A program made the translations under genes and the position numbers. This document shows positions 1 to 64,000 of a DNA stretch of 64,000 nucleotides, piece by piece. Within the stretch, counting starts at the first letter, position 1, and each line of letters opens with the position of its first letter. The DNA is taken from NCBI RefSeq assembly GCF_044704955.1, contig NC_091999.1, forward strand, positions 11,098,001 through 11,162,000, written 5' to 3'. Below the pieces are notes generated by a model. That model had not been told where the DNA came from and ran no database searches. It worked only from the letters and a program-made list of their open reading frames with translations. The DNA comes from Pristiophorus japonicus. Taxonomy: Eukaryota.

Positions 1-279
1 TATTGATATTCTTGTGTTCAGGGTAGTGACCGATTAAGTATAATGTATGATGCAGATGAGCAACACAGTGTTGTGCAACTTGTGAACTTACCAGTTAAGA
101 CAGTTGTAGATGTGATGAACAAATAAAAAGTAACATCCACCATGTTTGTTTGCAGATTTCAACAGAACGGTTTGAAGCTGAAATTGTTTTTCATCAAGAG
201 TAGGGAGAGGTTGACTAACATCCGGCCTCTTTGCTGATTGGACCGTTCTTGACAGAGACAGCAGGTGATATATAATCAA

Positions 280-580
280 CTCACGTGTCCTGTGTTCTTC
301 AATTCATCCAATCATCTTACAGCCCTTTGTTCCCCAAGTCAACCGATCTGCTCACTGTGCTTTGTTCTCCAATTCATCCAATCAGCTCACAGCTCATTTG
401 TTCTGCAAAGTGGACAGCAGGGAAAGGAGTGCAAAAATATTTACAACAGAAAATGCCTGGGGATTAAAGCCAATGTTGGCCCTTTAATAGGCAATTGAGG
501 CCAATGTTTGCCCTTTAACAAGGGATTGAAGCCAAAGTTGATCCTTTAACACATAATTAAAGCCAATGTTGCCCCTTTAA
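280..580. repeat. Degenerate CCAAT-rich tandem repeats (~31-bp units then ~30-bp units)
   Basis: Recurrent ttctccaattcatccaatcagctcac, then gattaaagccaatgttggccctttaa. Homologous arrays at ~25510-26040 and ~46310-46580. Confidence 0.7.
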
Positions 581-828
581 CGGGGTCACTCTGGGCGGTG
601 GAGGCAGTGAAGGGATACATTAACATTGTTCTGGTATCAGTACCGCAGGCTTCATTTAAAAGAGCTGCTCACTCACCATTGAAATCAGCTCACATAGAAT
701 TTTGCAGAGCCTACAGCAGAGAAATTCGTCATTTGGCGAAACTAGTCTGCATACTTTGGTTTAGGTTCCATTGTTAGTTCACAATCCCGGTTACAGATCT
801 AATTTATTGACAGGAGAGTCTATTGCTG

Positions 829-867
829 TTGTTTTGTACGGGGTTACTGCATCCGTGTAACAGTGTG
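829..867 (-). other. 23-RSS of family A psiV
   Basis: Minus strand CACACTG (867-861), 23-nt spacer, ACAAAACAA (837-829). Confidence 0.85.
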
Positions 868-1305
868 GGGCGCAGCGCAGATTTATATACGGCGGAGTCA
901 GAGACTAAAGCCCCGGAGACATTAAATGAAACCGATTTCTTGTCTTAGTCCTAATCATCAGAGATCCAGTCTGGGAGATTTCGAGAATGATCCCGCTGCC
1001 GCTTGCCGTGTCTCTTCAGTAAATATCTCGGAGTTTTCCCGGGATGATGGATATACCAGAAGAGGTAAGTATAGGATTGGGATGTGGAGTAGCTGCAGAA
1101 GAGTATTATGGTCTGTCCTTCCTGAACCGTTAATTCTGACGGATCCTGGGACACTGAATCTTCGCCATTCGTTCCAGTTACAACATGCAGAATGCGTCCA
1201 AAGTCTGGAAGTGAATTTGAACCATGAAAGACACAGTGATCAGTTAATCACAGACTCACCAGGCAGTACGATCATTATTATCAATAAGGAACATGGGGAG
1301 TACAT
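868..1305 (-). pseudogene. TCR alpha/delta V pseudogene, family A
   Basis: Leader 1305-1260 MYSPCSLLIIMIVLP with GTGAGT donor. Acceptor mutated to TG. V exon 1174-868 reads SQDPSELTVQEGQTIILFCSYST..LFWYIHHPGKTPRYLLKR..DD*D*DKK..SDSAVYKSALR, with two stops and YYC changed to YKS. Paralog of the intact V at 46884. Confidence 0.9.
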
Positions 1306-1583
1306 CGTGTCTGGTTTAGATTCCGACAAAAAATAACAGAATGTTCTAAACATGTGCGATATTAAAGATTAAACCCAAATCAGGGCTGGCTCCACTTATT
1401 GACAAACTGAGGGGTGTTTCCCAGGGAAAGGTTTGGCTGGTCTCTCATAACTGTATTCAGCTTTGCACCAATGAGTGTTAGTTGAGCTCAATTGCTGCAT
1501 GATCTCCGTCCCCACGCGGTTCTCGGTCTCCTTCTCTCTGTCTTTTACATGCGTTCTATCTCTGCGGCGCTGTCATTAAGGTG

Positions 1584-4500
1584 CAAGAGTCAAGGATGTC
1601 TCGGAGTGGCTGCAGCGCATTCTGAAGGGGAGCGTGAAGAGTCAGCTGTCGTGGTGCATATAGGTACCAACCAAATAGGTAAAAAACGGGATGAGGTACT
1701 ACAAGCGGAATTTAGAGAGCTAGGAGGTAAATTTAAAAGTCGGACCTCAAAGGTAGAAATATCAGGATCGCTGCCAGTGCCATGTGCTAGTCAGAGTAGA
1801 AATAGCAGGATAGCTCAGATGAAAACGTGGCTTGAGGATTGGTGCAACGGGGAGGGATTCAAATTACTGGGACATTGGAACCAGTTCTGGGGGAGGTGGA
1901 ACCAGTACAAACCGTAATGTCTGCACCTGGGCAGGACCGGAAACGATGTCCTCGGCGGAATGTTTGCTCGTCCTGTTGGGGTGGGGGGGGCGGTTAAACC
2001 AAAATGGCAGGGGGATGGCAATCTATGCAGGGATGCAGAGGGAAGTAAAAAGGGGGCAGAACAAAAGGCAGGAAAGAGAACAATAAGAGTGGAATGCATT
2101 GAAATCAAGGGCAAAAATCAAGAGGGCCACATTAGAACATTATTCTAAAAGCACAAAGAATGTTATAAAAGCAAGCCTGAATGCTCTGAGTTTCAATGCG
2201 AGGAGCATTCGTAGTAAGGTGGATGAATTAACTGCACAGATAGCTTTTGATGGACATGATCTAATTGGGATTATGGAGATATGGCTCCAGGGTAAACAAG
2301 GTATGGAAACTCGACATCCAGGGGTATTCAATATTCAGGATGGATAGACAGGAAGGAAAAGGAGGGGGTGTAGCGTTACTGTTTAATGAGGACATTGACC
2401 CAATAATAAGGAAGGACATTAGCAGGGATGATGTGGAATATATATGGGTAGAGCTGCGAAACACCAAACGGCAGAAAACTTTAGTGGGAGTTGTGTCCAG
2501 AGCACCAAACAGTAGCAGGGAGTTTGGTGACGGCATCAAACATGAAATTAGCGACGCGTGCAATAAGGGTACAGCAGTTATCATGGGTGACTTTCATCTT
2601 GGTGTAACCAAACTGTAGCAATAGTGTGGAGCAGGTGTTCCTGGAGTGCAGAAGGGATGGTTTTCTTGACAAATATGTCGAGGAACCAACTAGAGAGCAG
2701 GCTATCCTAGGCCGGGTCTTGTGTAACGAGAGAGAATTAAATTGCAATCTGATCGTGCGAGGCCCGTTGGGGAAGAGTGAGCATAATATGGTAGAATTCT
2801 TCATTAAGATGGAGATTGACACAGTTAATTTAGAGAGTAGGGTCCTGAACATAAAGAAAGGAAACTTCGAGAGTTTGAGACGTGAATTGGCAAGGATAGA
2901 CTAGTGAATGATACTTAAAGGTTTGAAGTTGGATCGGGAATGGCAGACATTTAAAGATCACATGGATGTACTACAACAATTGAACATCTCTGTGTGGCGT
3001 AAAAAAAAGGGAAGGTGGCTCAACCGTGGCTAACAAGGGAAATCAGGGAACGTGTTAAATCCAAGGAAGAGGCATATAAATTGGCAAGAAAAAGAAGCAA
3101 AAATGTAGAATTCAGCAGAGGAGGGTTTAATTCTGAGGGGAAAAATAGAGTATGAGCGTAAGCTTACAGGGAACATAAAAACTGACTGCAAAAGCTTCTG
3201 TAGATATGTGTAGAGAAAAAGTTTAGTGAAGACTAATGTTGGACACTTGCAGTCAGAATCAGGTGAATTCATAATGAGGAACAAGGAAATGGCAGAAAAA
3301 TTTAACAAATACTTTGGTTTGTCTTTATTAAGGAAGACACGAATAATGCCCCGGAAATACTCGGGACCGAGGATCTAGCGAGAAGGCGGAACTGAGGGAA
3401 ATCCTTATTCGACAGGAAAATGGTGTTAAGGAAATTGAAGGGACTGAAGGTTGATAAAAATCCCCGGGGTCTGATTGTCTACATCCCAGAATACTTAAGG
3501 AAGTGGCCTTAGAAATAGTAGATGCATTGGTGATAATTTTCCAACATTCCATGTATTCTGGATCAGTTCCTATGGATTGGAGGGTAGAAAATGTAACGCC
3601 ACTTTTTTTAAAAAAGACGGAGAGAGAAAACAGGTAATTATAGACCAGTTAGCCTGACATCGGTGGTGGCGAAAATGCTGGAGTCAATTATTAAAATGTA
3701 ATAGCAGCGCATTTGGAAAACAGTGACAGGATCGGTCCAAGTCAGCATGGATTTATGACATGGAAATCATGCTTGAGAATTTTTCTACAGTTTTTTGAGG
3801 ATGTAACTAGTAGAGTGGATAACGGAGAACCAGTAGATGTGGTGTATTTGGACTTTCAAAAGGCTTTTGACAAAGGCCCACACAAGAGAGCAGTGTGCAA
3901 AATTAAGGCACATAGTATTGGGGGTAATGTATTGACGTGGATAGAGATTTGGTTGGCAGACAGGAAGCAAAGAGTGGGAGTAAACGGGTCCTATTCAGAA
4001 TGGCAGGCCGCGCCTAGTGGGGTGCCGCAGGGTTCAGTGCTGGTACCCCAGCTATTTACAACATGCATTAATGATTTAGACGAAGGAATTGAATGTAATA
4101 TCTCCACTTTTGCAGATGACACTTAGCTGGGTGGCGGTGTGAGCTATGAGGAGGACGTTAAGAGGCTGCAGGGTGACTTGGACAGGTTAGGTGAGTGGGC
4201 AAATGCATGGCAGATGCAGTATAATGTGGATTAAATGTGAGATTATCCACTTTGGGGTCAAATATTGGAAGGCAGATTATTATCTGAATGGTGACAGATT
4301 AGTAAAAGGGGAGATGCAACGAGAAATGGGTGTCATGGTACTTCAGTCATTCAAGGTAGTCATGCAGGGACAGCAGGAAGTAAAGAAAGCAAATGGTATG
4401 CTGGCATTCATAGCGAGAGGATTTGGGTATAAGAGAAGGGAGGTCTTACTGCAGTTATACAGGCCCTTGGTGACGCCGCACCTTGAGTATTGTGTGCAGT

Positions 4501-4990
4501 TTTGGTCTCCTAATCTGAGGAAGGACGTGCCTGCTATTGAGGGAGTGCAGCAAAGGTTTACCAGATTGAAGCTGGGATGGCAGGATTAACATATGAGGAA
4601 AGATTGGATCGGCTCGGATTATACTCACTGGAATTTAGAAACATATAAAATTCTGACGGGACTGGACAGGATAGATGCAGGAAGAATGTTCCTGATGCTG
4701 GGGAAGTCCAGAACCACGGCACACAGTCTAAGGATAAGGGGTAAGGCACATAGGACCGAGATGAGGAGAAACTGTTTCATGCAGAGATTTTTGAACCTGT
4801 GGAATTTTCTGCCACAGTAATTTGTTGAGTCCAGTTCGTTGGACATATTCAAAGGGGAGGTAGATGTGACCCTTATCACTATGGGGAGAAGGCTTTCGTG
4901 GGGTGCTGAGGTTGAATGATCACCCATGACCATATTGAATGGCGGGTGTAGGCTCGAAGGAACGAATGGCCTGCTTCTTCACCTATTTTC
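1584..4990 (+). mobile_element. CR1-clade LINE, 5'-truncated and degenerate (SGNH esterase ORF1 part plus APE/RT ORF2)
   Basis: VHIGTN esterase motif, VYLDFQKAFDK, GVPQGSVL, FADDT, PHLEYCVQFWSP. Flanked by TAAGGTG at 1577-1583 and 4991-4997. A single copy of that 7-mer lies at the empty paralogous site 47695-47701. Confidence 0.93.
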
Positions 4991-5234
4991 TAAGGTGAAA
5001 AGTGAAGACATTCCTGCCGTCAATGTGTCCCATTAATAGTTGCAGTCATAAAAAATATAGGTGACACACACATATGAACATTAACAAAAATACGCACAAT
5101 GCTTGACATATTTGGATCTTATTGACGTATATTTACGTGTACTTTGCTTGAGATGCAATCTCTTTACCAATTGATCAGATGCGCACACTTGTGTGAAAAA
5201 CGAGCCTCATGAAGAGCATTGGAAAAAAACACGT

Positions 5235-5530
5235 TACCACAGACACGGCCACAGAAACACTCAAGCACACACACGCAGACACACACAGACACACAGACAA
5301 ACTCATACACACAGACATACACACACACTCAAACACACACAGGCACACATGCACACCAATTCACACACTCAAACACACAACCACATCTCTCTCTCCCACA
5401 CACGCTCAGACACACGGTCACACTCACACACACACACACACACACACACATGCACACTATCACACTCAGAAACGCACTGAAACACAGAAACACAGATAGA
5501 CACATGCTCAAGCACACACAGACACACATA
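5235..5530. repeat. Degenerate (CA)n-rich microsatellite
   Basis: Visible CA runs. Paralogous tract at ~47940-48360. Confidence 0.9.
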
Positions 5531-6249
5531 CCGGAATAAATACAGACGGGCACAAAATGATTGATATCCTGAGGAGGATATTGATGTATCTTCAGTTGGC
5601 AACATTTTCAGATGAATGAGGAACAGACTCGATGAAAACTATTCCAGCATTGGATTCATTACGCCTCATCAATGCGCCAACATTTTTAGCAATCTGTCAG
5701 ACAACTCCTGAAGTTCATATGACAACTGCACCCACTCATCCCTGAGTCACAGGTTGTTTTTCATATCTTGCTTCCCTTCTGGACACAATCAGCACAGCCA
5801 CATTCACTCAGTGCAATCTATTTGCTTCCGTCTTTAACTGATGAGTACAGCACCCTGAACGGATAGAAATATAAACTTCACGTTGTTTGGACAGCATATC
5901 GTTCACTCTTTTAAGATGCAACGGTGTCTCAATTCTCTAAACTGGTGCAATCTATAAGCTGGTGGCAGGAAACGGAAACAGTTACTGTTCTACATGTATC
6001 ATAAGGGGCTCCAATTACAGGAGCTGCTCACTGACCCACTGGTGATATAAAGTTTAATGTAGACAGCCAGTCAGTCCTGGGGTATGCGAACACAACGATA
6101 GGGTAAATTATAAAAACGCCACTTGTTATATGAATGAAATTGGGAATGATTGACACGTTTCAGCAGAATGGGAGGAGACGAGGTGCAGATGGATCAGAGG
6201 AAGGTGTCAGGTGACTATTTATTTATTCTCCCTCCCACTTTACCAGCCC

Positions 6250-6560
6250 CGCTCACAGCTTCCATTTGCTTCTCTCATTCTGACCCAGCATGCAGGCCCT
6301 GAGTTATTGCAGAGATTGCTCCCGCCGTTATTTGTTTCACATTGGTTAGGTCAACAATGCAGTTGAGTGAATATCAGTATTTCTGCTCCGACAGAGAATT
6401 TCCGTGACTGCAGATATCCAGACTCAAGGGTAGCATGTGGAACCGTCTCGCAGCGCTCCTCATCATTATATCACTTCTGAGTAATTTTACATTCCCAGAA
6501 AAAAATCCATCCTCTCCCTGACTATTTTAACCCAGGTGTTATTATTGGTAAATTGATAGC
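6250..6560 (+). pseudogene. Orphan family B V promoter plus leader exon with no V exon
   Basis: ATG at 6435, MWNRLAALLIIISLL, GT donor at 6481. Upstream sequence matches that of the V at 9057. It ends within the intron. Confidence 0.8.
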
Positions 6561-6839
6561 AGTGCTGATTCTGCATGAAACACGTCAACTCTTTTCTCTA
6601 CTTTGCAACATTTTTAGGTTCTGAATTGCAAACACTCGATGGTTTCTCCTTTCCTCGATTGAACATGTATTTTCCGACCTGAATCATGGAGATTGTGTCA
6701 CTCTGACGCTGTCTTCAAGAGTGAAGAAAGAAGCAGAAGTGCAGACTTGTCGTTGGTTTTGTTTCGTCGCCATTTAAAGAATCTCCCTGTGATTCTGACT
6801 GTGGAGGCTGAATTATTGCTTCTGGGTCTCGGTGTGAGA

Positions 6840-6853
6840 GCGCCGTCTGGTGC
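6840..6853 (-). promoter_or_regulatory. CTCF-like motif 3' of RSS
   Basis: Minus strand GCACCAGACGGCGC versus core CCASYAGRKGGCRS, 24 nt beyond the nonamer. Confidence 0.6.
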
Positions 6854-6877
6854 GCAGCAACTGGAACTCTCAGCGTG

Positions 6878-6917
6878 AGTTTTTGTAAGGGTTCCACTAT
6901 AACTCTGCAGCAGTGTG
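6878..6917 (-). other. RSS with 24-bp spacer
   Basis: CACACTG + ctgcagagttatagtggaaccctt (24 nt) + ACAAAAACT. Confidence 0.85.
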
Positions 6918-7420
6918 GGCGCCATGGCACAGAAATACACGGCGGTGTCGGAGATCTGGGCTTTGCCGATCGTGAGCTCGGTAATCTTGGTAGATTTAGT
7001 AAACGTAGAGTAGAATCGATCAGTGATGTCACTGTTCCTGTATACATCCCCTCCGAGAAGACGAAGCATGTACTGTGGAGGCTTCCCGGGGTGCTTACTG
7101 TACCAGTACACATAAGGGGCATTATCGCTTGTTTTGAAGGTGCAGGTCAGCGTGACATTACTTTCCTCTTCAATTGTCATTTCAGGGACCAGCTGTTCCA
7201 CTGTGTCTTGGTGGCTCCATTCTAAAATAAAATAATTGTAATCATCACAATCTTCACCGTCACCATTATCACAATCCCAATCAACATCATCATCAACATC
7301 ATTTTACCAATAAGAACAGCTGAGTAACGTGAGTCCAGGTGAGAATTGATTTTTAATGAGAAGGAAAGACTTACTGAGAAGTAATATAATGATCAAGAGT
7401 GCCGTCAGGTGGTTCCGCAT
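6918..7420 (-). CDS. TCR alpha/delta V segment, family B, apparently intact (leader 7420-7375, V exon 7221-6918)
   Basis: MRNHLTALLIIILLL|KWSHQDTVEQLVPEMTIEEESNVTLTCTFKTSDNAPYVYWYSKHPGKPPQYMLRLLGGDVYRNSDITDRFYSTFTKSTKITELTIGKAQISDTAVYFCAMAP. GT/AG intact. Both Cys and the Trp are present. Confidence 0.9.
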
Positions 7421-7675
7421 GATGCTCCCTCAATCTGCAGTCCGGGAAATCCTCTGTGGGAGCGGAATTGCAGATCCCCACGCTATGGCAATGCTGATCA
7501 CTCCAATGCAAACAGGGAGCAGCGGCAGCAATCTCTCCAATAACACAGGGCTAGCAAGGCGTGCCAGAGCGAGAGCGGCAAATGGAAGCTGTGGGTGGGG
7601 CTGCTGTAGGCAGTGTTACTGCAAGATTTGTCTCGAGAATTTCCGGGTGATTATGGTGAGAAACATGTGACCACG

Positions 7676-7689
7676 GCGCCCTCTGACGG
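7676..7689 (-). promoter_or_regulatory. CTCF-like motif about 260 nt upstream of V leader
   Basis: Minus strand CCGTCAGAGGGCGC. Conserved at 30592-30605 and 56136-56149. Confidence 0.55.
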
Positions 7690-8146
7690 TGACACTGGCG
7701 ACTTCACAAAGTCAGGATAATGGGCAGAGAAAAGTGTGAGTTCATCGATGGGGTGGTTTCCAGTGGCCTATTATTTGGAGAGTATTATTTCAGACAATTC
7801 AACTGTATAAATCAGCGGAAGTGAAATGTGAGTGAATGTAAAGGAAAGAACATGTTTTTCCTATTAGCGTTGTCCTTCTCTCATTATTTATCACCTTCTT
7901 TCATTTCTTTTTCCCCCTTTTCCCATTTGCTGTGCTCTACACTCTCACTATTGCATGGCTTTCTCTCTTTGTCGTTCACATTCTTTCTTTCATACTTCAC
8001 TTTCCTTTCCTCTAGCTATGTTTCAAACTCTGTTCATTTCTCACATTTCTTTCAATCTTTCTCTTCTCCAATTCCCAATTGTTCTCTGATTCTATGAGCT
8101 GTTTCGGTGCTGTACATTCCATGTAATTCTTAAATTTTGACGAAAG

Positions 8147-8451
8147 GTGCCCAGAGATTGGCCCAGACTTGCCTGTGAATTCACAGTGGAATTTACTTCT
8201 TTCAGAATCCAGCGCGGGTTCAGCACGAACGACAACATCTGTTGGTACAGCCGACTGGAGAGCGTGGCCCCGAGATACATCCATTTTGGAATCAAAGCAG
8301 AACGTTACCAAATCCGGTTTGAGATCCACACCAACCGGCATCAAAGTCTGAGCACACTTGGCTTCGGCCAGGCAGAGTTTGTGGATACCGGAACCTCTTG
8401 CTGTGCTGCAGGCCTCAGTTTGGGGAAGAGCCCCGCTCTCGTACAGCTTCT
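8147..8451 (+). pseudogene. Divergent V pseudogene (psiVx copy 1) with decayed RSS
   Basis: GFSTNDNICWYSRLESVAPRYIHFGIKAER..RFEIH..LSTL..DTGTSCCAAG, then CTCAGTT + 22 nt + ACAGCTTCT. No first Cys or leader recognised. Confidence 0.75.
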
Positions 8452-9056
8452 TCTCACTGAGCAAAGTCTCAATAGATTGGGTGACAGTCAAATCGGTTCC
8501 GAAAACGACCAGTTCAAATAAGGGCAGTGGTCTATCCGCAATTATATTATTCGATACAAATTAAGATGAAATTCCTTTTGATTTCACATTTCAGCTCATT
8601 AATGTTATACATTTCCAAACAGTTTAGTTCTCTTTCCCATCGATTATTTCAGCACCTGCTTTTAACCCAGTTCACTGTTGAAGATTTCAGAAACTGTTGA
8701 ATAATGTAATTATTTTGAAATTCTTGTCGCCAATCTGCCTGCCCCGAACTTGAAATAAATGTGAAATTAACTCAGCTCTTAATGAGCATAAGGGTTGTAT
8801 AATTTACAAATGAGACATTATTCTGAATTCTGTTCTCGCAGGCGTGTGACAACACTGCCCGCGACAGACATGCCAAAAGCTTCCATTTGCTATTGTCGCT
8901 CTTCCCCGCCTTGCCTGCCCTGTGTAATTTGAGAGATCGCTGTCGCTGCACCCTGCTTCACATTGGTTTGACCAGTAGTGCAGTGGAGTGGGGATCTGTA
9001 TTGCTGCTCCGACAGAGGATTTCAAGCAGTGCAGAGTTACAGACTCATGGAGCATC

Positions 9057-9513
9057 ATGTGGAACCGTCTCGCATTGCTCCTCATCATTATATTACTTCT
9101 CAGTAAGTATTTCCTTCGCAAAAATAACGATCCTGACCCTGATGGTATTATTGGTAAAGTGATAATGAAGATGATAAAGATGATGACTATTACTATAATT
9201 TTATTTCCGAATGAAGCCAACAAGACACAGTGGGACAATCTGTTGTCGAAATGATGGTTGAAGAGGAAAGTAATGTCACACTAAACTGTACCTTGAAAAC
9301 CAGCCATCCTAGCCTTTCTGTGTTCTGGTACAGTCAGCAACCCGGGCAGCCCCCACAGTACGTGTTTTACCTTTTTGCAGTGGCAGTAAAACGAAACCCT
9401 GACTTCACTGACCGATTCTCTTCTGCGTTTCATAAAACGATTAAGATTACCGAGCTAACGATCAGCAAGGCCTTGATCTCAGACACCGCCGTGTATTTCT
9501 GTGCCACGAGCCC
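9057..9513 (+). pseudogene. TCR alpha/delta V, family B, probable pseudogene (V core open)
   Basis: Leader 9057-9102 intact. Acceptor AG changed to CG (9208-9209) and in-frame TGA at 9212-9214. The rest is open: CTLKTS..VFWYSQQPGQPPQY..SDTAVYFCATSP. Confidence 0.85.
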
Positions 9514-9553
9514 CACACTGGTGCAGAGATCTAGCGGACCCCGTGCAAAATCC
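9514..9553 (+). other. RSS with 24-bp spacer
   Basis: CACACTG + 24 nt + GCAAAATCC, followed immediately by CACAGTG (9554-9560). Confidence 0.8.
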
Positions 9554-9577
9554 CACAGTGGGAGTTCCAATCAGTGC

Positions 9578-9591
9578 TCACCAGAGGGCGC
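9578..9591 (+). promoter_or_regulatory. CTCF-like motif 3' of RSS
   Basis: TCACCAGAGGGCGC, 24 nt beyond the nonamer. Confidence 0.7.
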
Positions 9592-9884
9592 TCTCACACT
9601 GACAAACAAAAGCGATAATTCAGCCTCCACAGTGAGATTCACAGGGACTTTCTTAAAAGTTCAATTGAACACAATCCTTAACAAGAACCGGTGACGTTCA
9701 CCGGTGGAATTATATTAGCTGGTGATTTTAAAGCATATTTAAAATAGAAATACACTGCGCAAAGGCATCAATGCCCTTTCCGTGCATGCCTGTCCCATCT
9801 TACCCCTTGTCTCCAGTTTTTATCCATAATTATTTGATATCTCTTCTTCCTTCTTTTAGTTTAACGATGTAAAACCTTTGCTTC

Positions 9885-10235
9885 AGCTCATCTCTCTGTT
9901 TCTCACGCTGTGGTACTTTCTCTGTCACTCTATTTCACTATCTACCTTGTTCACTATCTCTGTGTCTCTCGTCTCCATCTGATTCTCACTTTATGTATCT
10001 CATTGGCTCCTTGTCTGTTTCTGCCTATCTCCCGCTCTGTCTGTCTCTCTATCTCTCACTGTGTCCCTATTTCTGTATCTCTTTCTCGCTTTCTCTCTCT
10101 CCGTTCTTTGCTCTGTCTCTCTCTCTGTCTCAACCTCGCATTGTTTCACTCTCTCATTATCTTTCACTCTCTTCCCCTCTGTTTATTTCTATTTGTTTCT
10201 CTATCTACATCTCTCCATCAGTCTCTCCCTAAATA
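9885..10235. repeat. Degenerate (CT)n-rich low-complexity tract
   Basis: Pyrimidine-rich CT runs. Paralog at ~32710-33090. Confidence 0.8.
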
Positions 10236-23509: not shown

Positions 23510-24202
23510 GGCAAAGGGGAACTGTGCTAACATGGGTGGGGTGTTGTGCTGCACACCAGGAAAATATCAGAGATTGAATGGACGAGTGGTTATACAGTAA
23601 ATGACTGGGAAAATACAACCTTATCCGATCGGGATTCTCCAGTAAAATGCATTGCTATCAGTGTTGGGGTAAGTTAAATTTCTCAACCGTTTTCACCCAG
23701 TGATCAATTCAGACATTCCCACCACCAGTGTTGGCACAGACTTTCAGATCTCTGAGATGAACATAAGGATCAATGTCTACAAATCTCTATTAATAAATGT
23801 CCTGGATATGTTGCAGATCCTTCAGGTCACATTTCGAAAGCTATCTCTTCGATGCAGAAGGCAGTCCACTTCTGATGTCCCTCATAGTCTTGAGGCTATG
23901 ACTCGCAATGGAGCTCATTAGCTGTGGAGGGAACTCAGTGATAGCGGGGATGGAAACGGCTTTAGATCATATTTCGCTTTTGTATCATTCTGAAAGAGAG
24001 GGTGGAAGAAGGGAATAAATAACAACGATTGGTCCACAGCTGGTGTCAGTTCTGAGAGACCAGCCAATCCTGTCCCTGATAAATGCGCCTCATTCTCCCA
24101 ATAAGTTTGTCCCTGATCTCAGTATATTATTTTATATCAGATTATACACGTCAACATATTTAAAAATTCTGCTCTTTTCCTTCAAGCTCTAAAGCAGGCA
24201 CC

Positions 24203-24634
24203 ATGTTCTCAGCAAGTTACTTTCTGACAATAATGTTCATGCTGTCCGGTGGGTACATGTGAAAATGATGAGTGTGTATTTCATGGGTTACGTGTATAGC
24301 CAGACTTCTCACATATGCTCTATGTTGTTACAGGAACAAGTCGCCAAGCATTAGTGTCCCAGGATCCATCTGAATTAACGGTTCCAGAAGGAAATACCAT
24401 AATACTGAGTTGCACTTACTCGGAAGCTGCTATAACTCTGTTCTGGTACATTCAGTATCACGGGGAAGCTCCGAAATATTTACTGAAGAGAGATAGCTCG
24501 GCGACGGTCGGCCAGTCTGCAGATTTGCCAGAGCGGTTCTCTGCTGTTTTGCACAGTGACAACAAAACGGTTCCTTTAACTATCATCGGAATTCTTGTCT
24601 CCGACACCGCCATGTATATCTGTGCTATGAGGTC
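24203..24634 (+). CDS. TCR alpha/delta V segment, family A-like, apparently intact (leader 24203-24248, V exon 24334-24634)
   Basis: MFSASYFLTIMFMLS|GTSRQALVSQDPSELTVPEGNTIILSCTYSEAAITLFWYIQYHGEAPKYLLKRDSSATVGQSADLPERFSAVLHSDNKTVPLTIIGILVSDTAMYICAMRS. GT/AG intact. Confidence 0.9.
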
Positions 24635-24673
24635 CACACTGCTGCAGAGAGAAAGCGCATCCGTACAAAAACC
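24635..24673 (+). other. 23-RSS with consensus nonamer
   Basis: CACACTG + 23 nt + ACAAAAACC, followed immediately by CACACTG (24674-24680). Confidence 0.92.
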
Positions 24674-24697
24674 CACACTGAATATTCCAGCTTGTGT

Positions 24698-24711
24698 CTG
24701 CCAGAGGGCGC
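24698..24711 (+). promoter_or_regulatory. CTCF-like motif 3' of RSS
   Basis: CTGCCAGAGGGCGC, 24 nt beyond the nonamer. Confidence 0.7.
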
Positions 24712-25509
24712 TCTCTCACAGATAAACAGCAGTGATAATTCAGCATCCACAGCGAACGTCATGGGAATCTCCTTAAAAGGGCGACAAGTCACAATATTCA
24801 ATAAAACATGTGGAGTCCTCATGAGGAATTTGTTGATGATTTCAACTCGTATTTATAATAAAAACGTACTTTGCAAGACACGTATGAGCCGACTAATCTC
24901 ACCTTTTGTCCTTTCCCTATTGTCTCCAATTCTGGGCACCACATGTTAGCAAGGATACAATGGAGCTTTACCAGCGAGTAGGGACGTCAGCTTTGTGGAG
25001 AGATTGGAGAAGCTCGGGTTGTACACTTGAAAGCACAGAAGTATCAGGGCAGACCTGATAGAGGTATTGAACATTATGAGGGGTTTAAGTAGAGCAGGTT
25101 GGAAGAAACCACATCTCCTTCAAACTGAATCGCTGTAACCAGCTCCTCTGAGCCTGAGTCTGCACAACTAACACCTGCAGATGTTTAGCAATCGATAACT
25201 TTAAACTTTTATCATTGTATTATAACTGGATATCTTCAAGGTAATGGAATATACAGCAAATACGGGACAATGCACAAAAAGGGAAGATTCTCTATGTCAG
25301 TCACACGTGCAAGAGAGATGATTATATAACTGTAAAACTTTACAAGTTAAGAGAGCCGCAGGTGTGATGAATGAATAAAAAGTAACAGCCAACGTGTTTG
25401 CAGGGAGATTATGGCCGATTTCAACCTACGGGTTGAACCTGAAATATTTTAATCAAGGCTTGAAAAGATATTAAATAATAACTGACGTGCATTCATGACA
25501 GTGTCAGCA

Positions 25510-26040
25510 GGTGACATCCAATCTACGCACAGCTTTTTATTCTCCAATTCATCCAAGCAGGTCAGAGCTCCTTTGTAATCGAATTCATCCAATCAACTCA
25601 CAGCTGCCTTTTTCATCAATTCACCCAATCAGCTCACGGCTACTTTGGTCTCCAATTCATCCAATCAGCTCACCGTCCTTTCATTCTCCAAATCATCCAA
25701 TCATCTCAGTTCCCCTGATCGCCATTTCAGCCAATCAAAATTCAGCTCCTTTGTTCTACAATTTATCCAATCATGTTACAGTCATTTGTTCCCAAGTCAA
25801 CCAATCTGCTCACTGCGCTTTGTTCTCCAATTCAACCAATCAGCTTCCAGCTCCTTTGTTCTGCAAAGCTGGCAGCAGTGAAACGAGTGAAAAATTATTT
25901 ACAACAGAGATATGCCTGGGGATTAATCCCAATGTTGGCCCTTAAACAGACGATTAATCCCAATGTTGTCCGTTTAATAGAAGATTAAAGCCAATGTGGG
26001 CTTTTAACAAGTAAGTAAACCCAATGTTGACCGTTTAACA
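25510..26040. repeat. CCAAT-rich degenerate tandem array
   Basis: About 11 units of ttctccaattcatccaatcagctcac type, followed by ~30-bp gattaatcccaatgttg units. Confidence 0.8.
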
Positions 26041-26214
26041 GGAAAGGTATGTGCGGTGGAGACAGTGAAGGGATATAGTTAACGTTGTTCTGGTATCAGT
26101 GCCAGAGATCCCTTTCAACGACCTGCTCACTGACCATTAGAACCAACTGATATAAAAGTGATATTGCATGGAAGTTGACAGAGTCAACAACAGAGAAATT
26201 CGTAATTTTTAATA

Positions 26215-27283
26215 TTCAATAAGATCATGGCTGTTCTGGCCGTGGACTCAGCTCCACTTACCCGTCCGCTCCCCATAACCCTTAATTCCCTTATTAGTTA
26301 AAAATCTATCTATCTGTGACTTGAATACATTAAATGAGCTAGCCTCAACTGCTTCCTTGGGCAGATAATTCCACAGATTCACAACCCTCTGGGAGAAGGA
26401 ATTCCTTCTCAACTCGGTTTTAATTTGGCTCGCCCGTATTTTGAGGCTGTGCCCCCTAGTTTTAGTCTCCCCTACCAATGGAAACAACCTCTCTGCCTCT
26501 ATCTTGTCTATCCCTTTCATTATTTTAAATGTTTCTCAAAGATCTCCCCTCATCCTTCTGAACTCCAACGAGTAAAGACCCAGTCTACTTAATCTATCAT
26601 TATAAGGTATGCCCACATATCCGGAATCATACTAGTGAATCGTCTCTGTACCCCCTCCAAATCCAGTATATCCTTCCTTAAGTAAGGTGACCAAAACTGC
26701 ACGCAGTACTCCAGGTGCGGCCTCACCAATACCCTATACAGTTGCAGCAAGACCTCCCTGCTTTTGTACTCCACCCCTCTCGCAATGAAGGCCAACGTTC
26801 CATTCGCCTTCCTGATTACCTGCTGCATCTGAAAACTAACTTTTTGGGATTCATGCACAAGGACCCCCAGGTCCCACTGCACCTCAGCATGTTGTAATTT
26901 CTCCCCATTCAAATAATATTCCCTTTTACTGTTTTGTTTTCCCAAGGTGGATGACCTCACACTTTCAGACATTGTATTCCATCTGCCAAACCTTAGCCCA
27001 TTCGCTTAACCTATCCAAATCTTTGCAGCCTCTCTGTGTCCTCGACACAACCCGCTTTCCCACTAATCCTTGTGCCATCTGCAAATTTTGTTACACTACA
27101 TTCTGTCCTCTCTTCCAGGTCATCTCTGTATATTGTAAACAGTTGTGGTCCCAGTACCGATCCCTGTGGCACATCACTAACCACCGATTTCCAACCCGAA
27201 TAGGACCCATTTATCGTGACTCACTGCTTTCTGTTCGCCAGCCAATTCTCTATTCATGCTAATACATTTCCTCCGACTCCGCG
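26215..27283 (-). mobile_element. CR1 LINE 3' fragment
   Basis: RPHLEYCVQFWSPYLRKDI and TRGHSLKI on the minus strand. Confidence 0.88.
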
Positions 27284-28248
27284 TAAGGGGCCCCAGCTGT
27301 TTATATTGTACATTGATGATTTAGACGAGGGGATTAAATGCAGTATCTCCAAATTTGCGGATGACACTAAGTTGCGTGGAAGTGTGAGCTGCGAGGAGGA
27401 TGCTATGAGGCTGCAGAATGACGAGGATATGTTAAGTGAGTGGGGAAATGCAGGGCAGATGAAGTATAATGTGGATAAATGTGAGGTCAGCCACGTTGGT
27501 TGTAAAAACAGAAAGACAGACTATTATACGAATGTTGACAGATTAGGAAAAGGGGTAGTGCAACGAGACCTGGGTGTCATGGTACATCAGTCATTGAAGG
27601 TTGGCATGCAGGTATAGCAGGCGGTTAAGAAGGCAAATGGCAGTTGTTACTGCAGTTGTACAGGGCCTTGGTGAGGCCACACTTGGTATTGTGTACAGTT
27701 TTGGTCTCCTAACTTGAGGAAGGACATTCTTGTTATTTTGGGAGTGCAGCGAAAGTTCACCAGACTGATTCCCGGGATGGCGGGACTGACATATCAAGAA
27801 AGACTGGATCAACTGGGCTTGTATTCACTGGAGTTCAGAATGATGAGAGGGGATCTCATAGAAACGTTAAAATTCTGACGGGTTTAGACAGGTTAGAAGC
27901 AGGATGAATGTTCCCAATATTGGGCAAGTCCAGAACCAGGGGTCATGGTCTAAGGATAAGGGGTAAACAATTTAGGGCCTAGATGACGAAACACGACTTC
28001 ACCCAGAGAGTGGTGAAACTGTCGAATTCTCTACCACAGAAAGATGTTGAGGCCAATTGACTAAATATATTCAAAAAAGAGTTAGATGTCGTCCTGACTA
28101 CTAGGGGGATCAAGTGGTATGGCGAGAAAGCAGGACCCGGGTACTGAGGTTGCATGTTCAACCGTGAACTCATTGAATGGCGGTGCAGCCTCGAAGGGCC
28201 GAATGGCCTACTCCTGCACCTATTTTCTATGTTTCTATGTTTCTATGT
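27284..28248 (+). mobile_element. CR1 LINE 3' fragment
   Basis: [22 protein letters not shown]. (tttctatg)3 tail. Confidence 0.88.
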
Positions 28249-28676
28249 TTAAACTGGTGCAATGTATATGGTGGGGGCAGGAAAGGGAATCATTTAATGT
28301 TGTATATGTATCAATAGAGGTTCCCATTACAGAAGCTGCTCACTGACCTTTAGATCTACTCACTGCTGATATAAGGTTTAATATAGACAGCCAGCGGGTC
28401 CTGTGGCATTTGAACACAACGACACGGTAATTTATACAAACGTCAGCTGTTACATGAATGAAATTGGGAATGACTGAGATGTTTCAGCAGAATGAGAGGA
28501 TGCGAGCAGCGAATAGATCAATGATGCTACGGTGAGCTGATCTTGAAAATATTGACATCATGTCATTAATTAGATTTTAAATATTTTAATATTAAGTATT
28601 CAATAAGGGAACTGAATGGTGTTGTCCGTCTGCAACTCGCCCTCACACTGAAAAAAAGAGTGAATACATCTGCCCA

Positions 28677-28690
28677 ATGCCCTCTGGTGG
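28677..28690 (-). promoter_or_regulatory. CTCF-like motif (intergenic)
   Basis: Minus strand CCACCAGAGGGCAT. Confidence 0.5.
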
Positions 28691-29169
28691 CAAATCCCTA
28701 AATCTACCAGATACAAATCCTGCCTTCTTGCAGTTCACAAGATCACTGAGAAAGAGTGAAGCTTGTCGGCTTGTCTTTTCTCATCCACCAGAGAAATCCT
28801 AACTCCCACTGCTCATTATAGCCTCATTCGTTTCCTGAAACGATTCTAGCGTATTTACCTCCTGCTCTCAATATTCCACACATTAATCACTCCGTGTGTG
28901 TGCGAAGAATTTCCTGATACCTGTCCTGAAGTGACTTATTATACATTGAATCCGTGTCTCCAGGTTCAACTTCCACATTTCAGTGTAAATTAATATTGGG
29001 AGTTAGTTCTTAATGCTGTCAATCCTCTCGGGGTCATTTCAGTCGTGCGCTGGGATACAATGCTGTTTACGTCAGCTCCGGTGCCCATCTCATTCATCAT
29101 TCATCCTCAGAGGAAGGGATCAGGCGACTATTTATTTCTTCTCCTCCCATTTTACTAGCCTCACTCAAA

Positions 29170-29480
29170 CCTTCCATTTGCTTCTCACACTTTGACCCAC
29201 CGTCCCTGCCCTGAGTTATTGAAGTGATTGCAACTGCAGTCCCTTGGTTGATATTTGTTGGATGAACAGTGCAGTAAGGCAGTCATCTGTATTTCTGCTC
29301 CGACAGAGGATTTCCTGGACTGGAGAGATCCAGACTTAGGGGCATCATGCAAAACTGTCCCGCACGTCACCTCATCATTATAGCACTTCTCAGTAAGTAA
29401 GACCTACCCAGAAAAAAATCGATTCTTCACCTGACTGCTGCAACCCAGGGGTTATTATTGGTAATTTGATGGTGGCGCTG
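29170..29480 (+). pseudogene. Orphan family B promoter plus leader (copy 2)
   Basis: ATG at 29347, decayed leader to 29392, GTAAGT donor, no V exon. Confidence 0.75.
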
Positions 29481-29789
29481 ATTCTGCATCAAACACGTTT
29501 CCTCTTATCTCTAATAGCACCATTCTTAGGTTCAGAATTGCAAACACGCGATACTCTGCCTTTTCTCCGTTTGAAAATGTATTTTCAGACCTGAATCATG
29601 GAGATTCTGTCACTCCGACGCTGTCTTCAAGAGTGAAGTCTGAAGCAGAAGGGAAGACTTATTGTTGGTTTTGCTTTCTTGCCCTTTTAAGAATCTCCCC
29701 GCGACTCTGACGGCGGAGGGTGAATTATTGCTTCTGATTATCGTATCAGACCGCCATCTGGTGTGGAGCAACTGGAACTCTGTAGTTTG

Positions 29790-29829
29790 CGTTTTTGTAC
29801 GGGATCCACGATAACTTTGGAGAAGTGTG
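29790..29829 (-). other. RSS with 24-bp spacer
   Basis: CACACTT + 24 nt + ACAAAAACG. CTCF-like ACACCAGATGGCGG at 29764-29751. Confidence 0.8.
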
Positions 29830-30329
29830 GGCTCCACGGCACAGAAATACACGGTGATGTCGGAGATCAGGTTTTGCTGATCGTGAACTCGGTAATCTTT
29901 TTAATTTTAATAAACGTTGAGAAGAATCGATCAGTGATGTCAGTGTTCCTGTATACATCCCCTCCCAGAAGATGAAGACGTATTGTGGAGCCTTCCCATC
30001 GTGCTGAATGTAGCAGTACACATAAGGGTTAGTATCGCTTCTTTTCAGGGTGCAGGCTTGTGTGACATTAGTTCGCTCCTCAACCATCATTTCAGGGACC
30101 GGCTGTTCCACTTTGTTTTGATTGCTCCATTATAAAAGAAAATAATACAATGAATCATCATGATTATCATCACCATCATCTCAATGAACATAATCATAAT
30201 CATCAATATCATGTTACCTATAGTAACACCTGAGATACAGTATTCAGGGGAGGAATAATTTTTAATGGGCAGGAAGTACTTACTTAGAAGTGATATAACA
30301 ATGAGCAGCGATGCAAGACGGTTTCGCAT
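29830..30329 (-). pseudogene. TCR alpha/delta V pseudogene, family B
   Basis: Leader 30329-30284 MRNRLASLLIVISLL. Acceptor AG changed to AT, Trp changed to Cys (YCYIQ), and frameshifts. Ends VYFCAVEP. Confidence 0.88.
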
Positions 30330-31049
30330 GACGCTCACTCAGTCTGTAACTCTGCAGTCCTGGAAATCCTCTGTGGGAACAGAATTAAAGATCCCCGCCC
30401 CACTGCACTGCTGATCCCACCAAAGCCAACAGGGAGCAGCGGCAGCAATCTCTCCAATAACACAGGGCTGGCAAGGCAGGTCAGAGCAAGAGCGGAAAAT
30501 GGAAGCTGTGGGCGGGACTGCCGTGGGCAGTGCTACTGCAAAATTTGTCAATGTAATTCCAGTTGATAACGGCGAGAGACATGTGACCACAGCGCCCTCT
30601 GACAGTGACTCTGAGGACTTCAAACAGAGTAAAGTGTGAGTTGATCGATGGGGTGGTTTCCAGCGGTCAGTTGTGCGAATTCAACTGTCTAAATAGGCAG
30701 AAGCGAAATGTGAGTGAATGTAAAGCAAAGGATATTTTACTTTATTTCTGAATATGTGGATGGCTTTCTGTTACCTATTCACGCTGTCCTTATTACGTTA
30801 CTTATCACCTTCTTTCAGTTCTCTTTCCCCGCTTTTCTCATTTGCACTTTCATTATTGCACGGCTTTATCTCTTTGTCTTTCTCATTCTTTCTTTCATAC
30901 TTTCACTTTCTTTCGCTCTACCTAAGTTTCCAGCTCTTTTCATTCATCACTTTATTTAAATCTTTCTGTTCTCTATTTCCTAATTGTTCTCTGATTCTGT
31001 GAGCTCTTCCTGTGCTGTACATTCCATGTAATTCTTACATTTTGTCGAA

Positions 31050-31364
31050 AGGTGCACTGAGTTTGGCCCAGATTTGTCTAACTGACTGAGACTTGGATGC
31101 GGAAGGAAATCCTTTCAGAATCCAGCGCGGCATCAGCACGACCGACAATATCTGTTAGTACAGCCGACTGGTGAGCGCGGCCCAGAGATACATCCGTTGT
31201 GGATTCAAAGCAGAACGCCACCAAGGCTGGTTTGAGATCCACACCGAGTTGGATCAAATTCTGAGCACACTGGGCTTTGGCCAGGCAGAGTTGGCGGATT
31301 TCTGAACCTATTGCTGTGCTGCGGGCCACAGTGTGGGGAAAAACCCCGCTCTTGTACAACTTCT
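31050..31364 (+). pseudogene. Divergent V pseudogene (psiVx copy 2)
   Basis: Homologous to 8147-8451, with Trp changed to TAG. Ends TYCCAAG + CACAGTG (31327-31333) + 22 nt + ACAACTTCT. Confidence 0.75.
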
Positions 31365-31959
31365 CCTCTCTGAGCAAATTCTGAATAGATTGGGTCACAG
31401 TCAAATCGATTCCGAAAACGGCCAGTTCAGTCCAAGGGCAGTGGTCTATACGCAATTATATTTCGTAATATAAATTAAGATGAAATTCCTTTTGATTTCA
31501 CATTTCAGCTCATTGAAGTATTACATTTCCTTACAGATGTGTTCTCTTTCCCATCGCTTATTATAGCACCTGGTTTTAACCAACTTTACTGTTAAAGATT
31601 AAGGTAACTATTGAATAATGTAATCATGTAATAATTCTAGAATTCCTTTCGCCAATCAGCTAGACTCGAATATGTGATGAATGTGGAACTAACGCAGCTC
31701 TTATCGAGAGGATGAGTTGAAAATTTGAGAAGGGGACTTTATTATAAATCGATGCTACGTGTGACAACGCTATCCGTGACAGCCACACCCACAGCTTCCT
31801 TTTGCTGCTGTCGCTTTGCCCCGCCTTGCCTGCCCTGTGTAATTGGAGAGATCACTGTCGCTGTTCCCTGCTTCACATTGGTTGGACCAGCAGTGCAGTG
31901 GAGCGGTGATCTATATTGCTGCTTCAACAGACAGCAGAGTTACGAACTCAGGGAGCATC

Positions 31960-32417
31960 ATGTGGAAACGTCGCGCACTGCTCGCCATAATTATATCACT
32001 TCTCAATAAGTATTTCCATCACAAAATAATAATTCTTCCCCCAATATTATTATTGGTAAATTGATAATGAAGATGATAATGTGATGATGACTATTACTAT
32101 TATTTTACATTAGAATGGAGCCAACAAGACACAGTGGAACAGTCGGTTCTCGAAATGAAGGTTGAAGAGGAAAGTAATGTCACACTAAACTGCACATTGA
32201 AAACCAGCTATTCTAGCCCGTATGTTTTCTGGTACAGTCAGCACCCTGGGCAGCCCCCACAGTAGGTGTTTTATCTGTATGGATCGAGATTAAACCTAAA
32301 CCCCAATTTCACTGAGCGATTATCTTCGGCATGTCATAAATCTTCCAAGATAACTGAACTAACGATCTGCAAGGCCGTGATCTCAGACAGCGCCATGTAT
32401 TTCTGTGCCATGATTCC
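31960..32417 (+). pseudogene. TCR alpha/delta V pseudogene, family B
   Basis: Leader 31960-32005 with donor GT changed to AT. V exon 32114-32417 with TAG at 32263-32265. Ends SDSAMYFCAMIP. Confidence 0.88.
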
Positions 32418-32457
32418 CACACTGGTGCAGAGAGACAGCGCATCCCGCACAAAAACC
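32418..32457 (+). other. RSS with 24-bp spacer and consensus nonamer
   Basis: CACACTG + gtgcagagagacagcgcatcccgc (24 nt) + ACAAAAACC. CTCF-like TCACCAGAAGGCGC at 32482-32495. Confidence 0.88.
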
Positions 32458-33061
32458 GACACTGAGAGTTCCAGACAGTGCTCACCAGAAGGCGCTCTCA
32501 ACCTGTTAAACAGAAGCGATAATTCAGCTTGAGATTCACAGAGACCTTCTTAAATTGACAAATAAAACACAATTACTAACAAGAGACAGTGACGTCCACC
32601 GGTGGAATTATATTAGATGTGCATCTCACTCCTTGTCTCCAGTCTTTATGCAGAATCATTTGAATGTTCTTCTTCCTTTCTTTAGTTTAACAATGTAAAA
32701 CCTGTGCGTCAGCTCGTGTCTCTGGTTCTCTCGCTGCAGTTCTTTCCCTGTCACTCTATTTCACTATCTATCTTTTTCACTATCTCTATGGCTCTCCTCT
32801 CCAGCTGACTCTCTCTGCATGCATCTCATTAGATCCCTGTCTGTGTCTGTCTATCACCCTCTCTTTCTGTCGCTCTGTCTCTCATCGTGTCCCTTTTTCT
32901 TTATCACTCTCTCACGCTCCCTCCGTTCTTCACTCTGTCTCTCTCTCTCTGTCGCAATCTCTCATTGTTTCACTCTCTTATTATCTCTCACTCTCTTCCC
33001 CTCTGTTTATTTCAATCTGTTTCTCTATTTATTTCTCTACACCTGTCTCTCCCTATATTTC

Positions 33062-33092
<31 letters not shown>

Positions 33093-33679
33093 CTTTTTCG
33101 AAATGGTGCCATGGGATCATTTACATTCACTGGAAAGGGCAGACATTGCATCGGTTTAACGCCTCATCCAAAAGACAGCATCTCTGATAATTATACATTG
33201 CATCACATTTACCTGTCTGAGTTGTGATTGCATTAAACCAACTCTCTGTTTATATTATTTTTGACACTGTTATATCTATGAGTTGAGGCAGAGAAAATGA
33301 AAAGTTTGCATGTTCTGCTACTCACCACGTAATCTCTTGGTGGGAGCTAATAATCGAGAGTGCAGTAGTTAATTTCTACTATGGCCGTTTCGAAATACTA
33401 ATTCAGATGATTTACAAATCAGTAAGAAACATTTATCTGTCAAAATGACCTTGACTTTCCCGGCTCTGTCCCTTATCAGACTCTGATACCATACATAACG
33501 TGGTTTTCTCTTGAATGTTCCGTGAAGTGTCCCAGTTTCAAATGGGTGCAAAGAGCAGAAATGCAACAGTTCAAGTAAAGGGCCACCATCAGCTTATCAA
33601 GAGGAATCTGGGGAATGGACAATAATTGTTCGGCTCCTCAGCGACGCTGGTCACCCGAGAATTAATAAGAAAGCGAAAC

Positions 33680-35265
33680 CTTAGAACATAAGAAAATAAG
33701 AAATGGGAGCAGGATGAGGCCATTTGGCTCCTCGAGCCTGCTCCACCATTCAAAATGATCATGGCTGATCTGATCTTGGCCTCAACCCCACTTCCCCGCC
33801 CGATTTTCACAACCCTTGACCCCCGTATCGTTCAAAAACCTGTATAGATCCGTCTTAAATACATTCAATGATCCAGACTTTACAGGTCTCTGAGGTGGAG
33901 AATACCAAAAAAGATGAATCCTCATTTTGGAATTAAATGGGCGAACGCTTATTCTGAAACTGTGCCCACGAGTTGTCGATTCCCCCACTAGGTGAAATAT
34001 CCTCTCTGCATGTACCGTGTTAAGATCACTCAGAATCTTACAGCTTTCAACAAGACCACCTCTCGGTCTTCTAAACTCCTATTAGTATATGCCCATCCTG
34101 CTCAACCTTTCTTCAAAAGGCAACCGTTTCATCTCAGCAATCAACCTCGTGAAATATCTCTGAACTGCCTCGAATGCATTTATATCCTTCCCTAAATACA
34201 GGTATCAAACTGTACACAGTACTCCGCGTGTGGTCTCACCAGTACCCTGTACAGTAGTAGCAAGACGTCTCTGCTTTTATATTCTATCTCCTTTGCAATA
34301 AAGGCCAACATTCCATTTGCCTTCCTAATTACTTGCTGTACCTGCATGCTAACTTTTTGTGTTTCATGTACAAGGACCCACAGATCTCTCTGTACCACTG
34401 CATTTTATAATCTCTCCACAATTAAAATAATTATTAGCTTTTTATTATTTTTACCAAAGTCGATAACCTCACATTTGTGCACAATATACTCCATCTGTCA
34501 ACTTGTTGCCTACTTAATTACTCGATCTATATCCCTTTGTAGATACTTTCCATCCTCCACACAACTTGCTTTCCAACTTATTTTTGTATCATCAGCAAAT
34601 TTGGTTATACTACTTTCGATCCCTTCATCAAAGTCATTAATATAAATTGTAAATAGTTGAGGCCCCAGCACTGATCCCTTTGGCACACCACTAGTTACGG
34701 TTTGCCAATATGAAAATGAACCATTTTCCCGACTCTCTGAATTCTGTTAGTTTGCCAATCCACTATCAACGCTAAAATAAACCCCAAAACAGTGTACTCT
34801 TATTTTGTGCAGTAATCTTTTATGTGGCACCTTATTGAATGTTTTCTGGAAATCCAAATACGTGACATCTACTGGATACCCTATATCCACCCTGCTCGTT
34901 TCTTCCTCACAGAACTCGAGCATATTTGTCAAACATGATTTCCCTTTCATAAGACCATGCTGACACTGCTTGACTGCATTATGATTTTCTAAAAGACCTG
35001 CCACTTCTTAATGATGGACTGCAGCATTTCCCCAAAGACAGATATTAGGCTAACTGGGCTATAGTTTGCTGCTTTCTGTCTCACTCCTTTCTTAAATAGC
35101 AGCATCGCATTGGCGGGTTTCCAGTCTGCTGTGACCTCGCCAGAATCCAAGGAATTTTGGTAGATTACAAGCATTGGATCCAGTATCTCTACAGCCACCT
35201 TCTTTAAGGCTATAGGATGGATGCCATCTGTTCCAGGGGACTTACCTACATTTAGACACATTAGT
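33680..35265 (-). mobile_element. CR1 LINE 3' portion (paralog of 10818-13665)
   Basis: KSPGTDGIHP, YLDFQKTFNKVPH, RPHAEYCVQF. Same insertion point as in unit 1. Confidence 0.88.
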
Positions 35266-36749
35266 TTGATTTAATAGGCAATTTCATTTATTTCTGTTTG
35301 CTGCCAGTGATTGGCCACTAGATTTTTAGAAATATGGAAAAGCTTGAGGGGATGAATGACCAACTGCTATATTCCTACTGATTTTTTATGCTAGGATATG
35401 TAAATAAATGAATTCATATTGTCTATATTTTCAAGCAAAGTTACATGTTCTCCTTTAGGATAACTGATCCTACTTCACAATATCAATTATTAGCCAATAG
35501 AAGGAATTGCTGTTTGACAACCGACTGAATGAACGAATACTTCAAGTGTTAAACTTAATTTTCTTCACATTCTTATTCAAAGTCCTATCAGCTCCCTGCA
35601 AGTACCAAATCGAACAGAAGCAACTGTGACGGTGCATGGCTCCTTTCAGAGCTGATATCACGTGGTCACAGCGGTGAGTCAGGATTCACAGGCCGTACCA
35701 AATGGGGCTTCCGTGCTCTGCAGGACATGGCCTGCGACCCCTGATCTTGACTCAATGGGAGAAACAGTCAGTCTTGGTGCTGTAACCTGAAAAAAGGCTG
35801 GTGGCGTCATCCATTGCAGGGCACACTGGCGGGCAACACATTGTGACATACAGTCCGCCATCTTTGTGTGACGTAACACGTTGTGAAATACTTCCGTTAT
35901 TTACATAAATGGTTCGATTGAAACGAACGGTTACTTCAATTCACTCGAAAACAACTTTGGTATCTTAATCGATAAAAGAGAGAAGTTTACAATTGTCGCT
36001 AGAACGGTTGGTGAGGTGATCATGTCCGATCTTATCTCCCAGAGTACAGCGGGACCCGTGTACCAGTTAGCAGCTTTTCTCTGCTGATGTGAATTGTGGG
36101 AGATGCAGCCCTCAATGGCCCGGACATCAACCGAGTGAATCCGGCAAAAGATACTTTTTTGGAGTGAGAAAAGCAATTCTTTCGACAGAAGTAGCTGCTC
36201 CTGTGGAATAACTGCATGAGATATTACAATAGGTAAACTGGATAGGAGTCTCTAACGAGGATTTTAAAGGGTGTGAGGAGCGAGAAGAAATTGCATACTT
36301 GATGGGCTTAATCACTCCCTGAAACTTACTGAGCCCGGTGTCAGCGGGAACAGGACAGCGAAACCAGATGTATTTAGAATGGAGGGCGGCCCCGGAGAGT
36401 GGGTCTCGTGGAAGAGGAATTGGGGCAGAGACAGAGTTTAACCATCATCGGCACCAATTCCCAAACTTCCTGCAACCGCCTTTTTAAGAGTCGTTAATGT
36501 AACTACCGTTAATTAAATATGCTATTAAAACTCAAGAGGCATCATGCCTGAACTCCAAGAATTTTGAGGAAAAGGAGCGCTACATCAGCAAAAAATATTC
36601 CGGATGAAATTCGAGTTTGATTAGAAAGATCGGGAGATGTTCCACTCGCAACGAGGCACTGAATGAATCCGATGAGTGGCTAAAGGACATGCAGCGAACC
36701 TTCAGGAAAACAGGGAGTGAATGTCTGAAGAAAAATAGCGGAAAAACAG

Positions 36750-48467: not shown

Positions 48468-51400
48468 ATAGAAACAAAGAAACATAGAAAATAGGTGCAG
48501 GAGTAGGCCATTCGGCCCTTCGAGCCTGCATCATCATTCAATAAGATAATGGCAGATCCTTCACCTCAGTACCCTTTTCCCGCTTTCTCTCCGACCTTTT
48601 GATACTTTGAGCCTCAAGGGACATATCTAACTCCCTCTTGAATACATTCAATGAATTGGCAACAACAACTCTCTGCGGCAGGGAATTCCACAGGTTAACA
48701 ACTCTCTGAGTGATGATGTTTCTCCTCATCTCAATCCTAAATGGCCTCCCCTTATCCTAAGACTTTTTCCCTTAGTACTGGACTTCACCAACATAGTGAA
48801 TAATCTTCCCGCATCTAACCTGTCCCGTCTCATCAAAATCTTATACGTTTCTATGAGATCCCCTCTCATCCTTCTAAACTCCAGTGTATAATGGCCCAGT
48901 TGATCCAGTCTCTCCTCATATGTCAGTACAGCCATCCCTGGAATCAGTCTGGTGAACCTTCGTTGCATTCCCTCAATAGCAAGAACGTCCTTCCTCAGAT
49001 TCAGAGACCAAAACTGAACACAATGTTCCAGGTGAGGCCTCATCAAGGCCCTGGACAATTGCAGTAAGACCTCCCTGCTCCTACACGCAAATCTCCTAGC
49101 TATGAAGGCCAACATTTAATTTGCCTTCTTCATCGCCTGCTGCACCTGCATGCCAACTTTCAATGACTGATGAACCATGACAGCCAGGTCTCGTTGCACC
49201 TCCCCTTTTCCTACTCTGCCGCCATTAAGATAATATTCTGCCTTCGTGTTTTTGCCACCAATGTGGATCACCTCACATTTATCCACATTATACTGCATCT
49301 GCCATGTAATTGCCCATTCGTCTAACCTGTCCAAATCACTCTGCAGCCTCTTAGCATCCTCCTCACAGCTCACAGCGCCACCCAATTTAGTGTCATCTGC
49401 AAAATTGGAGAGAGTACACTCAATTCCTTCATACCAATCATTGATGTATATTGTAAAGTGCTGGAGTCCCAGCACTGAGCACTGCGACACTCCACTCGTC
49501 ACTGCCTCCCATTCCAAAACCTACCTGTTTATCCCGACTCTCTGCTTCCTGTCTGCCAATCAATTCTCTATCCAATACATTACCCCCAATACCATGTGCT
49601 TTGATTTTGCACACCAATCTCTTATGTGGGACCTTGTCAAAGGCCTTTTGAAAGTCCAAATACACCACAGTCCCTGGTTCTACCTTGACCACTCTACTAG
49701 CTACATCCTCAATAAATTCCAAAGATTTGTCAAGGATGATTTCCTTTCATAAATCCATGCACACTTGAACCGATCCAGTCACTGCTTTCCAAATGCGCTG
49801 CTACTTCATCCTTAATAATTAATTCCAACATTTTCCCCACTACTGATGTCAGGCTAACCGTTCTATAATTACCCGTTTTCTCTCTCCCTCCTTTTTTAAA
49901 AAGTGGTGTTACATTAGCTACCCTCCAGTCCACAGGAACTGATCCAGAGTCGATAGACTGTTGGAAAATGATCACCAATGGACACACTATTTCAAGGGCC
50001 ACTTGCTTAAGTACTCTGGAATGCTGACAATCAGGCCCCGGGGATTTATGGCATTGAATTCCATCAATTTCCACTACAGTTTCCCACCTAATTATGATAT
50101 CCTTCAATTTCTCCTTCTCACTAGACCTTCGGTCCCCTATTACATCCAGAAGGTATTTGTGTCTTCCTTCGTGAAGACAGAACCAAAGTATTTGTTCAAT
50201 TGGTCCACTATTTCTTTGTTCCTCAATGTAAATTCAGCCGAGTCAGACTGTTAGGGTCCTACGTTTGTGTTCACTTACTCTTTTTCTCTTCACATAGCTT
50301 TTGCAGTCAGTTTTTATGTTCCCGGAAAGCTTTCTCTCGTACGCTATTTTCGCCTTCCTAATTAAACCCTTTGTCAACCTCTGCTGAATTCTAAATTTCT
50401 CCCAGTCCTCTGGTGTGCTGTTTTTTCTAGCGAATTTATATGCTCTTCCTTGGATCTAACACTATCCTTAATTTCCCATGTTTGCCACGGTTGAGCCACC
50501 TTCCATGTTTTATTTGTTACTCCAGACAGAGATGTATAATTGTTGAAGTTCATCCATGTGGTCTATAAATGTTTGCCATTGCCTATCCACCGTCAGCCCT
50601 TAAGGTATCACTCGCCAGTCTAGTCTAACCAATTAACGCCTCATGCCATCGAAGTTGGCTTTCCTTAATTTCAGGATCCTGGTGTCTGATTTAACTGTGT
50701 CACTCTCCACCTTAATAAAGCATTCGACCATATTATGCTCACTCTTCCCCAAGGGACCTCGCACAACAAGATTGCTAATTAGTCCCTTCTCATTGCACAT
50801 CACCCAGTCTAGGATGGCCAGCTCTCTGGTTGGTTCCTTGACATATTGGTCAAGAAAACCATCCCTAATACACTCCAGGAAATCCTCCTCCACCGCATTG
50901 CTACCAGTTTGGTTAGCTCAATCTATATGTAAATTAAAGTCGCCCATGATAACTGCTGTACATTTATTGCACACATTCCTTATTTCTTGTTTAATGCTGT
51001 CCCCAACCTCACTACTCCTGTTTGGTGGCCTGTACACAACACCCACCGGCGTTTTCTGCCCTTTGGTATTCCGTAGCTTCACCCATACCGATTCCACATC
51101 ATCAAAATCAATGTCCTTCCTTATTATTGCCTTAATTTCCTCCTTAATCAGCAACGCCACCCTGCTTCCTTTTCCTTTCTGTCTATCCTTCCTAAATGTT
51201 AAATTCCCCAGGATGTTGAGTTCCCAGCCTTGGTCACCCTGGAGCTATGTCTCCGGGATGCCAATGACATCATATCCATTAACTGCTATAATCGCAGTTA
51301 ATTCGTCTACCTTATTCCGAATTCTTCTCGCATTGAGATACAGAGCCTGCAGGCTTGTCTTTTTTACACACTTTGTCCGTTTAGAATTTTGCTGTAATAT

Positions 51401-53080
51401 GGCCTTTTTTGTTTTTTGCCTTGGGTTTCTCTGCCCTACACTTTTACTATCCTCCTTTGTGTATTTTGCCTGTCTATCCCTTTTATATCCCCCTGCCATA
51501 TTAGTTTAACTCCTTCCCAACAGCACTAGCAAACACTCCCCCTAGGACATTGGTTCCGGTCCTGCATGTGTGCAGAACATCCGGTTTGTACTGGTCCCAC
51601 CTTCTCCAGAACCGGTTCCAATGTCCCAGGAATGTTAATCCCTCCCTTCTGCACCACTCCTCATGGCACGTATTCATGTGAGCTTTCCTGCGATTCCTAC
51701 TTTGACGAGCACGTGGCACTGGTAGCAATCCTGAGATTACCAAGTTTGAAGTCCTACTTTTAAATTTAGTTCCTAGCTCACTAAATTTGTCTCGGAGGAT
51801 CTCATCCCGTTTTTTACCTGTATCGTTGGTACCTATATGCACCACGACAACTGGCTGTTCACCCTCCCTTTTAAGAATGTCTTGCACCAGCTCCCATACA
51901 TCCTTGATCCTTGCACCAGGGAGACAGCTTACCATCCTGGAGTCTCGGTTGCAGCCACAGAAACGCCTATCTATTCCCCTTACAATTGAATCATCAATCA
52001 CTATAGCACTCCCACTTTTTTGCCCACCATGAATTTGGCTGCTGCTGCCTCCCCTTTTAGTCATCCCCCTCAACAGTACCCAAAGCGGTGTATCTCTTTT
52101 GCAGGGGGATGACCGCAGGGGACCTCTGCACTACCTTCCTGGCACTGCTCTTCCTGTTGATCACCCGTTCCCTATCTGGCTGTATATCCTTTGCCTGCGG
52201 TGTGACCAACTCACTGAACATGCAATTCACGTCATTCTCAGCATCGTGGATGCTCCAGAGTTCATCCACCCGCAGCTCCAGTGCCGCAATGCGGTCTGTC
52301 AGGATCTGCAGGCAGATACACTTCCCGCGTATGTAGTCGTCAGGGACACCGGAAGCGTCCCTGATTTCCCACATAGTACAGTAGGAGCAGAACACGTGTC
52401 CGAGCTCCCTTGCCATGACTTAACCCTTAAATTAACCTAATTGGGCAAAGCAATGTTAAAAGGTTACTTACTGATAAAGAAAGAAAAAATAAACTGCTCA
52501 GCAATCACCAGCCAATCACTTACCCCCGTGGCTGTGATGTCACCTTTCTATTTATTTCTACTTCTTTTTGTATTCTCACCCTGCTGCAGCTGCACAAGCA
52601 CGCCTTTATAGGCCTCACTCACGCCAGTTCCTGCCTCTCGCTGATTGCCACAGTTCTCTGACTTCCCGCTGGGTCTTTATAGGACTCACTCACGCAGCTC
52701 CCGCCTCTAGTCGACTGCCGCCACCTCTCCGACCTCCCGCTGAACCTTTATAGGCCTCACTCTGGCAGCTCCTGTCTTTCCCCGACTTCGGCCGCGTATC
52801 CGACCTCCTGCTGGGACTTTAAATGCCTCACTCACGCAGCTCCCGCCTCTCGCCGACTGCCATCGCCTCTCCGACCTCCTGCTGGGACTTTACAGGCCTC
52901 ACTCACGCAGCTCCCGCCTCTAGCTGACTGCCGCCACCTCTTCGACCTCCCGCTGGGCATTTATAAGCCTCACTCACGCAGCTCCCTCCTCTCGCCAACT
53001 GCCGCTCCCTCTCCGACCTCCCTCTGGGCCTTTATAGGCCTAACTCACGCAGCTCCCGCCTCTCGCCGATGGCCACCCTC
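48468..53080 (-). mobile_element. Full-length degenerate CR1 LINE with tandem-repeat 5'UTR
   Basis: ~62-bp repeats at 52600-53080. ORF1 has a Cys-rich N-terminus (CSYCTMWE..KCICLQ) and SGNH esterase motifs (DSIVR, VHIGTND). ORF2 APE and RT fragments. (catagaaa)n tail at 48468. Empty site cagactc|gatgaaaact at ~5630. Confidence 0.93.
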
Positions 53081-54356
53081 GATGTAAACTATTCCAGAAT
53101 TGGATTCATTAGGTCTCAACAATGTGCCAAAACTTTTAACAACCAGTCAGGCAATTCCTGAAGATCATATGAAAAGCTGCGCACTCTCATCCCTGAGTCA
53201 CAGATTGTGAACTTTTCATATCTTGCTTCACTTTCTGGACACAATCACACCAGCAGCATTCCATCGCTGTGATCTACTTGCTGCTTTCGTTAACGGATGT
53301 GTTTTGGTCCATTATCAAATAAGAAACATATATTTCACCTTGACCTGGGCTGATAATCATCCACTGTTTTCAGATGCAGCGGGAACTCAATTCTCTAAAC
53401 TGGTGCAATCTGTAAGTTAGGGCAAATAATGGGAAACACTTAATGATGTGGAAGTATCAGTAGAGGCTGCCCATATAGGAGCTGCTCCCTGACGATTAGA
53501 TCTACCCACTGCTGAAGTAAAGGCTACAATAGAAAGTCAAATGGTCCTGGGGCATTTGAACACAAAGGCACGGTGAATTATACAAACGCCACCTGTTATA
53601 TGAAAAAAATTGGGAATGACTGTCAAGTTTCAGCAGAATGGGAGGAGCCAAGCAGCGGGTGGATAAGTGATATTAAGGTGAGCAGATCATTAAAATACTT
53701 ACAGCATGTCATTAATAATACTTGAACAATTTTAATATTAAAGATTATAGAAAGGAACTGAACGATGTTGTCCTTCTGCAACTCGCCCTCACACTGAAAC
53801 CAAGAGTGAATACATCTGCCCACTGCCCTCTCGCGTTGACTTTCTGTAACTACAAGTTACAACTTCAGCCGTATTGTCGTTCACAAGATCTGATAACAAG
53901 AGAGGCCATTCGGGTGGTATTGTCTGATATATCCAGAGAGATCCTAACTCCCACCTGTCATTGTAGCCTAAATTTTTTCTGTTAACTATGCAGGTATATT
54001 TCCCTTGCCACTCTCTATTGTTCACATTAATCACTCTGTGTGTGCACGAAGAACTTCATGATACCGGTCCTAAAATTAATTTTTACACATTGAATCCGTG
54101 TCCCCAGGTATATTTCCACGGTTCAGTTTAGGTTTATGCAGATACTCCTCTTGGGGTCATTGCAGTCAGGCGCTGCGATACAGTGCTGTTTAAATCAGCT
54201 CCTTTGACCGACTCGTTCATCATTCAGCTTTAGAAGAAGGAGTCATTGCAAAAGAAAGTGAGCACCAGGCGACTAGTTTTTTCTTCTCCCGTCCACTTTA
54301 TCAGCACCGTGCACAGTTTCCATTTGCTTCTCTCACCCTGACACGCGATGCCTGCA

Positions 54357-54850
54357 CCAAGCATCGAAGCACTGACCACGCTCGATCAGCTCCGTTGGGC
54401 AGGCCACACCGTCTGCATGCCTGACACAAGGCTCCTAAACAAGCGCTCTACTCAGAGCTCCGACACAGCAAGTGAGCCCCAGGCGGGCAGCGGAAACGAT
54501 TCAAGGGCACCCTTCGAGCCTCCATGAAAAATTGCAACATCCCCATTGACACCTGGCAATCCCTTTCCCAGGGCCGCCCAAACGGTTGGAAAAGCATCTG
54601 GGAAGGTGCTGATCACGAATACAAAAGAAAAATACTATGGATGCTGGAATCTGAACAACTCGAGTCTCTTCGGCGAAAGCGAGCTGCAGTGCAGTGTCCA
54701 CAGTGGAAGGAACACGTGGCAACTACCGTCTGCCACACCTGTGACAGAGACTGTAGCTCCTGCATTGGTCTCTTCAGTCACCTGAGAACTCATTTTTAGC
54801 GCGGAAGCAAGTCATCCTTGGCTCTGAGGGATTGCCTACGAAAAGAAAAA
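54357..54850 (+). mobile_element. RTE-clade LINE 3' fragment inserted in the orphan V promoter
   Basis: QLRWAGH..MPDTRL..LYSEL..GGQRKRFK..MKNCNIPIDTW..CHTCDRDCSSCIGLFSHLRTH, with an A-rich tail. Absent from paralogous units 1 and 2. Confidence 0.75.
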
Positions 54851-54859
54851 GTTTGGAGG

Positions 54860-55095
54860 GATTGCTGTCACCGTTCGTTATTTGACATTGCAGACCAGTG
54901 GACATCTGTATTTCTGCTCCGACGGAGGATTTCTCGCACTGCAGAGTTAAAGACTGAGTGAGTATCATATGGAATCACCTGATACCAGTCCTCATCATTA
55001 TATCACCTCCCAGTAAATAATAACTTCCGGAAAAAATGCATTATCCCCCACACTGCTGTAACCCAGGTGTTATTATTGTTCAATTGATGGTGTTA
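54860..55095 (+). pseudogene. Orphan family B promoter plus leader (copy 3)
   Basis: Leader homolog at 54967-55012 with ATG changed to ATA. No V exon. Confidence 0.7.
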
Positions 55096-55375
55096 ATGAT
55101 GGTCGATCAAATACATTTCTTCTTTTCTCTAATTTGCAACAAGCTTAAGGTCTGAATTGCAAACAGTCGACATTCTGTCCGTTCGCTGTTTGAACATCTA
55201 TTTTCAGACCAGAATCATGGATAATCTGTCACCCAGACGCTGTCTTCAAGAGTGAAGACAGAAGCAGAAGGGGAGACTTGTTGTTGGTTTTGTTTTCTCT
55301 CCCTTTTAAGAATCTCCCTGTGACTCTGACTGTGGAGAATTATTGCTTCTGATTATCGGTGTGAGAGCACCCTCT

Positions 55376-55922
55376 GGTTTTTGTATGCAGTCGGCGATAA
55401 CTCTTTAGCTCATGGCACAGAAATACATGGCAGTGTCAGAGGTCAGGGCTTTGCCGATCGTTAGCTCGGGAATCTTGGCAATTTTATTAAAAGTAGAAGA
55501 GAATCGATCAGTGAAGGCGGGGTTTAGGTCTACAATCACTCCGATAAAATGAAGCCCCTACTGTGGAGGCTTCCCATGGTGCTGAATGTATCAGAACACA
55601 GAAGGGGCAGTATCGCTGGTTTTCAAGGTGCAGGTTAGTGTTACATTACTTTCCTCCTCAACCATCATTTCAGGGATCGGCTGTTCCATGTTGTCTTGTT
55701 GCCTCCATTCTGTCAGAAAATAATAAAAATAATCATCATGATCATCATCACCATTGTCTAACTCAACATAATCATAATCATCAATATTATTTTACCAATA
55801 ATATTTTACCAATAATAACACCTGAGTTACAGCAGCCCGTGGGAAAAATAATGGTTAATAGGCAGGAAATACTTACTTAGAAGTGATATAACAATGAACA
55901 GCGGTGCAAGACCGTTCTGCAT
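55376..55922 (-). pseudogene. TCR alpha/delta V pseudogene, family B, heptamer deleted
   Basis: Leader 55922-55877. V exon 55709-55408 with Trp changed to TGA and Tyr to TAG. Ends SDTAMYFCAMS, then spacer and ACAAAAACC with no heptamer. Confidence 0.88.
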
Positions 55923-56619
55923 GATGCTCCCTGAGTGTGCCACTCTGCCATCCGGGAAATCCTCTGTGAGATCAGAATTACAGATCACCACGCCACTGCA
56001 CCGATGCCAACAGGGAGCAGCGGCAGTAATCTCTCCCATAACACAGGTCTGGCAAGGTGGGTCTGAGCGAGAGCGGCAAACTAAAGCTGTGCGGGGGGCT
56101 GCAGTGGTCAGTGTTACTGCAAAATTGTGACCACGGCGCCCTCTGACAGTAATTCTGCGGACTTCACACAGTCAGGATAATGGGCAGAGTACATTGTGAG
56201 TTCATCAATCGGGTGGTTTCCAGCGGCCTATTATTTGCACATATTTATATTGTTTCAGACAATTCAACTGTCTAAATATGCAGAAGGGAAATGTGAGTGA
56301 AGGTAAGGACATTTTACTTTCTTTCTGAATATGTTTATGGCATCCTCTTACCTATTAGTGCTGACCTTCCATCGTTACTCATCACCTTCTTTCGGATTTT
56401 CTAAATTGCTGTCCTCTAAACTTTCATTATTGCACTGCATTGTCTCTTTGTCTTTCTCATTCTTTCTTTCATACTTTCACTTTCTTTTCCTCTATCTATG
56501 TTTCGAACTCTGTTCATCACTCACATTCTTTAAATCTTTATCTTCTCTATTTCATAATTGTTCTCAGATTCTATCGGCTGTTTCAGTGCTGCACATTCAT
56601 GTAATTCTTAAATTTTGTC

Positions 56620-56938
56620 GAAATGTACACCGAGATTCGCCCAGATTTCTCTACCTGCCTGAGACTTTGCATTGGAAGGAAATCCTGTCAGAATGCAGTG
56701 CGGGTTCAGCAGGACTGACAACATCTGTTGGTACAGCCGACTGGTGAGCGCGGCCCCGAGATACATCCATTGTGCAATTCAAAGCAGAATGTCACCGAGT
56801 CCGGTTGGAGGTCCACACCAACCGGTATCAAAGTCTGAGCACACTCGGCTTCGGCCACGTGGACTTGGCAGATACCGGAACCTATTGCTGTGCTGCGGGC
56901 CACAGTGTGGGTAAAAGCCCCGCTCCCGTTCAATTTCT
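56620..56938 (+). pseudogene. Divergent V pseudogene (psiVx copy 3)
   Basis: GFSRTDNICWYSRLVSAAPRYIH/..FKAE..LADTGTYCCAAG + CACAGTG (56901-56907) + 22 nt + TCAATTTCT. Confidence 0.75.
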
Positions 56939-57242
56939 CCTCTCTGACAAAGCCTGGATAGATTGGGTAACAGTCAAATCGGTTCCCAATGCGACCGGTT
57001 CAGTCAAAGGGCGGTTGTCAAACCGCAATTATATTATTCAACAGAAATTAAGATGAAATTTATTTTTTAAATTCACATTTCAGCTCATTAATGTTCTACA
57101 TTTCCTGACAGTTTTGTTCTCTTTCCCAGCGCTTATTCAGCACCTGGATTTGACCCACTACACTGTTGAAGATTTCGGTAACTGTTGAACAATGTAATAA
57201 TTTTGCAATTCCTGTCGCCAATCAGTTTGCCCCGAATTTGTA

Positions 57243-58283
57243 CATAGAAACATTGAAACATAGAAACATAGAAAATGGGTGCAGGAGTATGCCATTCGGC
57301 CCTTCGAGCCTGCACCACCATTCGATAAGATCATGGCTGATCATTCCCTCCGTACCCCTTTCCTGCTTTCTCTCCATACCCCTTGATCCCATGAGCCGTA
57401 AGGGCCATATCCAACTCCCTCTTGAATATATCCAATGAACGGGCATTAACAACTCTCTGCGGCAGGGAATTCCACAGGTTAACAACTCTTTGAGTGAAGA
57501 AGTTTCTCCTCATCTCAGTCCAAAATGGCCGAAGCCTTATGCTAAGACTGTGTCCCCTGGTTCTGGACTCTCCCAACATCGGTAAAAATCTACCTGCATC
57601 TAAACTGTCCCGTCTCGTCAGAATCTTGTGTGTTTTTATGAGATCTCCTCTCATTCTTCTAAACTCCAATGTATAAAGGCCCAGTTGATCCAGTCTCTCC
57701 TCATATGTCAGTCCGGCCATCCCGGGAACAGTGAACCTTCGCTGCACTCCCTCAATAGCAAGAACGTCCTTCCTCAGATTAGGAGATCAAAATTGAACAC
57801 TATATTCCAGGTGAGGCCTCACGAAGGCCTTCTACAACAGCAGTAAGACCTCCCTGCTGCTATACACAAATCCCTTAGCTATGAAGACCAACATACAATT
57901 TGCCTTCTTTATCACCTGCTGCACCTGTCTGCCAAATTTCAATGACTGATGAACCATGACACCCAGGTATCGTTGCACCTCCCATTTTCCTTATCTGCCA
58001 CCATGCAGATAATATTCTATCTTCGTGTTTTTGCCCCCAAAGTGGATAACCTCACATTTATCCACATTGTACTGCATCTGCCATGGATTTGCCCACTCAC
58101 CGAATCTGTCAAAGTCAACCTGCAGCCTTTTAGCGTCCACCTCACAGCTCACAGCGCACCGAGTTTAGTGTCATCTGCAAACTTGGAGATATTACACACA
58201 ATTCCTTCATCCAAATCATTGATGTATAGTGTAACGAGTTCGGCTCCCAGCACTGAGCCCTGAGGTAGACCACTGGTCACAGG
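57243..58283 (-). mobile_element. CR1 LINE 3' fragment
   Basis: (catagaaa)n tail at 57243. [19 protein letters not shown] on the minus strand. Confidence 0.88.
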
Positions 58284-58284
58284 C

Positions 58285-61200
58285 AGAGTCCGGGGATCGG
58301 CTGCAGTTCGAGAGGCGGAGCAGCAGTGTGGATGAGGCATACAATGACCCAGTGTGTGTTGTGTATGCATGCCTGTTTACTGTGTGGTGTCTGTAATACT
58401 GTTATGCAACACTGAATGTACCCTTACACTGTACACACCTTGCCTGTGCACAAGAGGGTGCTGCTGTTGGAGACCTAAGAGTTACCTGCACACTGCAGGT
58501 AACCCAGTATAAAAAGGAACACATAGCTTGTTATCTGCACTCAGGAGCTGCAAAGACAGGACTCCAGGTCTACACAGTTTAAGTATCATACCCTGCATCG
58601 TGGAGTCACTGAAGGTGCCTACATACGCAGCAGCGGGAGTCCGGGGATCGGCGGCAGTTCGAGAGGCGGATCAGCGTGTGTAAAGCCGAAAAAGCCCCAC
58701 CGGGAGTTCGGGGATCGGTGGCAGTTCGAGAGGCGGAGCAGCAGCGTGGGTGAGGCCTATAAAGGCCGACTGGTGCAGCTGAAGCAGGGTCAGAAGGCAA
58801 AAAATAAGTAGAAAGAAATCTAAAGTGGGTAAAGTGATTGGCTGGAGATTGGTAAATAGTTTTTCTTTTTCTATTCTATCTCAGTAAGTAAGGTTTATCA
58901 TTGCTGTTACCAATATAATCTGGGGGTTACATCATGGCAGGACAGCTCAGACACGTGCTATGCTCCACCTGTACTATTTGGGAAGTCAGGGACGCTTCCT
59001 TGGTCCCTGACGACTACGTGCATGGGAAGTTTATCCGGCTGCAGCTGCTGATGGACAACATTGCGGCGCTGGAGCTGTGAGTGGATTCACTCTGGAGCAT
59101 GCACGATGCTGCGAATGACGTGAATAGCAAGTTTCGTGAGTTGGTCTTAGCGCAGGAAAAGATTACTCAGGCAGATAGTGAATGGAGGACCAACAGGAAG
59201 AGCAGTGATAGGAACGTAGTGAAGGGGTCCCCTGCGGTCATCCCTTTGCAAAACAGAAACACCACTTTGGGTACTGTTGAGGGGGATGACTCACCAGTGG
59301 AGGGCAGCAGCAGGCAAGTTCATTGCACGGTGGGTGGCTCTGCTGCACAGGAGGGCATGAAAAAGAGTGGGAGAGCTGTTGTGATAGGAGATTCAATTGT
59401 AAGAGGAAAATATAGACGTTTCTGCGGCCGCAACCGAGACTCCAGGATGGTATGTTGCCTCCCTGGTGCAAGGGTCAAGTATATCTCGGAGCGGGAGCAG
59501 GGCATTCTGAAAAGGAAAGGTGTGCAGCCAGTTGACGGGGTGCATATAGGCACCAAAGATATTGATAAAAAAAGGGATGAGGTTCTACAAGACGAGTTTA
59601 GGGAGCTAGGAGGTAAATTAAAACGTAGGACCTCAAAAGTAGTAATCTCAGGATTGCTACCAGTGCCACGTGCTAATCAGAGGAGGAATCGCAGGATAGC
59701 TCAGATGAATACGTGGTTTGAGGAGTGGTGTAGCAGGGAGGGATTCAAATTCTTGCTACATTGGAACCAGTTCTGGGGGAGGTGGGACCAGTACAAACCG
59801 GATGGTCTGCACCTGGGCAGGACTGGATCCATTGTCCTAGGTGGAGTGTTTGCTTGCGCTGTTGGGGAGGACTTAAAGTAATACAGCAGGGTGATGGGAA
59901 CCTATGCAGGTAGAGAGAGGGAAGTAGAATTGGGGCAGAAGCAAAAGATAGAAAGAAGAAAAGTAAATGTGGAGGGCAGATAAACCTAAGGTTAAAAGCA
60001 AAAAGGACCACAGTACAGTAAAATTCTAAAAAGGCAAAGTGTGTTAAAAAGACAAGCCTGAAGGCTCTGTGCCTCACTGCGAGGAGTGTTCACAATAAGG
60101 TGGACGAATTAACTGCGCAGAGAGCAGTTAATCGGTATGATGTAATTGGCATCACGGAGACACGGCTGCAGTGTGACCAAGGCTGGGAACTCAACATCCA
60201 TGGGTATTCAACATTTAGGAAGGATTGACAGAAAGGAAAAGGAAGTTTGGTGGCATTGCTGGTTAAAGACGAAAGTAATGCAATATTAAGAAAGGACATT
60301 AGCTTGGATGATATGGAATCGGTTTGGGTGGTGCTGCGGAATACCAACGGGCAGAAAACGCTCGTGGGAGTTGTGTACAGATCACCAAACAGTACTGGAA
60401 AGTTTGGGGACAGAATCAAACAAGAAATTATGGATGCATGCAATAAAGGTACAGCAGTTATCATGGGTGACTTTAATCTACATATTGATTTGGCTAACAA
60501 AACTGGTAGCAATGCGGTGGAGGAGGATTTCCTGGAGTGTATGAGGGATATATTTCCAGACCAATTTGTCGAGGAACCCTACCAGAGAGCTGGCCATTCT
60601 AGACTTGGTGATGTGTAATGAGAAAGGACGAATTAGCAATCTTGTTGCGCGAGAACCCTTGAGGAAGAGTGACCATAACATGGTAGAATTCTTCATTCGA
60701 ATGGAGAGTGACACAGTTAATTCCGAATCTAGGGTACTCAACTTAAGGAAAGGTAACTTGGTTGGTTTGAGGAGTGAATTGGCTCGAGTAGACTTGCAAA
60801 TGATACTTAAAGAGTTGATGGTTTAAAGGCAATGGCAAACATTTAAACATCACATGAATGAATTTCTGCAATTGTTCATCGCTGTCTCGAGTTAAAATAA
60901 AATGGGGAAGGTGGTTAAACCGTGGCTAACAAGGCAAATTAAGGATAGTGTTAAACCCAAGGAAGAGGCATATACATTGGCCAGAAAAAGCAGCAAACCT
61001 GACGACTGTGAGAAATTTAGAATTCAGAAGAGGAGGACAAAGAGTTTAATTATGAGGGGACAATAGAGTCCGAGCAGAAGCTTGCCGGGAACATAAAAAC
61101 TGACTGCAAAAGTTTCTATAGATATGAGAAGAGACAAATATTAGTGAAGACAAACGTAGGTCACTTGCAGTAGGATTCATGTGAATTTATAATGGGGAAC

Positions 61201-62180
61201 AAAGAAATGGCAGACCAATTGAACGAATACGTTGGTTTTGTCTACACGAAGGAAGACAGAAATAACCTTCCGAACGTACTAGAGGTCCGAGGGTCTAGTG
61301 AGAAGGAGGAACTGAAGGATGTCTTTATTAGGTGGGAACTTGTGTTAGGGAAATTGATGCGATTGAAGGCCGATAAATCCCTGGGGCCTGATAGTCTGCA
61401 TTGCAGAGTACTGAAGGACTGGCCCTAGAAATAGTGGATGCATTGGTGATCAATTCCAACAGTCCATCGACTGGGGATCAGTTCCTATGGACTGGAGGGT
61501 AGCTAATGCAACACCACTTTTTAAAAAGGGAGGGAGAGAGAAAGCAGGTAATTTTCGACCGGTTAGCCTAACCTCAGTGCTGGGGAAAATGTTGGAATCA
61601 ATTATTAAGGATGAAATAGCAGCGCCTTTGGAAAGCAGTGACAGGATCTGTCCAAGTCAGCATGGATTTATGAAGGAGAATTCATGCTTGACAAATGTTC
61701 TGGAATTTTTCTCAGCATGTAACTAGCAGCGTGGACAAGGGAGAACCAGTGGATGTGGTGTATTTGGATTTCAAAATGCTTTCGGCAGGGTCCCACACAA
61801 GGGATTGGTGTGCAAAATCAAAGCATAGGGTATAGGGTGTAATATACTGATGTGAATAGAGAACTGGTTGGGCAAACAGGAAGCAGAGAGTCGGGTTAAA
61901 CGGGTCCTTTTCAGAATAGCAGGCAGTGATTAGTGGGGTGCCGCAGCGCTCAGTGCTGGGACCCCAGCTAGTTACAATATACATCAATGATTTGGATGAA
62001 GGAATTGCGTGTAATGTTTCCAAGTTTGCAGATGACACTAAACTGGGTGGCGGGGTGAGCTGTGAGGGGAGCGAAGAGGCTGCAGGGTGACTTCGACAGG
62101 TGACGTGAGTGGGCAAACGCATGATAGATTCAGTATAATGTGGATAAATGTGAGGTTATCCACATTGGGGGCAAAAACGC
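58285..62180 (+). mobile_element. CR1 LINE (5'UTR, ORF1, ORF2), broken within RT
   Basis: ORF1 59081-59881 has GDSIVR, VHIGT and DGLHL (SGNH esterase). APE and RT fragments run to 62180. Confidence 0.92.
58357..58632 (+). mobile_element. Probable solo LTR inserted in the CR1 5'UTR
   Basis: TG...CA termini with imperfect 11-bp inverted ends (tgttgtgtatg / catacgcagca) and internal TATAAAA (~58508). It interrupts a CR1 UTR repeat. Confidence 0.6.
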
Positions 62181-64000
62181 CTACTCACCTAACCTATCCA
62201 AGTCACCCTGCAGCCTATTAGCGTCCTCGTCACAGCTCACACCTCCACCCAGTTTAGCGTCATCTGCAAACTTGGAGATATTAAACTCAATTCCTTCATA
62301 CAAATCATTAATGTATATTGTAAATAGCTGGGGTCCCAGCACTGAGCCCTGCGGCATCCCACTCGTCACATCCTGCCATTCTGAAAAGGACCCGTTTATC
62401 CCGACTCTTTGCTTCCTGTCTGCCAATCAGTTCTCTATCCACATCAGTACATTACTCCCAATACCATATGCTTTGATTTTCCACACCAATCTCGTATGTG
62501 GGACCTTGTCAAAGGCCTTTTGAAAGTCGAAATACACCACATCCACTGGTTCTCTTTTGTCCACTCTATTAGTTACATCCTCAAAAATTCCAGAAGGTTT
62601 GTCAAGCATGATTTCCCTTTCATAAACCCATGTTGACTTGGACTGATCCTGTCACTGCTTTCCAAATGCGCTGTTATTTCATCTTTAATAATTAATTCCA
62701 ACATTTTCCCCAATACTGATGTCAGGCTAATCGGTCTATAATTACCTGTTTTCTCTCTTCCTCCTTTTTTAAAAAGTGGTGTTACATTAGCTGCACTCCA
62801 GTCCATAAGAACTGATCCAGAGTCGATAGACTGTTGGAAAATGATACCCAATGCATGCACTATTTCTAGGGCCACTTCCTTAAGTACTCTGGAATGCAGC
62901 CTATGAGGCCCCAGGGATTTATCGGCCTTCAATCCCATCAATTTCCTAAATACAATTTCCCACCTAATAAGGATATCCTTCAATTCCTGCTTCTCACCAG
63001 ACCCTCGGTCCCCTAGTACTTCTGGAATGTTGTTTGTGTCTTCCTTCGTGAAGACAGAATCAAAGTAATTAATCAACTGGTCTGCCATTTCTTTGTTCCG
63101 CATTATAATGTCACCTTTAATCTGACTGCAAGGGACCTACGTTTTCCTTCACTACTCTTTTCTTCTTCACATATCTATAGAAGCTTTTGCATCCAGTTTT
63201 TATGTTCCCAGCAAGCTTCCTCTCATACTCTATTTCCCCACCCTCCTAATTAAAACCTTTGTCCTCCTCTGCTGAATTATAAATTTCTCCCAGTCCTCAG
63301 GATTGCTGCTTTTTCTGGCCAATTTGTATGCCTATTCCTGGATTTAACACTATCATTAGTTTCCCTTGTTGGACACGGTTGAGCCACCATTCCCATTTTA
63401 TTTTTTACTCCAGACAGGGATGTGCAATTGTTGAAGTTCATCCATGAGATCATTAAATGCTTGCCATTTCCTATCCGTCGTCAACCCTTTAAGTATCATT
63501 CGCCATTCTATTGTAGCCAATTCACGTCTCATACTATCCAAGTTACCTTTCCTTAAGTTCAGGACCCTGGTCTCTGAATTAACTGTATCACTCTCCATCT
63601 TAATAAAGCATTCGAACATATTATGGTCACTCTTCCCCATGCGGCCGCACACAACAAGATTGCTAATAAGTCCTTTCTCATTACACATCACGCAGACTAG
63701 CATCGCCAGCCCTCTAGATGGTTCCTCGACATATTGCTCGAGAAACCCATCCCTACTACACTCCAGGAAATCCTCCTCGACCGTATAGCTTGCAGTTTGC
63801 TTAGCTCACTCTATATGTAGATTAATGTCGCCCATGATGACTGCTGTACCTTTATTTCATGCATCCCTTATTTGTTGTTGGATGTTATCCCCAACCTCAC
63901 TATTGCTGTTTTGTGGTCTGTAAACAACTCCCACTAGCGTTTTCTATTCTTTGGTATTCCGCAGCTCCACCTATACAGATTCCACATCATCCAAGCTAAT
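62181..64000 (-). mobile_element. CR1 LINE ORF2 portion running off the window
   Basis: NYRPISLTSVLGK, FDFQKAFDKVPH, SKFADD on the minus strand. Confidence 0.92.

What the first reader, a model, noticed from the sequence alone, without database searches (positions are those of the whole stretch)
6840..6917. Fixed RSS-CTCF cassette behind shark TCR V segments
Seen: five V genes have a CTCF-core-like 14-mer 24-25 nt beyond the nonamer, oriented with the V (6840-6853, 9578-9591, 24698-24711, 29751-29764, 32482-32495). A remnant is at ~55367-55378. In four of them AGTTCC lies 9 nt before the core, resembling the CTCF upstream (ZF9-11) motif and its spacing. Established: RSS-adjacent CTCF elements promote RAG scanning and usage of proximal mouse Igh VH genes, whereas mammalian Tcra V CTCF sites are mostly promoter-associated. 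Inference: loop-extrusion control with RSS-coupled CTCF sites may operate in a cartilaginous-fish TCR locus, either ancestrally or by convergence. Caveat: the copies are paralogous, so they are not independent evidence.
Basis: partly seen in the sequence, partly recalled or inferred. Interest (0 to 1): 0.78.

Follow-up and report, generated by a model that had tools for sequence, protein, structure and literature searches.

The report
CTCF-like site behind V-gene RSSs
Five related T-cell-receptor-type V gene segments carry a good match to the binding motif of the chromatin-looping protein CTCF about 24 bases past their recombination signal, as some mouse antibody V genes do, but all five copies descend from one ancestral flank and nothing here shows that CTCF binds them.

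Summary
Five of the 12 V-like segments in the window carry a CTCF-core-like motif on the V strand, 24-25 nt past the nonamer. Four of them have AGTTCC 9 nt upstream of it. A sixth, broken V keeps a remnant. With a recalled JASPAR matrix all five score p<1e-4 and three score p<1e-5. The AGTTCC matches the 3' half of the published upstream motif at a published spacing.

All copies share one ancestry. Family A is an 855-bp inverted duplication, later triplicated in tandem. One family-B V acquired the FR3-end, RSS and flank block from family A. The other six V-like segments have no such motif.

The motif window ranks 210th of 721 and CpG retention is ordinary. A retention simulation is only suggestive (P=0.075). 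Two of three pseudogenes keep the motif. V genes point both ways, 6 to 6, which fits a simple mouse-Igh scanning model poorly.

Verdict: a credible candidate RSS-adjacent CTCF element supported by motif evidence only. The scan noted the same feature in many other windows of this genome. I could not check those notes.

The parts
6838..6856 (-). CTCF-like 19-mer behind V A1a (open V exon). U-like AGTTCC at 6863-6868, nonamer 6878-6886, 24-bp spacer, heptamer 6911-6917.
   Evidence: (score 12.4, p=1.1e-5). A contig with 0 differences spans it.
9575..9593 (+). CTCF-like 19-mer behind V A2a (open V exon), the best of the five. Heptamer 9514-9520, nonamer 9545-9553, U-like AGTTCC 9563-9568.
   Evidence: (score 18.1, p=4.2e-7).
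24695..24713 (+). CTCF-like 19-mer behind chimeric V B1. The body is family B; the FR3 end, RSS and flank are of family-A type. Heptamer 24635-24641, 23-bp spacer, nonamer 24665-24673, TATTCC 24683-24688.
   Evidence: score 11.9, p=1.5e-5; body 0.68-0.69 identical to family B and 0.52-0.54 to A; flank 0.60-0.66 to A and 0.46-0.47 to B; RSS 0.88 to A2b.
29749..29767 (-). CTCF-like 19-mer behind V A1b, a frameshifted pseudogene with heptamer CACACTT. U-like AGTTCC 29774-29779, nonamer 29790-29798, heptamer 29823-29829.
   Evidence: score 15.7, p=2.0e-6; three HSPs in different frames.
32479..32497 (+). CTCF-like 19-mer behind V A2b, which has an in-frame stop. Heptamer 32418-32424, nonamer 32449-32457, U-like AGTTCC 32467-32472.
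   Evidence: (score 14.5, p=3.7e-6).
55365..55383 (-). Remnant behind pseudogene A1c. The heptamer is deleted. A second deletion fuses the nonamer to the core and removes the U-like part. The core CpG has become TpG.
   Evidence: (score 7.9, p=8.7e-5).
6773..7617 (-). A1a arm of the 855-bp inverted duplication (promoter, leader, intron, V exon, RSS, 3' flank) that carries the cassette. The partner arm is 8851-9658(+). The homology ends about 67 bp past the core.
   Evidence: 72.5% identity over 855 bp.
6806..6820 (-). Conserved island AGCRATAATTCAG about 25 nt 3' of the core. It is present in all cassette copies (9615-9621, 24735-24741, 29722-29728, 32519-32525, 55337-55343 mark its ATAATTC) and is more conserved than the CTCF-like core. 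Function unknown.
   Evidence: (the window at column 885 has 3 changes against 8 for the CTCF window).

Best explanation
The 14-mers are the core of a two-part (upstream motif plus core) CTCF-type binding site. The site stood in the 3' flank of the founder of one V family and has travelled with the RSS ever since.

Shown:
- The founder unit was duplicated in inverted orientation, giving subfamilies A1 and A2.
- The A1(-)/Vx(+)/A2(+) triplet was then copied at least three times in tandem.
- Once, the block 'FR3 end + RSS + flank' was transferred onto a family-B V body.

Inferred:
- CTCF binds with zinc fingers 9-11 on AGTTCC, starting about 9 nt after the nonamer, and with fingers 3-7 on the core.
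- Its N-terminal, cohesin-blocking side would then face away from the V gene.
- Cohesin extruding from the 3' side would stall with the RSS held next to the anchor, raising that V's contact with the recombination centre, as at mouse proximal VH genes.

No step after 'motif present' is demonstrated.
For: - Motif strength: 5 of 5 sites at p<1e-4 and 3 of 5 at p<1e-5.
- Window-wide excess of CTCF-like motifs: 23 against 8.4+-3.1, with 0 of 100 shuffles reaching 23.
- A sense-strand hit of p about 4e-7 to 4e-6 within a roughly 26-nt span, together with AGTTCC at an allowed spacing, has a chance of order 1e-7 to 1e-8 per flank (my arithmetic p-values).
- The conservation pattern is bipartite. TTCCA is invariant, the 6-7 nt linker is the most variable stretch, and CCAGA.GGCG.TCT is invariant in 5 of 5 copies. 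This fits a non-specific ZF8 linker (PMC12885311 passages).
- In the older A1-A2 comparison the 19-mer is 0.856 identical. The intron is 0.71, the RSS spacer 0.60, the post-nonamer stretch 0.67 and the post-core stretch 0.77.
- The observed substitutions damage the motif less than random ones would: P=0.075 for all five keeping p<1e-4, and P=0.006 at the post-hoc threshold.
- The N-terminal/ZF3 side lies 3' of the core as written (PMC12885311 passage).
- Mouse precedent: a CBE sits just 3' of the RSS of recombining proximal VH genes, and mutating it lowers usage (PMC7930373 and PMC10293834 passages).
- The CTCF two-part motif and an orientation code are reported in lamprey and skate. Shark CTCF resembles the mammalian protein (PMC7471279 passage).
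Against: - There is one origin only, so five copies are not five observations.
- There is no excess conservation. The motif window has 8 parsimony changes in 19 columns. 210 of 721 windows, and 94 of 334 non-coding windows, do as well or better. Within subfamilies it is 0.848 identical, against 0.75-0.87 for its neighbours.
- The motif CpG is kept in 4 of 5 family-A copies, against a mean of 0.66 for 17 ancestral CpGs.
- No copy has the consensus C at both matrix positions 4 and 5. Position 12 shows all four bases across the copies, including the disfavoured C and A.
- Two of three pseudogenes keep high scores (15.7 and 14.5). In mouse, pseudogenes lack the CBE.
- Six of the 12 V-like segments have no hit above score 2.8 within 170 nt.
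- V segments lie 6(+) to 6(-). Half the sites would therefore face the wrong way for a single recombination centre. Mouse Igh and Tcra/d use almost only convergent RSSs (PMC10772921 passage).
- Only the 3' six of the ten upstream-motif positions match.
- The matrix was recalled from memory.
- No ChIP or ATAC data exist for this organism among the runs served.
Confidence: 0.45

Rival explanations
1. Neutral hitch-hiker. A CTCF-like sequence was present in the founder flank, either by chance or as a site no longer used. It has simply been copied with the 855-bp duplication unit and is decaying at the neutral rate. It has no present role in recombination.
For: - The motif window is no more conserved than 29% of all windows of the unit.
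- Within-subfamily identity equals that of the flanks.
- CpG retention is ordinary.
- Pseudogenes A1b and A2b keep it.
- The homology simply ends where the duplication ends.
- Copies have drifted at informative matrix positions 4-6 and 12.
Against: - The chance of such a strong sense-strand core, plus AGTTCC at the right spacing, right behind an RSS is very small per flank (arithmetic).
- Substitutions are somewhat less damaging than random ones (P=0.075, or 0.006 at the post-hoc threshold).
- The older A1-A2 comparison shows the 19-mer as the best-kept non-coding stretch of the RSS neighbourhood after the heptamer.
- Unchecked notes of the scan report the same arrangement in many other windows, one of them in 'three unrelated flank types'.
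Confidence: 0.35
2. The conserved post-RSS block serves another purpose. The AGTTCCA element, the core-like element and the AGCRATAATTCAG island could bind a different factor (CTCFL, another zinc-finger protein or a homeodomain-type factor), or could drive or stop germline or antisense transcription through the RSS. On this reading the CTCF resemblance is partial coincidence.
For: - The ATAATTCA island is more conserved than the CTCF-like core: 3 changes against 8 per 19 columns.
- An unchecked note describes a 'V-promoter module placed directly behind an RSS and pointing back into the gene' 15 kb beyond this window.
- The A2 copies have a conserved CRE-like palindrome about 95 nt past the core.
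- Sharks have CTCFL (PMC7471279).
Against: No specific alternative motif was identified. The island lies too far from the core (about 25 nt) to be a CTCF downstream motif, but its presence does not argue against CTCF at the core. The core and upstream spacing fit CTCF specifically.
Confidence: 0.13
3. The site was delivered by a transposable element that carries a CTCF motif, as with SINE B2 in mouse or hAT elements in lamprey, and that landed next to an RSS in the founder gene.
For: CTCF sites are known to spread on repeats in mammals and in lamprey (PMC5504073 passages).
Against: The flank has no copy in the window apart from the V-linked ones (blastn with word size 7). The homology is continuous with the V gene and its promoter.
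Confidence: 0.05

Closest known systems
RSS-associated CTCF-binding elements (CBEs) of mouse Igh proximal VH genes (VH5-2/VH81X type)
   Same: A CTCF core motif lies directly 3' of the V RSS. It is co-oriented with the V gene and repeated over a family of neighbouring V segments (passages of PMC7930373 and PMC10293834). The proposed action is the same: stalling loop extrusion beside the RSS.
   Different: - The locus is of TCR alpha/delta type, not Igh.
- The V segments point both ways (6 to 6).
- Pseudogenes keep the motif.
- No binding or usage data exist.
- The motif has a U-like half site that nearly abuts the nonamer.
- The exact mouse distance and orientation are recalled, not checked, because Jain 2018 is not held.
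Two-part CTCF sites (upstream motif bound by ZF9-11 plus core bound by ZF3-7)
   Same: AGTTCC equals the 3' six letters of the CTGCAGTTCC consensus. It stands 9 nt from the core, against 8 nt in the IL3 +2.9 site. The linker is the most variable stretch.
   Different: The 5' four positions of the upstream motif do not match. Such sites make up only 13-15% of human CTCF sites, by the paper's statement. No footprint is available.
Promoter-associated CTCF sites of mammalian Tcra/Tcrb V segments
   Same: Both are CTCF motifs spread through a TCR V array. This window also has CTCF-like motifs on the promoter side of the A1 genes (7674-7692 with weaker paralogues at 30590 and 56134; 30423 and 56004).
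   Different: The sites studied here lie behind the RSS, not at promoters. The mammalian pattern is recalled, because Shih 2012 is not held.

Membership tests
RSS-associated CBE (mouse Igh proximal VH type) | Significant match to the CTCF core matrix | tested here: met
   5 of 5 at p<1e-4 and 3 of 5 at p<1e-5 with a recalled MA0139.1 matrix. 1-2 mismatches to CCASYAGRKGGCRS.
RSS-associated CBE (mouse Igh proximal VH type) | Position just 3' of the V RSS | tested here: met
   24-25 nt from the nonamer to the 14-mer in 5 of 5 copies.
RSS-associated CBE (mouse Igh proximal VH type) | Orientation convergent with CBEs at the recombination-centre side | not testable with these tools
   The motif is on the V strand in 5 of 5 copies. 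The position of the D/J/C region is not in the window, and V segments lie 6(+) to 6(-).
RSS-associated CBE (mouse Igh proximal VH type) | CTCF occupancy in lymphocyte precursors | not testable with these tools
   Only 4 DNA runs of one sample hold the stretch. There is no ChIP, ATAC or RNA run among them.
RSS-associated CBE (mouse Igh proximal VH type) | Present at recombining V segments and absent at neighbouring pseudogenes | tested here: not met
   Pseudogenes A1b and A2b score 15.7 and 14.5. The open V segments A1a, A2a and B1 score 12.4, 18.1 and 11.9. Only the RSS-less A1c has lost it.
RSS-associated CBE (mouse Igh proximal VH type) | Effect on V usage when mutated | not testable with these tools
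   This needs repertoire data or genetics.
Functional (selected) transcription-factor site | Motif columns more conserved than neighbouring neutral DNA | tested here: inconclusive
   A1-A2 identity is 0.856 against 0.60-0.77 for the neighbours. Within subfamilies it is 0.848 against 0.75-0.87. Rank 210 of 721 windows. Retention P=0.075. CpG retention is not special.
Two-part CTCF site with upstream motif | Match to the 10-bp upstream consensus | tested here: inconclusive
   6 of 10 positions match (the 3' AGTTCC) in 4 of 5 copies; B1 has TATTCC (consensus from passages of PMC12885311).
Two-part CTCF site with upstream motif | Spacing between the upstream motif and the core within the known range | tested here: met
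   9 nt to the first core position in all copies. The IL3 site has 8 nt, and the stated range is a 2-7 bp linker plus a TGG-like triplet.

The most novel reading that the evidence does not exclude
V-co-oriented, two-part CTCF anchors that abut the RSS nonamer are an ancient jawed-vertebrate device for presenting V segments to RAG. On this reading they are shared by a cartilaginous-fish TCR alpha/delta array and mouse Igh. Because they flip with each V in a mixed-orientation array, they would act locally rather than by the convergent-loop rule, for example by positioning nucleosomes, holding the RSS at a stalled cohesin, or permitting inversional joins. RSS and CBE would move between V families as one exchangeable cassette, as in the B1 chimera.
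Probability: 0.13. Interest if true: 0.85.

Novelty: new member of a known kind. Interest (0 to 1): 0.5.

Why it matters
RSS-associated CTCF elements are a central part of the loop-extrusion (RAG-scanning) model, which has been worked out almost wholly in mouse Igh. If they are bound in a cartilaginous fish TCR locus, the coupling of CTCF anchors to recombination signals dates to early jawed vertebrates or evolved twice. It would then also have to work in an array whose V genes point both ways. That makes an open question testable: is scanning or diffusion the ancestral mode of V choice? Three full-text searches for CTCF together with shark or cartilaginous-fish antigen-receptor terms found no paper on this (titles and abstract starts of the listed papers seen). 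As it stands, the window offers a well-defined candidate with exact coordinates for ChIP, EMSA and repertoire tests, but no demonstration.

Tried and rejected
- **Cross-species test.** A word search with a family-A V found no candidate. A degenerate cassette pattern found 0 matches in metagenome contigs. I did not use the big representative search, because V-set membership was already clear and the collection evidently lacks shark V segments.
- **Binding data.** The single run search gave 4 DNA runs of one sample. Laying them only confirms the sequence.
- **CpG protection as a sign of occupancy.** Not significant.
- **Excess conservation.** Not found.
- **TE origin.** There are no V-independent copies in the window.
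- **Second RSS behind the core.** I considered the CACAGTG 3' of the ATAATTCA island. The nonamer-like run has the wrong polarity, so I rejected it by inspection.
- **REST and ZNF143 resemblance.** I considered these by eye from recalled consensus sequences and dropped them as poor. No tool test was run.
- **Vx family.** The Pfam look-up stopped at an in-frame stop and was not pursued.
- **Papers and supplements.** Jain 2018 and Shih 2012 are not held. Supplementary files were not requested. Supplements of PMC12885311 (site tables) and of the mouse Igh papers (CBE lists) might refine the spacing and orientation comparison.

Full report
**What is in the window**

The window is a V-gene array. 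tblastn with V exons taken from the window finds 12 V-like segments:
- VB3 (exon end 870, -)
- A1a (6920, -)
- Vx1 (8413, +)
- A2a (9511, +)
- B1 (24632, +)
- A1b (29835, -)
- Vx2 (31326, +)
- A2b (32412, +)
- VC (45282, -)
- VB2 (46886, -)
- A1c (55408, -)
- Vx3 (56900, +)

Six lie on each strand. Three of them that I gave to Pfam are V-set domains, with E-values from 7e-13 to 3e-15. The nearest named relatives of VC are TCR-alpha-type V regions of reptiles and teleosts at 35-49% identity. Family A shares no word triplet with anything in the protein collection.

I could not confirm the organism. It is coded. 'Shark' rests on the scan's own notes, for example a NAR-TCR cassette noted 26.6 kb beyond the window. 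There is an N run at 18125-18535, which I left alone.

**The observation**

The layout in the V sense is as follows:
- heptamer CACACTG (CACACTT in A1b)
- a 24-bp spacer (23 bp in B1)
- the nonamer
- 9-10 nt
- AGTTCC (TATTCC in B1)
- 9 nt
- the 14-mer

The nonamer-to-14-mer distance is 24 nt, and 25 nt in A1b.

With a CTCF matrix written from memory (JASPAR MA0139.1 counts, unverified) the sites score as follows:

| Site | Score | p |
|---|---|---|
| A2a | 18.1 | 4.2e-7 |
| A1b | 15.7 | 2.0e-6 |
| A2b | 14.5 | 3.7e-6 |
| A1a | 12.4 | 1.1e-5 |
| B1 | 11.9 | 1.5e-5 |
| A1c remnant | 7.9 | 8.7e-5 |

The window holds 13 hits at p<=1.5e-5 against about 1.9 expected. The IUPAC core with up to 2 mismatches occurs 23 times, against 8.44+-3.08 in 100 dinucleotide-preserving shuffles, and none of the shuffles reaches 23. 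The excess shrinks but persists if paralogous hits are counted once (my count: 18).

The other six V-like segments (VB2, VB3, VC, Vx1-3) have no hit above score 2.8 on either strand within 170 nt of the exon end.

Contigs of four public runs, all from one sample, cover the stretch. One contig spans the A1a cassette without a difference.

**Ancestry of the copies**

Blocks 6194-9721 and 29107-32619 align at 78.6% over 3,599 bp. Blocks 6354-8752 and 54885-57240 align at 75.4%. So a triplet A1(-)/Vx(+)/A2(+) has been copied in tandem about every 23-25 kb.

Within a triplet, A1 and A2 are the arms of an 855-bp inverted duplication: 6773-7617 against 9658-8851, at 72.5% identity. It runs from the promoter through leader, intron, V exon and RSS, and it ends about 67 bp past the CTCF-like core. 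The conserved 3' flank is thus the tail of a duplication unit and needs no selection to explain its existence.

B1 is a chimera:
- Its V body is 0.68-0.69 identical to family B and 0.52-0.54 to family A.
- Its RSS is 0.88 identical to that of A2b.
- Its flank is 0.60-0.66 identical to family A and 0.46-0.47 to family B.

The true family-B flanks (VB2, VB3) have no motif. By inspection of the alignment, the switch lies in the last 25 or so nucleotides of FR3. The divergence of B1's block from family A (about 25%) is as large as that between A1 and A2, so the transfer is old.

All five sites therefore trace to one ancestral flank, carried by three old lineages: A1, A2 and B1.

**Is the motif under constraint?**

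Mean identity by segment:

| Segment | A1 vs A2 | Within subfamilies |
|---|---|---|
| Promoter | 0.747 | 0.839 |
| Leader | 0.727 | not compared here |
| Intron | 0.710 | 0.751 |
| V exon | 0.756 | 0.818 |
| Heptamer | 0.929 | not compared here |
| Spacer | 0.604 | not compared here |
| Nonamer | 0.812 | not compared here |
| Post-nonamer | 0.667 | not compared here |
| CTCF 19-mer | 0.856 | 0.848 |
| Post-core | 0.772 | 0.868 |

On a fixed tree of the five family-A copies, the 19 motif columns carry 8 parsimony changes. 210 of 721 windows of 19 columns do as well or better, as do 94 of 334 non-coding windows. The best non-coding windows are a promoter block and the AGCRATAATTCAG island 3' of the core, each with 3 changes.

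Of 17 CpGs ancestral to A1 and A2, 66% of copies are retained on average. The motif CpG is retained in 4 of 5 family-A copies, and it is lost as TpG in the RSS-less A1c.

Given the observed numbers of substitutions (0, 1, 2, 4, 4), I placed them at random positions. All five copies then stay above the p<1e-4 score in 7.5% of trials. They stay above the observed minimum, a post-hoc threshold, in 0.6% of trials.

Position 12 of the matrix shows all four bases across the copies, and no copy has the consensus C at both positions 4 and 5.

Taken together, the copies offer at most a hint of constraint, not a demonstration.

**What speaks for a real CTCF site**

The case rests on the quality and geometry of the ancestral sequence.
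- From passages of PMC12885311, the human upstream motif is CTGCAGTTCC-like and is bound by ZF9-11.
- It is separated from the core by a non-specific, nuclease-accessible linker that ZF8 bridges. The linker is about 8 bp, with a stated range of 2-7 bp plus a TGG-like triplet.
- The IL3 oligonucleotide printed in that paper has 8 nt between the two parts.
- Here AGTTCC is the 3' six of that consensus, at 9 nt.
- In the five-copy alignment TTCCA is invariant. The 6-7 nt after it are the most variable of the flank. CCAGA.GGCG.TCT is invariant.
- The same paper places the N-terminal/ZF3 side 3' of the core as written. A bound CTCF would therefore face away from the V gene, with ZF9-11 close to the nonamer.

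Other literature supports transferring the motif to this organism:
- The two-part motif is reported as identical in lamprey, chicken and human (abstract and passages of PMC5504073).
- Skate TAD boundaries carry inward-oriented CTCF motifs (passages of PMC10115646).
- Shark CTCF resembles the mammalian protein (passage of PMC7471279).

Mouse precedent: recombining proximal VH genes have a CBE just 3' of the RSS, pseudogenes there lack it, and mutating it lowers usage (passages of PMC7930373 and PMC10293834).

**What speaks against the full interpretation**

- Besides the weak conservation, two of the three pseudogenes keep strong motifs: A1b (frameshifts) and A2b (in-frame stop).
- Half of the V-like segments have no motif at all.
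- The V genes point both ways in equal numbers.
- In mouse Igh and Tcra/d, almost only convergent RSSs are used (passage of PMC10772921).
- If the shark locus scans linearly from one recombination centre, half of these sites face the wrong way. If it works by diffusion and inversion, the mouse Igh mechanism does not transfer directly.
- No ChIP, ATAC or RNA run for this organism was served.
- No other species could be reached.

**Earlier notes of the scan**

The same arrangement has been noted in many other windows of this genome, from about 1.1 Mb before to 0.5 Mb beyond this one and on another piece. One note speaks of 'three unrelated flank types'. One follow-up reached the same motif-only verdict. 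I could not read those windows, so these notes are leads and not support.

Within my own window I confirmed three things that other notes describe: the 24-bp spacers, a heptamer-like sequence directly after the nonamer, and a chimeric V with a family-A cassette.

**Verdict**

This is a credible candidate RSS-adjacent, two-part CTCF element. It is inherited as part of an RSS cassette within one V lineage. The evidence is at the level of motif and geometry only. In this window there is one evolutionary origin and no demonstrated constraint or binding.

Three full-text searches found no paper on CTCF sites in cartilaginous-fish antigen-receptor loci (listings seen).

Noticed in passing
window 6878-6917, 9514-9553, 29790-29829, 32418-32457 (B1: 24635-24673): All four family-A RSSs with a heptamer have a 24-bp spacer when the nonamer is read in the canonical ACAAAAACN register. 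The chimeric B1 has 23 bp.
   Followed up: partly
window 6871-6877(-), 9554-9560(+), 24674-24680(+), 32458-32464(+): A heptamer-like sequence (CACGCTG, CACAGTG, CACACTG, GACACTG) directly abuts the 3' end of the nonamer in the cassette copies. Its meaning is unknown.
   Followed up: no
window 24339-24790(+): V B1 is a chimera. The body is of family B (0.68-0.69 identity). The last ~25 nt of FR3, the RSS and the 3' flank are of family A (RSS 0.88 to A2b). This looks like an old gene-conversion or crossover event that moved RSS and flank together.
   Followed up: yes
window 6194-9721, 29107-32619, 54885-57240: A triplet of V genes, A1(-)/Vx(+)/A2(+), is tandemly repeated about every 23-25 kb at 75-79% identity. 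A1 and A2 are arms of an 855-bp inverted duplication. The third unit seems to lack its A2 member.
   Followed up: partly
window 8129-8413(+), 31034-31326(+), 56607-56900(+): The Vx family consists of V-like exons ending in ...YCCAAG. They are followed by CACAGTG (mutated in Vx1) but have no clear nonamer at 12 or 23 bp. Vx3 has an in-frame stop and Vx2 aligns in two frames. The nature of these segments is not established.
   Followed up: no
window 6806-6820(-) and equivalents (ATAATTC at 9615-9621, 24735-24741, 29722-29728, 32519-32525, 55337-55343): The island AGCRATAATTCAG lies about 25 nt 3' of the CTCF-like core. It is the most conserved non-coding stretch of the 3' flank (3 changes per 19 columns), better kept than the core itself.
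   Followed up: partly
window 28675-28693(-), 40245-40263(-), 59291-59309(+), 17524-17542(-), 7674-7692(-) with weaker paralogues 30590-30608(-) and 56134-56152(-): There are further strong CTCF-like motifs not next to an RSS. The best hit of the window (p=9e-8) lies 1.1 kb 3' of A1b. One conserved site lies about 320 bp upstream of each A1 start codon, co-oriented with A1. The overall motif density is about one per 5 kb.
   Followed up: partly
window 9687-9712(+) and about 32650(+): A CRE-like palindrome (CCGGTGACGTTCACCGGTGG type) is conserved between the two A2 flanks, about 95 nt past the core.
   Followed up: no
window 10800-10999: Summed contig depth jumps to about 6e5-9e5 here, with many loose ends and joints. 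This indicates a very high-copy repeat at this place.
   Followed up: no
window 9528-9533: Contigs of the same sample show alternative letters in the RSS spacer of A2a (G>T, C>A, A>T). These could be alleles or a near-identical paralogue. No alternative letter is listed inside the CTCF-like motif.
   Followed up: no
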